Of a DNA stretch of 64,000 bases, positions 1-64,000 are shown piece after piece. The notes beneath the pieces were generated by a model. It made no database searches, was not told where the DNA came from, and saw only the letters and a list, made by a program, of their open reading frames with translations. The stretch's first letter is position 1; each line of letters starts with the position of its first letter. This DNA comes from Naegleria gruberi (lineage: Eukaryota). Made by a program: the position numbers and the translations under genes. The stretch lies in NCBI GenBank assembly GCA_000004985.1, contig GG738902.1, one strand, 5' to 3'.

Positions 1-322
1 AACTTTTTTTATATTTTGATAAAATTCCATTTAAAGTATTTAATAAATCTAAAAATAAACCATCAATTTTATAAATTTCATTTTTACATTCAATATTAAA
101 AGAAGCAAATCTAGCAATTAAAGAAATTGCTTGATTAATAATTTCAATTGGAATTACAATATTTTTTTGTTTTAAAATATTATTATATACTAAATTTAGT
201 AAATCATATTTAATAAATAATTTTTTAAAATACATTTGATCTAAATGATATTTATGTTTAATATCTAAATTTGCAATTCTAGGTCCATTACAAATACAAT
301 TTAAAATAAATAAAATTTTAAA

Positions 323-1448
323 TTAAATTTCAAATAAATTTTTTTCAATTGAAATTTTTAATAATAAAATAAATAATTCAAAATTATTTTCAAAAATAAC
401 ATTATATACATTTATAATAAATTCACTAATTTCAATTCTATCATATGGATTATTATAATATTTTACAAATAATTCACAATATTCAATTACTGGTTTTAAT
501 ATTATTTTTATATTTTCAATAAATTTATTAAAACCTTCTTTTAATTCTTCATTTGTAATATTATTACTATTTATGGAACTAATTAAAGATAAATTATTAA
601 TAATATAATTATTAATATCTGGATATTGATTTAATATTTTAAATAAATGTTGTAATTGTGAATTAATTTCATACATGTCTAATTGTTTACATTGTTTTAA
701 ATATTGTAATTTTGGATTATTTAAATTATTATTTAAATTATTATTAAATAATTGATCATGATAATCACGATAATGATGCATTGAATTTCTATATGATTTT
801 TTATATATTTTATCATTTTCATTATTTAAATTATTATTTAAATTATTATTACTACTTCCAATATTAGTAATATTATTATTCATATTATTATTAATATCAT
901 CAATATTATTATTAGATCTAAATTGTAAAAAGAATTTTTGAACTTTATCATGTACAGAATCTCTTTCTAAATTATAATCTCTTTCTTTTCTTTTTTTAGT
1001 AGAAGAAGATTGATCTTGATCTATCCATATTTGCATAGTTTCTTTAAATTCATCCCATTCAATATTACCATCATTATCTTTATCAAGTAATTTCATTAAT
1101 TGAAATACTTCTTGATCTGTTATTTGTTGTATAAATACATTACTATTTTTTAAATTATAAATCAATTCTTTAACTTCATTAACATCTAGAATATTATTAC
1201 CATCTTTATCAGCTAATCTAAAGGCTTTACGTAATTCACTCTCTTGTAATTCACTTAACTATTATTGTTATTATTATTATATGATAATATGATAATATGA
1301 TAATAGTATTATTATTGGATGGAATGTATAGCATTCATTGGATGATAGGATAGAGTGAGTATATTGGATGAATAGGTTCATTCCGTGTGTTGTGATGATG
1401 ATCATAAAATTACTATTAGTAACTAAATAATATTTTACTTACTGGCAT
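323..1448 (-). CDS. EF-hand calcium-binding protein with a long Asn-rich C-terminal region. Exons join(323..1258, 1443..1448); the first exon is two codons (ATG CCA) followed by a GTAAGT donor.
   Basis: Two canonical EF-hand loops, DKDGNNILDVNE and DKDNDGNIEWDEF. The in-frame stops upstream of 1258 are removed by a GTAAGT...AATAG intron at 1259..1442. The ORF-track start is a TTG. Confidence 0.55.
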
Positions 1449-1583
1449 TTTTTTTTGATTGATGACTCGATTCATAAAAAGCATACATCTCTACTATTTA
1501 GTTAAATAATGATGGATATTTGGTCCATTTCATTGTAAAACATAAACTACTTTATATATATAAAAATAATAAAAATAAATTTA

Positions 1584-2825
1584 TTACAATTTTTGACGAA
1601 TGAAATTTTCCAATTTAATTAAATCAGCAGTGAAAGATCTAATACCACCAGCTAATTTATCAGTAGCACAAGCATCTTCATTCATTTCCCAACGGAATAA
1701 TTTTTCACTCAATTCAACTTTAGTAATTTCAACTTGTTTTGATTTTTCTTCAGATAATTTTAATTCCAATTCATCACATGGAGTTGATGCTAATTGTTTT
1801 AATAAAGTAGGTGAAACTGTTAATAAATCACATCCACATAATTCAGTAATTTCACCAACATTTCTAAATGAAGCTGCCATTACAACAGTTTTATAATTAT
1901 ACTTTTTAAAGTAATTATAAATTGATGTAACTGAAATTACACCTGGATCTTGAGATGGATGAGAAACTACTAATTTTTGATTTTGTACATAATAATCTAA
2001 AATACGTCCAACAAATGGTGAAATTAATGTTACATTAGCTTCAGCACAAGCAATAGCTTGAATCTTGGAAAATAATAATGTTAAATTACAATGAATTCCT
2101 TCCTTTTCTAATACTTTAGCTGCTTCAATACCTATTATTATTATTATTATTATTATTATATTATAGTATTATTATTATTATTATATTATTATTATTATCA
2201 TGATGATCATTGTCAATATATAATGTTGATGATAGGAGTAGAGTGTTGATAGGAGTATTTTAAAAATGATCATGTGTGATGATTGATGAATAAATTAATA
2301 ACATACCTTCCCAAGTACTAGCAATCTTTACAAGTACACGTTCCTTTGCAAATACCAGCTTGTTCATACATTTTAATTAAATGTCTAGCCTTGTCAATAG
2401 TACCTTGAGTATCAAATGAAAGTCTATTATAATATATATTAATAATATTTTAATTAAATATAAATGTATTAATAATATTAATAATATTAAATATATTAAT
2501 ATTAAATATAAACATACCTTGCATCAACTTCAGTTGAAATTCTACCTGGAATAATCTTTAAAATTTCCAAACCAAAGTTAATATTTAATTTATCCAAAGC
2601 AGCTTCTAATAATTTCTTTTCATCATCAACACCAACAGTCTTTTTAGCATATTCAATACCATCTTGTACTAAATGTTGATATTCTGCCATTTGAGAGGCT
2701 TGATAAATTAAACTTGGATTTGTAGTAGCATCTGTTGGTTGATATTCACTTAATAATTTAAAATCACCTGTATCGGCAACAACTGTTGTTACTTTCTTTA
2801 ATTCTGCTAATTGATTGGAACTCAT
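1584..2825 (-). CDS. Transaldolase. Exons join(1584..2131, 2307..2423, 2518..2825). Exon 2 as given carries a +1 frameshift in a T-run near 2350-2352.
   Basis: The translation aligns along its whole length to transaldolase ([10 protein letters not shown]|LSFD..., EQAGI / [45 protein letters not shown]). Introns run GTATGT...AG. The two halves of exon 2 read in frames one nucleotide apart. Confidence 0.85.
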
Positions 2826-3093
2826 TTTTTTTAATTGATTAATTGTTGTTAATGATCTTTCGCTTACGTTCTTTAAAAGGAGGCGACAAGTATTTTATTT
2901 TAGGAAGAAAAGGCGCTTTTCGTTAGAATGGAAAGAGGAGAAACAAAAAGTGCATGCTCAATATTTGATGCGCCAATAAACACCTATTGAATATTGTTTA
3001 GTGTGAGAGGGATGCATTTAATCCTATTCATTTTTACAAAAATTTAATAATAAAATTTAATAATAATAATATAAATTTAATAATAATATAAAT

Positions 3094-6000
3094 TTATAAT
3101 TCATCTAATTTTTCTAAAACTTGTTCTGCATTTAATCTTTCATCTGGATCTCTTTTAACCATATTTAAAATTAAATTAATAAAATTTTCATCATATTGAA
3201 TATTATTTTCTGAAGAATTTTTAGCAATTTTTTCACGTAAAGTAGTAAATAATTTCTTTTCATCACCCATAAATTTCATAACTAAACCAGTGATTGAAGT
3301 ATTCATATCTAATGACATTAATTGATAAAAAGTAACACCTAATGCAAATATATCAGATGCATGTGCATGTTTACGTAAAGTTTCTTGATCATTTTGATCA
3401 TCTTGATCATCTTGTTCTTCTTCTGACATACCTTGTTGCATCATGAATAATTCAGGTGACATGTATTGTAATGTACCTGCAAATGAAGCACTACTTGCAG
3501 AATCACCAACTGATTTAGCTAAACCAAAATCTCCTAATACAATATCTAATTCATTATTTTCTAAATTCATTGATCTAATCATTATATTATGTGGTTTAAT
3601 ATCACGATGTACCATTTGTTTTTCTTCATATAAATATAATAATGCTTCACACATACATCTTAATGATGTTTTTAAAATTTCACAAGAGAGACAAATCTTT
3701 TTTTTTAAAATCTTTTCTGCCAAATCACCACATGGTATAAATTCCATTTCAATACACATTGTATTTTTATCATTCAATGATCCTGATGTACCCATTTGTA
3801 ATACATAGGCATCATGAACTTTTAATACATTTTCATGTTGTAATCCACATAATCTAAATGCTTCTCTTAATGATCTATTCAATTCATCTGTAGATACAAA
3901 TTCAATCAATTTAACTGCTCTTGTTTGTGGTGGTGCATTCTTTTTTTTTATAATTTTATCACATTTAAATACTGCTCCAAATCCACCTCTACCTAATAAT
4001 GATATATTACTATACTTTTCTTGCATTAATTCTTCAATAGTTTTGGTTTTTTGTGTAAATGATGTCATTGTACTATTATTATTACCACCACTTGAACTAT
4101 TACTATTGGTACTTCTTTTACTTGAATAGGTTGATATTTCATCCATTGGAAAATCTGATACACTATGATCAATGGAACGTACCATTGAATTTGTCATTAC
4201 AAATGATGAATCACCTCCACCACCTGATCCACTTGAAAATGAATCAAATGATTGTTGTTTGTTATTATTAAAACTATTATTCATATTATTATTCATATTA
4301 TTATTATTGAAACTATTAACACTCATATTATTATTATTAAAACTATTATTATTATTATTAGATGTAATACTCATATTATTATTATAATTGAAACTATTAT
4401 TATTAACACTGTTAGTACTCATAAATGCATTAGGATCAACTGTTACTACATTAGTACCTTGTCTCATTGATACATCTTCAACAATTGGTTGTTGAACTGG
4501 TTGTACAATAGGTTGTTGTTGAACTGATTGAATAATAGGTTGTTGTTGAACAATAGGTTGTTGTTGAATAATTGGATGTTGTACAACAGTTGGAACATTA
4601 CTATTATACATTGTATCATAAACAACACCTTGTTGTGCTGAAACTACAATTGGTTGTTGTTGTACTGATGATTGTAAAGTAATAGTATTATTATTATTAT
4701 TATTAATAGTATTATTATTATTAATTGTATTATTATTATTAATTGAATTATTATTATTATTAATTATTGGATTAAATAAAGGAGGTATATTTGTAAATAA
4801 ATCATTAATAATAAAATCCAAATCAATACCTTCAAATTTAGCTCTATTAAAAGCATTAAAATTAGAATCATCTAAAGCATTAACATTTGCACCTCTTTTT
4901 AATAATAATCTAATAATATTTAAATGTTTTTTAGAAATTGCAGCATGAAGTGGAGTGATTAAATGTTGAATTGATTTTTCCAAATTACATTCATTAAAAG
5001 ATAATAACCATTCAACACTTTTTAAATTACCATCACATACACATGAATATAAAGCAGTTAAATTATTTGAATCATATTCATTTAAAACGTATGGATATTT
5101 TTGTAATAATTGAATTGATTTTTTAAAATCTGATTTTCTAATAGAAATGATAAAATCATCAATTCTATTTAATTTTTTAAATTTAATACGATCTTGTATT
5201 AATTTTAAATCTAATTGTGAAAATTGTGATCTTGAATAACAATCAAAACCATCAATATCTTTTAAAGTTAAATCAGCACCATTTTCAATTAAAATTTCAG
5301 TTATAATTTCCATTTTTTGTGTAATTGCTAATGCACATGGTGTTATATTATCAACACATGGTTTGTTAATATTAACATTATTTTCAATTAAAAATAATAA
5401 AGCATTTAAATTTTGATCACTTGTAACACAATATAATGCATTAAAATTATTAGATGAAAATGAATCAATAACATCTCTACGTTGTTTTAATATTTGTAAT
5501 GCTCTTTCAAAATTATTCTTTCTAACACATAATACAAATTCATCTACCAATGTATTAAATATATTTGAACATTCTTTAATATGTGTAATTAAATCAACAT
5601 TATATCTATTTGCTAATTGAAATATTGTTAAATTTTGTATTACTTGTGATGTATCTGCTCCACATTCTAATAATGCTCTAATTGATAATTCTTTTTTTTG
5701 TGAAACTGCTACAAATAAAGGTGTAAATCCTTGTTGAATTGGATGTGATGGATTACTACCTTCTGATACTAACCATTTTATAGCATCTGGTTTATTATCA
5801 TACGCAACACAATACATTGCTGTAAATTGTTGACTTCCAATTTCATCTATTACATTTCCAAAATAGGCTTTTTTGGATTTTTCAATTATTTTACTAGCTG
5901 ATTTATACTTTTCAGTTCTAACTGATAATATTAATTTATCTACCATTTCAATTTTACATTCTTTAATCAATTCTTCAATTTTATCATCTATTTTTATATA

Positions 6001-6600
6001 TTTTAAATTTGCTCCTCTTTTAATTAAATATTTAATTATTTTTATATTTTCCTTTTCAATTGATACTTGTAAACAAGTCCACCATTGTCCTTCTCCTAAT
6101 AATTGATCTATTTTTATATTACTTTCTTTAATTAATAATTTTACAATTTCTAAATCTCCATTAAAACATGCATAATAAAGTGGTGACTTTATATTATTAT
6201 GATGATTATGTTATTGTGATAATAGATTTGTTATGATTATGTTATGATTATTATGATGGTAATGATTATATATTTGTTATGATAGTTATGATTATGAAAA
6301 TAGTTAGATTGTATAGAGTTAGATTTATATTGTTATATAAATATAAACATACCAACTGTGTTATTATTATTATTCAATATTGTTCAATACCATCATCATC
6401 ATGAGATCAACAACAATAATTATTAATAAAAATAAAAAACAACAACAATAATAACAACATACAAATCTTGAATCAAGAACATTAACATCAACACCTGGTA
6501 ATTTTAAAGCATCTCTAACACCATTAACATTTCTATTAATTGTATTCATCAATAAAGCGGAACTAGCTTCATTAATAACAGGTGTTGTAACGATTGCCAT
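3094..6600 (-). CDS. Ankyrin-repeat protein kinase of about 1077 aa. Exons join(3094..6186, 6463..6600). Asn/Gln-rich linker.
   Basis: C-terminal kinase domain motifs GRGGFGAV, VAVK-like K, HRDIKPHN, DFGLAK. N-terminal ankyrin repeats (SPLYYACFNGDLEIVKLLI..., TPLHAAISKKHLNIIRLLLKRGANVN). The first exon (MAIVTT...DSRF) ends at a GTATGT donor; the 276-bp intron is made of degenerate tandem repeats. Confidence 0.75.
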
Positions 6601-6849
6601 TTTTTTTTAATCAAGTTCATTACCAGCAACAACAAACCTTTTCAAAACATGAGAGATGATGGAAAGAGACATGAATGTTATCTACAGTACTTTTTAACGA
6701 GAGAAATATTTATGAACAGTTATATCTCCATCAAATGTCTCAGGTTCACTAAAAACTGTATGATAATATTACAAAGGTTTGATGATTTGTCCAATTTTGT
6801 TTGCCATGTTATGTTATTTCAATGTATTAAGGTAATGACTACCATATAA

Positions 6850-9120
6850 CAATGAATACACCTCATCCCGTCCGATTTGAGAAGTTAATCATCGCTAGCC
6901 ACATTATGAATTGAGGTTGGAGACAAATTGGGAACTTGTGGTGTTGTCGTCTTAAATTTTTCCTTATCTCCTTATTAAACGAATTACATAATCATCAATT
7001 CATCCTTATAATAAGCAAGAATAAAAAGAATATATAAAAAAGATGAGTTGCAAACAACTCTGTCATTGAATATCCAAATCTTTATCGCATTATTTAACAC
7101 AACCTTGCTCAAATCCAGATATCTGTTGCCAGAGACAAGAAATCATTATGCTGCATTAACCAACCTTTCCAGAATGACATTGAATATCCAATCTGCAACT
7201 CTTTTTATTTGACTTGAATTTGTAGCTAAATCAATGAAATCAGTACAAAATCCTAACACAGCACTTATTAAAATTCATTAACCCATCAACATAGCAACTT
7301 TGGATTACGATAACAATAATTGTTGTTTAACCACGTTATGAATATATTGAACAGGGCTAGTAGTGACAACGTATGAAACACCATAGCTTAAGATATACTT
7401 ATCATGAATTGTTAGTGTTTTAAATGATGGTGCTTACTAACATATAATACTGTACTGATGCAGTAATCACAATTACATGATGTCTTCAAGTTAAACGGAA
7501 TTTCTTTCGTGCGTTCATTTGTGTTTAGTGTAACATACACATCTATACCTCAAGTGTATCGTAAGATTATCAATAGCACATTCAATATTTTGAACATACA
7601 CCACCGTTGTTTCAACAATTACTTTGATTTAGCAATAAATGTCTAGATATACAATACTTACGTATTTTCCTTTCTACTATGGTATCAACACAAAAGTCCT
7701 GCTTGCGAACTCAAGTATCTAAAATATTTAACAATTTTCAAGTCGTTACGTAGGCTTCATCTTTCATTGTTTAGTCTTGGCCGCTTTGTTTTCCGCATCT
7801 TGGTGAAATAAACATTGATTTGAATTTAGAATTGGTGTTCTAATTTTAAGTAATCACTCTACTCTAATAATTTACCAAGCCTTTTGTAAAGCACCATAAT
7901 TCTTATGGAAAAATGTGAACATCAAAAGAGACCATCATTATGAATATATTGTAACACGTGAACATTTCAACCAATAATTGAACAATCATTTTCAAAGCTT
8001 TTTCAAAATCTACTTTTACATCTATGAAACATGAATGATTCAACTGTTCCAAAATATTCTAGAAAGTATTTAAACTGATATTGTTCAGTATCAGTCTTTG
8101 TTATATCACGTCTTTACTTGCTAAAAAACCATAAGTGTACACACCAAGATTTAGAGTGGTAAAGAAACCACCTTGCATATTGAATTTCCATTGAGTCACA
8201 AACTTTCAAATTTGGTTTTACAATGAGAGGTCAATTTGGTAATTTTTCTATTAATGATAATGAGCTCATTGAAACTATTTTCATTGGAATAGAAGGTTCA
8301 GAGGCTTTTCCCTCTACAACCTTGTTGAGTAAACTCTCATACTCCTTCACAAAGACATTGAAATACTATTACCATTCAATTCACTTGGAACTACATCAAG
8401 TAAGGAAAGCTTACAAATAAATTCTCTACCCTTGTCTTTACACCATTTTGGAATCAAAGTTTTCCTACTTGACGACGACAACACAATAAACTTTTGTAAA
8501 AACTGAAAATCATGACCACATTAAGAATCTCAAGATAAACTTTTCTTGCTTCAACTTGTTTCCTTTTTTTTCGTTGTGATTCCTCTCCTTGATTTAAACT
8601 TCATGAGGATTTAAGTTTATAATTATCTCGTCTTATTTTTTCTTCTTCTTTTAAAAGCTTAAGGAGACTAACTCAACAGAAAAAAGAAGCGAGAAATAGT
8701 TCTAAAATTCCTCATCAACAAATTCATCTGATTGTGACCCCCACGGTGGGCGATTCCTTTTGGCATTTTCTGGCTTTTGATGAAAGAATCTGATTTTCAA
8801 TATCGTTTGTTTGAATATATTTTAATCATAGGTTTCCAATCTATCTCAATAGTAACAGGATTTCTCTTGTCAATTGTTTTTGCATCCCCAAACAATATCA
8901 TTGATAGGTTTCTTTCCATTCTTCTTTTCTGAACTAGTTGATACTATATGACCATCTCTCTCTCAATTATCTTAACAGGTCTTTTGTGAAATTGTTTGAA
9001 CACAATTATAATATTGTTATAGAATAGATGCCATTTTCTTAAAACTAGTTTTCTAATAAATTAGTAAAATACTCATTTCCCGTCAATGTTTCATTTAACA
9101 CACAATAAAAAAAATACTCT
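6850..9120. other. About 2.3 kb ORF-poor island with different composition (higher GC, no Asn-codon bias). No intact ORF longer than 65 aa. It contains a 26-bp copy of the tRNA-Lys 3' end.
   Basis: No long ORFs on either strand. The base composition differs visibly from flanking AT-rich coding DNA. Short local direct and inverted repeats are present, for example cattgaatatccaa(a)tc at 7063 and 7178, flanked by gagttgca ... tgcaactc. Confidence 0.3.
8736..8761 (+). repeat. Exact 26-bp direct repeat of the tRNA-Lys 3' end (16 nt) plus its 10-nt 3' flank including the TTTT tract. The second copy is at 10181..10206.
   Basis: gacccccacggtgggcgattcctttt is identical at 8736..8761 and 10181..10206. 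The sequence diverges immediately on both sides. Confidence 0.8.
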
Positions 9121-9149
9121 ACTACCACAGCCATCATCATATCATCATC

Positions 9150-9986
9150 ATGATGTCATGTTATCGTTATCTATTATTTAATCATAATAATAGTAAATCA
9201 TCATCATTATCATCTACAACAACAATAAAATTATATCATCATCAACATTTAAATAAACAACAATATAATAATACAATATTATTTCTACTTCCAATACTAT
9301 TAATATTATTATTATTTATACAATCATCATTATCTATTAATTCTATTAATTTAAATAATTTAAATAATTTAAATAATTCTAATAATTCATCATTAAATAA
9401 TTCAACATTTGAATGTGTATCATTACCAAATTTAAAAAGTTCAAAATGTGGATATATAGGATTTAATGTATCAATAAATTCAAGTTTAACATTTGAACAA
9501 GTAGAAATGGAAATTGAAAATGAATATAATAATTTATTTAAATATTTAGAAAATAAAATTAGTAAAAATATAAGTAAATTTGATAATGAATGTAATTCAA
9601 CAATATTAAATTATATATGTTCATCTACTTATCAAAGATGTAAAAATTCTAATACAAGATATGATGTATGTGATAGTATTTGTAGAAATTTATTTTCTAA
9701 TTGTATTTCATTATCTTTATATGAATATCAAAATGATATTGATAATGAAGGTTATATTTATTGGATTGAAAGAGAATTTTGTGGTAAACCTACTAAACCT
9801 TTACATCCTGTACCACCTCTATGTACTAATATTTTAGATCAAACTCAACAATTAATTGTTTTAATTTCTTTAATTATTTTATTATGTTTTTTAATTTTAA
9901 TCATTTTATTAGGTGGTTTTATGAGTTTTTGTTATTATAAAAAACATGCAAATTCTGATAAAAAATATAATATTTTAAAAAATTAA
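9150..9986 (+). CDS. Cysteine-rich type-I membrane or secreted protein, possibly with a Frizzled-CRD-like cysteine pattern. It has an N-terminal hydrophobic segment and a C-terminal TM helix.
   Basis: A hydrophobic signal-like stretch LFLLPILLILLLFIQS. Ten or more spaced Cys residues (CVSLP...C...C...CSSTYQRC...CDSIC...C). A C-terminal TM segment LIVLISLIILLCFLILIILL followed by a basic tail. Confidence 0.4.
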   Translation: MMSCYRYLLFNHNNSKSSSLSSTTTIKLYHHQHLNKQQYNNTILFLLPILLILLLFIQSSLSINSINLNNLNNLNNSNNSSLNNSTFECVSLPNLKSSKCGYIGFNVSINSSLTFEQVEMEIENEYNNLFKYLENKISKNISKFDNECNSTILNYICSSTYQRCKNSNTRYDVCDSICRNLFSNCISLSLYEYQNDIDNEGYIYWIEREFCGKPTKPLHPVPPLCTNILDQTQQLIVLISLIILLCFLILIILLGGFMSFCYYKKHANSDKKYNILKN

Positions 9987-10123
9987 TATTTTTGAAATAA
10001 AATTTAAATTATTAATTATTAATTATTTTAAATTGAGTTTTGAGATAAAATTTTGTTTCACTTGCTTATTACTAGTTTCTTTATCCTTAATGATGACTAA
10101 GGGATGATTATTAAATCAAACGT

Positions 10124-10196
10124 GGCCCGTCTAGCTCAGTCGGTAGAGCGCAAGGCTCTTAACCTTGTGGTCGTGGGTTCGACCCCCACGGTGGGC
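10124..10196 (+). tRNA. tRNA-Lys with anticodon CUU.
   Basis: Cloverleaf built by hand. The 7-bp acceptor stem GCCCGTC/GGTGGGC has G-U pairs. D arm TAGCTCAGTCGGTAGAGC. Anticodon stem CAAGG/CCTTG with loop CTCTTAA, giving anticodon CTT. T arm GTGGG-TTCGACC-CCCAC with internal A and B boxes. It is nearly identical to the eukaryotic tRNA-Lys(CUU) consensus. Confidence 0.9.
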
Positions 10197-10202
10197 GATT
10201 CC

Positions 10203-10206
10203 TTTT
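10203..10206 (+). terminator. Pol III terminator T-run 6 nt downstream of the tRNA-Lys 3' end.
   Basis: TTTT lies immediately after the discriminator base plus ATTCC. Confidence 0.5.
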
Positions 10207-10347
10207 AATTTATAAGATATTTATCTCTGTTATTTGTAAATCCAATTTAATTTAGGTTCTCCAAAGTTTTGCTAATATTTTTTATTTATTCTTTATTATT
10301 TGACAAATAAATTGATTTTTGAAATATTTTTAATGTTCAACAAAAAA

Positions 10348-11007
10348 ATGGCTCCAAAGAGAAAGAATGACACAGCACAATCAGATGTCCACCAGAAAAA
10401 GAAGAAAGTAGCAAATGATGAGGAAAATGTAGATGAAGAATCACATCATGAAACAAGTAAAAATTATATAGAATCAAAATTATTTAAATCTTCATTTTCG
10501 GAGGGTGGTTCTTTTAAATTATCAGCAGCTTTTAATGAAGATGAAGAGGATGAAGAAGAGGAAGAAATGTATGAACAATTATCAGAACAACAACAAGAAC
10601 AACAACAATCGGAAAGTACAATGATTGATAGAACATCTTCACATAATATTAGAATTTGTAAAGATCCTTCATCATTACCAACTCCCAATTGGAATTTATC
10701 ATCAAAATATAATAAGAAACAATCATTTCTATTTCCTCTCTTACCACTTCAGACAGCCAAAGTAATTGTTGAAAAACAAGTTAAAGATAATTCCTATAAG
10801 AATATATTTCAAGATGTATCAGTAACTTCAATAATACAGAATAATTTTAGAGATTTTGGAATGTATGGACAAACATTCTTTAGAAAGAATAATTCAGAAG
10901 CCTTGAGAAAACCTGCTCATGAACAAGTTTCAATTTCTAGAGCTAATAGATTGAGATTACTTATTCAAAATATTGAAGGTAAACATAAGAGTAAGAATAA
11001 ACATTAA
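10348..11007 (+). CDS. Hypothetical charged protein with a basic N-terminus (MAPKRK...) and an acidic, Gln-rich middle. The ORF-track start at 10300 is a less likely upstream start.
   Basis: Long ORF with eukaryotic codon usage. There is no recognisable domain. Confidence 0.4.
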   Translation: MAPKRKNDTAQSDVHQKKKKVANDEENVDEESHHETSKNYIESKLFKSSFSEGGSFKLSAAFNEDEEDEEEEEMYEQLSEQQQEQQQSESTMIDRTSSHNIRICKDPSSLPTPNWNLSSKYNKKQSFLFPLLPLQTAKVIVEKQVKDNSYKNIFQDVSVTSIIQNNFRDFGMYGQTFFRKNNSEALRKPAHEQVSISRANRLRLLIQNIEGKHKSKNKH

Positions 11008-11026
11008 TTTATGTACATATTGAAAT

Positions 11027-11740
11027 TTAATCATCATTTTCTTCATCATCAGACGAATCTGCTTCTTCCTCAGAATCATCATCATCATCACCTCCAACAA
11101 TAGCTTCCTTAGAATATTTAATAAGGTTACTATTGAAATGGAAAGTAATAAAGCCTAGAACTGCACCAACAATCCACATTATAAAACCACCAACAACAAA
11201 AGCAATATTAACTGCACCAAGATTAGTGACAATGGTTGAAGTACCACAACTTCCATAGAAAGCATAAACACTAAATGTAATATAACTCATCAATAATATA
11301 ATTCCCATCAAACCTTTACCCAATAACACTAGTGAACTGAATGTATCAGTTTTACCTCTAAGTTTGTATGAATCAAAAACCATTTCTAATATTGTTGCTC
11401 CAACGTGCCCTAGATTAAATAATGCACTCACTAATTCCATGATAGCTATTGTTATGAATAAGTTATTAATATAAACATATAGACAGGTTTTTGTGTTACC
11501 AGCAGATTGGCATCCCTTATTCGTTATTCCAAAGGAAACAAATCCCCAAATAACCATCACTAAATTAAAAACAGCCGATAAACTTGATAACCCTATCGAC
11601 ACGTAAAATTTTGTCTTATCTTCCTTAGTTTGTCTCTTCCAACCAATCTTCGTTCTTACTGGGAATGGCTTTTTCTTCTTCTTACCCTTCTTTGAAGGTT
11701 TTTGGTGATGAGCCACTTCTCCCTCTGGTTGTGCTGGCAT
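11027..11740 (-). CDS. Hypothetical four-pass membrane protein with a basic N-terminus and an acidic Asp/Glu/Ser tail.
   Basis: Four hydrophobic helices. The KKGKKKKK motif sits near the N-terminus and DDDDDSEEEADSSDDEENDD at the C-terminus. Confidence 0.5.
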   Translation of the reverse strand: MPAQPEGEVAHHQKPSKKGKKKKKPFPVRTKIGWKRQTKEDKTKFYVSIGLSSLSAVFNLVMVIWGFVSFGITNKGCQSAGNTKTCLYVYINNLFITIAIMELVSALFNLGHVGATILEMVFDSYKLRGKTDTFSSLVLLGKGLMGIILLMSYITFSVYAFYGSCGTSTIVTNLGAVNIAFVVGGFIMWIVGAVLGFITFHFNSNLIKYSKEAIVGGDDDDDSEEEADSSDDEENDD

Positions 11741-12287
11741 TTTTTTTACTAGTAAGTTTTGAATATTTTACCGCCAATTTCGATGGTTTGTGATGGAAAG
11801 CAGTTTTACAGCTTTAAGGTTCTTAGTGGATCAAACGGAAAAAAGTACAACCAAGTTTTTTATTCAATAGCCATCATCAGAATCATCACCATCATGAATA
11901 ATGTCACATCATTTATATTTCAAGAAGGATAATATATCTTATTTTTCCATAGGATTGATGACATTGGTGATTTGTTATAAGGGCGATGATATGCATTCAT
12001 TAGACATTATTCAAAACTCTCAAAATGACGATTCAGCAGTACGTAAATTGGCGATTCTGGTTTTCCGTTACATACTAGTTATAACGGTTACAAACCAAAT
12101 TAAGGCTCTTCAATTCCTTAATTATGAAATCTTACGTTTGGATATAAAAAGTGTTGGTTACAATATGAACATCAGCTATTGAATTTATGATCCATTCAAT
12201 TACAATTTAGAAGAATTGATGGTAATATTCCACTCTACAAAAGAATATTTTATTAAATAATAAATTATATAATAATTTTATAATAAA

Positions 12288-13697
12288 TTAATGATTAAAA
12301 ATAGCAAGTAAAAGTTGAACCCATCCATGATAAGGAGTATCAGATAAATAAAAACTAGTCTTGATCATGAAAAATATCATGGCAGCAGTAAATGTAATGA
12401 AAAATCCCCAAATAAAGAATAATCTTTTTAAAACTGATTTATAATGAGAATCTTCCTTCTTCTTTTCTTCATTTAATTCTTCTTCAACTACTTCTTCTTC
12501 TTCTACTTCTTCTTCATTCTTTTTCTTTCCATTCTTATTTTTATTCTTCTTATTAGTATTTTTAGTATTATTAGTATTACTAGTAATAGTAGTAATATTA
12601 TCAGTATTATTATTAGTATTATTATTATTATCATAATAACCATAATATGGAATTGCAATAAAATAAAAAGATGAAATGACAATAACAAAAGTAGCAATAT
12701 AACCTTCTAAAGCAAAAGACATTCTCATTGAAGGATAAAAGAATGAAATTGAATTTTCTCTTGGATTATATTGATATGGAGGTGGATTTTGTATCATATT
12801 AAATACAGTACCACTCATACATAATATATATGTTAATATACATAATATAAATATCATATATCTAGTACCATTTAATAAATTTTGTAAAGTACTAATACCA
12901 ATTACAAATCCAACAATACAAAATGCAATTAATACAATTTTAGTAATTGATTTTAATGATGAAAAATCAAATAATGGTGATTCATTAGAATGATTATTTT
13001 GTTGTTGATTATGTTGTTGTTGATTATTAGATGATGATGATGAATATTCATTTTTATATTTTAAATATAAATCTTTAATATCATCCATATTAATAAAATC
13101 TTTTAAATTTTCATATAAATCATGATCAGATTGTTTAAAAGCATCTTTAACACATTCCCATAATTGATTTTCTTTTAAATTACAATCATATAATTGATCA
13201 GTATATTTAGATTGTATTGTAACACTTGGTAAATGTGTTAATTTTAATTTTTGAATAACTAATTCTTGTGATTGTGGTGTAAATTCTATTAAAATTCCTT
13301 TCATTTCATTAGTGAATGAATTTACATATTTCTTTAATAAATCTCTATATAATTTACAATGTAAACATTGATGCATTCTTTCTTGTTCTTCAGAAAATGA
13401 TACCAATGTTATTAAATGATGACTATTACGATATTTTCTTAATATATTAATATATTCTTGATAACTTTCTATTTTAATTATATTGTTATCATTATCAATA
13501 TTATCAATATTATCAATATTATTATCATTATCAATATTATCATCATTATCATTATTGGCTAATACAAAATTAGAGAATAATATTAATGATACTAGTAGAA
13601 GGCTAAGAAGGAATATTGTCCTTCTTGTTGTTGTTGTTGTTCTTGTTGTTGATTTGTTCATCTTTATCGTTGTCATGATTGTCGTCATGATTGTCAT
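12288..13697 (-). CDS. OST3/OST6 (TUSC3/MagT1) family oligosaccharyltransferase subunit-like protein. The start is ambiguous between the ATGs at 13697 and 13661; the ORF-track start at 13850 is probably in the 5' leader.
   Basis: Signal or TM segment, a thioredoxin-like region with CLHC (CxxC), then four C-terminal TM helices carrying the family-typical MSGTVFNMIQNPPPY...ISF pattern. Confidence 0.55.
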   Translation of the reverse strand: MTIMTTIMTTIKMNKSTTRTTTTTRRTIFLLSLLLVSLILFSNFVLANNDNDDNIDNDNNIDNIDNIDNDNNIIKIESYQEYINILRKYRNSHHLITLVSFSEEQERMHQCLHCKLYRDLLKKYVNSFTNEMKGILIEFTPQSQELVIQKLKLTHLPSVTIQSKYTDQLYDCNLKENQLWECVKDAFKQSDHDLYENLKDFINMDDIKDLYLKYKNEYSSSSSNNQQQHNQQQNNHSNESPLFDFSSLKSITKIVLIAFCIVGFVIGISTLQNLLNGTRYMIFILCILTYILCMSGTVFNMIQNPPPYQYNPRENSISFFYPSMRMSFALEGYIATFVIVISSFYFIAIPYYGYYDNNNNTNNNTDNITTITSNTNNTKNTNKKNKNKNGKKKNEEEVEEEEVVEEELNEEKKKEDSHYKSVLKRLFFIWGFFITFTAAMIFFMIKTSFYLSDTPYHGWVQLLLAIFNH

Positions 13698-14285
13698 CAA
13701 ATGTGTTTGATGACAAGTTGAATATTTTTTTAAATTAATTTTGTGAAAATGTAAATTAAACTCTAATAAATAGAGAGTGTTTACAATAATGTCTGATTGT
13801 GTCTCAACAAAAAAGTTCGATATTTTGTTGAGACACAATCCCTTCTTCAAAATAAGAACTTTGCTTTTTCTTTTTGTCTCCCAAAATCAGATTGACAAAG
13901 GCTTTTGTTTTCTAGAATTACAACATGTTTATGACCAATTTTGTTAAGTTGGCCAATCTTTTTCGCGATCAACATGAGGTGTTTGATTTGAATATCAACT
14001 TTGTACAGTTTCAAAAGTAAGGCCTATATGTCCTACTGGAAGAAGGTAATTAATTTACCAGCTTGCAGAATCATAAGATCAAAGGAAACATTAAGCAAGG
14101 GATTGGGTATATTGATTGATCCATATAACATTAGATTTTTTTTGCTTGGTAAACACTGTGTCACCTTTGACGCGTATGGAATTTGTTTATTGGTTGGATT
14201 GGTGTTGAAATATGTGCTGAATCATTCAACGAATCCAATATGAATGACTTGTTTTAAAGTAATTATGTAATAATATATTTAATAA

Positions 14286-15404
14286 TTATTTGATTATTTT
14301 ATTTGAAATATCTCCAAGTGCTAGTCTGTTAGATGATTGCTTATTCGAGAGTTTATTAGTTTTGTTTGATTTTTCAATTCCTCTAAAATTATTCTTCTCT
14401 TTTTCTTCCAATTTGTTCAAAGCACCTCTAAATGATAACATACATGCTAAATTAGTATAATAATATGATATTAACTCAAACAAAATAAACATTCCATTTA
14501 CATTTGTCAAATCTATTTTAAGCATTGTCAAAGTTCCACAAGTATCATAGGTAAAACTATATGCGAATGTTTTACAACAAATAAATGAACATACTGATTT
14601 TCTTAATAATCTTGTTGATAATATTGATAACATTATTATTTTGTAAAATTCTTCACAATTAAATGCATCATTCATATTTGAATTTGCAAACATTATGTAA
14701 ACAGCTGAAGTTTCATTAACATTTAAATATATATCAGTATTAATTTTAAGATTATTGCCAAATTCAACACAATAATCAAAATGTAAATTATTTCTTGTAT
14801 TTGTTAATGGTATTAACCATTTCAATCTATATTTAAATAAATCTTCTCTATTATTAATAATTACATTTCGAAAATTGTCAACACATTCTCTTAATTCATC
14901 AGCAGCTTTTCTCCATAATACAACTGGTACTAATTTTGATACTTTACAATATTCACTATTTTTCATTGTTATACATTTAAAGAATATTTGAGCACTATAA
15001 GTGAAATTAAATGTAAAATCATAAAACTGAGTTATACATGTCAAATCATTCTCATCTGCAATAAATTTCAAAATTGTTTCAAATTCCTTTGTATATTTGG
15101 AAGGATAATTGGTTAAAAGTCGTGAAACTAAACTATATTTACTAGCATAATGATTAATATCATACAATGATCTACAATACGTTTTTACAACTTCAAGCCA
15201 ACCTTCAATATTATCATCAACCATTGGACTTTCTTTTTGGAAATAAACTTGTAAACTACAGCCTTTAAATTGTTCTTCCAACATTCCTATAAAATATTCA
15301 GTGTTATTATTATAGCTATTAACATGTTCATTATTAACAGTTAAGGTTGTTGTTGTTGTTGTTAATAGACTATTATTCATTTCACTGGCTGATTGTGCTT
15401 TCAT
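14286..15404 (-). CDS. Hypothetical protein of 372 aa.
   Basis: Uninterrupted ORF with local codon usage. I recognise no domain. Confidence 0.4.
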   Translation of the reverse strand: MKAQSASEMNNSLLTTTTTTLTVNNEHVNSYNNNTEYFIGMLEEQFKGCSLQVYFQKESPMVDDNIEGWLEVVKTYCRSLYDINHYASKYSLVSRLLTNYPSKYTKEFETILKFIADENDLTCITQFYDFTFNFTYSAQIFFKCITMKNSEYCKVSKLVPVVLWRKAADELRECVDNFRNVIINNREDLFKYRLKWLIPLTNTRNNLHFDYCVEFGNNLKINTDIYLNVNETSAVYIMFANSNMNDAFNCEEFYKIIMLSILSTRLLRKSVCSFICCKTFAYSFTYDTCGTLTMLKIDLTNVNGMFILFELISYYYTNLACMLSFRGALNKLEEKEKNNFRGIEKSNKTNKLSNKQSSNRLALGDISNKIIK

Positions 15405-15603
15405 TTTTTTAAAAAATTTTGGCGGGAATAAGGATTGAAATAAGGCGTTTGCGAGGATTGTGAGAATTTATTGTTTCAAGGGGTTGAAATGAATGGAAAA
15501 ATAAGTTATTCATGTGAGTTGTAAAATGTCTCAATAGTGTTGAAGTTCCTCCTTAATAAAATTTCACACAATTTTATTATACATACTTGAATGAAAAATA
15601 AAT

Positions 15604-18328
15604 TTAATTAAAATCTTGGATATACTTTTTAAATTCGTACAAGATTTTCTGAGTGGCAATAATACTTGAACGGAAAGGAGGATTATCACCATAACATAAT
15701 GATACAATTTTTGTAAATCTAGTATAATATAAAACAAGTTGTGAAAATGCTTTTTGTAAAATTTCCTTTCCAGTATTAAAATTTGAAAAGTTTTGAAGTA
15801 CATTTGAATTAATATGTGAAATTCCTTGTTTCCAATTTTTATCAAAATCTTTGGCAATATTTTCCATTTCAGCACAATCTACTTTGGCTCTATTTTGTAC
15901 AAAATTCTTATTTAAATCAATTGTTTCATTATTTCCATTATTATTTGAATTATTTGAATTATTATTTAAATTATTTAAAGATAATTTTGGTTCAGTTGAT
16001 TGAATAAAATTAATCATATTACCATAACATTCAGATAATTCAGATTCAATATATTGATCAACTTGTTTAACAAGTAATTTTTGAATATGTAAACCATCAG
16101 AAACTTCAATTTTAGATTGCATAAATTGATGTACAATTAAATCATATGAATTAATTAAAAAAACTTGTTTCTTTTTAAATTGTTTTGTAGTGAAAATCTT
16201 TTCAGAAATTAAAATTAATTGTTTAAGAATTAAATCACGACATGTTAATAATTGTTCTTCAACTTGTTGTTTAAATTTAGTTGGATTTTCCTTATTTAAT
16301 AAATGAATAGAACATGAAAATTCAGCAAATCTTTTAGCAAGAGTATGTGAATCTTTTTCTTTTGAAATTAATTGATCAATTTTTGATTCTCTAATTGAAT
16401 TTAAATTTAATTCAAATAATTCAAATAATTTAGGAGTTAAAATTGAATGAACTTGATCAAAATAAGAATCTAAAACTTTCATATTTCTCTTTTCCATTAA
16501 ACTTGAAAATAAATAATTTAATCTAATCATTAATAAAATACCAATACAATCAAATGATGATGATATAAATTGTATCCATGTATCTTTTAATAATTGTAAT
16601 GATTTTGAAAATAATGATTCAAACATTTGTTCATTATTAAAAAAATCCAATGTAAATATATATTCAGATGTTGCTGTATTAATTAATAATATATGAACAG
16701 ATCTAAATATTTCTTCCATATATAATTTCTTATTTTGTTCAATTAAAACACGTACTACAAGTGGTGAATTTAAATCTGTTGCATTTTCTAATACATTTAA
16801 ACGTTCACCTAATGTAAAAACAGATCTATTCATATCTTTAACTGATGATTCAGATGATTTTGAACCTAATCCAACTGTATTTGCTAACATATTAGTTGTA
16901 TATGAAAGTGGATTAATAACTGTTATATTTGTTATATTATTTAATAATGATTGTGTTGGTTCAATAATTAAACTTTGTCTTGTTCCTACTTTTTGTTCTA
17001 ATTTCAATAGAGAAACTAGATAAGTTTTAAAACTATTAAAATAATATCTACCAATTATATCATCATAAATTGAAATTAATTCTTCACCTGTTTGTGGTGA
17101 ATATTTTGAAACAAAATCAAAATAATACTTTTTTTTCAATAATAATTGTTTGATAAATTGAGTATTAGTTTTAGGCTTTTTCAATTCATTCAATTGTTGT
17201 AATAAATAACTTCTAACTTTGCTAACTGATTTGGTACATAACTTGTCTAAAATAGGTAATACATCATCACAAGCTTTAATTGGTCTTTTAACTTGACTTT
17301 GAATTGAATCAATATAATCTTTCTTTTCATCAAGTGTTAATAAATGTTCCAAATAGGTATCTGTTACATTATCATCACATACTCTTTTAGTTAATTCAGG
17401 TGGAATTACAATTTTATCTACAAATGTTGATAATTTTTGTTGAGCTGTTTCTCTATTACGTTTTTTAATATTCATTGTAAATGATTGATCTCTCAATGAT
17501 TTAATTTCTTCACTAATATTACCAAGTGATCCTTGGAAATTTTGTAACATATTTTCCATCTTTTCTAATACATTATCACATTGTTGTAATTGAATATGAA
17601 GATCTGCTAATCTTTCACTTTCTTCCAAGTCTTTTTTATTATTATTAGTATATTATTAGTATTAGTATTATTAGTATATTAGAATAGCATTATTAGAAAT
17701 AGTATTATTATTAGATTATTATTAGTATTAGAATAGTATTAGAAATAGTATTCGAATACATTTAATAGTATTATTAGTGTAAAGATGTTATTGTTATCAT
17801 CATCATTATGATTATTGTAAATATTAAATAATTGAAAATAAAAAACATACAATCATCAATAGATTGAGTTTCAATTTTACGTAAATCATCTTCGATATGT
17901 TTAGAATATTCTCTCAAATCAACACCATCTTGAATAGCCTTTTGTACTAATTCATCTTGAACAAATTCATTTAAATCAATACCATCTAAATCACTAATTA
18001 ATTCTTCAAAATCATCATTAGTAATATCTAAATCATTAACATCAAAATTAATTTCACTTTCTCCAATAATACTTGTTGTACCATCTCTGATAGAGGTAGG
18101 TGATGCCAAGCCTTGTTGTTGATGATCTAAATGATGTTGTTTAGAATCAGCACTTGCATTAGAAATTGAACGTCTATCTCTTGTATTAATTGTTGGTTGT
18201 TGTTGTTGTTGTTCTTCATCTTCATCAAATAATAATCCTGAAAATAAATTCCGACGTTTTTTATTATCAACTCCACCACGACCAAAGAAATTCATCACCT
18301 GACCAGTGTACTTGAGTGTTGTGTCCAT
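15604..18328 (-). CDS. vps52: Vps52 (GARP complex subunit). Exons join(15604..17630, 17851..18328). The 220-bp intron consists of (tattag)n-like degenerate repeats.
   Basis: Exon 1 (ELISDLDGIDLNEFVQDELVQKAIQDGVDLREYSKHIEDDLRKIETQSIDD) and exon 2 (YLEESERLADLHIQLQQCDNVLEKMENMLQNFQGSLGNISEEIKSLRDQS...) align residue-for-residue with the Vps52 N-terminus. The phase-1 GTATGT/AG junction restores ...SIDDYLEESE... Confidence 0.8.
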
Positions 18329-18555
18329 TTTCTCTCTCTAATTAAACAACTGCAAACAATTGCAAGTGTTGTTGTGTTTGATGGATGATTTTTTTTTATT
18401 ATTTTTTAAATAAAATCTCAAAGTTATGACATCTATCGGATGATAAGTCGAATTGTCCTTCTTCAAAGTAAACTTTTGATTTTCATGTAAAAGATCAAAT
18501 GGTTTCTTGTAAATTTGACAAATAATGTTTAATTTATTAAATTTATATTAAAAAA

Positions 18556-19341
<786 letters not shown>

Positions 19342-19410
19342 AAAATCAATCAACTGAAGCTTTTGAGATTCAATAATATAAAGAATTAGAGTGGAAAGAA
19401 TAATTATGAT

Positions 19411-22400
19411 TTATTCATGTTTAAATTTAGTTGTAAAATAAGGAATTACAATATCATTATTTTCCTGATCAAATACAAATGAATGAACACACTTTTTCCA
19501 AGTAATTGCAGAATGTTTAAACTTTGAATTTCTAATAAATTTGTAAAACTTGTAAAGTAAAATAGAAGCACATTCAATTGCAAAAGTAATAAAAATATTT
19601 AAAATTAAAACACATAAAATAAAAACCTTCAATAAAACATAATTCTTATATTGAACTGCATATTGATCAGTTTCAATATAATCAACACCACCTGTTTTAA
19701 CATAGGCTTCATAATTAGCAATTGAATCTGTAAATAAATTTGTAATACTAAAAATATCTGAAATTTTCATATCAAGTGGATAAGCTGGAAATGGATTTAA
19801 AATAATAAAATCAGTTACAAATAATAAAAACCAACCAATCCAAAATATTCTATTTTTTAAAGATTGTTTAATTGATTGTAATAAAGAATGTGTTCTATAA
19901 TAATATGTTAATTGATATGATAAAGCAATTGCTAAATATTGAAAATTTGTAAATTGAAATATTAAACCTTGTTGCATTTGAATATAAGGTGAATGGAATA
20001 AAAATAAAATTAATATAAATACACATGATTGATAGACTACTTGAAATAATACTGTAAATAGTAATTGGAATCTAATAATAGATTTAGATGGTCTATATTT
20101 AGTATTTGATTTACTTTCTACTACTGAATTAAATGATAATAAAACAGGTAATAATAATCCTTTAAATATATGTGTATATATACTCATTACTTCACTTATA
20201 TCATATCCATATATAATAACATCATGACATGTTATAATAAATTGTAAATAAATATAAATTAATATAAATTTAGTATTAATATGAATCTTATCAAGCATTA
20301 ATTGTGCAATAGATATTAAATTTGTTACAATATGTTTACCTTTACCTTCACTTGTTGAATTGTTAAGAGAGGATGTAGTATGAATATTATGAATATTATT
20401 TGAATTATTTGAATTATTTGAATTGTTAATATTAGTTGTATTTGATTTTTCATTTTCATCTTGGAAACGATGATAATAAGTATCAGAATATTCATTATTA
20501 TTATTACTATTACTATTTGTATTCATTATGGTCAATTCATTATTAATGGATAAAGATGATGTTACATTCTTCTTCTTCTTTGAATGTTTTGATTTTTTTA
20601 AAGATGATGATTGACCAATAATATAATCCAATGGAACAGTGAATTGAGCAGCATATGAATGTTCATAATTTGAACGTTTTGAATTGCTATTATTATTATT
20701 AGAAATAATATTAGTTGAATTATTAAATTGTTTAGAAATGAAAAGAGAAGCATCAGAACAATTCATTGCAATTGAATCATTACTTCCATCACCAATCATA
20801 CAAACAATATAATTTAAATATTGTCTAAAATCTGAAACTAAATTTCCCTTTTGATTTGGAGACATTTCTGTATAAATATGACATAAACATAATAATTGTG
20901 AATAATAAGGTAATAATTCATCATGTGTATGATAAATATTTGAAATTAATTGATTTCTTAAGTAATGAAATGCTTCACCTGTCATTGCAAGTGCAATCTT
21001 TTTTTGATTATGACTTGAAGATACACTATTCATAATACTTTTAAATTTGTTTTTAGATTTAACAGTATTATGCTCCATTATATTAGAATCATCTTCTTCA
21101 TCTTCTTCTTCTTCTTCTTCTTCTATTGTTCCATTGTTATTACTAGTCATTTCATTATTAGAAGTAGTAGTTGTAAATTTAGATGTTTTAATACTTGTTA
21201 ATTTACCATAATCAAAATTAGAAATATTTAAACATTTCCATTCTATTGAATTATTTTCATAAAAAGCACAATAAACTTGTTGAATATCTGAATCAATCAT
21301 ACCACATTCTTTAGCAGTGTATAAACTAGTATAAATATTATCACCTGTAATCATTTTAGATTTAATAAAATGACCATCTTCTAATTGTTTAATTTCAGAT
21401 TGTACAAAATTATACATGTTATTTTTTAATAAAATAAAACCAATAAATTCCAAATTATTTTCAATTTCATTTCTATTTTCAAAATTAATTGAATTAAAAT
21501 TCTTATAAAAATCAGAATTATTAATAATTTTCATTGACATGGCTAGAATTTTAAAACCTTGTAAACCATAATGTTTAACAACTTGATCATAATCTTGTGG
21601 TATATTTTTACATAGAGATTTAATACTTGATGGACTACCTTTACAATAAATAATATAATTTGTAAAATTATTAACTAGAACAGATTGTCTTTGTAATTCA
21701 GATGTGAATGGATAATTTTTTAAAACTTGTAATGTACCTCTTTCACTAAATATATTTGGAGGTATTAATGTAAATAAATTTGAATCTTGAATTGATCTTT
21801 TTAATTCATATTTTGTAAATTCTAACATTGATTGATCAATTACATCTCCTATTAAAATATTTGTATTTGAATCTTTATCAAATTTTGTATGTAAATTATG
21901 ACATGATGCTAATAAATTTAGAATATTTTCATTAATATATTTTAAATTACTTGTTGGTTTAAATAAATTATCCAATGTTAATATTCCATATATAGACATG
22001 TTAGATTCTACCAATGTACCTGTTTTATCATAACATACTAAATCAATTAATCCAAATTTAAATAAACTTGAATCAACACTTTGAATTGATTTTATACAAT
22101 TTTTATATAATAATCTATTTGTTAAAATCATTGGTAATGTTACAATTATAAATGTAAAATAAGGTGGAATACAATTTATAAATATATATACTATTGTATA
22201 AAATGAATCTAATGAATTTTCAACTGGATCTAATTCTGTATTATATAATATTTCATCACGATGATTAAATTTCTCTGCATAATTATGATATTCCAATGTT
22301 GTAAAGTATAATATTAATATAATAATAGAAATAAAAGCTAATATTACTAATGTATAAGTGAGAGATAATAAATCACTCATATAATTATTGGTTTTTTGCG

Positions 22401-23946
22401 AATTGGAATCTCTTCTCGCATTACTTAATAAAATATTACGAATAATTTTACCTTTCACTGTATGAAATCCTGTTTTAATAACAAGTGCTTTAATTAATTG
22501 TCCTTCTTCATTATTATTACTACTATTTGAATTATTATTATTATTATTGATAGTTGTAGTATTAGATTGATGAATGGTAGTAGTACTATTATCATTTGTA
22601 TTGTTGCTGTTATTATTAATATTATTATTAGTAGTAGTAGTAGTAGCAGTTTGTTTTTCACGTACAATACGAGTACCACCCACAAGAACATTATATTGAT
22701 CAATAGTTGTTTGTCCAGTAACATTCTTATTATTATTCATGTTATTATTCATATTACCATTATTCATATTATTATTCATATTCATATTCACATTATTAAA
22801 TAAAGGTATTTTATGTGAAAGTTCAGTATCACCAGTTAAAGAAGATTCATCACATAAAATGTGTGAATTTGTTGATAATAAAATACAATCACATGGAATG
22901 GTAGTAACATTATTTAAAATGATAACATCACCTGGTACTAAATTACTGCTTCCAACCATATAAATTTGACCATCTCTTAAAACTCTAATTTCACTTGTAT
23001 ATTCATAAGATAGAGATAATTCCTTTTTAACTTTTTTAGAAATATGTCTATAGGGATGTACTTTAATAGCACAAATAAAAGTTAAAAAAACACAAACAGC
23101 ATGAATAAATCCATAAATATATTGTTGTCTAATAATAAATAAAAATAATAAAGTTAAAAATTGAAATGGATAAAATAAATTTGTCAATTCATTCTTAATA
23201 ACAGAAATAAAACTTGTTTGTTTAATATGAATAAAATTATTACCAAATAAAAATAATCTATTTAAATGTGTTAAATTATCTAATCCATTATTAATAGTTT
23301 TACTTTTATATTCATTTAATATTAATTGTAATGGTAAATGATCAATTAAAGTAAATTGATTTGATTCTTTTAAATAAATATATCTTTGATATTTATATTC
23401 AAATAATATAAATTCACTTTTTAATTTGGAAATGTAAATCTTTTTTAATAAACATAATTTATATTCTCCATTATTAAATATTAATACATATTTACATTCA
23501 TTAACATTTAATGTTTTCTTATATTTAATATTACATTTAACTCTTTCATTCATTAAAAAATGTATCATTCCCAATGTTATTATATTTAATAGTATATATA
23601 TTATTGAATGGTATTTACTTTTTTGATACATTGTTATAGTCATATTATTTAAAGATAATGTACTTGGATTAGTTGTCATGGATTGATGTTTAAATGTTGT
23701 ATCATTATTTTGTTGTTGTTTAAATGATCCTAAGGCTGATTCATAATAATAGGGTACAGAGGTTGATGATGGTAAATGATCATTTACTATGGTGGTGTTG
23801 GTTGGTGAAGTGTTTCTTCTTTTAACGGAGAGTGTAGAAGCACTTCTTCCATTATTATTATTATTAATGTTGTCATTGTTTCCATTATTAATATCCACTT
23901 CTAGTAGTGGTACAGATAGTTGATTATTTTGTGTTGATTTTCTCAT
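19411..23946 (-). CDS. P-type cation-transporting ATPase, P5-like and large, with poly-Asn insertions. Single long exon of 1511 aa.
   Basis: Phosphorylation motif DKTGTL, hinge GDGSND and ITGDN, and multiple TM helices at both ends. Confidence 0.8.
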   Translation of the reverse strand: MRKSTQNNQLSVPLLEVDINNGNNDNINNNNNGRSASTLSVKRRNTSPTNTTIVNDHLPSSTSVPYYYESALGSFKQQQNNDTTFKHQSMTTNPSTLSLNNMTITMYQKSKYHSIIYILLNIITLGMIHFLMNERVKCNIKYKKTLNVNECKYVLIFNNGEYKLCLLKKIYISKLKSEFILFEYKYQRYIYLKESNQFTLIDHLPLQLILNEYKSKTINNGLDNLTHLNRLFLFGNNFIHIKQTSFISVIKNELTNLFYPFQFLTLLFLFIIRQQYIYGFIHAVCVFLTFICAIKVHPYRHISKKVKKELSLSYEYTSEIRVLRDGQIYMVGSSNLVPGDVIILNNVTTIPCDCILLSTNSHILCDESSLTGDTELSHKIPLFNNVNMNMNNNMNNGNMNNNMNNNKNVTGQTTIDQYNVLVGGTRIVREKQTATTTTTNNNINNNSNNTNDNSTTTIHQSNTTTINNNNNNSNSSNNNEEGQLIKALVIKTGFHTVKGKIIRNILLSNARRDSNSQKTNNYMSDLLSLTYTLVILAFISIIILILYFTTLEYHNYAEKFNHRDEILYNTELDPVENSLDSFYTIVYIFINCIPPYFTFIIVTLPMILTNRLLYKNCIKSIQSVDSSLFKFGLIDLVCYDKTGTLVESNMSIYGILTLDNLFKPTSNLKYINENILNLLASCHNLHTKFDKDSNTNILIGDVIDQSMLEFTKYELKRSIQDSNLFTLIPPNIFSERGTLQVLKNYPFTSELQRQSVLVNNFTNYIIYCKGSPSSIKSLCKNIPQDYDQVVKHYGLQGFKILAMSMKIINNSDFYKNFNSINFENRNEIENNLEFIGFILLKNNMYNFVQSEIKQLEDGHFIKSKMITGDNIYTSLYTAKECGMIDSDIQQVYCAFYENNSIEWKCLNISNFDYGKLTSIKTSKFTTTTSNNEMTSNNNGTIEEEEEEEDEEDDSNIMEHNTVKSKNKFKSIMNSVSSSHNQKKIALAMTGEAFHYLRNQLISNIYHTHDELLPYYSQLLCLCHIYTEMSPNQKGNLVSDFRQYLNYIVCMIGDGSNDSIAMNCSDASLFISKQFNNSTNIISNNNNSNSKRSNYEHSYAAQFTVPLDYIIGQSSSLKKSKHSKKKKNVTSSLSINNELTIMNTNSNSNNNNEYSDTYYHRFQDENEKSNTTNINNSNNSNNSNNIHNIHTTSSLNNSTSEGKGKHIVTNLISIAQLMLDKIHINTKFILIYIYLQFIITCHDVIIYGYDISEVMSIYTHIFKGLLLPVLLSFNSVVESKSNTKYRPSKSIIRFQLLFTVLFQVVYQSCVFILILFLFHSPYIQMQQGLIFQFTNFQYLAIALSYQLTYYYRTHSLLQSIKQSLKNRIFWIGWFLLFVTDFIILNPFPAYPLDMKISDIFSITNLFTDSIANYEAYVKTGGVDYIETDQYAVQYKNYVLLKVFILCVLILNIFITFAIECASILLYKFYKFIRNSKFKHSAITWKKCVHSFVFDQENNDIVIPYFTTKFKHE

Positions 23947-24586
23947 AACTTCACTTTTATATATTACTAATTATTATTATTATAATTATAATAGGATGAG
24001 GTTGTTAATAATAGTTTTTAATTATTATTCAACACTGTGCTGCTAGTCTCTAATCACACCACCACTAATACTACTATAATGTTAATGATGATGATGATGA
24101 TGGAATAGAGGAGAGAAATGCGTGCAGCAAGAGAGATGAAGGCTAGCTGTGGTGGGATTTTCAAACAATTTTTAAAGATGAAATTTTATGATTACGATTA
24201 TTGTGCTGATTATCGTTACCACTTGATTTTTGGATAACCTACCATGACTGACGGTCTTCTCTCATCATATTCTGGATTGAACATCATGATTATGAAATTA
24301 ATTTAACAATTCTTTTATTGATGTTCTTATAATTGTCCTCTTTGATTATTAGTTGATGATAACATGTTGCATTCGAATGAGATATTTGATGCAGAAGATG
24401 AGGTTAAAAGTGATGGAATCAATTTACGAATTTGATAAGGAATTACTTCCTTGCGTAGATAGTAACTCCACACTTCAAAACAACAAGTTTTTCATCTCAT
24501 ATGAGTGTATTAATAGCAATTACAAAGTGTGCTAATTGATGATGAAATTTTCAAAGGCTTTGATAAACAAGTGAAGCCTTAAAAAA

Positions 24587-27427
24587 ATGTCTCAACACTC
24601 AGTTGAGTTTGATTTATTTAAAGATGAGTTAATTGATGATCATTGTATGGATGATGTTATTATTGAAGGAAATTTTAGTGATAGATTGGATATTCTAAAG
24701 GATTACCTTAGTGCTCTTCAAGAATTGAAACAACAAGTTCAAATATTTGCTTCTTCATCACAAAGTCAACCTTCATCAACATCTCATCAAGAAGAAGATG
24801 ATTCCGTTCATATTCCTTCTATTCAACAACAAGCACCTCCAAAGCCAAAACAATATGTTACAATTTCTAAACTAATCAATCCGAAAGAGTATTATTTAAA
24901 TCAGACTAATTCATTTTCTGATTTGATGATAAAGGCTAGAGTGAGAATACCATTGGATCAAATAATTGCTAAATACCAAATCAAGAATAAGGATTTGATG
25001 ATTATTCCATTTTCAACTCTTTCAATGACAAGCCTTTTATTTCATGATGTTCATTTCGAATATTATCAAGCAGTTGCTGTTGAAGAGAACACAGAGATGG
25101 ATTGTAATGAGGATATTAGATCCATCATTCAGGAAAACAACAATGCAAAGACATCAATTGTTGAAGAAATTGAGGAGGTAGAAATGGTAGACAATTGTTC
25201 ACATTGTTCATCATCGAGTGAGGAGGTTGAAGTGGGGAACAATCAAATTGAGAAAAAAGAAGCCTTTGTTGATATTAATTGTGATTGTGGAATTTGTTTA
25301 CTTCCTTTATATGATGGAACTCAAATCTATAATCTCGAGTCTTGTAATCATGCATTTCATTTAGCTTGTGTACATCGATGTATGGAAAGTAGAAATATTC
25401 AAAAGTGTTGTGTTAAATGCTTCAAAGAGATATCTCAAGATGAAAAGAAACAAATCAAATTATTATTCAAAGAAGAGGTGAGAACAAAGAGAATTGAAAA
25501 GAGAGTTTCCAATAATCCAAAACCAAAAGACAAGCCAAAGAAAGAAAAGCTAAAACCAAAGATTCAGGAACCATCATTTGAGCCACCTTCCACTCCTCAC
25601 AAAATTAATCACAACCTCATTATTGAAGAGTATGGATACATGTTGAATAATCATTCAGAACTTCCACTCAACTACAAATGCAAATCTTATCTCCCTGCCT
25701 TCAAGAGAAGTGACAAACCAATTGAGTTGATTTGTACGATTACCTTAAATCCTAACTTTGGTAAGGATGCTCATATATTTCTTCTGAGGATTGAATCCAG
25801 TATTCTACCCAAATCACTTAAAAGCTTCAATTTCGAGGAATTAACAGAGAAGATCAAAGAGCAACTCGAAGATAAAACTAGTAAGAGAATAGAAAATGCA
25901 AAGGAGTATTTTGGATTGAAAAATAAGAAGGTCACTTCCATCATTGACAAGATAAGGGATTGTGAATTTTTCTATCGAACTGCAACAGAAATAAGAGAAA
26001 ATTCGCTTACTTTCAATTCTCCAATAATTGTTGGGAAACCTAACGAGCCAATTGTGATACCTGATTCCAGTCATTTAAAGAGAAAAGAACCTCCTAAAGA
26101 GCCAACTTTGGATTTCATTCCTGTTAAAAAACGAAAGTGTGATCTTGCACCATTCCGAATAGATAGAAGCCAGTTTATGGATATATCCATACTATTAGAT
26201 ACTGATTATTCATCGATTGATATGGTGATATCATATTTAGAAAACTATCACGGAATTCAATCAACAAGAAGTTTGCTAAAGGGTTTGACTGAGTATTCCC
26301 TGACAGAGAGTGATTGTGACATTGTATCAAAATTATATTTGCTTCTTCAACACTACGATTTGAGTTGTTCCAGAGGAATTCATTCATTATATGATGTCTT
26401 CAAAGAATGTGACGTGAAATTGAGCTCTATTTTAGATTTGTATGATGTACTTTCTCAATCTGTGAATCTATTTCCTAATGATATTATTTATCAATACGCC
26501 AAAAATACTAAAGAAGCAAACATGTCAACTATTTCTCTGATTAACATAGCCAGCAAGTTTCTTCTTCCAAAATATTCAGAAACTGAAATAATTAAGGCTT
26601 GTACGAACATTGTTGACTTGTCAAATAATTTCTTTACAAGCTTGGATGCCAGTATTATAATTTCTTCAAGTTGTGAGCATGAAATTCTGTATGGCCTTTT
26701 CAATGTTGTCAAATCTATTGATTATTTCATTGTGGAAAATATGGACTTGCAAACAGTACTTTTAAATCTCATCACAATAATAGATCATATTGAAAGAACT
26801 GGAATTGAGGCAATTAGGAAATGTCTCTTAAAATCATATGGTATAGATGAAGATAAGGAGAGAGATGAGAATCAAATGGTAATTGATACTGTCAATGAGC
26901 AAGAGAAAGAGCAATCCAATTCAAATGAGGTGATAGATGCACCTGTTGAGATAAATATGAACTTGATGGACAGCCAAATGGGAGACGAATCACCTGAACA
27001 ACAACAATTCAATGCAGACATTGTTCCCCCTTTCAAAGAATCTCCAAAGCAATCTCCAAATTCAACTATTTCTATTCCATCCTTTAAAATATCAAAAGAA
27101 ATTCCTCTCACACAAACCTCAATATCAATACATTCTTCAGGTAAGAAGCCAGAGCCAGTAACACAAAATAGATCTGATTTGACAAGTATTGCCGAATGCT
27201 CAATAGAAGAAAAAGAGCTTGTTAAAAACATATCTCAACAATTATCACAAATTTCCTCTATCCATCTATCAGAGCCACAAACTAAACTAATTGTAATACC
27301 ACACTCTCAAGAAAGTTTTCCAATTGACTTTTCATACCATATTGAAGAAAATGAAGAGAAAATTTCACTATCTCTTAGCTCTTTCGAATCAGAGAAAGTA
27401 CCTTCAATATTTCCATATTTTGACTAA
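24587..27427 (+). CDS. RING-finger (RING-H2-like) protein of 946 aa, otherwise uncharacterised.
   Basis: CDCGICLLPL...CNHAFHLACVHRCM...CCVKC cysteine/histidine spacing. Long acidic, Ser-rich C-terminus. Confidence 0.6.
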   Translation: MSQHSVEFDLFKDELIDDHCMDDVIIEGNFSDRLDILKDYLSALQELKQQVQIFASSSQSQPSSTSHQEEDDSVHIPSIQQQAPPKPKQYVTISKLINPKEYYLNQTNSFSDLMIKARVRIPLDQIIAKYQIKNKDLMIIPFSTLSMTSLLFHDVHFEYYQAVAVEENTEMDCNEDIRSIIQENNNAKTSIVEEIEEVEMVDNCSHCSSSSEEVEVGNNQIEKKEAFVDINCDCGICLLPLYDGTQIYNLESCNHAFHLACVHRCMESRNIQKCCVKCFKEISQDEKKQIKLLFKEEVRTKRIEKRVSNNPKPKDKPKKEKLKPKIQEPSFEPPSTPHKINHNLIIEEYGYMLNNHSELPLNYKCKSYLPAFKRSDKPIELICTITLNPNFGKDAHIFLLRIESSILPKSLKSFNFEELTEKIKEQLEDKTSKRIENAKEYFGLKNKKVTSIIDKIRDCEFFYRTATEIRENSLTFNSPIIVGKPNEPIVIPDSSHLKRKEPPKEPTLDFIPVKKRKCDLAPFRIDRSQFMDISILLDTDYSSIDMVISYLENYHGIQSTRSLLKGLTEYSLTESDCDIVSKLYLLLQHYDLSCSRGIHSLYDVFKECDVKLSSILDLYDVLSQSVNLFPNDIIYQYAKNTKEANMSTISLINIASKFLLPKYSETEIIKACTNIVDLSNNFFTSLDASIIISSSCEHEILYGLFNVVKSIDYFIVENMDLQTVLLNLITIIDHIERTGIEAIRKCLLKSYGIDEDKERDENQMVIDTVNEQEKEQSNSNEVIDAPVEINMNLMDSQMGDESPEQQQFNADIVPPFKESPKQSPNSTISIPSFKISKEIPLTQTSISIHSSGKKPEPVTQNRSDLTSIAECSIEEKELVKNISQQLSQISSIHLSEPQTKLIVIPHSQESFPIDFSYHIEENEEKISLSLSSFESEKVPSIFPYFD

Positions 27428-27472
27428 CTTTGAATTACATAATATATTTGTATTATTGTGTAATATCTAACT

Positions 27473-28003
27473 TTAATTCATTTTATATTCCAATTCATAC
27501 CACTTTTCTTGACCATGTACAACATTAGATTCACCATTCAAAATAAATCCAGCACTTTCATAAAAGTGAATTAAATGTGATTTACTCAATAAGAGAATTT
27601 TATCACATAAATTTTCATCCTTCAAATATTGTAAATATGATTTTAACATGGCAAGTCCTAATCCTTTCTTTCTATATGCTTGTTGAATAACCACAGAGTG
27701 AATACATAGAGTACGTGCATTTGGTGATGGATCGTGAACTGACATTGTATCATGAGTAAGAATTTTGTTTTGAGTTTTAGTTCCACAAACAAATCCAATT
27801 AATTTTTCTTCATCATCGGAACAAGTTGATGAAGTAAAATATCCTCTAAATACAGAGTTTGCATTTTCGAGACGATATTTTAATTTTTCATAAGTGGCAG
27901 CCTCATCTTCTGGATAAGATTCACTTTCATACTTGTTGATAATTTCTAAATGTTCTGTAACATTGACCGGTTTTAATAAATAACTAGTTGATGATGATGA
28001 CAT
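27473..28003 (-). CDS. GNAT-family N-acetyltransferase, arylalkylamine N-acetyltransferase-like. Intronless.
   Basis: Acetyl-CoA binding motif A (QQAYRKKGLGLAMLKSYLQYL) and overall GNAT topology. 176 aa. Confidence 0.65.
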   Translation of the reverse strand: MSSSSTSYLLKPVNVTEHLEIINKYESESYPEDEAATYEKLKYRLENANSVFRGYFTSSTCSDDEEKLIGFVCGTKTQNKILTHDTMSVHDPSPNARTLCIHSVVIQQAYRKKGLGLAMLKSYLQYLKDENLCDKILLLSKSHLIHFYESAGFILNGESNVVHGQEKWYELEYKMN

Positions 28004-28087
28004 TTTTTTTAAATCATAATGTTGATGTTCAACATTTTTACAATGACAATACCAAGATATTTACAATTTAATTTTTATTATGTATTA

Positions 28088-29836
28088 TTAAAGTAAATCT
28101 TCAATATCTGGAGTTTCCCATCCTTTAAAATAAATTCCATTCTTATTTTGTTTTAACATTTTAGCTTCCCAATCTCTGTAAGCCTTAATTGGAGCATCAG
28201 CATTAACAATCTTACTAAAAACTTTAGCACCATTCTTTGTAACATTTTCTGAAATTCCAAATAGTAATTCCAAATCTTGATCAAGAATTGTATCAGCTGA
28301 TTGTAATAATTTAGAATAAATGTATGGAATCTTGTTTAAATAATTTAAAACTGGAATTGTAGAGTAGAATCTGAAAATGATACGATGTTCATTTTGTCCA
28401 GTTGGAATCATGCAAAATATTTGTGAAATTCTTGGACCTGCATTCTTCAAATCACCACCTTCAATATAATCAGTATTATCCAATCTAACAAAACATGGTG
28501 GAATAAAAGATGTAATATTACCAAATTCTCTCTTTACACCTTTAACTTTTTGATATTCAGGTTTTGTAACTCTATATGTGAATGAATCTGAGTGAATTGT
28601 CTTATCAAAATGCATTTCAGTAGGTAATTTACTTCTAACTGAATCATCTTGTGCTGGTGTATCCTTACTGAGAATTAATTGAGTTTTAACTTGAGTAGCT
28701 CTACTTCTTTTACCCAATGTACCATCATGTGTAAAATCTAAATGAGCAAAATCTAATAAATTTTCTAACACTAATGAATAATTACATGGAATATCTCTTG
28801 ATTTTTCTAACATGATATATGGTTTAGTTGAATCTTCTGTTAAATATTCTTCTCTGAATAATTCTATTGGAATTTGATTAATATCTGATTTAACTTTATC
28901 ATTTGGCCATACCCAAATCATTCCACAACATTCATGTACTTGTTTTGATTGACATTTGATAGTTTTACATAAACCTTTCATTCTTTCAGATGAAACAGAT
29001 GGAATTCTAACACATTGACCATCTTTTTCAAATCTCCAACCATGATAAGCACATTCTAATGATCTTTTACCTTCAAATTCTGTAATTTCACCTGTTGATA
29101 ATTTAGCTGATCTATGTGGACATAAATCTAATGTACATGTCACTTGTCCATCACTAGTTCTATATAATACAAGTGGTTCACCTAATAATTTTACAACAAA
29201 TGGTTTCTTATCATTAATTTTAATATCTGTACTCAATGCAACTGGATACCAAAATAATGACATGTCCATATTGTTTAAATTTGTCTTTTCTTTAAATGAT
29301 CCTTCCTTAATCTTTTCAATTACTTGTTGATCAGCATTGGATTTGCTAAATCTAAGAAAATCTAAAATTGGCATATAATATTTAGTAACTAAATAGGCAC
29401 TACCTAATAATAATGCTAAAATACTTGCAATACTTCCAATGCTATAACCAGTAGTAGCAGTTGAAGAGGAAATGGATGATAAAGAAGTATTTAACCATGA
29501 TGATGCTGATGAAAATATTCCACCACCACTACCTCCTCCTTCATTATTATTAGGAAGAAGGGAAAAGAATTTATCTAAAACTTGTTGAAGAATGGAATCT
29601 GTTGTTGGTGATGATGATGATGGACTAGATGTCATTTGAAAGTAATGATGAGTAGATGCAAAATGAAGTGTTTGAATTTTTTTTGTTGTTTTCAGCAATA
29701 GATTGCTTTTAAATCTTAAAGGAGGGAGATTTTGTTCAATCATGCGAATTGATGCGACTTTGGTTGGTAACAGGTTCATGATGGCCAGAGACGTGCTTTT
29801 GTCGTAGTTTGTTAATTTACTTGAAAAGCGCTTCAT
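28088..29836 (-). CDS. Rieske [2Fe-2S] non-heme iron oxygenase, PAO/Tic55/Neverland-like, with a Ser/Gly-rich N-terminal extension and a TM segment.
   Basis: Rieske motif CPHRSAKLSTGE...CAYHGWRF with the preceding WYPVALSTD...LLGEPLVLYR. A downstream mononuclear-iron region (N..LD..H...H) lies in LENLLDFAHLDFTHDG. Confidence 0.7.
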   Translation of the reverse strand: MKRFSSKLTNYDKSTSLAIMNLLPTKVASIRMIEQNLPPLRFKSNLLLKTTKKIQTLHFASTHHYFQMTSSPSSSSPTTDSILQQVLDKFFSLLPNNNEGGGSGGGIFSSASSWLNTSLSSISSSTATTGYSIGSIASILALLLGSAYLVTKYYMPILDFLRFSKSNADQQVIEKIKEGSFKEKTNLNNMDMSLFWYPVALSTDIKINDKKPFVVKLLGEPLVLYRTSDGQVTCTLDLCPHRSAKLSTGEITEFEGKRSLECAYHGWRFEKDGQCVRIPSVSSERMKGLCKTIKCQSKQVHECCGMIWVWPNDKVKSDINQIPIELFREEYLTEDSTKPYIMLEKSRDIPCNYSLVLENLLDFAHLDFTHDGTLGKRSRATQVKTQLILSKDTPAQDDSVRSKLPTEMHFDKTIHSDSFTYRVTKPEYQKVKGVKREFGNITSFIPPCFVRLDNTDYIEGGDLKNAGPRISQIFCMIPTGQNEHRIIFRFYSTIPVLNYLNKIPYIYSKLLQSADTILDQDLELLFGISENVTKNGAKVFSKIVNADAPIKAYRDWEAKMLKQNKNGIYFKGWETPDIEDLL

Positions 29837-30306
29837 GATAATATTAGTTATTAAAATGTCATTGTTACATAACTGTGTCTGTGGTTAAAAAAAGATTCTA
29901 CAATTGTTCATTTGGGTTGACAAATTGGTTTTAAGCATTGTTGCTGAACTGCATTGTTATTGTTAATACCTTACACCTGTTAAGGGGGAGTTAACAATTA
30001 TTTAAAGGAAGTATCATTAGATTTTCTATCAAATTCTTAAATCTCAACCAATCAATATATTCTTTAAAAAATCCTTTTCTGGTACTTTTTTGATTTTTTC
30101 TTTAGCAAGTGAAAGTTATTGAAAAACCTTCACCAGCATTCAAGAATTTTGGCACTTCTTGAAAAAAAATTCATCACTGAAACAAGCCTTTTTTCTCTTT
30201 CTTTTTTTTCATCTTTGCACAACTTTCTTTTTTGATCGGAGTGAATAGGAGTTTATTGTGGAGTTTTTTTCATCATCATTAAATATAATCAACAAGAAGA
30301 ATAAGA

Positions 30307-31401
30307 ATGGAATCTTTATTTATTGATAACATTTTACAATTAAATTCATCGACATTACCAACAACAACAACAACAATGGCTAATAATGGAGAAACACAAA
30401 CAGCACTGATAGGAAAATCCATTGCTGTTCTAGTTGTATTTTGTAGTGCTTGGGTTGGTGCAATTTTACCATTTGCCATTAAAAAGTTCAATTGTACATT
30501 TTGTAGTGATCAGAGACAAGCAACAATTTTATCACTTGTTAATTGTTTATCAGGTGGTTTTTTCATTAGTGCTGCTTTTTATCACATTTTGATTTCATCT
30601 GTTACGAGTTTTAAACAATTAACACAATTGATGGGTGGAAAGGGAATTTCAGCTTATGGAACTTTTCCTTTCATGCTTGCTTCGATTGGATTTGTTCTTC
30701 CTTTATTCGTTCATAATATTTTGAATGCATTTACTGCTAAAATTAAGAATGAACAAAATCAAGATCATGAATCAGATGATACAAATCAATTATATGCTCT
30801 TAATAGTGATATTAATGAATTGGAAGAAAAGAAAGAAAGTGGAGTTTCATATAACAAGATTGTTTCCTATGTTTTATCTACAGTATTATCATGTCAAAGT
30901 GTTTTAATTGGTGTAACATCTGGTGTTATTACTGATTCATCTGATGCTATGGTTTTAATTTGTACAATGATTTTACACAAATGGGTTGCTGCATTTTCAA
31001 TTTCAGTTTCATCTATTAGAGCTGGTTTACCATTCTGGACAAGAACAATGCCACTTATGCTTGTATTTTCACTCATGACACCAATTGGTATAATTATTGG
31101 TATTTTACTTGTAAGATTTGTAACTGATAAGGTTGTATTTTTAATTGTTGGAATTATTTTCAAATCATTGGGTGCTGGTTTCTTTATTTATGTTTCAACA
31201 ATGATTATTTTGAGAAATGAAATTGCTCTTCCAAATCAATCAACAAGTGGATGTCATTCTCAAAATGCAAAGAATGAACAAAAATCAATTACATCTCGTC
31301 AAAGAAATGTTTTCCTTCTCAAATTATTATTTGTATTCATTGGTTATATGATTATGACCATTCCATATAATATTATTGGTAAAGCTATTGCTAATCATTA
31401 A
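30307..31401 (+). CDS. Multi-pass membrane transporter, ZIP (Zrt/Irt-like, ZIP9/ZupT-like) family candidate.
   Basis: Eight predicted TM helices, a cytosolic His/Asp-containing loop, and a TM region LHKWVAAFSISVSS...MTPIGIIIG resembling ZIP TM4-5. Confidence 0.45.
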   Translation: MESLFIDNILQLNSSTLPTTTTTMANNGETQTALIGKSIAVLVVFCSAWVGAILPFAIKKFNCTFCSDQRQATILSLVNCLSGGFFISAAFYHILISSVTSFKQLTQLMGGKGISAYGTFPFMLASIGFVLPLFVHNILNAFTAKIKNEQNQDHESDDTNQLYALNSDINELEEKKESGVSYNKIVSYVLSTVLSCQSVLIGVTSGVITDSSDAMVLICTMILHKWVAAFSISVSSIRAGLPFWTRTMPLMLVFSLMTPIGIIIGILLVRFVTDKVVFLIVGIIFKSLGAGFFIYVSTMIILRNEIALPNQSTSGCHSQNAKNEQKSITSRQRNVFLLKLLFVFIGYMIMTIPYNIIGKAIANH

Positions 31402-31607
31402 AAAAAACAATTGATATTTTAATATTGATTGAACATTAGTATTATTTACAACCATGGAATAGATCTCAAATTTTAGTGAAATACTGCTCCTAATTAAAAC
31501 GCACGCATGGATGCATTCACTAAATTCGAGTAATCATTGGAACAAATCAAAATGATTTAAAAGAACTGATAATTATTTACAGTTCATTTCAGCAACTTTA
31601 AAAAAAA

Positions 31608-32045
31608 ATGTCAGTCATTGAAAATATCAACAAAGCTTTCCAACTTGCTTTTAAAATTAGCCCAAAAGTTGGTAAATTTCCCTACCTTGCCGAAACATTA
31701 CGTAGAGCTGGTATTGAACGAAACAGATGGTTTCTTCCAGGATGTACCAGTATTTATTATACTTCATCAGGAGAGAAAGTTGTCAATCAAATGGAAAGTT
31801 TACTTCCCTACGGAATGCATGAAATCAAACCATTCAATAGAAATCTAGTTGTAGATGCCATTAGAAAAGATCAAGCTGGAGAAACAGAATTTCCACAATT
31901 TTTAAAATGTATTTGGGAAGGAGGTGTTGTTTCATATGAAGTTGATTTTGTGAATCGTGTTTGTACTTATTATGGAGCAGATGAAAAGGAATTCTATGAA
32001 GAATATTATTCACATGTTGATATCAACACAACTCAGAATGAATAA
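31608..32045 (+). CDS. DUF1398 (E. coli YbaA-like) family protein. Intronless, 145 aa, of bacterial type.
   Basis: GETEFPQFLKCIWEGGVVSYEVDFVNRVCTYYGADEKEFYEE matches the conserved core I recall for YbaA/DUF1398 (ITYPQFMQ..AGV..YEV.L..R...Y.G.DE). There is no Asn-rich low complexity. Confidence 0.55.
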   Translation: MSVIENINKAFQLAFKISPKVGKFPYLAETLRRAGIERNRWFLPGCTSIYYTSSGEKVVNQMESLLPYGMHEIKPFNRNLVVDAIRKDQAGETEFPQFLKCIWEGGVVSYEVDFVNRVCTYYGADEKEFYEEYYSHVDINTTQNE

Positions 32046-32464
32046 GTGTAATAAATATCATCACTTTGCCTATTATTTACCAACAATAAGGCTTCTTTAA
32101 TCTTGGTTCTCTATGGAGTGGTTGTTCTTACAAAGTTGGCGTTAAAATGTCCTTTTAGAAAAAGAACCTCTTTTACTGTAATTTACAAGACCTTTTTTAG
32201 ATCATTTACAGTTACACATTACAGTTCAGACCTTTTGAATCGTACATACAATAAATTTTTCAAAGACAATATTTCATTTTCTCTCCTTAATACATGAAAT
32301 CATTCACCAAATGAAAATTTCACCTTTTTAGTCTCTTTAGATAACATTCGGATATGATAATCTCAGAACCATTTCAATTAAAAATCTTGTCAAATTTCCG
32401 TGTCATGTTTTTATTCGCTCCATCTCAAGTTGTTTAATGTGCGCCCTATCTTTCCTTTAAAAAA

Positions 32465-35389
32465 ATGAGAAATCAACAACAAGCAAGCAATTGTTACTCT
32501 TCCGAGAATCATGGCAGTAATAACATTAGTTGTGTTGGTGTTGGTGGTGACAATATTGGATTTGCAACACCATCGTCAGCAATGTCAGCACAATCAACAT
32601 TGCAACAATTACTTTTAAATACAGTTGCTGCTCAACAACAAAAAAACCCATTCCTTATGAATTCATCATCAATGGGTATATGTTCTTCTACTCCTCTTTC
32701 GACATCATCTGTATCATCTTCCAATAATAATAATACGAATGCTACCAATGTTGGTAGTGCCAATGGAAATTGTGCGAATTTATTTAGTAACTTGCTTGAT
32801 TCCACCACCACAAACATCACCAAAAACATTCCTATGAATAATAACAGTAATACTATTACATCTCAGAATACAGATAATAATATATCATCATCAACAACAA
32901 CATCTTTTTATAATCCTACTACAGTTAATAATAACAATTTAAATTCCTTGCTAAATAATCCGAATTTTACTTTAAATTCATTACTTCTTCAACAATTACA
33001 ACAATCAAATGTCGATATATTAAATAGTAGTAATAATAATAATAATAATACTTCGTATTTAGCCTCTTCTCCTCCTTCTTCAAATTCCTTTCAATTCATC
33101 AATCAACAAACTAGCTTTAATAATCAAATTAATAGTTCGGATCTAGGCTTTCTATCAACAAGTACTAGCAGTAATAGTAGTAGTAGTAATAGTAATTTAA
33201 CGCCCTCTCCTACTAATCTTTCATTAAGACATTCACCTCCCTTTTCCTCACCAAATAATGTAAACTCCATCAATAATAATAATATGAATAATAATAATAA
33301 TATATTAAATGAAAATCAGAATAATACTATTAATGCAACTACTAGTAGTATTACTCTTAATCATCCAACAAGTACATCTACGACTACTACCAACAATAAC
33401 ACACCATCCAAAGCAAGTAAAAAGAATCTAACAACAAGTTCTACTAGTTTTAATCCATACCCTGTGACAACAAAATCAACGAATGAAAATTCCTCAAATG
33501 GAAAACAGTTAATGTTTATTGAAGAAAATGGAAAGTCAAGAGTTTCTTCTTCTCTGTTACAATCAAATTCAGATCAGTTTGAAATTAGTTGTACGAGTTG
33601 TAGAGCCAAACATCGAAAATGTTCGAAAGAATTACCTGCTTGTTCTTACTGTTTAGCTAGAGGAATAACTTGTATATATAGAAAACCAAAGAAGAAGGGA
33701 AGACAAGGAAAACAACAAGTTGGAGATTTATCTCAACAACCATTTGATTTACAATCGAATACATTTTTAGATATGCAGTCATCTTTTGAAATGAATCCTC
33801 AAATAGTTAATAATTTTAATGAACCGAATAATATGTTTACAATGATGGGAAATCAAACAATTCCTTCAACTTTGGATAATAATTTTATACCATTTCATCA
33901 GCAAAATCAGCAAGAATTATTACAACAACACGAATTCCAAAATGCTAGCTCTATTGAATCATTTGATCCTAATAATTGGATAAATCAAATTAGATCTTCT
34001 CTCCAAACAAACGATAATAGTAATGATATTAACATGTTACATTCACTGTTAACTTCTGATTCAATTAATAATATTTTCTCACTAACTAATTTGATGGAAA
34101 ATAATCCATTACAAAATCAATCAACAACTAATTCAACAACAAATCAACAACAACAGCAACAACATAATTATTCTATTAATGATCTTACAGATGAGTTAAT
34201 GAAACGACTTACATTGGAAGATTATTGTAAATCTACTAGTTTCCCTGTTATAGATAAGAGTGAATTTTCTTCTCTGTTGCACAGTGAAAAGAGAACTCTA
34301 GAAGCAACAGCTTTATTATACAGTATTCATGCTTTAATGTGTCAACGTAAGGGTTTAAAACATGAAGCAGCGTCAGCTTGTAATCAAGCTAGAAATATTT
34401 TATCTAGAGTATTCGATAAGAATAATGATTTCTTAATTGCATGTGCATATTGTAATCTTTCAGTGTATAGTTCAGGTGAAGGTAATTTAGCTGAAGCAAA
34501 ATTCTATCTGAAATTTGTAGATTATTACTTTGAAAATGAATCTACTTCAGAAACCAATAATGTAGTTCATGTAAATAATTTCAATTTGAAAATGCTTAAA
34601 ACTGTTGCTGAAATGTCAGCAGGTATTGCAGCACAAGATGTGGATAGTAATCCTCTAGGAATTGATTCTGAAAAGAAGGAAATTGGAAATTTATTAATTG
34701 GATTTTACAAACTTTGTACTGGAGAAAAGAAAGCACCTCAACCTCTTCTTGACATTGTTTCTAAAACTGTTACAGGTGACACTTTAAAATTGTACATGAC
34801 TTTATTAGAATTGGTTTCAAAACTATTCTATCAACATGAAATGGAAAGAAATTTAAGTAATGAACACAGTGAAATATCTCAACGTGTTATAAATTCTTTC
34901 ATTCACGGAACAAGAGTTTTAATTTTACAAGAATGTGGAATTTCTAGTGGATCTATTATTGAAGAATCAGCCAATAGACTTATTAATATTTCATGTGAAG
35001 ATAATTATGGAACTGCCTATTCTGTTTTGTTGTGTGCAATTGCTGCAGCTTGTAGAGTACATCTTAAAATTGTTAGAGATATAAAGAAGGGTATAAGAAT
35101 GAATAATGGTGAGGATGGAGTTGATTATTTTGAAATGATTAAGAAAGGTCTAAAAGCACTCACTCTATTCAGTACAAGATATGGACGTGTTACCAAATTA
35201 TATCGATCACTCATTATTGAACTTCAAGAAGTTGAAAGAGAACACAGCGGTTTTAAACTCTGTCTCTTGGCAACCAAAGAAATTGAAAGATTGAAATTGA
35301 AAAAACTTTCACCAACTATGGATGTTCCATCACTATTATCCAAAGATGATATTCTAAGTATTTATTATCTAGTTTCTCCAGAACAATAA
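32465..35389 (+). CDS. Zn(II)2Cys6 binuclear-cluster transcription factor of 974 aa with long Asn/Ser/Thr/Gln-rich regions.
   Basis: CTSCRAKHRKCSKELPACSYCLARGITC fits CX2CX6CX5-9CX2CX6-8C. Confidence 0.65.
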   Translation: MRNQQQASNCYSSENHGSNNISCVGVGGDNIGFATPSSAMSAQSTLQQLLLNTVAAQQQKNPFLMNSSSMGICSSTPLSTSSVSSSNNNNTNATNVGSANGNCANLFSNLLDSTTTNITKNIPMNNNSNTITSQNTDNNISSSTTTSFYNPTTVNNNNLNSLLNNPNFTLNSLLLQQLQQSNVDILNSSNNNNNNTSYLASSPPSSNSFQFINQQTSFNNQINSSDLGFLSTSTSSNSSSSNSNLTPSPTNLSLRHSPPFSSPNNVNSINNNNMNNNNNILNENQNNTINATTSSITLNHPTSTSTTTTNNNTPSKASKKNLTTSSTSFNPYPVTTKSTNENSSNGKQLMFIEENGKSRVSSSLLQSNSDQFEISCTSCRAKHRKCSKELPACSYCLARGITCIYRKPKKKGRQGKQQVGDLSQQPFDLQSNTFLDMQSSFEMNPQIVNNFNEPNNMFTMMGNQTIPSTLDNNFIPFHQQNQQELLQQHEFQNASSIESFDPNNWINQIRSSLQTNDNSNDINMLHSLLTSDSINNIFSLTNLMENNPLQNQSTTNSTTNQQQQQQHNYSINDLTDELMKRLTLEDYCKSTSFPVIDKSEFSSLLHSEKRTLEATALLYSIHALMCQRKGLKHEAASACNQARNILSRVFDKNNDFLIACAYCNLSVYSSGEGNLAEAKFYLKFVDYYFENESTSETNNVVHVNNFNLKMLKTVAEMSAGIAAQDVDSNPLGIDSEKKEIGNLLIGFYKLCTGEKKAPQPLLDIVSKTVTGDTLKLYMTLLELVSKLFYQHEMERNLSNEHSEISQRVINSFIHGTRVLILQECGISSGSIIEESANRLINISCEDNYGTAYSVLLCAIAAACRVHLKIVRDIKKGIRMNNGEDGVDYFEMIKKGLKALTLFSTRYGRVTKLYRSLIIELQEVEREHSGFKLCLLATKEIERLKLKKLSPTMDVPSLLSKDDILSIYYLVSPEQ

Positions 35390-35542
35390 AACTTTCAAAT
35401 GTTGTTCAACATGTTGTAAATATTTTACCACTCTCTATTTATGCAAACTTGAAAATGCACCACCTTGATAATAGATGATTGATAAATAGTACTTCAAAGT
35501 CTTCTCAGTTCTTCAAGAATTGAGAATCAGAAATATAAAAAA

Positions 35543-36613
35543 ATGCAAACACATAAAGAAGAACAAGTAGCATCATCGGAATTGGATGAAATTTCATCAT
35601 CATTGGAAAATGTCTATGAAAAAGCAGCCCAATTAATTTATAATTCCAAATATTTATTAATTACATGTGGAGCAGGATTTAGTAAAGATTCAGGACTTGC
35701 AGTCTATAAAGATATTGCTTCTAATCCAATTTATCAAGAAAAGAATTTAACTTATCATGATTTAGCAAGACCTGTTTCTACATTTGAAACTGAACAAGAA
35801 TTATTAGATTATTATGGATTTTGGGTTAATTGTGCACAAAGTTATTTAAATACTCCTTCTCATTCTGGATATCAAATTTTAAAAGATTGGAAACAATTAT
35901 TATATTCTAAAAAGGAAATTCAAAAGGAATTTAATGAAAAACAAATTGAAATACTTTCAGCAAGTCAATGGTGGAAGGAAAATTGTAAAATTGCATCAAA
36001 TATGTTTATTTATTCATCAAATGTTGATAATCATTTTAGTAGATATTTTGAAAAGGAAGAAATTTATAATATTCATGGACATGCTTTAAATTGGCAATGT
36101 GGAAATCATTGTAATGAAGATTGTGTTTGGAATTTTACAAAACAATTACAAAATATTATAATTAATCAAGAAACATTACAAATTGATAATGAAAAATTGA
36201 AAGAATTAAAATGTGAAAAATGTCAACATGCATCAATGCCAAATGTATTAATGTTTGGTGATTTGGGTCAATATATTAGAAATACAGAAGAAGAAGATCG
36301 TTATATTGCATGGGAATGTTCAGTTGAAACTTTTTCAAAAGAATCTTCAACTAAATTTCCATTTATTATATTAGAATTAGGATGTGGATTAACAGTTCCA
36401 TCTGTTAGACGTGAAAATGAATGTGTTTTATTAGATTGTGATGAATCCTATCTCATTAGAGTTAATTTAGGTCAAGAAGAATTAGATACAATTCATAACG
36501 TTGACTTGATTCCAATGAAAAATGATAGAATTTTAAATATTAAGAATGGTTGTCAAGATGCTCTTCATCGTATTCATCAACATTTATTGAAAATTATTGA
36601 AAATAACAAGTAA
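35543..36613 (+). CDS. Sirtuin (Sir2) family NAD-dependent deacylase-like protein, divergent.
   Basis: Rossmann motif TCGAGFSKDSGLAVYKD, SSNVDNHFSRY (QNID-like), IHGHA followed by a zinc ribbon CGNHC...CEKC, and PNVLMFGD. Confidence 0.5.
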   Translation: MQTHKEEQVASSELDEISSSLENVYEKAAQLIYNSKYLLITCGAGFSKDSGLAVYKDIASNPIYQEKNLTYHDLARPVSTFETEQELLDYYGFWVNCAQSYLNTPSHSGYQILKDWKQLLYSKKEIQKEFNEKQIEILSASQWWKENCKIASNMFIYSSNVDNHFSRYFEKEEIYNIHGHALNWQCGNHCNEDCVWNFTKQLQNIIINQETLQIDNEKLKELKCEKCQHASMPNVLMFGDLGQYIRNTEEEDRYIAWECSVETFSKESSTKFPFIILELGCGLTVPSVRRENECVLLDCDESYLIRVNLGQEELDTIHNVDLIPMKNDRILNIKNGCQDALHRIHQHLLKIIENNK

Positions 36614-37385
36614 AATAGATCTTTTATATGGAAGTAAATGATTACTTTCAAGTCAAAGTTGTTCTATAAATTTGTAAATTTTTGAAAAAATTGAATCTAA
36701 AAAACAGTTTATAAGAGTCTTAAGAAATAAATTTGAAAATAATTTATTAACCTTTCACCTTCTATACAAACCAATGCCAATACACAACCAAGTAATCTGT
36801 GCTCACAATGTCTCAATTTAACGTGACGATTCAATACTTTGAAAGTATTTGCATTCTCTCATTGACACTTTCTCCTGTCCTCATCTCATGAATTCAAAGT
36901 TGATGGATTGAAGCCAGCAATTACATCAAAGATTGGCTAGTGGAGGCAGTAGTTGTGGTGTTAGTAGTGTTGGTTTCGTTGTTGTTTGCAATATTTTGTG
37001 ACATTTTCTTTCTTATTGCTCAACTTCCTATATCAAATTCCGATATCAACTTCCGTTGATTAGAAAATAATTTTAATTACATTGAAGATATTCCGAAGTT
37101 TAGAATAATTAAAGATAATTAATCAATCCTCCCATCAGAAAATAATTTTAATGATAATTAACCGTCAGATGATTAGTGATAATAAAATGTCGTCATGATT
37201 CCGAAATACGTGTTGCTGTATTTTTTCTGTTGGTTTTTGATGGATTTACAATTCAAACTTTTCATTTCTTGAGAAACTTATAAATCGATCAAATAATTTC
37301 AAGATTTACTTTCATTTACTTTTCAAAGTAGCGTTATAAGAGATCTAATATTTTACATTAAATTCAACATTAAATTCAAGAATAA

Positions 37386-38936
37386 ATGTTCATTTCAATT
37401 TTGAATTGTTTTTTCAGATTTAAAAAAACTTTGAAAAAAATGTCTTTAGGTGTAAAAGTAATGAATTTTATTCAACCATCACATTATGAATTATCAATTA
37501 CTTTATCAGATGATTTTTTTTCGGAAAAGACTAATGGCAGTGATATTAGTTATTCTGCAAGTTTAACAATACATTGTAATATTGTTAATGATGAAGATGA
37601 TAATTATATTTTACCTTCTATTGAATTGGATTGTAATTCTGATAGAATTGAAATATTTGGAGTTTCCATTGAAAAGAATAAAAACAAATTAAAAGGAACT
37701 TTATTTGAACAAAATAAGAAACCAATTTCAACATCATCTAATTCATCATCATCTAAGAATGAACAAAAAAAGAAAAAGAATGATAAATCATGTAATCACA
37801 ATCATAATAATAATAATAGTGAAATATCATCAAATAAGAAGGGATTAATTATTAAATCACCAATTGAACCATTTACATTAGGAAAGTATGAAATTAAAAT
37901 TTCCTTTAAAGGAATAATAGTTCCATCTAAAAAAGCCATGTCAGGATTATTCTATTCAATTCATTCTAAAAATTCTTCAAAGATTATTTGTTCACATTTT
38001 GAAGCACATTTTGCACATTATGCATTTCCTTGTTTTGATGATTGGACACAAAAGGCAACATTTCAACTTGGTATTTCAAATTTAAATTCAAATTACAAAT
38101 GTATTTCAAATATGTCTGTAAAGATGAAAAATGATTCAAAGAAAACTGTCATGTTTAATACTAGTCCTAAAATGTCAATTTATTTATTAGGTATATTTAT
38201 TGGACAATTTGAATGTTTAGAAACTAGTTATATTTCTAAAAAGGATGAAGATGAAACTGAATTTCCAATTTCTGTTTATTATTTAGAATCTGGAAGTTCT
38301 TTAATTGTAGATAATTCAAAAACTATTTTAGAAATGAGTTGTAAAATTTTACCTCTTTTAGAAGATTATTTTGATCAATCAATTTTAAAACAAAATATTT
38401 CAAAACTTGATTGGATTATTGTTCCAGAATTAATTATTGGAGGTGGAATGGAAAATTGGTCATGTATTACTTTACTTGAAAAACATACAGCAAATACTTC
38501 GATGGATATGAAGAAATTGGGACCTTTTGTTGAAATTCTAGCTCATGAACTTTCACATTTCTGGGTTGGAAATTTAGTTGGTTTTCCATTTCATATTAAA
38601 GAAGGATTGGCAATGTATTTGGAAAAGATTATTACAGATCAAGTTTTAAAACGTGCAAATTCAATTACCATCAAGAAGAATGATAAGAAGAATAATAATA
38701 CTTCAATCATTTCAGAAATCAAATCAGCTAGTAATAATGATGCTAATTTATCAGTTGAACAAATGTTCCAGAAAATGTTTACAGGTGTTGCCTACACTCA
38801 ATGCTTTGATTTTATTTGTAATGAATGTGTTGGTACTCTGGGTCCAACTGTTTTCAGAGATCGTCTTCGTCAGGTTATTTCAGATAATGAATTTGGTTTT
38901 GTGAATGAAGATGATTTTGTTCAATCTTTTAAATAA
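37386..38936 (+). CDS. M1-family zinc aminopeptidase-like protein. An alternative start is the ATG at 37440.
   Basis: GGMENW (GAMEN-type exopeptidase motif) and HELSHFWVGN...E (HExxH-x18-E zinc site). Confidence 0.55.
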   Translation: MFISILNCFFRFKKTLKKMSLGVKVMNFIQPSHYELSITLSDDFFSEKTNGSDISYSASLTIHCNIVNDEDDNYILPSIELDCNSDRIEIFGVSIEKNKNKLKGTLFEQNKKPISTSSNSSSSKNEQKKKKNDKSCNHNHNNNNSEISSNKKGLIIKSPIEPFTLGKYEIKISFKGIIVPSKKAMSGLFYSIHSKNSSKIICSHFEAHFAHYAFPCFDDWTQKATFQLGISNLNSNYKCISNMSVKMKNDSKKTVMFNTSPKMSIYLLGIFIGQFECLETSYISKKDEDETEFPISVYYLESGSSLIVDNSKTILEMSCKILPLLEDYFDQSILKQNISKLDWIIVPELIIGGGMENWSCITLLEKHTANTSMDMKKLGPFVEILAHELSHFWVGNLVGFPFHIKEGLAMYLEKIITDQVLKRANSITIKKNDKKNNNTSIISEIKSASNNDANLSVEQMFQKMFTGVAYTQCFDFICNECVGTLGPTVFRDRLRQVISDNEFGFVNEDDFVQSFK

Positions 38937-39028
38937 AATTATCCTATTTGAATGTTTGTTTGGATGTTTGAATGTTTGCGAATATGTTATAATAAATAAT
39001 TTATTTTGTTGTTGATTGTGTGTGAAAA

Positions 39029-40555
39029 TTAATTCATACGAGGTCTAGTTGTAGTTGGTAATTTAGTATTAACACCATAACCAAATTCTAAACCACTTGT
39101 TGAGGTGACATCCACATTATTTACAATGGCTTGTTTTGTTGGTTTGTAAGTGATTGATAAACTTGCCTTAACACCCAAACCTTCAAAATCTGAAAATAAT
39201 TGATCCTTCAATGGGAATAACAATCTATTGTAATCTGTGAATTTTGATTCAAAATCAATTACAACAAGATAATGTTCAGTTTCCATAACACAAGTTTGTT
39301 TCAATGGAATTTCAGCAGATCCGAATGTATCAGTAATAGTTGTCCAATTACTTCTATGAACATCAAATGTTAAAACTTTACCATCATTGGTATAATAAAA
39401 TGTTTCACCATAAACAATTAATTGTGTCAATTCAATATGATGTGTCTTGTTTAATCTAATATCGGCAAATCTAGCATCCATAGTACCAAGTGGGAACATT
39501 GCATAAGTTCTACCTGTACCAGCAATAACTGACAATTCATTTTCAATATTATTAGATGGAATATTAGCATAATACCATCCCCATGCATATTTTCTATCTC
39601 CAAAATCATTATCTGGCGCTAAAGGTAAAAATTGTCCAAAATTCATATCACAATAACTATTTCATATTAATATTGTGTGTTAAAATATTGTTAAAAATAT
39701 AAAAACTTACAATCTCCATCTTCTATCATGAATAGGTTGAATAATAGTATTAGAAATTGAATTACTTTGATAATTTAAAATACCATTAACTAAACTATCA
39801 TGTGAATAAGTATTCCACATAATAATTCCTCTAAATTTTTCATCTGGCATTTCAAAACTCTTCTGACCATAATAACCATAAATTCTATCAATTGTTAAAT
39901 TCCAATTAACATTTAATGAATTATCAATTTTATCAGTAAAGAATAAATTAGGTGAATTCTTTCTCATATTTCCAAATATTTGATATTGACCATCTTTTAA
40001 TGGTTTCAATTCATAGAGCATTTCACTTGAATTTGATGGATTAAAAACTTGTAAATGGAAATGACTTCCATCATTAACTGTATGAAGTGAACTATATGGA
40101 AAACGTTCAACTTTTTGAAAAGATGTTCTTGTAGAATGGTCAACCACTGCAAATAAAACGAAAAAACCATCATATTTACATTCATTTTCATTACTAGTTC
40201 TACCTTTACAAAGTGATAAAGCATATGTGAATGCATAATGTCTATTCAATTGTTCATCTCTCAACCAGAAATACCACCACTGATAGAATGGTTTTGTAGA
40301 ATCATATTCATTAACACGAATTCTCTCATGATAATTCTCTGGATCTAAAATTGCTGTATAGAATGGTATTGGAAGAGATGCAGAACATTCAGTTACCATG
40401 AATGATGATACTACTACTATTACTGATAATAATAATAATAATACTAATGATGATGATGATAATGATGATGAGTATGAGAAACTACCATTGGTGGACAATG
40501 TCTTGTTGGAACGGTTGTGTTCTAATCCTCCTCTGTGAAGAATAGAGTAAAACAT
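39029..40555 (-). CDS. Secreted protein of about 490 aa, possibly with a CrtC/AttH-like (kievitone-hydratase-like) fold. Exons join(39029..39656, 39711..40555) with a 54-bp intron.
   Basis: Signal peptide (LVLLLLLSVIVVVSSFM). Two ORF-track ORFs are joined in frame by a GTAAGT...ATAG intron, giving ...HDRRWR|FYCDMNFGQ.... The family assignment is weak, resting on the WWYFW region and size. Confidence 0.45.
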
Positions 40556-40978
40556 TTTTTTAAAAACTGTTACTTCATGATTTGCTCGAGTATTAAATGA
40601 AAGCTTGTGATTTTTGAAGGATCACGAAAATTCAATCAAGACCTAATTCATCATCTTTGTGTAATTGAGAGTTTAAATAATTATATTATTGGAAGGAGTA
40701 AATCAGAGCGTATTCGTATCAGAGTTGCTTGCAAAATGATGATTATTATTCTCTTGGCCGAAAATTGTGAAAACAAAGTATAGATCTCCATCAATCCACA
40801 TTTTCACCTGATTCTTTCATGAAAAATAAAAAACTTTGAATTTTTCCCATTGATAACTGGATAACAATCTGAAGATGTTTTTTTATTGGTAGATCTTTGT
40901 ACAGTCGAATGATTCATGGGAGGGGAGTAAAGGGAGGGAAAAATTTGTAGTATTACATTTAGATCAAAGTTTGATCAT

Positions 40979-41731
40979 TTAATTCTTGTGTTGAATTTCA
41001 TCACAGAGTTCAATGATTCTCTTGGATTGGACCATTTCGGCAATCTTCTTGATTTCTTCAACATTTTCCTTGTTGATATTCTTCATGATCATACTTTCAC
41101 ATTCAACTTGCAAATCTTCCAACAAGAACTTGTGAGCAGCGATCCAAACACCGACAACATCATCAACTTCAACTTCGAATTCACGAGTGTAAATATACTT
41201 AAGGATGGCCAACATTTGCTTTTCAGTGGCATCTTCAATATCAATTCTCATGGTCTTCTTTTGTTCATTTTCAACATCACCCAAGAGCATACCGTGGAAG
41301 TATTTACAGGCGCTAGTCAAGATAACAGCGTGGCACTTAACTTCAACAGTCTTACCATCTTCTTCGCTACAGACCAAAGTCAAGTCAGACAAATCCCATT
41401 TACCAGTTCTCAAGTTTTCGAAAGCCCACTTCATGTTCTTCCACCAAGAGGATTCTGGAACAACAACATTCTTGCTCTTATCAAGATAAGTTTCAGCAAT
41501 AACATCTAATCTGTCCAAACTCAAATACTTGGCAGCTTCTTGGGTTTCCTTGATCAAATCCTTTTCAGTATCCTTGTCCCAACTGACTTTATCAGTGTAG
41601 AGGTATTCCAAAACTTCCTTGAAAGCCTTGTGAGTAACTCTCTTATCCAAGGTGATTTGCATCTTGCCGTCAATAGTTGAGAGGGTTGTACCGGCAGTAT
41701 TGATTGATCTCCAATCTTCTTCAGTTGACAT
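40979..41731 (-). CDS. BTB/POZ domain protein of 250 aa. Its codon usage is GC3-rich, typical of highly expressed genes.
   Basis: BTB core DLTLVCSEEDGKTVEVKCHAVILTSACKYFHGMLLGD. The local GC content is clearly higher than in neighbouring genes. Confidence 0.6.
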   Translation of the reverse strand: MSTEEDWRSINTAGTTLSTIDGKMQITLDKRVTHKAFKEVLEYLYTDKVSWDKDTEKDLIKETQEAAKYLSLDRLDVIAETYLDKSKNVVVPESSWWKNMKWAFENLRTGKWDLSDLTLVCSEEDGKTVEVKCHAVILTSACKYFHGMLLGDVENEQKKTMRIDIEDATEKQMLAILKYIYTREFEVEVDDVVGVWIAAHKFLLEDLQVECESMIMKNINKENVEEIKKIAEMVQSKRIIELCDEIQHKN

Positions 41732-42221
41732 TGTTGTAGGTTAAAAGTGAGGTGGTATTTTTTTTTTTGAAAAAATGTGATGCCTCATTTTAATGTTCCA
41801 CCGAGTTTATCAGGTGAAGTGTGCACTGGCAAGCTAGACTTGATGCCTCCATCACACATAAATAAACTCGTTACCGTGCATCGTGGGTAATGTTTACAAA
41901 ACTAATTTTATTGGTCAATTTGTTGTAATCGCTGCTATTTTTTTATGCAGTTCCAGTCTTGGGTGAACTTGATATTAAAGACAAACATTCAACCATTACA
42001 ATTCATACCAACGATGTAACCTTTAAAAATACTTTTACTAATAATAATTCTATGAACAAACATTAATCAGAAACAATTTCTTCCACACTCAACAATAATC
42101 TTATTTTTAATAGGAATAATATTAATCATGTTTTGGCGCCATAAAATTGTGATGATCAAATTCTTTTGTATGATGATAAATAATATTTTATATTAATAAT
42201 TTAAAATAAAAAATATTTAAA

Positions 42222-45200
42222 ATGCCAGCCAGACCAAAACGAAACGTTAAAAAGAAGGTTTTTGAAGAAGAACCTGTTTCGGAGGAGGAAGAAGTGGTTG
42301 ATGAAAAAGATGACCAAATGGATACTTCGGATGCGGAAGAAGCAGCACCTCCTAAAAAAACAACAAAAAGGAGAACTCCTGCTAGAAGATCTCGTGCTAA
42401 AAAGGATGAAGATGAAGAAGAACAACAAGAATCTTCTGAGGAAGAAGAAGAAGAAGAAGAAGAAGATAATGATAAAAGTGGAAATTATCGTGGAGAAGGT
42501 GAGGAATCATCATCTGAAGAAGAGAGTGAAGAACCACAAGAAAAGTACCAATTTATTTCGGAACAAACAAGTAAACATTTAGAGAAAATCAGAAAGGAAC
42601 AAAAATCTCTTCTTAACAGATTAAAAGAGAAACAAAAGAAAGAACTAGTTGGTATTGAAGATCCACAAGAAAAAGTTAAAGTGACATTTAGACATTTGTT
42701 GGAACAAACAGAAATTTACTCTAGTTTCACTCCAAATTTATCTATGCATACAATTATTGATGGAACTTCATCTTCAAAGAAAGGAGGATCTAGAAGAAAA
42801 CACTCTGAAAAGGAAGAGGATGAAGAAATTATTCGTGAAGCCTTGGAGGATGAAGAAGAAAGTTATCAAGGTGTTTTACTTACATCATCACCAAAATTTA
42901 TTGAAAATACTACATTGAGAAGTTATCAAATTGATGGTGTAAATTGGATGATTAGACTTCATGATAGAGGTGTAAATGGAATTTTAGCTGATGAAATGGG
43001 TCTTGGTAAAACTGTACAAACTCTTACTTGGATTGCTTATTTGAAATTTATTAGAAGAATTCGTGGTCCTCACTTGGTTATTGTACCAAAAAGTGTTATT
43101 CCTAACTGGGTAAATCAGGCTAATCAGTGGTGCCCATCTCTACAAGTTCTTAAATTCCACGGAGACAAGGATCAAAGAAGAGAAATCAAGGAAAAATCAC
43201 TTGTTGGAGGAAAATTTGAAATTGTTGTAACTTCATATGAAACAGCTATCAAGGAAAAGGCAGCTTTAAACAAATTTAGATGGTATAGTATTATCATCGA
43301 TGAAGCTCACCGTATTAAGAATGAAAATTCTATCCTTTCACAATCAGTTAGAGTTTTTGATTGCCAATATAGATTATTATTAACAGGTACTCCACTCCAA
43401 AATAACCTTCACGAATTATGGAGTTTACTTAACTTTTTATTGCCAGATGTTTTCCGTTCAGCAGATGATTTTGATACATGGTTTAACTTGAAGGAAGGTC
43501 AGGCTGAAACTCATATTATTGATCAATTGCACAAAGTTTTAAAACCTTTCCTTTTGAGAAGATTGAAAACTGAAGTTAAAACTGATATTCCTCCTAAGAA
43601 GGAAATTTATGTAGAATGTGGTTTATCTAAACTTCAAAAAGAATGGTATCGTAGTATTCTTACAAAGGATTTGAACTCTATCAAGGGTGGTGAAAAAGTT
43701 AGACTTTTAAACGTTGTTATGCAACTTAGAAAGTGTTGCAACCATCCATACTTGTTTGATGGTGCTGAACCAGGTCCACCATATACTCTAGGTGATCACT
43801 TAATGAATAACTCTGGTAAAATGTATCTAGTTGATAAACTATTGAAGAAGTTGAAGGAACAAAACTCTAGAGTATTAATCTTTACTCAAATGACAAGAAT
43901 GTTGGACATTTTAGAAGATTATTGTTATTTAAGAAATTATGAATATTGTAGAATAGATGGTCAAACATCAAGCGAATTGCGTGAACAACATATGGATGAA
44001 TTTAATAAGGAAGGAAGTTCAAAGTTTATCTTCTTGTTGTCGACACGTGCTGGTGGTTTGGGTATTAACCTTGCTACAGCAGATACTGTTATTATTTATG
44101 ACAGTGATTGGAATCCTCAAGCTGACTTGCAAGCTCAAGACAGATGTCACAGAATTGGTCAAAAGAAACCTGTGAATGTGTATAGATTAATTTCCAAAGA
44201 CTCTATAGAAGAAAAGATTTACCAAAGAGCTGTTAAGAAACTTTATTTGGATGCTGTGGTTATCCAACAAGGTAGACTTGCTGAACAAAATAATAAGCTT
44301 TCAAAGACTGAATTGATGTCTATGATCAAGTTTGGTGCTGAAGAAGTTTTTAAGAGCACAGAATCAACTATTACAGATGAAGATCTTGATGCTATTTTAT
44401 CACGTGGTGAACAAAAGATTCAAGAAATCGATCAACAATATAAGAATATCTGCCAAAACAATTTGCTAAACTTCTCATTGACAAATGAAAATAATTTGTA
44501 TGAATTTGAAGGTCTAGATTATTCAAAGAAGGCAACTACAATGATTGTCATTGAAGAAATTCCTGAAACTTTAACAGAAGATGTAATTGTAAAAGAAATT
44601 GGAGATGAAGAACAACTTTTGGATGAAGTTATAATTTCTCATGAAAAGAAGAGTTGTATTCTTTATTTCGACACAAAGAGTGCTTCTGCAAAGTCTTTAG
44701 AAAAACTTGTCTCTAAAAATTATAAGGCCAAATTCTGTAAAAAGAATGATAAATTTATTCTCCAACTCGAAGAAGAGGCCCTTAAGGAAGAATCTCAAAC
44801 TGTTAGAAGTGAAAGATTGGGAAGAAGAAACAAGCAAACAGAACAACAAATTGCTATTGAAGAAGCTCAGCAAAAACGTGGTCCAAAAGAACCAAAATAT
44901 TATGATTTCCAATTCTTGAACACTAAGAGATTGTTAGAACTTTGGGAAAAGGAAACCCAATTTGAACAAGAAAAGAAAAAGAGAAAAAAGAATAAGGATA
45001 GTGATGAAAAAGAAGATGAAGAAGCAGGAGAACTTACCAAAGAAGAAAAGTCTGAAAAGAGAAAACTTCTCCTTGAAGGATTTAATAATTGGAGCAAGAA
45101 GGATTTCCAAAGCTTTATCAAGGGTTGTGAAAAATTCGGAAGAAAGGACTATGCAAATATTGCAGTAGAAGTCGAAAAAACTGAACAACAAATTAAGAAG

Positions 45201-45674
45201 TATTCTAATGTATTTTGGAAGAGATATAAGGAAATTAAAGATTATGACAAGTTGATCAAGAGAATAGAAAGAGGAGAATCTCAGTTACAAAAAATTGATA
45301 ATAATAATTTAATGTTAAGATATAAGACACAAAAATATATCAATCCTTGGTTAGAAATGAAGTTCAACTATGGTCAAAATCAAGTGAAAGAATTTACTCC
45401 TGAAGAAGATAGTTTTATTTGTTGTATGACTGCAAAATTGGGATATGGATTTTGGGAAGAAGTAAGAGCACAAATCAGAAATGCTTGGGAGTTTAGATTT
45501 GACTGGTTCATTAAAACTAGAACTGCAGTTGAAATTCAAAAGAGATGTGATACTCTCATCAAACTCATTGAAAAGGAATACCAAGATGAGCTTAAAGTCC
45601 AAGAAAAGGAAAAATCCAAGAGAAAATTGGAACCCTCAGCTTCTGGAAATTCAACCAAAAAAGTCAAAAAATAA
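42222..45674 (+). CDS. isw: ISWI-type SNF2 chromatin-remodelling ATPase of 1150 aa. Single exon.
   Basis: Motifs LADEMGLGKT, DEAHRIKN, LLLTGTPLQNNLHELW and QAQDRCHRIGQ. C-terminal HAND-SANT-SLIDE region (FNNWSKKDFQSFIKGCEKFGR..., WEEVRAQIRN). Confidence 0.9.
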   Translation: MPARPKRNVKKKVFEEEPVSEEEEVVDEKDDQMDTSDAEEAAPPKKTTKRRTPARRSRAKKDEDEEEQQESSEEEEEEEEEDNDKSGNYRGEGEESSSEEESEEPQEKYQFISEQTSKHLEKIRKEQKSLLNRLKEKQKKELVGIEDPQEKVKVTFRHLLEQTEIYSSFTPNLSMHTIIDGTSSSKKGGSRRKHSEKEEDEEIIREALEDEEESYQGVLLTSSPKFIENTTLRSYQIDGVNWMIRLHDRGVNGILADEMGLGKTVQTLTWIAYLKFIRRIRGPHLVIVPKSVIPNWVNQANQWCPSLQVLKFHGDKDQRREIKEKSLVGGKFEIVVTSYETAIKEKAALNKFRWYSIIIDEAHRIKNENSILSQSVRVFDCQYRLLLTGTPLQNNLHELWSLLNFLLPDVFRSADDFDTWFNLKEGQAETHIIDQLHKVLKPFLLRRLKTEVKTDIPPKKEIYVECGLSKLQKEWYRSILTKDLNSIKGGEKVRLLNVVMQLRKCCNHPYLFDGAEPGPPYTLGDHLMNNSGKMYLVDKLLKKLKEQNSRVLIFTQMTRMLDILEDYCYLRNYEYCRIDGQTSSELREQHMDEFNKEGSSKFIFLLSTRAGGLGINLATADTVIIYDSDWNPQADLQAQDRCHRIGQKKPVNVYRLISKDSIEEKIYQRAVKKLYLDAVVIQQGRLAEQNNKLSKTELMSMIKFGAEEVFKSTESTITDEDLDAILSRGEQKIQEIDQQYKNICQNNLLNFSLTNENNLYEFEGLDYSKKATTMIVIEEIPETLTEDVIVKEIGDEEQLLDEVIISHEKKSCILYFDTKSASAKSLEKLVSKNYKAKFCKKNDKFILQLEEEALKEESQTVRSERLGRRNKQTEQQIAIEEAQQKRGPKEPKYYDFQFLNTKRLLELWEKETQFEQEKKKRKKNKDSDEKEDEEAGELTKEEKSEKRKLLLEGFNNWSKKDFQSFIKGCEKFGRKDYANIAVEVEKTEQQIKKYSNVFWKRYKEIKDYDKLIKRIERGESQLQKIDNNNLMLRYKTQKYINPWLEMKFNYGQNQVKEFTPEEDSFICCMTAKLGYGFWEEVRAQIRNAWEFRFDWFIKTRTAVEIQKRCDTLIKLIEKEYQDELKVQEKEKSKRKLEPSASGNSTKKVKK

Positions 45675-45688
45675 ACTTGTATATAATA

Positions 45689-46960
45689 TTAGTTTGTACT
45701 TGTAAAGAACTCATCCTCAGATTCATCTGATTGTGTAATAATTTGACTAATCTCTAAGGCATGAAGATCTCTTGATTGAGTCACTAATGTCTTATACGAC
45801 ATGAATACTACCATGAATAGAGTTACAATAATTATTATACATAAAATCAAACTAAAAACAAAATGTAAATCTATCATTAAAATAAAATCATATAATCCAT
45901 GGAAAATTAGTGGTTGATAAATGACATAACAGAAGAAAGATAAATTAATCCAGATTTTTCTCAATGTTGAAGTTCCATTTGCCTGTCTATCTTGATATCT
46001 ACTCTCAATAAATATTGGAACCTCAGTTAAATGTTGAGTTTCCAAACGTATCTTGTATTGAGCAATTCTTAATCCTACAAGACATCCGCTCAATGTATGA
46101 AGTGGAAGAGCAAGTAAAATTCTTCCAATAACTGTCATTGCTCCAAATTGTAAAATTACCATTTGTTGAGAAGCTCCAGAAGTGAGAATATAAATCTTTA
46201 AACAAACTACTAGAATAAATCCAATATTTTCAACTGTAGAAAGTCCAAGAGCCGCCAAAGCACTATAAACCATTGGTGGAAGTGGATGACAATGAGAATG
46301 ATAAAATAACTTCTCTGTTTGATTTTCAAGTTTAAAACATGATGAGAAGAAACTTCCTCCACTTGTTAATTTCAAAGCAAGTAAAGCTTTTGCAACTTCT
46401 TCAACAAGAGATGAAACAAAGAATGATTGTAATACACCAAATAATAATTTCCACACAAAACTCAAATTTTCTAATTGTGTTTCAACTGATTGTATCATTG
46501 ATGATGAATCCACTGTAATAATTTTCAATCCGTGCATAATTGAAATTAATAGTATAGATGCAATAATTTCAAATAAAAAGACAGGTATTACTGATAAAAT
46601 ACCACTCCACAATACATGAAAGGATAATTCTAAATCAATTTTGTTTCTAAACATGAAATAAATAATTAAAAATATTATAATACAAGGAAGAACTCCAATA
46701 AGAAGAAGCAGAGAAATAGCTGGACTAAAAAATAGAGGAATTAAAAGAAGGGAGAGAAGAGGAATAATAGTAAAATAAAGACAAGGTCCTAATTTTTGAT
46801 TCACTAAATCCTGATGAGGTGCCAATGTTGATGGTTCGGAAATGTGATCACCACCAAAACTACCTAATTCTAAATCTTCAGAGTGATCATCTGTATGACT
46901 ATCAGTGTTAGGCATTTTTTTGATGAATTTAATAATAAGTAATGTATATGATGTCATCAT
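45689..46960 (-). CDS. Multi-pass membrane protein, candidate PrsW/CPBP-type intramembrane protease family.
   Basis: About eight TM helices. EEVAK (EExxK-like) sits in a TM and FHGLYD (HxxxD) in a later TM. The assignment is tentative. Confidence 0.45.
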   Translation of the reverse strand: MMTSYTLLIIKFIKKMPNTDSHTDDHSEDLELGSFGGDHISEPSTLAPHQDLVNQKLGPCLYFTIIPLLSLLLIPLFFSPAISLLLLIGVLPCIIIFLIIYFMFRNKIDLELSFHVLWSGILSVIPVFLFEIIASILLISIMHGLKIITVDSSSMIQSVETQLENLSFVWKLLFGVLQSFFVSSLVEEVAKALLALKLTSGGSFFSSCFKLENQTEKLFYHSHCHPLPPMVYSALAALGLSTVENIGFILVVCLKIYILTSGASQQMVILQFGAMTVIGRILLALPLHTLSGCLVGLRIAQYKIRLETQHLTEVPIFIESRYQDRQANGTSTLRKIWINLSFFCYVIYQPLIFHGLYDFILMIDLHFVFSLILCIIIIVTLFMVVFMSYKTLVTQSRDLHALEISQIITQSDESEDEFFTSTN

Positions 46961-47039
46961 GGATAATATGAGTTGATATCGTAACTAAAAAGAATTGCAA
47001 CTGTTTTGATTTTAATATTTTATATAGGATTTATATGAT

Positions 47040-47559
47040 TTATTCTTGAGCAACAGCAGCTTGAGCCTTAGCGACAGCAGTCTTCTTTTCAGTCAAAATG
47101 ATTTCCATGTGGGTTGGGTTAGCCATGAATGGGTTAATTCTACCGTGAGCTCTGAAAGTTCTTCTTCTCATCTTTGGAGCTCTGTTGGCTTGGGAGTGGG
47201 AAATGACCAAATCTCTGACATTCAAACCCTTAACTCTGGCGTTGTTTTCAGCATTCTTCAAAAGCTTCAAAACAGCGAAGATTGACTTGGTTGGGTATCT
47301 GCTGTTAGCAACACCGAATTCCTTGGAGTGAGCGTGTCTACCTGGACCACCGTTGTAAATCTTGAATGGGATAGCTTCAGTGTGTCTCAAGACGTTGTGC
47401 AAGTACTTCTTGGCTCTTCTCAAAGACAAACCCTTGATGGCATTGATAGTTTCACAAGTATTCTTGAAGTGAACTCTAACACCTTCAACCTTAGCCTTGG
47501 CGTGCTTGGAGGTTTCTGGGTCAACAGAGTATCTTTGTCTATTGGCTCTAGTCCTAAAT
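47040..47559 (-). CDS. rpl17: 60S ribosomal protein L17 (uL22), 3' exon. A short first exon with the start codon lies upstream of a roughly 105-bp intron and is not resolved (candidate ATG near 47664).
   Basis: RYSVDPETSKHAKAKVEGVRVHFKNTCETINAIKGLSLRRAKKYL...GPGRHAHSKEFG...APKMRRRTFRAHGRINPFM aligns to RPL17. The acceptor tatttag lies at 47560. Codon usage is GC3-rich. Confidence 0.8.
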
Positions 47560-48035
47560 ATTTGAAGATAATCACAACATTAATAATAACAAGACAACAC
47601 AAATACACAAATCGTTAAGCAAAGAAGAACAATATTAAAAAAAGCAGTGGTGATGTTACATACATTTTTGAGTATTTTTTTTCAACAAAATTTTTAAAAC
47701 TTGGCTGGTTGTCTTTGTTGTTGGTATTTTACAATAAAAATTTTCTGTTGGGCATTTTATGAAGGCAAGAAGCCAAAGAGGAAGGAAAAAAAGCAATGAT
47801 AGAGAATGTTAATACAAACATCAACAATAAACCCACCTGTTAATCAAACATTTTGCTTCAATGTATACATCAATCGGATAGTGCTGAATATGCAGCATTG
47901 ATGTTTTTCATCATAACTAGGAAATACTTGCAAAGCCTATTTCTGCAAGTCTTCGACTCTAGTAGGAACAAAACAATTTATCATATGAACAGAGGATGAT
48001 GATATTATTTACATTATTGGTTTTATTTACATCAA

Positions 48036-50063
48036 TTAACAATCAACAATATTCAAACTCTTATCTTCAATAAGAATTTCTTCCTCATCATCTTCCTCTT
48101 CTTCCTCTTCTGTTGTGGAACTGAACAACATTTGCTTTTCAGCCAATCCTTTGTAAATACCATTAGAAATTTCCATGAGCTCATTGTGTGTTCCCTTCTC
48201 TCTCAATTCACCTTTAGCCAATACACAAATTTGATTGCAATCCTTAACAGTTGAAAGTCTGTGAGCAATGCAAATTGAGGTACGTCCTTTCATTAATTTG
48301 TCTAGAGCAGCTTGAACCAATGCTTCTGATTCAGTGTCCAATGCAGAGGTTGCTTCATCCAAGAGTAAAATCTTTGGATCTTGTAATAAGGCACGAGCAA
48401 TGGCAATTCTTTGTTTTTGACCACCTGACAATGAAACACCCTTCTCACCCAACAAGGTATTATATCCTTCTGGCAAATCTGATATGAAACTGTGGCAATT
48501 GGCTGCCTTAGCTGCCTCAACAACTTTTTCCATTGTTGCATTTTCTTCACCGATAGCATAGGCAATATTTCCATAGATTGTTGTTGCAAAAAGTACAGGT
48601 TCTTGAGTTACGATACCTAAACAAGATTTGTGCAACCACATTGGATCGAGCTCAGCAACATCTACATCATCAATGTAAACTTTTCCTTTGGCAGGGTCAT
48701 AAAATCTTTCCAATAAACCAACAATGGTTGATTTACCAGATCCGGATGGACCAACTAATGCAACAGCTTGACCAGATGAAATATCCAATGAGAAATTCTT
48801 CAAAACGGTAACATTTGGACGGGAAGGATAAATAAAATCAACATTTTCAAATCTGACATGACCCTTAATGGTTTCAATTTTTTTACCTCCTTGAATTGGA
48901 ATGGCTCCCTTTCTCTTTAAAACTTTCAAAACAACTCTTTGAGAAACCATGGCTTTAGTATAATCTGGGAAGAATGCAAAAACTTGAATCAAGCCCATTG
49001 TTGAAAACAAAGACAATCCAATAACCTTCATCAAGCTTCCGATGTTCAATTCAGATGAAACTACTAAACCACCACCATACCAGAAGCAAAGTGCAACAGT
49101 TCCCCAAAGAACACCAATCATGACACCAAAGGTGGAGCCTTGTGCTATGGCCTTTCCCACACCTGCCAAGAACTTCTTTTTCAAATCACGTCCATATTTT
49201 TCTCTTTCTTTTTCTTCACCTGCCATTCCTCTTACAGTTCTCATTGAACTCAAAACTTCTGTAAACATGGCTGCACTGTGGTCATTGGATTTGTTAATCA
49301 TTGTAGTTAATTTACGAATAATACCTCCCAACACAAAAACACCAAATATCATGATTGGAGTGGTTGAAATCATTACAAGTGTGAGTTTCCAAGATGAAGA
49401 CATGGACAATGAGAAACCAATTGCAAATTGAGCAATACTTGTAACAAAGGTTGAAATTCTGGTTGTGTAAATTTCCTGAACTTTTGTACAATCCTCATAG
49501 AGAGTATTAGTAACAGCACCAACTTTCTTAACATCAAAATAGCCCATTTCTTGATCTGTCAATGCATCAAAATAAGCAGTTCTCAATGCAATACCAATTC
49601 TTTCACTTGCATAATTCAAGAAAAAGTTGGATAAAAGAGAGGCAACAGCTGCACCAGCTGCAATTCCAGCAAACTCACTGGCATAAACACTCACTTGGGA
49701 TTTCTTTTCAGCTGTTGTCATGGTTGTTGAGGCAAAAACTGTAATGACATCACCCATTATAAATTGAAACATGAGAGGAATGATACCACTACCTGCACTT
49801 CCAATCATACCAATTAAAATTAAAAGCCAATTCCAACCAATAATCTTATAAATTGTGAATGCATCTTTGAAGGATGGTTTAGGTTCTCTAAGGTCAACCA
49901 TTTCAATCTCAGAGGATGATATCTGCTCACCAGCCTCCTTATTATTATGTTTCTTGAAAGGATTTCTGCTTTGTCTTCTTGTATTTTCAGTCTTTTCCAT
50001 CTTTACATCCCCAACCTGAATCGTTGTTTGTGAAGATGGTTTCTTAATCTCTTGTTCGCTCAT
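48036..50063 (-). CDS. ABCB-family half-transporter (TMD-NBD), 675 aa, single exon.
   Basis: Six TM helices followed by an NBD with Walker A GPSGSGKST, signature LSGGQKQR and Walker B ILLLDEATSALD. Confidence 0.85.
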   Translation of the reverse strand: MSEQEIKKPSSQTTIQVGDVKMEKTENTRRQSRNPFKKHNNKEAGEQISSSEIEMVDLREPKPSFKDAFTIYKIIGWNWLLILIGMIGSAGSGIIPLMFQFIMGDVITVFASTTMTTAEKKSQVSVYASEFAGIAAGAAVASLLSNFFLNYASERIGIALRTAYFDALTDQEMGYFDVKKVGAVTNTLYEDCTKVQEIYTTRISTFVTSIAQFAIGFSLSMSSSWKLTLVMISTTPIMIFGVFVLGGIIRKLTTMINKSNDHSAAMFTEVLSSMRTVRGMAGEEKEREKYGRDLKKKFLAGVGKAIAQGSTFGVMIGVLWGTVALCFWYGGGLVVSSELNIGSLMKVIGLSLFSTMGLIQVFAFFPDYTKAMVSQRVVLKVLKRKGAIPIQGGKKIETIKGHVRFENVDFIYPSRPNVTVLKNFSLDISSGQAVALVGPSGSGKSTIVGLLERFYDPAKGKVYIDDVDVAELDPMWLHKSCLGIVTQEPVLFATTIYGNIAYAIGEENATMEKVVEAAKAANCHSFISDLPEGYNTLLGEKGVSLSGGQKQRIAIARALLQDPKILLLDEATSALDTESEALVQAALDKLMKGRTSICIAHRLSTVKDCNQICVLAKGELREKGTHNELMEISNGIYKGLAEKQMLFSSTTEEEEEEDDEEEILIEDKSLNIVDC
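48300..48500. repeat. Tract of about 200 bp inside the NBD coding region, about 97% identical including synonymous sites to the reverse complement of 52190..52390 in the paralogous gene.
   Basis: Hand alignment of the reverse complement of 48241..48540 against 52141..52440. There are 60 of 60 identities over one block, 57-58 of 60 in the adjacent blocks, and about 80% identity or less outside. Confidence 0.8.
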
Positions 50064-50528
50064 TTTTTTGTATGTTGTCTATTGAGAGAGTTTGAATGAA
50101 TTTCCAAGCAATATTTATTCGATACAGCAGCACTAAGAAATCATCGCTTTACTAGAGCGCTAACAGCGCAAAACCTCAATGGATAGAGTTGCGCAGAGAT
50201 GGACATTTTGATGTGGATAACGATATTAGAAAACGTATTGAGATCTAATTCCATCAACCGGTGTAGAAAAGGAGCAACGACAGCGAACTATTTAATTTAA
50301 TGACTTTTTCGTGATCGATATGCTCTTATAGCGCAATGGAATATGTTGCGTACTAAGAAGTGGTGATGGTTTTATTAACATACAACAACCATCGACATGT
50401 TTAATAATAACAACTCCTCTCAGCACTGCTCGGCATTATTATTTAAGAAGAACCAAGAGAGACAAATACAAATATTCAAAAAAAACAACTCAACACTAAT
50501 CACAATTTTTTCATATACAATTCAGAAA
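50064..50528. promoter_or_regulatory. Shared divergent (bidirectional) promoter region between the two head-to-head ABCB half-transporter genes.
   Basis: The start codons are at 50063 (minus) and 50529 (plus) with no ORF in between. Confidence 0.4.
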
Positions 50529-52549
50529 ATGACTGAAACACATGCATTGGATTATCAGATAGAGATTAAGGATGACAAGCCTACCGATCACAAATTAGAT
50601 ATAGATGCACTTACACCAAGAGATGAGAAGGCAACTAATCCAGCTGCATTATCTAGAAACCCATTCAAGAGAAGAAGACAGAAGAGAAAATTGAATGCAT
50701 TGGAGAAGATGAAAGACGAAATTCCAGATCCAAGAGAACCAAAAATTGGATTCAAAGATCACTTGATTCTACTGAAATTAATTGGTTTCAAGAATTGGGT
50801 ATTGATCTTTTTTGCAACTGTTGGTGCTGGAGGTGCAGGTGTTATTGGTTTATGCTTTCAATTTATTTTGGGAGATTTGATTAATAGTTTGGCAACCATC
50901 ATGTCAGATTCAAATGCATTGAGAGATGAAGTTAATTCAATTGCTGGAAAATTTGCTATTGTTGCTCTGGGTGCTGTGATTGCAAACTTTATGAATCAAT
51001 TCTTTAATACTTTGGCTTCAGAGACAATCAGTAGAACATTGAGACAGAAATATTTTGAATCATTGACAGCTCAAGAAATGGCATTCTTCGATATTAAGAA
51101 AGTTGGTCAACTGGCCTGCATTTCCAGTGATGATGTTGCCATTGTTCAAGAAATTTACACTTCCAAATGGTCAACCTTCTTCCAACAAGTAGTTCAAGTA
51201 GTGGTTGGTCTCATTCTCGCATTCATCAGCTCTTGGAAGATGTCTCTCGTCATCATTTCAACAAGTCCAATTATCTTTGTTTTGATTTGTGGTGTTTCAC
51301 AAGGTATCAAGAAGTTGTCAAAGAAAACATCAGAAGCAAATGAACATGCATCTGCAATTGCAACTGAAATTGTTTCATCAATTAAGACCGTAAGATCAAT
51401 GGGTGGAGAGCCAAAGGAAAGAATTAGATATAGAAATGATTTGAAGAAAGTTCACAAGTATGGTTTATTCAAGTCCATTCTTCAGGGATTCGTTTTCTTC
51501 GTTTTGAGTTTCACCATTTGGGGGACTGTTGCATTGGCCTTTTGGGTAAGTTTTATTATTTATTGCATTTCTAATTATCTTTCGAATAGTTTGGAGGTAA
51601 TTTAACCGTAGACGGTGAGATTAGTATCGGAAGCATGTTTAGAGTCTTTGGTTTATCATTGATGGCTGTCATGGCTTTATCAAATGCTGGTACCTTCTTT
51701 ACAGAATATGCCAAAGCCATTCAAAGTCAAACTTCGTTATTGAAGGTAATTAGAAGAGTTCCTGAAATTCCATTCAAGGGTGGTAAAACAATTGAAAATC
51801 TCAAAGGTGATATCTCTATTAAGAATATTGATTTTATCTATCCAGCCAGACCAAACACCACGGTATTGAAGAGCTTTAGTTTGGAAATCAAAACTGGTCA
51901 AGCTGTTGCATTTGTTGGTCCATCTGGATCTGGTAAATCAACCATTGTTGGATTAATTGAAAGATTTTACAATCCAGTTAAGGGTAACATTTCGATTGAT
52001 GGTGTTGATATTTCAGAATTGGACCCAATGTGGCTTCACCAAGTTGTTGGTATTGTAAACCAAGAACCAACCCTTTTTGCTTGCTCAATCAGAGATAACA
52101 TTACGTATGCTTGTAGAAGACCTGTCTCTCAAGAAGAAGTTGAAGAAGCTGCCAAAGCTGCCAATTGCCATAGTTTCATTTCAGATTTGCCAGAAGGATA
52201 TACCACCTTGTTGGGTGAGAAGGGTGTTTCATTGTCAGGCGGTCAAAAACAAAGAATTGCCATTGCTCGTGCCTTATTACAAGATCCAAAGATTTTACTC
52301 TTGGATGAAGCAACCTCTGCATTGGACACTGAATCAGAAACATTGGTTCAAGCTGCTCTCGACAAATTAATGAAGGGAAGAACAACCATTTGTATCGCTC
52401 ACAGACTTTCAACTGTTAAAAACTCAGACATGCTGTGTGTTCTTTCTAAGGGAGTTCTCGTTGAGCAAGGAAAACATGAAGAATTGATTCAAATTCCAGA
52501 TGGTGTATATAAGAAGTTAGCCGAGAAGCAAATGATGTTTGCTCACTAA
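50529..52549 (+). CDS. ABCB-family half-transporter, paralog of 48036..50063. Exons approximately join(50529..51545, 51590..52549) with a 44-bp GTAAGT...AG intron. Coordinates are ±1.
   Basis: It has the same TMD-NBD architecture. The intron removes an in-frame stop and restores ...LAFW|FGGNLTVDGEISIGSMF..., matching FWYGGGLVVSSELNIGSLM in the paralog. The ORF-track start at 50397 lies in the probable leader. Confidence 0.8.
52190..52390. repeat. Inverted partner of 48300..48500, the near-identical NBD tract.
   Basis: See 48300..48500. Confidence 0.8.
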
Positions 52550-52640
52550 TTATATTCCATGTAAATAAATCTAAATGTAAATATAAGCACATTAGAGAAA
52601 TATCTATTGTTGTCGAAGATTATTTCACATAATAAAAAAA

Positions 52641-52961
52641 ATGGAAAATTTACATGAAGATGTTTGCTATGGTCCACCAGAGTATTTTGATGATGATATT
52701 ATTCAAAAGGAAGTTCAAGAGGAAATAATGGACTCCTCCACAGAAATTACAATTAGTAATGATAAGAAATTATTCTTGATTACAACAAGAATTGAATGGT
52801 TGATGGCAATGGAACGTAAAGATGACCAACAGATATCTTATTATGAGGAAAAATTCAATGAAGTTGCCAATATTTGGTTTAGTCTTCCGATTGTAGATGA
52901 AGTAAAGAATGAAACAAGTATTGAAAAATTGGAACAACTCAAACAATCCATAGTGAAATAA
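52641..52961 (+). CDS. Small acidic hypothetical protein of 106 aa.
   Basis: ORF with ordinary codon usage in an otherwise empty gap. No domain is recognised. Confidence 0.3.
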   Translation: MENLHEDVCYGPPEYFDDDIIQKEVQEEIMDSSTEITISNDKKLFLITTRIEWLMAMERKDDQQISYYEEKFNEVANIWFSLPIVDEVKNETSIEKLEQLKQSIVK

Positions 52962-53443
52962 ACATGTTTGAAACTGTTTCCATTTTCAATCACACAACTA
53001 GTTCACATTAATATTGTCTCTAATATTCTCCATTTTTACTTGAGAATAGTTCATCACCATCTCTCTCTCAATTTATTTACACAATTTCTTTTCAACTGCT
53101 TTTAATTAGAGTAGAAACTTCCACAGTTGTTAGGCAATCAAAGCCTAAAAGTACATTCTTTTCCATCATCGCAATGTTTGATTTTAACAAGTATCACCTC
53201 ATAACTCTATCAAATTTTTCATAGGATGGAAAGTGGCAACGTCAAACACTTGTCAATCACTCAAACCTTTGGTAACGTTCTGGACCGAACAAAAAAATAG
53301 AAAACAAATAAAACAGAGGCTCATCAACCGCTCTAATCCTCTGCTGCTCTAATCAATAACAACTGTGTCATCATATATTAAATATATTATTATTATACAA
53401 TATACTATTATTATTAAAGAACAACAATTAACTAGATTAAAAA

Positions 53444-54054
53444 AATGCAGAACAATACATCAATGATGAAACAAAGACTCAATGAAGAGAAGGATAAGGA
53501 CCCAGAGGTTAGTAGAGTTTTTACATTTCAAAATTTACCTATCAATATATTATTAATAATATACTAATATAATAATATTTATTATTATTTACAATAACAA
53601 TAACAAATACTACTATTTACAATCATGATTGTATTCCTTCCATTGATTGTAATCTTGAACAATAATCGTGTAATCTCGTCTAATGTTTACTACAACATAC
53701 AATATTTCGGCTTGTTTCTAATAGTTTCTTAAAAGAACAATCTGTGTTCTGGAACTTCCTTTCGTTGTAGATGAACAACAAGTAGGAAACTTTTTCAAAA
53801 AATGTGATGGTGGTGTGAAACGTTTGGAAATTATTAGGTCTGGTGCTCTCGTATTTAGTGCAGCCTTTGTAGAATTCAACAAGCAAAAAGGAAAAAAGAA
53901 GGCAATTGAACTTTCGGAAAAAGTTGGACAAGAATATGATGTAATAATATTGAGTTCTGAGGATTTTCTTGAAGATAAAATCCCAACGAGAAAGGAAGCT
54001 AGCAAATCAGCTGGTTCAAAGAACACAACTGGTGGTCCTTGCAAAAATCAATAA
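53444..54054 (+). CDS. Small RRM-like RNA-binding protein of about 130 aa. Exons join(53444..53506, 53725..54054).
   Basis: Exon 1 (MQNNTSMMKQRLNEEKDKDPE) ends at a GTTAGT donor. An acceptor ...ctaatag opens an in-frame exon reading FLKRTICVLELPFVVDEQQVGNFFKKCDGGVKRLEII..., which has the RNP-like pattern of an RRM. The antisense ORFs here are spurious. Confidence 0.5.
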
Positions 54055-54581
54055 TCCTCATGAAGAACAATCATCAACTTGGTATTTTACAACATCAATA
54101 TGTTGATATAACACATTATATATAACTACAAGTGATGCTCTGCTATCTATACATCATTCATTCAATTTTGGTCTATGTATTACTTCTCACCTAAATTTAT
54201 ATGAATATCACTTGACAGTTTTTCAAAATCCAACTTTTCACACAAAAACAACACAACACACTAAGAATTTTCTCCCTTGATTCAATCAACAACTCCACAA
54301 TCGATAGATTGCCTTAAATTGAACACACTTTTGTACTTGTATATAAATTGGCTCTAAAATTTTATAAATTTCATTTCTTTTCAATGGAATTCCACATGAA
54401 ATGATACACAGCTTTGTGATAAATCAAAACAACGAGGACTTTTTAATGGGAGAAACAGAGAGTGAAACAACATGTTGAGCACGTTTACAATTCCGCATAA
54501 CAAGATCGGATTTGGCGCAACAATTAAACAAGCTCGTTAAATGCGGTTTTTGATAAGGATCAACAACACAAAAACAAAAAA

Positions 54582-55688
54582 ATGAAACTACTACTTGTAC
54601 TGTTTTCACTAATTGCAATTGCACTTGCTTTTGGTACACATGTTTATTTGCAATCAAAAGAATTTGATGGTGTTGAAATTTCAACCATCGGTGCAAGTTT
54701 GGTCATTAAAACAATGATTAAAACAGTTGGAGCGAGAGTGAAATTGGTTGAATCTTTAATGCCAAAATTAAATCAAACTAGTGATTCGTTAAGAATTGAG
54801 ACAATTCCAATAACATTTGATACATCAAGCTCTGAAGTATATTTGAAAGAAGTTGGAGAGCCAGTTGCAAAATATGCATTGAGAGTTTATCAACCAAAGC
54901 AGAATAGAGATGGAGGCTATCCTATTGTAATGTATATTCATGGTGGTGGTTGGATGTTTGGAAATATTGATATAAGTAATAGATTATGTGAAGGTTTGGC
55001 TAATAAGGGATTCATTGTTGTGAGTATTGATTACAGAAGAACTCCTGAACACATTTTCCCATCATGTTTGAACGATAATTTGAATGCTTTGAGTTGGATT
55101 GGAAGGAATTATGAAAAATATAATGGTAACATTAACCAATTGATAATTTCAGGAGATTCTGCTGGAGGTCATTTAGCAATTACAACTCAAATTAGATTAT
55201 TCTCAATCCAAAAGAAATTATTGGAAAGAGAATCTATTCCTTCAGTTACTCATCAAGCACTCCTCTATCCTGTTGCTGATTTTTACAGATATGGCGATGA
55301 AAAATATGAATCCTATATGAAATATAGAGATAATGGTCTAATCATTGATGGAGCTGTTATGGACATGTTTTGGAGAAATTTCATTGGTAATAATACTGAA
55401 GAGCAAGTGAAATCCAATCCGCTCATATCTCCTGTTAGTGGTCTCATATTATCTGACAAGGTACTTTATTCTCAATTTCCAAAAGGATTCATATGGCTTG
55501 CTGAATATGATGTTTTGAAAGATGAAGGAAAAAGTTTTGCAAACGCTGTCAACAATGCATCTCCAAACAAGTTGAAAGTCAAGGAATGGAAGAGTTGTGT
55601 TCATGGTTTTATTGATCTGAAACGAAATTATGATGAAATGGCAGATGCTATCTATGAAGTACTGGGAAAAATTAATAAACAGAGTTAA
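54582..55688 (+). CDS. Alpha/beta-hydrolase esterase of the arylacetamide deacetylase / hormone-sensitive-lipase family, with an N-terminal signal or anchor.
   Basis: Oxyanion HGGGWMFG, nucleophile elbow GDSAGG, and later Asp and His residues. Confidence 0.7.
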   Translation: MKLLLVLFSLIAIALAFGTHVYLQSKEFDGVEISTIGASLVIKTMIKTVGARVKLVESLMPKLNQTSDSLRIETIPITFDTSSSEVYLKEVGEPVAKYALRVYQPKQNRDGGYPIVMYIHGGGWMFGNIDISNRLCEGLANKGFIVVSIDYRRTPEHIFPSCLNDNLNALSWIGRNYEKYNGNINQLIISGDSAGGHLAITTQIRLFSIQKKLLERESIPSVTHQALLYPVADFYRYGDEKYESYMKYRDNGLIIDGAVMDMFWRNFIGNNTEEQVKSNPLISPVSGLILSDKVLYSQFPKGFIWLAEYDVLKDEGKSFANAVNNASPNKLKVKEWKSCVHGFIDLKRNYDEMADAIYEVLGKINKQS

Positions 55689-55950
55689 AAATTGAAGCCA
55701 AAAAAAGGAGGGAAAAAATGGAATCGCGCCAAAATTTTGTTTCAAATTTTAAAAAAAAAATTCACCACTAGCTAGACGAAGACCTCTCTTTCAACTTGCA
55801 ACCTATCCCGTCATCACATCAAAATTTAAACAAGTGGTGATCTTTAGTTTTGTACAACAACAACGAGAGGAAATTTTCAACATACGATCCAACAACGATC
55901 ATCTAAATTATTATTTTAACAAATTGTCATAAATCTAGGCTTGATCTAAA

Positions 55951-58900
55951 ATGCCACCAAGAACAAGTAAAAAAAAGGCATCTTCATCAAAAGAAGCACC
56001 ACAAACACCAAAGAGAAAGTCAAGAAATGATGAAGAGGCTACTTTCACACCAATGGGTACACCAAGTCAATCACTCTCACAATCATTATTTAGTTTATCA
56101 ACAAGTCAAGCTCAATTGTCTCAATATCTTGATGAAGGAGAAGAAGTTTCTGATGTTTTATCTGGAGCTTATATTTCGGAAGGTATGACCGAAGGAGATT
56201 TATCTGAAAGAATGAAGGTTAGTATAGTTTAATTATGTGACTAATTAACACGTAATAGAAAATATCTGATATCTTGAAAGGAATGGGACAGTTAGCAACA
56301 CCTGATGATGCTCCTTGGGATGAGCTTTTCATATCTAACATAATTGAAAAGAAAATCATTTCAAATAAGACTGAAGAAGTTAGAGTTTATGCAGCTTGTT
56401 CAATTGTTGATATTTTGAGAGTTACTGCTCCTGATTGTCCATTTGAAGATGAAGAATTACCAAGAGTATTTAAATTTATTATCGAACAAATTGAAGCTCT
56501 CAGTAGAGGTGGTGTACTCTTTTCTAAGAGATTCTATTTATTGGAAAGACTTTCAACAGTTAAAATATTTATTATGCTTGTAAACATTGATGAAGGAGAA
56601 GGTTTAATTATTCCACTCTTTCAATCATTGTTTAGAATTGTAACTGATAGTGAATCTACCCAACCACAAAAAGTCATATCATACATTTGTGATATTATGA
56701 TAACTCTTATTGAATCAATTGAAACTGTTGATTCTAAGCTTATTGAAGTTCTTATTCAACCTTTATTGGAAAATAGATCTAAAATTCCATCAGAAGATGA
56801 TGAAGATGAAGACAAGGATGAAGATGATGATGAAGATTCACATTTCTCAGCCAAATACATTTCCAAGAATGTTTTAGATAAGACTCAAGAACATTTATCA
56901 AATCAACTCAACGACTACCTCAATGACATTCTTAAAGAGCTTGATGTAACAAAAGACAAAACAAAATCTACATACAAGAAGAAACGTGCTAGAGTATTCA
57001 GCTTGATTTATGAAATCAACTTGATTTCTTCAAGACTTTTATTGACTGTTATTCCAAACCTTTGTATTCAATTGAAGGATGAGGAAGTTCAAGTTAGATC
57101 AGCTGTAATTCAATTATTGGGAAATATGTTCAAAGCAAAGGAATCAGAACTATTTAAGGAATATCCAAACATCTTTGAAACAGATTTCCTTTCTAGATTT
57201 ACTGATAAGGATAACCGTGTTAGAATTTATATGAGTAAATTTGCGAGTGGAATGATTAAAAATCACCCATCCAGTAACAAGGTACTAAATGAAAGACTGG
57301 AGGAAAGAATTATGGACCCTGATGAAAAAGTAAGAAGAAATGTTGTTGAAACTATTATCAATATTGCCATGGAGAGTCCTGCTCTTGTATCTGATAGTTT
57401 AATGCAAAAACTTAAGGAAAGAACAAGAGACAAAAAGGCTGTTCTTAGACTTCATGCTTTGGAGTTATGTGCCAAGCTCTATAACCACCATGCTACTGAA
57501 GCATTAAAAATTGGAGATAGTTGGGAAAATACTACAAGTGAAAAGCTTGCATGGATTCCAAATACTATTATCAAGTTGTATGCTGAACAACATGAACAGG
57601 TTGTTTCGAATAGATTAATGGTAGAAAAACTTATTGACCAAGAATTATTGGCACAAGACTCTTCAAGAACCAAGACCCTCTTGGATTTGTACACAAAACT
57701 TGATCAATCATCAAAGCATGTCTTATCAGCAATAATTTCACAAAAGAAGTCTTTACAACACTTTGTCAACACTCTTATTCATTTGGAAGAAGATGATGAT
57801 TCAAGATTACCACTTATTTTGAATAACCTTTCCTCTTCTCTTCCTGATGAATCAGTTGGTAAAAGAGTTTGGAAAGATGTCTTTAATCGTAGAAACAAAC
57901 AAAACGATAATGCTATCACAACCTTAAAGTCTTGCTTGAATACCAATATCACTTTTGATGCTGTAACTAAACTTAAGAAGAAAGGTGAAGAGAAGATTCT
58001 TGGAGAAAAGAAGGAAGAAAAGGACTACATGAAGACTGTAATCCAAAAACTTGCCATGACCATTTTTACAAAGGAACAAGCTAAGGAATTAGTTAAACTT
58101 GCTCACTCATTCTCTGATACTAAACAAATTGAAATGACAAAATCATCAATTCGTCTCTTCAATATAATAGTACAAGCTTACCCAGCAATGGGAAAGGATT
58201 CCATTCCTTCATTGATTGAATTATTCGAGAAGGAGCAAGATTATGATCTTAATATTCTAGTCCTTAAGGCATTATCTCAATGCGTTGTAGAGTTGGAAAA
58301 AACCAACTTCTCTCTTGCTAATGAACTTGAGACAAAAGTTGTCGATTTCTGTACTATGGGCAAACCAAAGGAAGTTAAGAGAGCTGCAGAAGTAATTACC
58401 AAGGCTTTCACACATCCAAAGTCTATCTTTTCACAAATTATCAAAGAGGCCAAGTCTAAGATGAACTATGGTGAAGAACTTTTAACATCTATTAGTGCTT
58501 TCAGACAAGTTGCAATTCATGATATTGAATTATTCAGACGTGATGAAGAAGAAATTGTCGAATTTATTTTGAATGAAGTTATTTTGGTTGATAGAGAAGA
58601 AATGAGCTCCTCTTGGGAAACTTTATCTGTAGATACACAAACCAAGGTTCAAGGATTCAAGTTTTTGGTTGACTATTGCATTGCTTGTACTAAGGAAGGC
58701 ATTACTGAAGAGTCAGAAGCAACTAGTTCAAAACTTGTAAACATTCTCTTCAGTATTCTCAAGAATAAGGGTTCTATTTCTCGTGTCATCCAAGAAATCA
58801 ATGATGAAATGGAAACCAGTGAAGAACAAGAAGAAGATGATAAGAAGGAGAGTAAGAAGAGAGAAATTGATAGGGCAGCTCTTAGACTGATAGCTGCCAA

Positions 58901-60025
58901 CTCTATTATTAAGCTTACTACTTCTGATTTCAAGTTGAATGTTTCAATGGAAAGATTCCTACAATTGGCTTTTGTATTTCTTGATACTTCAGTGGAAGTT
59001 AAACGCAAGTTTGTTGAAAAATTGTTCTCCGAATTAATGAGTACCAGACTTTCAACTAGATTTACTGCTCTTTTAATTCTCTTTGTTGGTGATAAGAATG
59101 CTGAACTTGCTGTAAGAGCTAAATCCCATTTTTCAAAGGTTGTAACCTTTTTTAGAGCTCTCATTTCTAAAACAAAAGGAATCACACTCACATCACCTAA
59201 AGCTAATGACTTATTCCCAGAATATATTTTGCCATACCTTGTATTCTTACTTTCCCATCATCCTCAATTCAAAGACGAAGCACCCCAATTCATGACATTC
59301 CAAAAGTAAGTTACTACAATTAATTTGATATTAATTTTTTAATTAGGATTTTATATGCTTATTTCGATGAAGTTACTCACGATACTGATAATTTATCATT
59401 CTTCCACCACCTCATTACTAAATTGAAACAAAGAAAGGATTCTCTCGCTTTGGAGTCAACCAATCACCTCATAATTTGTGATATGTCAGTCTCAATTGTA
59501 AATAGATGCGCTGAAAGCTCTGGATCATCAACTTCATCTGTTCCATTCCCTGGTAAAGTATTCATCCCTCCATACTTTGTTGTTGATAAGGAAAATGAAT
59601 CAAACTTGGAGACTATCAAGACTTTATTCTTACCAGATGGTTTTAAATTGAACGAAAAGCTTGCCAGACAAGTTCAACCAGTTGAAAAGAAGAAAAAACC
59701 CACAAAAGTAGACGAAAAGAAGGACAAGAAGAGAAAACGTACCACAACAAAGAAGACAACAAAGAAGAAGAAGGAAGAAAAAGAATCTACAAAGAGATCT
59801 TTGCCAAGTAGATCTGCAAAGACAAATAGAAAGAAAATTGAAAGCGAAGACGAAAGTGAGGAAGAAGAGGAGGAAGAGGAAGAAGAACAAAGCGAAGGAG
59901 AAGAACAAAGTGAACAAAGTGAAGAAGAGGAGGAGGAAGAAGAAGAAAAGATACCTCCTAGAACCTCAAAACAGAAGAAAGAACCAAAGGAAAGCGTAAG
60001 CTCTAAAAAGAAGAAATTCAAATAA
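55951..60025 (+). CDS. pds5: Sister-chromatid cohesion protein Pds5, about 1330 aa. Exons join(55951..56217, 56259..59305, 59347..60025). It has a basic/acidic low-complexity tail.
   Basis: The N-terminal HEAT region (...EVRVYAACSIVDILRVTAPDCPFEDEELPRVFKFIIEQIEAL...) aligns to Pds5. The introns are AAG|GTTAGT...AATAG and AA|GTAAGT...TTAG and preserve frame. Confidence 0.8.
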
Positions 60026-60167
60026 ACTGTACATAAATTATTTATTGAAACTAACAAAATCAATGAAATTCAAGAATTTAGGATTTTAAGATTACTGTAA
60101 TACAATTTCCCTCCATTTTTTCCCTCCAAATCTTTTTACATTTTGCACCAAAATATTATTAAAAAAA

Positions 60168-61538
60168 ATGATTAGACAACAACCCCAACCGCAGTCGCCT
60201 CAAACAACTGTACCTACTGCATCAACAAGTAGACCATCTGCAGAAGAGCAGGAGCATTTCTATTCTTCAGACGATTTTGGGGATGAAGTTGACTTGAAGA
60301 AGGTTAAATTCTCGGAAAATACAAACCTTAAGGATTCAAAAACACCAGAAAAATTGTAAGTTTGCAAACATACAACAATGTTTTGACCATTTTCATAGAA
60401 TTGAAGAATCCGAGACCGATGACGAAAAGTATATACAACAATTGTCTGAAAAGATGAATGAACTCTGTGCAATGATGAGAACAGAAGTCATGGTATGTTT
60501 TGTACTCAAACATATTCCTTATTAAATATATCACCATTTTAATAGAATAACCTCTTTGATTTGAAGAAGAGAAATGTGCAAAGACTCACTGATTTCAATC
60601 AAAGAAGCAATGAAGACAGAGATGATCTGATTCTCCAACAACGTTTAAAAGAGGAAAAACTAAGAGACAGCATTGCCAAACGTGATTATTATTTAGCGAG
60701 ATTTAAAACTCTCACTTTCCGAATGGCTGATCAAATTTCACAAGCTAGAAAGGTGGAAAGAGAAAAGACCCTTGTGAGAAACATTTTAAGCAAATGGAAA
60801 GAACACTCTCAAGAAAAGAAACGAAAGAAAAACCTAGGAGAAATGTTACTTAAAACCTATAAGAGAAATCAAGCAAGAAAAATCCTTCAAGGATGGTATA
60901 TGTGGATTTTAAACTCTAAGCAAAACACAACAGAACGAATTTGGCAAAACAGACTTGAAAATGAAAAAGCCGAACTGAGAAATGATTATGAAATGAAAAT
61001 TGAGCATTTGAAGGAAGAAATTCTTAAACTGAATCAAGCTCTAGAAAGAGAACAAAATGATAAGCAAGTTCTTCAAGAAAACTTAAAGAAGGCACTCATG
61101 AGAGGCGTGTGCGCAATGAATAACAAATTTTTGGAAATTATCAAGGATACAAATACCAAACCAACTCAATCTTTCAATGTTCAACAAGAACTTGAAGATG
61201 CTTTGAACGAGGTACAAAGTGAATCCGAGTTTATTCAAAATATTGCAAATCAACAAACTCAAATTCCAAGACCTTACCCTAGTTATCCTGAACCAACATT
61301 CTACAGTGTCCCACAACCTCAACCATTACCAACTAGTTCACAACCAACACGATTTATAACAGCCCCAATGGAAGCTACACAGGTGAAAAACCCTCAACCA
61401 CAAGTAAGAGTAATCAGAGAAACTGTAAATTATCCACTTAAACAAACTTTGCAATCACCCTTGCATCCACCTAAGAAAGACAGAAATAGTCCTCCAAATA
61501 CTAAACAAAAACCAACCAATCCATCAAATAAACGATAA
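60168..61538 (+). CDS. Coiled-coil protein, POC5-like centrin-binding candidate. Exons join(60168..60355, 60399..60492, 60546..61538).
   Basis: Three exons are joined by GTAAGT and GTATGT introns. The coiled coil carries ...LKKALMRGVCAMNNKFLEI and W-x-x-W-type repeats (KILQGWYMWI), recalled as POC5-like. The C-terminus is Pro/Gln-rich. Confidence 0.45.
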
Positions 61539-61833
61539 ACTAAGTTTGATATAATTTTACAATAATTTAATGAATAGTGAGTCCTGTATTCTTTTCTGTA
61601 AACTTCAGCCTGCGTACTCAATGAAGCGTTCAATAACAACCTCAAATAATTATCAAGCTAAGTCACTATTGGTTCGACTTGTCTAAATTGTGAGTTTGTC
61701 CATTTCTGAGCCAGTTAGCGCCACTCACTCTAGTTCGACTCTCTTACTGTATCAATGAATCAATCCACTAAGAAACACGAAAAAACTTTCCAATTCATTT
61801 CTTTCGCTCTCTTGTTCAATTAGAAGCAAAGCA

Positions 61834-61860
61834 ATGAATGCTAAAAATAAAAAAATATGA
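61834..61860 (+). promoter_or_regulatory. Eight-codon uORF (ATGAATGCTAAAAATAAAAAAATATGA) whose stop overlaps the TSG101 start codon (ATATGA).
   Basis: This is visible directly. The uORF TGA at 61858-61860 overlaps the main ATG at 61857-61859. Confidence 0.35.
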
Positions 61861-63007
61861 ATATACAAGCCATTGATGATGCATTAACAAGAGTCAAGTA
61901 TCCGTATGCTTCTCGGGTGCGAACTGATGTCTTTCATTTGATATCTAATATACCTCTCCAGGTTGGTGTTGCTAATTTCAATGGAAAGGATATTATGCAA
62001 TTAACAGGTGAGTAATTTGGGTCTTTGGATCGGATGATGATGAACAATTTAAATATTATTATTAATTAATTAATTGTTTTTGTTTTTATTATTATAATTT
62101 AGGAACTATACCAATGTATTACAAGGGAAGCAGATATAATATTCCAATGACTTTTTGGATTGTTGAAATGTATCCATATCATCCACCTGTTTGTTTTGTT
62201 TCTCCGACAGCAAATATGATGATTAAATCAAAGCATAAACACGTGGACGATAATGGTCAGTGCTATCTCCCATATACTGCAAATTGGAATCCATCATCAT
62301 CAGATCTTTATGAATTAGTTAATCAATTGAGTGCAATCTTCGGAACTGATCCACCAGTTTTTCAAAAAAGCGCAACCACAACAACTACAAACACCAATGT
62401 TTCTAATCACTCCATTCCATCAGGTACCTATCCACCACCTTTCCAACCTCCAACAGGTTCAATGTATGGAAGTACCTATCCAGGAACTTATCCATCATAT
62501 GGAATGAATTCATCAATGTATAATCAAAGAAAACCAACTGAAGAAGAATTGAAAATTCAATTGGTTAACAAAGTAAGACAACATCTCCAAAATGTAACAC
62601 TAAAAGAATATGGATCTAAAATAGAAGCTGAATTCAAGACACAAAATCAATTAACTGCAAGAGAAAAACAATTGGAAGTTGTGGAACAAAGAATGAAAAC
62701 TGAACTTGACCAAATTGAAAAAGAGAGAGAAACATTAACACAAAAAATTTCATCATTAGAAACATGGATTCAAAACAATGAAAATAAGCCAATCGATGTT
62801 GATGTAATTATTAATCCACAAGATATCCAAAGCAAACAAATTCTTGATTTGACAAGTGAGGAAATGGCTATTGATGATGTAATTTATTTCTTAGAAAAGA
62901 AGCTTCACTCAAAGCAAATTACTTTGGATGACTGGTTAGATCAAGTAAGAGAATTGAGTAGACAACAATTTTTAAAGAAGGCACTTGTAAAGAAGATTTC
63001 TAATTAA
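61857..63007 (+). CDS. tsg101: TSG101/Vps23 (ESCRT-I) with a UEV domain. Exons join(61857..62007, 62103..63007).
   Basis: UEV domain ...DIMQLTG|TIPMYYKGSRYNIPMTFWIVEMYPYHPPVCFVSPTANMMIKSKHKHVDDNGQCYLPY...DPPVF aligns to TSG101. It has a Pro-rich linker, a coiled coil and a C-terminal steadiness box. The intron is GTGAGT...TTTAG. Confidence 0.8.
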
Positions 63008-63044
63008 ATTTGTAATCATAATCATGCCAGTTTATTCCTTCTTA

Positions 63045-64000
63045 TTAACATCTTTCAAAAACTTTGAACAGCTCAGGAAGATTGGCAACTTCAACAATTG
63101 AGCCATCATTTACAACAGATTCTGGAGGTTTAAACAAGAGTTTGATCGAAGGAAACACTAAATGTTCAGTAATCCATCTCATTCTCTGCTTTGAATATAA
63201 GGTAGAATTGGCATTAGCCTCTTGACTGCTCTTTTGACTATCATTCTCAGATTCGTCCTCCAGTTCAAAATCTTCACATAAATTATAGAATGAGCTTATC
63301 ACTGTTGACACATCACTAAAACATCCAATTTCAGAATCCCAATTTACCTTAAATGCTAGTGCATATAAAAAATCCGGAACTCTGTGCATTGGTGGAATAT
63401 AATTCTCCAGCACATGAGGAAGTGAAACCAATTTAAGATCCTCTGTAATACACACAGAGAAGTATTCCTGTAATATTTCTTTTTTCTCATTAAGAACAGA
63501 CAATGCTTCTCTAATAACTTCGTCATTATCAGATACACCTTGTAAAATTGTTTTAACATCTAGAGAATTCTTCAAATTAATCTTTTTAAATCTACCAAAT
63601 TTGGCAAGAACTCTCTGATATAAGTGTATTTGAGTAATTGCATTCATATCTATTAAAATTAACCGATCATTAAATTGTACAAGTGAATATTTAGCATTGA
63701 TATATCCAACATAACTACTAGATCTCAATAGCTTTTCAAGTTCTGCATGATTTTTGGCATTGATAGAATTTCTAAGTGATTTCAAACTTTCCAAATCATC
63801 AACATTTTCCTCATGCTCAGCTTCAGGTGATTTGGATTGTGAATTTTCCTTTCGTCTAAAAATATTAGAATTTACTCTGGCTATGAATGTACATTACTTA
63901 CTTTTTTGTTACAGGTTGTGCAGACACTGAAATTTCAGCATCCTCGTCCTCTTCCTCTTCTTCTGTAAAGTTTCTTTTAAGGGAGGGGAAATATTGATGG
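63045..64000 (-). CDS. mlh1: DNA mismatch repair protein MLH1, C-terminal part. It is partial and continues beyond the window end. Exons 63045..63855 and 63902..>64000 are separated by a 46-bp intron.
   Basis: The C-terminal domain aligns to MLH1, including SSYVGYINAKYSLVQFNDRLILID and the terminal ...LPELFKVFERC. The upstream exon is acidic (...TEEEEEDEDAEISVSAQPVTK|K). Confidence 0.8.

Follow-up and report, generated by a model that had tools for sequence, protein, structure and literature searches.

Why does the 3′ end of a tRNA gene recur inside a long gene-free stretch of a Naegleria gruberi contig? In a 64-kb window (the whole stretch of DNA that we analysed, 64,000 nucleotides of contig GG738902.1), 26 nt spanning the end of a tRNA-Lys(CUU) gene and its trailer appear a second time, without a single change, in the spacer between two divergent genes. 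The original prediction proposed three readings of this arrangement: a decayed tRNA-targeted retroelement, a rearrangement or target-site duplication that copied the tRNA end, and a non-coding RNA locus. Taken as a whole, the locus is best explained, with the balance of probability leaning slightly that way, as unusually long but otherwise ordinary intergenic DNA that holds two unrelated Pol III gene relics.

A long spacer between two divergent genes

The spacer and its neighbours have the following coordinates in the window.

3094..6600, minus strand: ankyrin-repeat protein kinase gene, with its ATG at 6600; left boundary of the spacer
6601..9149, no strand: ORF-free spacer, bounded by the two divergent genes
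9150..9986, plus strand: ORF for a membrane protein with an Fz (frizzled-type cysteine-rich) domain, lying between the two 26-mers

Length sets the spacer apart. The two divergent genes are separated by 2.5 kb, whereas such distances elsewhere in the window reach at most 0.78 kb, and the ORF-free stretch of 2,888 bp is 3.7 times as long as the next (775 bp), so the unusual length claimed at the outset is borne out. The limits first proposed, 6850..9120, are too narrow: the spacer runs from 6601 to 9149, and the ORF listing places a probable first exon of the kinase gene at 6370-6600. Each of the six frames carries 50-67 stop codons per ~866 codons. Codon log-likelihood is below zero in every frame, compared with +15 to +27 in the flanking genes, and both the lack of ORFs and the lack of the local codon bias hold as originally described. 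A decayed protein gene was also considered, and six-frame translation, Pfam and codon log-likelihood gave no signal of one.

The spacer is not the compositionally distinct island that it was taken to be. Its GC content (0.305-0.308) lies within the range of 17 other ORF-free stretches (0.21 to 0.37), pooled GC for all ORF-free DNA in the window, island included, is 0.288, and the 4-mer profile of the island is unremarkable. The spacer is higher in GC only relative to the very AT-rich neighbouring ORFs; relative to other ORF-free DNA it is not.

Both genes at the spacer's edges belong to the host. In its kinase part, the left-hand gene matches a predicted protein of N. gruberi at 100% identity, and an ISWI ORF elsewhere in the window matches N. 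gruberi at 95% and N. fowleri at 86%. The Fz ORF shares 45% and 39% identity with Fz-domain proteins of N. fowleri and N. lovaniensis, gives a weak Pfam Fz match and has a codon log-likelihood of +9 to +18; it is an ordinary host gene and not the cargo of a mobile element. At the Fz loci of N. fowleri and N. lovaniensis, only the Fz gene is held in common, and neither a tRNA nor a 5S gene is present. Contigs of related Naegleria at the kinase locus likewise share the kinase alone. Because neither side of the kinase is conserved there, this comparison is uninformative for the spacer. Spacer DNA has no similarity in the related Naegleria contigs, a weak test given that synteny is absent on both sides.

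The 5S copy and the tRNA-Lys block

Sequences related to two kinds of Pol III gene lie in or near the spacer.

6834..6952, plus strand: diverged copy of the 5S rRNA gene, matching Rfam RF00001 at full length
6957..6961, plus strand: T5 run, 5 nt past the 5S-like gene and resembling a Pol III terminator
8736..8761, plus strand: solo 26-nt copy, an exact match to 10181-10206
10125..10197, plus strand: intact tRNA-Lys(CUU) gene, found by ARAGORN and scoring 66.4 bits against the Rfam tRNA model
10181..10206, plus strand: native 26-mer, made of the last 17 nt of tRNA-Lys and the trailer ATTCCTTTT

The left edge of the spacer holds a recognizable 5S sequence that the original prediction overlooked. 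It scores 66.4 bits against RF00001 (model positions 1-120; gathering score 38) with 8 non-canonical pairs flagged, and its minimum free energy fold differs from the canonical one (z -1.5). N. gruberi has 279 published 5S loci (PMC3369914). The window most likely corresponds to scaffold_58:1-64000, and our copy appears to be one of them already, entry R32615 at scaffold_58:6842-6947, which is listed with a similarity of 0.65 versus 0.75 for the commonest 117-nt entries (Table S1, PMC3369914). It resembles the rest of the N. gruberi 5S family in its full-length Rfam match followed by a T-run, and differs in ranking among the most diverged entries and in its non-canonical pairs. Judged by these sequence features, it is probably a pseudogene or variant 5S and not a working gene.

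The second relic is a block of 26 nt. Its sequence, GACCCCCACGGTGGGCGATTCCTTTT, occurs exactly twice on the plus strand, at the two positions first reported, and a search of the window allowing 3 mismatches returns no further match. The original prediction divided it into 16 nt of tRNA and a 10-nt flank; the division is in fact 17 nt of tRNA (G57 to G73) and the 9-nt trailer, which ends in the T4 run at 10203-10206, the presumed Pol III terminator of tRNA-Lys. Shuffled sequences are expected to yield no 26-mer duplicates, and the best match of any other island 26-mer to the rest of the window is at most 23/26, as it is for 6.7 kb of control intergenic DNA; a chance match is negligible, as had been argued. 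The copies lie 1,445 bp apart in cis and in the same orientation, with the solo copy upstream of the intact tRNA, which is the sole tRNA in the window. Outside the block, identity between the two sites drops to 14/56 upstream and 19/56 downstream, and no local alignment beside it does better than shuffles. The base after T4 is G in the solo copy and A at the source. The intact tRNA-Lys(CUU) gene at 10125-10197 is either the source of the block or a paralogue of that source.

The solo copy contains no A box and lacks most of the B box, and because it has no internal promoter the block is inert. A tRNA-like fold around it was judged by eye and rejected: upstream there is nothing for its T-stem or acceptor-stem strands to pair with. 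Metagenome scans gave 0 matches to the 26-mer, and a 31-nt pattern from the tRNA 3′ end picked up a single tRNA-Lys, unrelated and followed by another trailer. On its right, the block stops precisely where the T-run does, a position that an RNA template (pre-tRNA) predicts and a DNA template does not.

Two further features adjoin the solo copy.

8711..8736, plus strand: 26 nt abutting the solo copy, with a 23/26 match to 45710-45735
8727..8734, plus strand: first copy of the 8-mer ATCTGATT, with a second copy at 8789-8796

One nucleotide separates the 8-mer from the start of the block, and the second copy follows 27 nt past its end. The pair thereby flanks a 54-nt segment (8735-8788) made of the 26-mer, 26 further nt and one extra base at each end. 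A comparable repeat is found at 1.1% of island positions. The pair could be a short target repeat or a microhomology repeat, a possible and weak reading of a feature noticed post hoc. The abutting 26 nt overlap the solo copy by 1 nt and are the sole other island 26-mer that matches elsewhere in the window at 23/26 or better. In control intergenic DNA, one match of at least this quality turns up per ~1.35 kb, and the patch, also noticed post hoc, is a weak hint of a second templated insertion or else a coincidence. The idea that the whole spacer is a mosaic of ~26-nt patches was set aside: it has one abutting 23/26 match to its name, at a frequency that chance can explain.

How the block may have arisen

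A templated insertion best accounts for the block. Patches templated elsewhere in the genome and inserted at sites of break repair are a described class (PMC5110952), and the block is what such an event would leave: a short, exact, sharp-edged copy from the same chromosome that bears no transposon hallmarks. It resembles class 2 TSIPs and insertions of the polymerase-theta type in these respects, and perhaps also in the possible microhomology and the second abutting patch. It differs from them in that its right edge coincides with a Pol III terminator; copying from DNA alone would not call for this. We infer two separate and independent events. In the older, a 5S rRNA gene copy would have come to lie at 6834-6952 and later diverged. 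In the younger, 26 nt comprising the tRNA-Lys(CUU) 3′ end, its trailer and its terminator would have been copied from 1.4 kb downstream. A broken or stalled DNA end may have used nearby sequence in cis as its template for a brief time, or double-strand-break repair may have captured a short patch; a mobile element would have played no part in the origin of the block. The relics would differ in age because the 5S copy is strongly diverged and the 26-mer unchanged.

Mobile elements and functional RNA account poorly for the locus. The suggestion of a decayed tRNA-targeting retroelement (TRE, DGLT-A or similar), or its footprint, drew on a long ORF-free stretch near a tRNA gene with a tRNA-derived block inside, and odd DNA near a tRNA gene is all that the locus shares with dictyostelid TRE5, TRE3 and DGLT-A. 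Dictyostelid elements insert at a fixed distance from tRNA genes, ~50 bp upstream or ~100 bp downstream. Here ~1 kb, including an 837-bp host ORF, lies between the end of the spacer (9149) and the start of the tRNA (10125), and the host is N. gruberi, no dictyostelid, as the identical kinase sequence attests. The spacer has no coding signal and no remnant of reverse transcriptase, integrase or gag: a six-frame scan finds no Pfam domain, with nothing relevant at E≤10. No LTR-like or terminal repeats were found in it, and the 64-kb window holds no second copy, in a genome whose transposon content is very low. We consider the retroelement reading extremely improbable. Equally improbable is the idea that the 26-mers are a target-site or attachment-site duplication around an inserted segment (8762-10180, 1.4 kb, with the Fz ORF). 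Exact direct repeats do bracket that segment, and integrase-mediated islands, with their attL and attR, are classically recognized by a duplicated tRNA 3′ end. In such islands, however, the intact tRNA comes first, the island lies downstream and the partial copy sits at the far end, whereas here the order is reversed: the partial copy shares the strand of the intact tRNA and precedes it by 1.4 kb. Before insertion, the site would have consisted of a tRNA end with no head, and the incoming DNA would have had to bring precisely the 56 nt that it lacked. Between the repeats lies one ORF, that of the host-type Fz protein; no integrase or transposase is encoded there, and this is a eukaryotic genome. 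The original notion that a rearrangement duplicated the end of the tRNA gene survives in its broad form; a 26-bp target-site duplication with a 1.4-kb insert founders on the headless empty site. A long functional non-coding RNA in the spacer, in addition to the 5S-like gene, is very unlikely. The length of this intergenic stretch between divergent genes and the folding of positions 8601-8750 (z -3.2) are what speak for it. That z-score lies inside the control range, and there is no excess of folding overall (spacer mean z -0.15/+0.50 versus -0.04/-0.14 in control intergenic DNA). Apart from 5S and tRNA, Rfam gives no match even at E≤10, no telomerase-template-like motif was found in the spacer, and the lack of similarity in related Naegleria contigs counts against it weakly, synteny being absent on both sides. 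What remains of the predicted non-coding RNA locus is the 5S-like gene at its left edge; the remaining ~2.2 kb have neither an Rfam match nor excess folding.

Two other routes to the block deserve more weight. The block may be what remains of a complete tRNA-Lys(CUU) paralogue with the same trailer whose first 56 nt were lost by deletion or insertion. Truncated tDNAs are frequent in eukaryotic genomes, N. gruberi has 924 tDNAs and therefore many copies per isoacceptor, and the solo block retains its own terminator. Like other truncated tRNA fragments and pseudogenes, it is a piece of a tDNA without its internal promoter in a genome rich in tDNAs; unlike a decayed whole gene, it carries its neighbour's exact trailer and has sharp edges. 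An independent gene would need the identical 9-nt trailer, yet the flanks are dissimilar both beyond the T-run and upstream; a recent tandem duplicate would have common flanks, and, unless the trailer were under selection, a 26/26 match would be surprising in an old paralogue. We judge this origin unlikely. A 5′-truncated, reverse-transcribed copy of the primary pre-tRNA-Lys transcript, captured at a chromosome break or made by target-primed reverse transcription, is a minority reading to which we give real if limited weight. The copy stops at the final T of the T4 run, beyond which no Pol III transcript could extend. The nucleus is rich in pre-tRNAs, and N. gruberi, though poor in transposons, carries its many tDNAs and 5S loci. 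Insertions templated by RNA at breaks have also been documented (PMC5110952). The coincidence at the edge is nonetheless a single observation, with a chance of roughly 1-in-20 to 1-in-50. No target-site duplication directly abuts the block, and the candidate 8-mer lies 27 nt past the T-run. Transposon DNA makes up ~0.28% of the genome, and neither the spacer, scanned in six frames, nor the 20 large window ORFs compared with Pfam yielded a reverse-transcriptase domain. The copy also passes A58 and stops at G57, which is no known stop for reverse transcription. If RNA-templated, the block would resemble LINE-mediated chimeric retrocopies of U6, 5S and tRNA in ending at a natural Pol III 3′ end; it differs from them in that poly(A) is absent, target-site duplications do not flank it directly and a source of LINE activity is not evident.

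Pol III gene copies in a transposon-poor genome

The dictyostelid host assumed at first gives way to N. gruberi, the suspected tRNA-targeted mobile element is removed from this locus, and what is recorded in its place is a clean, short copy of a tRNA end beside a decayed 5S copy. The locus matters little alone. The point of possible weight is that the block ends exactly at a Pol III terminator. In the literature examined, we found no explanation for the origin of the hundreds of dispersed tDNA and 5S copies in N. gruberi, and the same RNA-templated process that may have made the block might have helped to spread them. The fullest form of this idea takes the 26-mer as a fossil of pre-tRNA-Lys reverse transcription, the 5S copy as an older product of the same activity, and RNA-mediated copying as the means by which the ~924 tDNAs and 279 5S loci were dispersed; we regard it as quite improbable. 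Were many tRNA and 5S fragments across the genome to end at terminators, they would suggest that Pol III genes spread through RNA copies in this transposon-poor protist.

The tRNA-Lys end and its upstream copy

The end of the window's sole tRNA gene is genuinely duplicated upstream. The 26-mer GACCCCCACGGTGGGCGATTCCTTTT occurs exactly twice, both times on the + strand: at 10181–10206, the terminal part of tRNA-Lys(CTT), and at 8736–8761, a solo copy we call the block. Shuffles predict no copies, and allowing up to three mismatches revealed no third match in the window, so this element of the original prediction stands beyond chance. Any other 26-mer of the spacer around the block finds at best a 23/26 match elsewhere in the window, and 26-mers from 6.7 kb of control intergenic DNA likewise stay at or below 23/26 against the rest of it. 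The features of the locus are:

6601–9149, between two ATGs: spacer proper, with an ankyrin-kinase gene (−) on its left and the Fz-domain ORF (+) on its right
6834–6952, + strand: full-length 5S rRNA match (Rfam 66.4 bits; gathering score 38)
6957–6961, + strand: T5 run after the 5S copy, read from sequence
9150–9986, + strand: ORF for an Fz-domain membrane protein of 278 aa, with clear coding signal and Naegleria homologues
10125–10197, + strand: tRNA-Lys(CTT) gene (ARAGORN; Rfam 66.4 bits)

By counting in the sequence, the block comprises 17 nt of tRNA (T-loop G57 to discriminator G73) and the 9-nt trailer ATTCCTTTT, a correction of the 16 + 10 split proposed before. The trailer's last four bases form a T4 run, presumed to be the Pol III terminator. 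Block edges are sharp, since identity collapses from 26/26 inside to 14/56 on the upstream side and 19/56 on the downstream side, and local alignment of the two copies' flanks gave nothing better than shuffled controls. Lacking an A box and keeping just the tail of a B box, the block cannot work as a gene.

A long spacer of ordinary composition

The spacer is exceptional in length and non-coding, as originally claimed. Each of the six frames carries 50–67 stops per ~866 codons, and log-likelihoods from a codon-usage model of the window's long ORFs stay below zero in all frames across 6600–9100 (flanking genes, +15 to +27). A Pfam search of six-frame translations at E ≤ 10 returned no meaningful match. 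The ORF-free stretch spans 2,888 bp; the 17 others in the window reach 775 bp at most. On the left, 6370–6600 is probably the first exon of the ankyrin-kinase gene (−).

Its supposed compositional distinctness did not survive comparison. Spacer GC (0.305) falls within the 0.21–0.37 of other ORF-free stretches, near pooled ORF-free DNA (0.288, spacer included) and the window mean (0.289), and its 4-mer profile is unremarkable. It looked GC-rich because adjoining ORFs are unusually AT-rich and packed with asparagine runs. In the ORFs of the first 24 kb, 2-kb windows have GC of 0.19–0.26, except 0.28–0.31 around the spacer and at 10–12 kb; three of five intergenic stretches there (0.29–0.31) and most of 24000–64000 (0.29–0.37) lie above these ORFs. 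Long Asn/Gln-rich low-complexity runs fill ORFs of 1–24000, and such AT-rich ORFs also made the window seem Dictyostelium-like.

The window belongs to N. gruberi, so the dictyostelid framework (TRE5, TRE3, DGLT-A) invoked for a decayed tRNA-targeted retroelement does not apply. An ISWI-type ORF (42222–45674) shares 95% identity with a protein of N. gruberi, 86% with one of N. fowleri and 71% with one of Willaertia, and the kinase part of ORF 3094–5970 matches a predicted N. gruberi protein at 100% identity. Homologues of the Fz ORF occur in N. fowleri (45% identity) and N. lovaniensis (39%); the protein database has no entry for it from N. gruberi, so that species' annotation may lack it. The ORF's gene neighbourhood is unlike that of its Naegleria homologues. 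Elsewhere lie head-to-head ABC half-transporter paralogues, at 48036–50063 (−) and 50397–52549 (+), whose sequences repeat in inverted orientation (287 nt at 92%, 48244–48530 / 52133–52419; a second pair of 276 nt at 74%). Two ORFs of 402 and 304 aa make up the right-hand copy, pointing to an intron or a frameshift.

Searches for RNA and repeats within the spacer yielded little beyond the 5S copy. Apart from 5S and the nearby tRNA, Rfam at E ≤ 10 matched no family. Mean folding z-scores on 150-nt windows were −0.15 (+) and +0.50 (−), against −0.04 and −0.14 in 39 intergenic control windows; the lone low-z window (8601–8750, z −3.2) lies inside the control range. No noteworthy repeat, whether internal, terminal or inverted, lies in the spacer; it has no telomere-template-like motif, and the 64-kb window contains it only once. 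Just upstream of the block, 8603–8716 (+) forms an imperfect ~110-nt hairpin of polypyrimidine and polypurine arms (150-nt window z −3.2; 200-nt DNA fold z −1.8; weak MIR6445-like Rfam match, E 0.36). This hairpin may mark a fragile site that made a break likelier, or may be mere chance. Synteny with related species was little informative: Fz and kinase genes were found, but the N. fowleri and N. lovaniensis Fz loci have nothing but that gene in common with the window (no tRNA, no 5S), and related Naegleria contigs with a kinase homologue share just the kinase. One such contig carries tRNA-Thr(AGT) at 8383–8456 (−) just downstream of the kinase homologue, a further Pol III gene beside this family, on the side opposite to the window's arrangement.

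A diverged 5S rRNA copy

The 5S-like gene, absent from the original prediction, was found by Rfam. Its alignment flags eight non-canonical pairs, and its minimum-energy fold departs from the canonical three-way junction (z −1.5). Within the match falls scaffold_58:6842–6947, an entry in a published list of 279 5S loci proposed for N. gruberi, with similarity 0.65 over 106 nt (commonest entries, 117 nt and 0.75; PMC3369914, Table S1). The copy thus appears to be catalogued already, and the window is very probably scaffold_58:1–64000 of the NEG-M assembly. Judged by pairing, fold and similarity, it ranks among the most diverged family members and is probably a pseudogene or inactive variant. A canonical copy lies at scaffold_58:73271, ~9 kb past the window end, and many listed loci are loosely clustered at irregular spacings of 1.1–5 kb (scaffold_41 297689/300171/303199; scaffold_12 420559/422722/426513; PMC3369914, Table S1). 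That study offers no explanation for their spread.

Origin and meaning of the block

We favour a DNA-templated insertion over RNA capture or a tRNA stump. On this view a template 1.4 kb away in cis would have been copied into a short patch, either in the course of break repair or when replication switched templates; we prefer it mainly because such insertions typically draw on nearby cis sequence of like orientation. The sharp edges and the lack of any reverse-transcription or transposon hallmark suit this origin, though they do not distinguish it from RNA capture at a break. One point does speak for an RNA template: a Pol III transcript reaches no further than the terminator's last T, and the copy stops exactly there, as a captured or retroposed 3′ end of a pre-tRNA transcript would. 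We think it improbable that this exact stop at the terminator records RNA-mediated copying of Pol III transcripts. The other remaining choice, that the block is what is left of a second tRNA-Lys gene, requires a paralogue with an identical trailer yet no common sequence beyond it. Repaired breaks are known to carry templated patches, some of them derived from RNA (PMC5110952). Two observations, both noticed post hoc, hint weakly at patch repair. A 54-nt segment, which opens with the 26-mer and includes one extra base at each end, lies between two copies of the 8-mer ATCTGATT; repeats so placed occur at ~1% of spacer positions. The adjoining 26 nt (8711–8736), ending at and overlapping the block's first base (1 nt), match 45710–45735 at 23/26, including an exact 15-mer; chance gives such matches about once per 1.35 kb. 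The distant site lies 36–61 nt beyond the ISWI stop codon (+), within the 3′ end of a convergent PrsW-like gene.

Readings that join the parts into one element were rejected. A 26-bp target duplication around 8762–10180, the bracketed insert of the original prediction, is logically untenable: before insertion, the site would have carried a tRNA end with no head, and the inserted DNA would have needed to bring, at its own end, exactly the 56 nt of tRNA that were missing. Integrase-type islands place the intact tRNA first and the partial copy downstream, whereas here the partial copy lies upstream, and the segment between the 26-mers encodes just a host-type Fz protein. Nor do the 5S copy and block form one element: the former is heavily diverged and the latter identical at 26/26, so the two relics would differ in age.

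What remains is a long spacer of ordinary composition that holds a diverged copy of 5S and a small templated duplicate of a tRNA end. With ~924 tDNAs (PMC2888827), 279 5S loci (PMC3369914) and recognisable transposon DNA at ~0.28% (bioRxiv 10.64898/2026.06.24.734286), stray or decayed pieces of Pol III genes are to be expected in N. gruberi intergenic DNA. Sequence relics of these kinds are already known; the only reading that would, if true, have wider reach is the copying of Pol III transcripts through RNA.

Follow-up and report, generated by a model that had tools for sequence, protein, structure and literature searches.

Two ABCB half-transporter paralogues that adjoin head-to-head in the genome of Naegleria gruberi, designated here gene A and gene B, have very probably undergone non-crossover interlocus (ectopic) gene conversion. 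In the window, the 64,000-nucleotide stretch of contig GG738902.1 that was analysed, the silent divergence between the two genes collapses locally within sharp boundaries, the tree switches in this tract, and the sequences on both sides of it retain their own identity. From these observations we infer a repair mechanism, a role for the proximity of the two copies, and the siting of the tract where their prior identity was highest. Events of this kind are known, and the present one is a clear but ordinary gene conversion that involves no new mechanism.

The two oppositely oriented ABCB genes described in an earlier, sequence-only reading of this region were both present (Table 1), gene B requiring a 44-nt intron whose removal restored its frame and its homology to A. 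The joined exons encode an intact ABCB half-transporter of 658 aa, and tblastn placed a break in the N. fowleri orthologue of B at the same protein position as the intron (B 339/340). The start codon at 50529 was chosen because the resulting N-terminal length agrees with that of the orthologues; an alternative in-frame ATG is located at 50397. The gene A protein, which carries an acidic C-terminal tail, was a 100% match to 'abc transporter AbcB1 [Naegleria gruberi]' in the protein database search; for gene B, no identical or near-identical entry was detected among 5.8 billion proteins, the best match being 66%. The intergenic region presumably contains the divergent promoters of the two genes.

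Table 1. Coordinates of the paralogous genes, the intergenic region and the high-identity segments in the window.
Feature	Position	Strand	Basis
Gene A (AbcB1): ABCB (P-glycoprotein-type) half-transporter, intronless, 675 aa	48036..50063	-	ORF
Gene B, exon 1: encodes the N-terminus and the greater part of the transmembrane domain	50529..51545	+	ORF, alignment to A and orthologues
Gene B, intron: 44 nt, GTAAGT...TAG	51546..51589	+	read from sequence
Gene B, exon 2: encodes the remainder of the transmembrane domain and the whole NBD	51590..52549	+	tblastn, Pfam
Intergenic region: 465 bp between divergent start codons, presumed divergent promoters	50064..50528	.	gene models
Probable conversion tract, gene A arm: codons 521-592, NCHSFISDLPEGY...signature LSGGQ...Walker B ILLLDE...D-loop SALD...ALDKLM	48289..48503	-	codon alignment
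Probable conversion tract, gene B arm: mirrors A 48289-48503, paired coordinates sum to 100663	52160..52374	+	codon alignment
Wider inverted-repeat arm I1, gene A side: 287 nt, 92%	48244..48530	.	repeat search
Wider inverted-repeat arm I1, gene B side: 287 nt, 92%	52133..52419	.	repeat search
Walker A block: matches B 51894-51951 at 56/58 nt	48718..48775	-	codon alignment

The motifs GPSGSGKST, (T/N)QEP, LSGGQKQR, ILLLDEATSALD and IAHRL were found in the translations of both genes, and the Walker A, Q-loop, signature, Walker B with its catalytic Glu, and H-loop are canonical in both NBDs, motif inspection of which revealed no degenerate ATP site. Each protein displayed Pfam ABC_membrane (PF00664) followed by ABC_tran (PF00005), with one TMD of the type-I exporter kind and one NBD. 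The best solved-structure matches were ABCB1/ABCB4/ABCB11 (E ~1e-230), plant ABCB19/ABCB1 were also among the top PDB matches, and the Cyanidioschyzon transporter CmABCB1 (PDB 3wme) was matched as well (E ~1e-98); the database protein matches to A and B likewise bear ABCB names. By these sequence criteria, A and B are ABCB (MDR/P-gp type) half-transporters. The two proteins are 55.5% identical by tblastn, in line with the roughly 55-60% previously estimated, and the genes are ~62% identical in nucleotides overall. Silent sites are saturated outside the tract (pS 0.65-0.66, NG86; 0.65 elsewhere in the NBD), and pN is far lower than pS, indicating that both genes are under purifying selection.

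The codon alignment delimited a sharply bounded tract of 215 nt with seven mismatches (96.7% identity), two of which are amino-acid changes; the arms are separated by 3,656 nt. These values agree with the inverted repeat of about 200 bp, ~97% identical at silent positions as well and 3.7 kb apart, that had been described before, although the claim of more than 100 bp of unbroken identity was a slight overstatement, the longest perfect run measuring 99 nt (A 48422-48324 / B 52241-52339) and the next longest 35, 26 and 23 nt. The stretch originally quoted, EAAKAAN...AHRLSTVK, is wider than the tract: its EAAKA codons all differ at silent sites, and divergence is also seen in the G-R-T-S/T-I-C-I codons ahead of AHRL. 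The wider repeat arms take in the diverged EAAKA codons and, past the tract, a 23-nt identical H-loop block (AHRLSTVK), in which 7/7 silent codons match and which on its own is too short for significance. The Walker A block surpassed the codon-column shuffles, but its silent sites alone were not significant (20/22, P = 0.067); it is possibly a second small or older tract.

Low synonymous divergence was confined to the tract, as had been proposed. Its pS was 0.123 and its dS 0.13 (72 codons, NG86), as compared with a pS of 0.65 outside, falling to 0.05 in the core windows and returning to at least 0.7 on both sides. Among degenerate codons for identical amino acids, 64/69 were identical in the tract versus 151/271 (55.7%) outside, whereas codon usage predicted 33 of the 69 (binomial P ~1e-11, Fisher P ~1e-9). 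No run of 99 nt arose when the codon columns were shuffled 5,000 times (at most 43 across the whole gene and 65 within the NBD alone), and a test restricted to silent sites recovered a core (A 48482-48306) with 56/57 consecutive silent codons identical, a result obtained in 0/20,000 permutations. Chance identity produced by codon bias together with the extreme conservation of the ABC signature and Walker B could be contemplated, given that this is the most conserved region of the protein (83-90% identity of A or B to any relative), that the genome is rich in AT and its codon usage skewed, and that the Walker A block also looks raised; nevertheless, simulations under codon usage never exceeded 50 identical codons (0/200,000), and the effect was absent in other species of similar composition. 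The codon-usage, permutation and other-pair tests thus reject this explanation, whose probability is negligible.

The same segment was silent-diverged (pS 0.53-0.78) in all 14 of the other Naegleria-lineage pairs, formed among A, B, N. fowleri P0010, N. lovaniensis P0003, and the environmental sequences P0009 and P0013, with third-position identities of 0.4-0.7. Other N. gruberi ABCB paralogues, compared as proteins only, differ at 8-12 of the 72 tract residues. As far as these data allow (protein sequences for the N. gruberi paralogues, DNA for the other species), a tract conserved identically throughout the family, raised at the outset as a competing outcome, is excluded. The comparison also bears on the idea that selection at the nucleotide level, acting on an mRNA structure, a small-RNA target or an embedded regulatory element, keeps the silent sites identical. 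The tract is functionally central, lies in the same sense in both mRNAs and is highly identical at all codon positions, as such selection would have it, but the divergence of the other pairs argues otherwise, the tract RNA folds no better than its shuffles (z = +0.88; 157/200 shuffles folded at least as well), and an Rfam search gave no match for either the tract or the intergenic region. Nucleotide-level selection would, moreover, leave unexplained the amino-acid changes that only A and B share and the tree switch described below, and is regarded as very unlikely.

In NJ trees with bootstrap built from the sequence outside the tract, A grouped with N. gruberi P0002, N. lovaniensis P0003 and P0008, and B with N. 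fowleri P0010, P0013 and P0009; each clade received ~100% bootstrap, versus 0% for A plus B. In the tract-only NJ tree, A and B became sisters (98% bootstrap). In the sequences sampled, the split of the A and B lineages is older than the divergence of these Naegleria species. The two genes share CHSFIS, in contrast to the CHNFI[MVIC] of 15/15 relatives, and B differs from A at 2/72 tract residues versus 10/72 for the closest paralogue, P0002. On either side of the tract, in the upstream sequence as in the downstream C-terminal tail, each gene retains the affinity of its own clade, which points to a non-crossover conversion. Since the tract protein is equally similar to both clades (86-90% identical), donor and recipient are indistinguishable. 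The branches of A and B (0.29 and 0.34) are 2-3 times longer than those of their clade-mates (0.01-0.15), and no other N. gruberi-like sequence was found in the protein database or the metagenomes searched.

The collapse of silent divergence in the tract only, the diverged state of the other pairs and the tree switch strongly support gene conversion over purifying selection. Conversion between genes ~62% identical overall is uncommon and needs sufficient local prior identity. In the sequence of events that we propose, the paralogues would have been old and silent-saturated when a DNA break or heteroduplex arose in the most conserved part of the NBD, from the signature motif to Walker B and the D-loop; the neighbouring inverted paralogue would have served as the repair template, ~180-215 bp would have been copied from one gene into the other with no exchange of flanks, and about seven substitutions would have gathered since. 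Interlocus conversion between adjacent inverted paralogues has been documented (PMC3966223), and genes for RAD51/DMC1 and for MSH/PMS mismatch repair are present in Naegleria genomes (PMC9928731). The term "recent" applied to the tract at first holds in a relative sense; with 7/215 nt differing (~3%) and two amino-acid changes, either the event was not very recent or several events built up the tract as a mosaic.

Reads from one NBD placed into the other during assembly or consensus building could have generated a false patch of identity, and a single assembly was examined, in which gene B lacks a public protein entry and so has escaped independent scrutiny. However, the patch has sharp, in-frame boundaries and contains seven scattered arm-specific differences, including the two amino-acid changes; A and B are both still intact, gene A of the window matches its deposited protein completely, and read misplacement would itself need prior near-identity. 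An artefact is consequently held to be highly improbable.

The head-to-head arrangement had also been taken to suggest a co-regulated heterodimer expressed from a shared promoter, for which we found no support. A related explanation accepts the conversion as real and adds that selection retained it: were A and B to form a heterodimer, its two composite ATP sites would stay equivalent as long as the signature, Walker B and D-loop match. In the NBD sandwich these elements face the Walker A of the partner, and the tract comprises exactly them; 465 bp separate the two head-to-head genes, and the long A and B branches could reflect co-adaptation. Against this, the orthologues are solitary: within the available sequence, no ABCB neighbour was found beside N. 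fowleri P0010, N. lovaniensis P0003 or the genes on two environmental Naegleria-like contigs (P0009 and P0008), and no flank synteny with the window was detected. Furthermore, both NBDs are canonical with no degenerate site, the half-size CmABCB1 found among the solved-structure matches acts as a homodimer, and the conversion mechanism alone predicts tracts in the most conserved segment. Asymmetric ATP sites, absent from A and B, are typical of obligate heterodimer pairs but are not required for them. Retention by selection is judged very unlikely. A similarly small chance is conceded to a co-adapted, N. gruberi-specific heterodimer in which recurrent conversion holds the signature, Walker B and D-loop (perhaps also Walker A) identical while the rest evolves unusually fast; if true, ectopic conversion would be a mechanism that preserves symmetry at the ATPase interface.

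The repeat arms were further thought capable of mediating an inversion of the promoter region. The geometry would permit such an inversion. Each arm, however, is embedded in coding sequence and the two share one codon phase, and their geometry implies that both 5' gene bodies would be carried along with the promoter region; instead of a flipped promoter, the sole effect would be a swap of the 3' tails, an in-frame exchange of the last ~85 codons.

Gene conversion between A and B, for which literature searches aimed at Naegleria returned no report, opens no long-standing question, but it would represent a statistically unambiguous case of ectopic conversion from a heterolobosean amoeba, involving paralogues whose silent sites are saturated elsewhere. 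It suggests that N. gruberi carries out homologous repair between neighbouring inverted copies, and that such repair can patch even ancient paralogues, given enough identity from a conserved motif. It is also a warning for ABC-family phylogenies, as trees based on the NBD only would wrongly join A and B, and it draws attention to gene B, an intact ABCB gene missing from the public protein set.

Among known systems, half-size transporters of the ABCB1 type such as CmABCB1 have in common with A and B the TMD-NBD order and the canonical catalytic motifs, whereas full-length ABCB1/ABCB4/ABCB11 differ in that A and B are half-size and not fused. Human ABCG5/ABCG8 are a head-to-head obligate heterodimer pair and TAP1/TAP2 are adjacent; both pairings persist from species to species, and their ATP sites are asymmetric or degenerate. 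The likeness of A/B to these pairs resides in half-transporter genes lying side by side and, for ABCG5/ABCG8, which belong to a subfamily other than ABCB, in divergent transcription from a short intergenic region; in contrast to them, the A/B adjacency was not seen in other Naegleria and both A/B sites are canonical. As in invertible DNA segments, an inverted repeat of ~215-290 bp flanks a 3.6-kb segment with the intergenic region, but the A/B repeats are homologous coding sequence and not recombinase sites. Most documented conversions involve young, highly similar duplicates, whereas A and B are very old, silent-saturated genes whose split predates Naegleria speciation. The closest parallels are the hsp16 modules and hsp70-7/hsp70-8 of C. 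elegans (PMC3966223), which are also neighbouring paralogues in opposite orientation, with near-identity, silent sites included, over a short tract of tens to hundreds of bp, flanks with their own history, and detection by a GENECONV-type run statistic and tree incongruence; the A/B case differs from them in its host, a heterolobosean amoeba, and in a tract limited to the single most conserved segment of the protein.

The coding sequences of the two head-to-head ABCB half-transporter paralogues of Naegleria gruberi (genes A and B) were aligned codon by codon, and the features considered here are listed in the table. Both products combine an ABC_membrane and an ABC_tran domain, their nearest solved relatives are ABCB1, ABCB4 and ABCB11, and the Walker A, Q-loop, LSGGQ, Walker B (with its Glu) and H-loop motifs are canonical in each. 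The start codons are separated by 465 bp. The proteins are 55.5% identical, in line with the 55-60% estimated in the sequence-only reading, and the aligned coding sequences 62% identical. Gene A is intronless and gene B has a single intron; an interruption at the same protein position was found in the N. fowleri counterpart P0010 (about 9053-9090 of its DNA locus, L001), a common position consistent with gene B being a true orthologue of that gene. Gene B is intact and evolves under purifying selection. A database of 5.8 billion proteins contains nothing identical or close to identical to its product (best match 66%), although the neighbouring gene A is present in it at 100%; the public N. gruberi proteome apparently lacks an annotation for gene B.

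Coordinates of the gene pair, the near-identical tract and neighbouring features
Feature	Position	Strand	Description
Gene A	48036-50063	-	ORF, 675 aa; 100% identical to 'abc transporter AbcB1 [Naegleria gruberi]'
Gene B	50529-51545 + 51590-52549	+	split in ORF list; 658 aa after intron removal
Gene B intron	51546-51589	+	44 nt, GTAAGT...TAG; excision restores read-through
Tract	A 48503-48289 / B 52160-52374	A -, B +	codon alignment: 215 nt, 7 mismatches (96.7%), sharp bounds
Inverted repeat	48244-48530 / 52133-52419		repeat search of window: 287 nt, 92%
Walker A block	48718-48775 / 51894-51951		56/58 nt identical, A vs B
Acidic tail of A	48036-48120	-	C-terminus, TTEEEEEEDDEEEILIEDKSLNIVDC
Left neighbour of A	47040-47429	-	C-terminal part of ribosomal protein L17e/L22p, E 2e-20
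Left neighbour of A	45689-46960	-	multi-pass membrane protein; PrsW-family intramembrane protease model, E 3e-8

Gene B has no extension resembling the acidic tail of gene A, and the relatives examined have shorter C-terminal extensions only. Of the two genes to the left of gene A, the ribosomal one probably has a further upstream exon. The G+C content shifts markedly along the window, from 19-31% (mostly 21-26%) in 1-24000 to 31-37% in 40000-64000.

The tract lies in the nucleotide-binding domains (NBDs) and agrees with the patch of about 200 bp and about 97% identity described from the sequence alone, although the unbroken identity of more than 100 bp reported there was slightly overstated, the longest perfect run being 99 nt. 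Two of the seven differences are amino-acid changes (N/T and A/T). Directly upstream, the five consecutive codons of EAAKA encode the same residues in both genes and differ at the third position in every case, and directly downstream the codons of K-G-R-T-(S/T)-I-C-I are diverged again; the amino-acid span proposed earlier covers the tract but, in taking in these codons, is slightly too wide. A 23-nt identical H-loop block found farther downstream is too short for interpretation.

Silent divergence (Nei-Gojobori pS) was 0.123 over the 72 tract codons and 0.05 in core windows, as against 0.66 outside the tract and 0.65 in the remaining NBD. Among the codons with the same degenerate amino acid in A and B, 64/69 were identical within the tract, where 33 were expected by codon usage, compared with 151/271 elsewhere in the pair (binomial P about 1e-11; 0/200,000 simulations above 50). 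The 99-nt run was reproduced by none of 5,000 codon-column shuffles (maximum 65 with shuffling limited to the NBD), and when only silent positions were scored the best segment (56/57; A residues 528-586, A 48482-48306) was matched by none of 20,000 permutations. The codon-column shuffling also marked the Walker A block as elevated; it was rejected as a second tract, since its silent sites (20/22, P = 0.067) did not reach significance, and the block is no more than suggestive of an older or second small conversion. GC3 showed no meaningful rise in the tract (0.31-0.35 vs 0.27-0.30), and GC-biased conversion was rejected for this reason.

Conservation of the nucleotide sequence throughout the family, which the sequence-only reading had named as the alternative to conversion, was assessed with the DNA of N. 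fowleri P0010 (L001), N. lovaniensis P0003 (locus L002) and the environmental Naegleria-like P0009 (L003) and P0013 (L004). Across the tract columns, the 14 other pairs formed by A, B and these four relatives all had pS values of 0.53-0.78, A versus B alone being low. Other N. gruberi paralogues (e.g. P0002 and P0049) were compared at the protein level; against A, their proteins show 8-12 differences over the 72 tract residues and B shows two, which means that the nucleotide tract of A and B cannot be present in them. Explanations at the RNA level were likewise rejected, given that Rfam yielded no match, not even near threshold, and that the tract RNA had no excess of folding stability (z = +0.88). 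When metagenomes were searched, no match came up for the A/B-specific motif NCHSFISDLPEGY written as a degenerate DNA pattern, and a protein-guided scan with the NBD of B recovered no close relatives (best identity 57%).

Neighbour-joining trees with bootstrap were built for 17 Naegleria and Willaertia half-transporters. With the tract left out, A grouped with N. gruberi P0002, N. lovaniensis P0003 and P0008, and B with N. fowleri P0010, P0013 and P0009, both clades with bootstrap values of about 100% and the A+B grouping with 0%; with the 72 tract columns alone, A and B were sisters in 98% of the replicates. Their separation into different clades outside the tract indicates that the A and B lineages are older than the divergence of these Naegleria species. 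CHSFIS is common to A and B, while all 15 relatives have CHNFI[MVIC]. On either side of the tract, in the preceding sequence and in the C-terminal tail that follows, each gene retains the character of its own clade, indicating a non-reciprocal exchange without crossover. In the tract-excluded tree the terminal branches of A (0.29) and B (0.34) were 2-3 times longer than those of their clade-mates (0.01-0.15); both members of the head-to-head pair evolve fast.

The local collapse of silent divergence, the pS values of the family and the tree switch uphold the central proposal of gene conversion, with neither silent divergence in the tract comparable to the rest of the pair nor conservation across the family, and the pattern, as read from the alignments, is the textbook signature of interlocus conversion. 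The event had been called recent, and the tract is nevertheless not brand new, having accumulated seven differences. In the most likely history, a lesion in one NBD would have been repaired with the neighbouring inverted copy as template, and the heteroduplex would have extended only over the stretch in which these ancient paralogues still resembled each other most. Conversion between neighbouring paralogues in inverted orientation is documented (PMC3966223), and the recombination and mismatch-repair genes needed are encoded in Naegleria genomes (PMC9928731). The tract protein is equally like both clades (86-90% identity to members of each), so that the donor is not identifiable from sequence; residues such as DLPEGY, common with the B clade, were too weak for a donor call.

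An inversion between the two arms had also been proposed, and from the geometry reciprocal recombination could in principle produce one. Because the two arms are homologous, coding and in phase with each other, it would give two in-frame chimeras swapping their last ~85 codons, and regulation would not change, since both 5' gene bodies would be flipped along with the promoter region. For a shared promoter serving an A/B heterodimer, the indirect evidence is unfavourable: in N. fowleri, N. lovaniensis and two environmental contigs, the genes of the A and B clades had no ABCB neighbour in the flanking sequence available, and a comparison of these loci with the window flanks revealed no synteny and no shared neighbours. 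The NBDs of A and B, neither of them degenerate, likewise count against the heterodimer, and the long branches of both genes are one hint in its favour.

The A/B conversion is of modest interest: both the process and the protein family are well known, and what is mildly unusual is how old and diverged the two paralogues are, the organism, and the lack of gene B in public protein sets.
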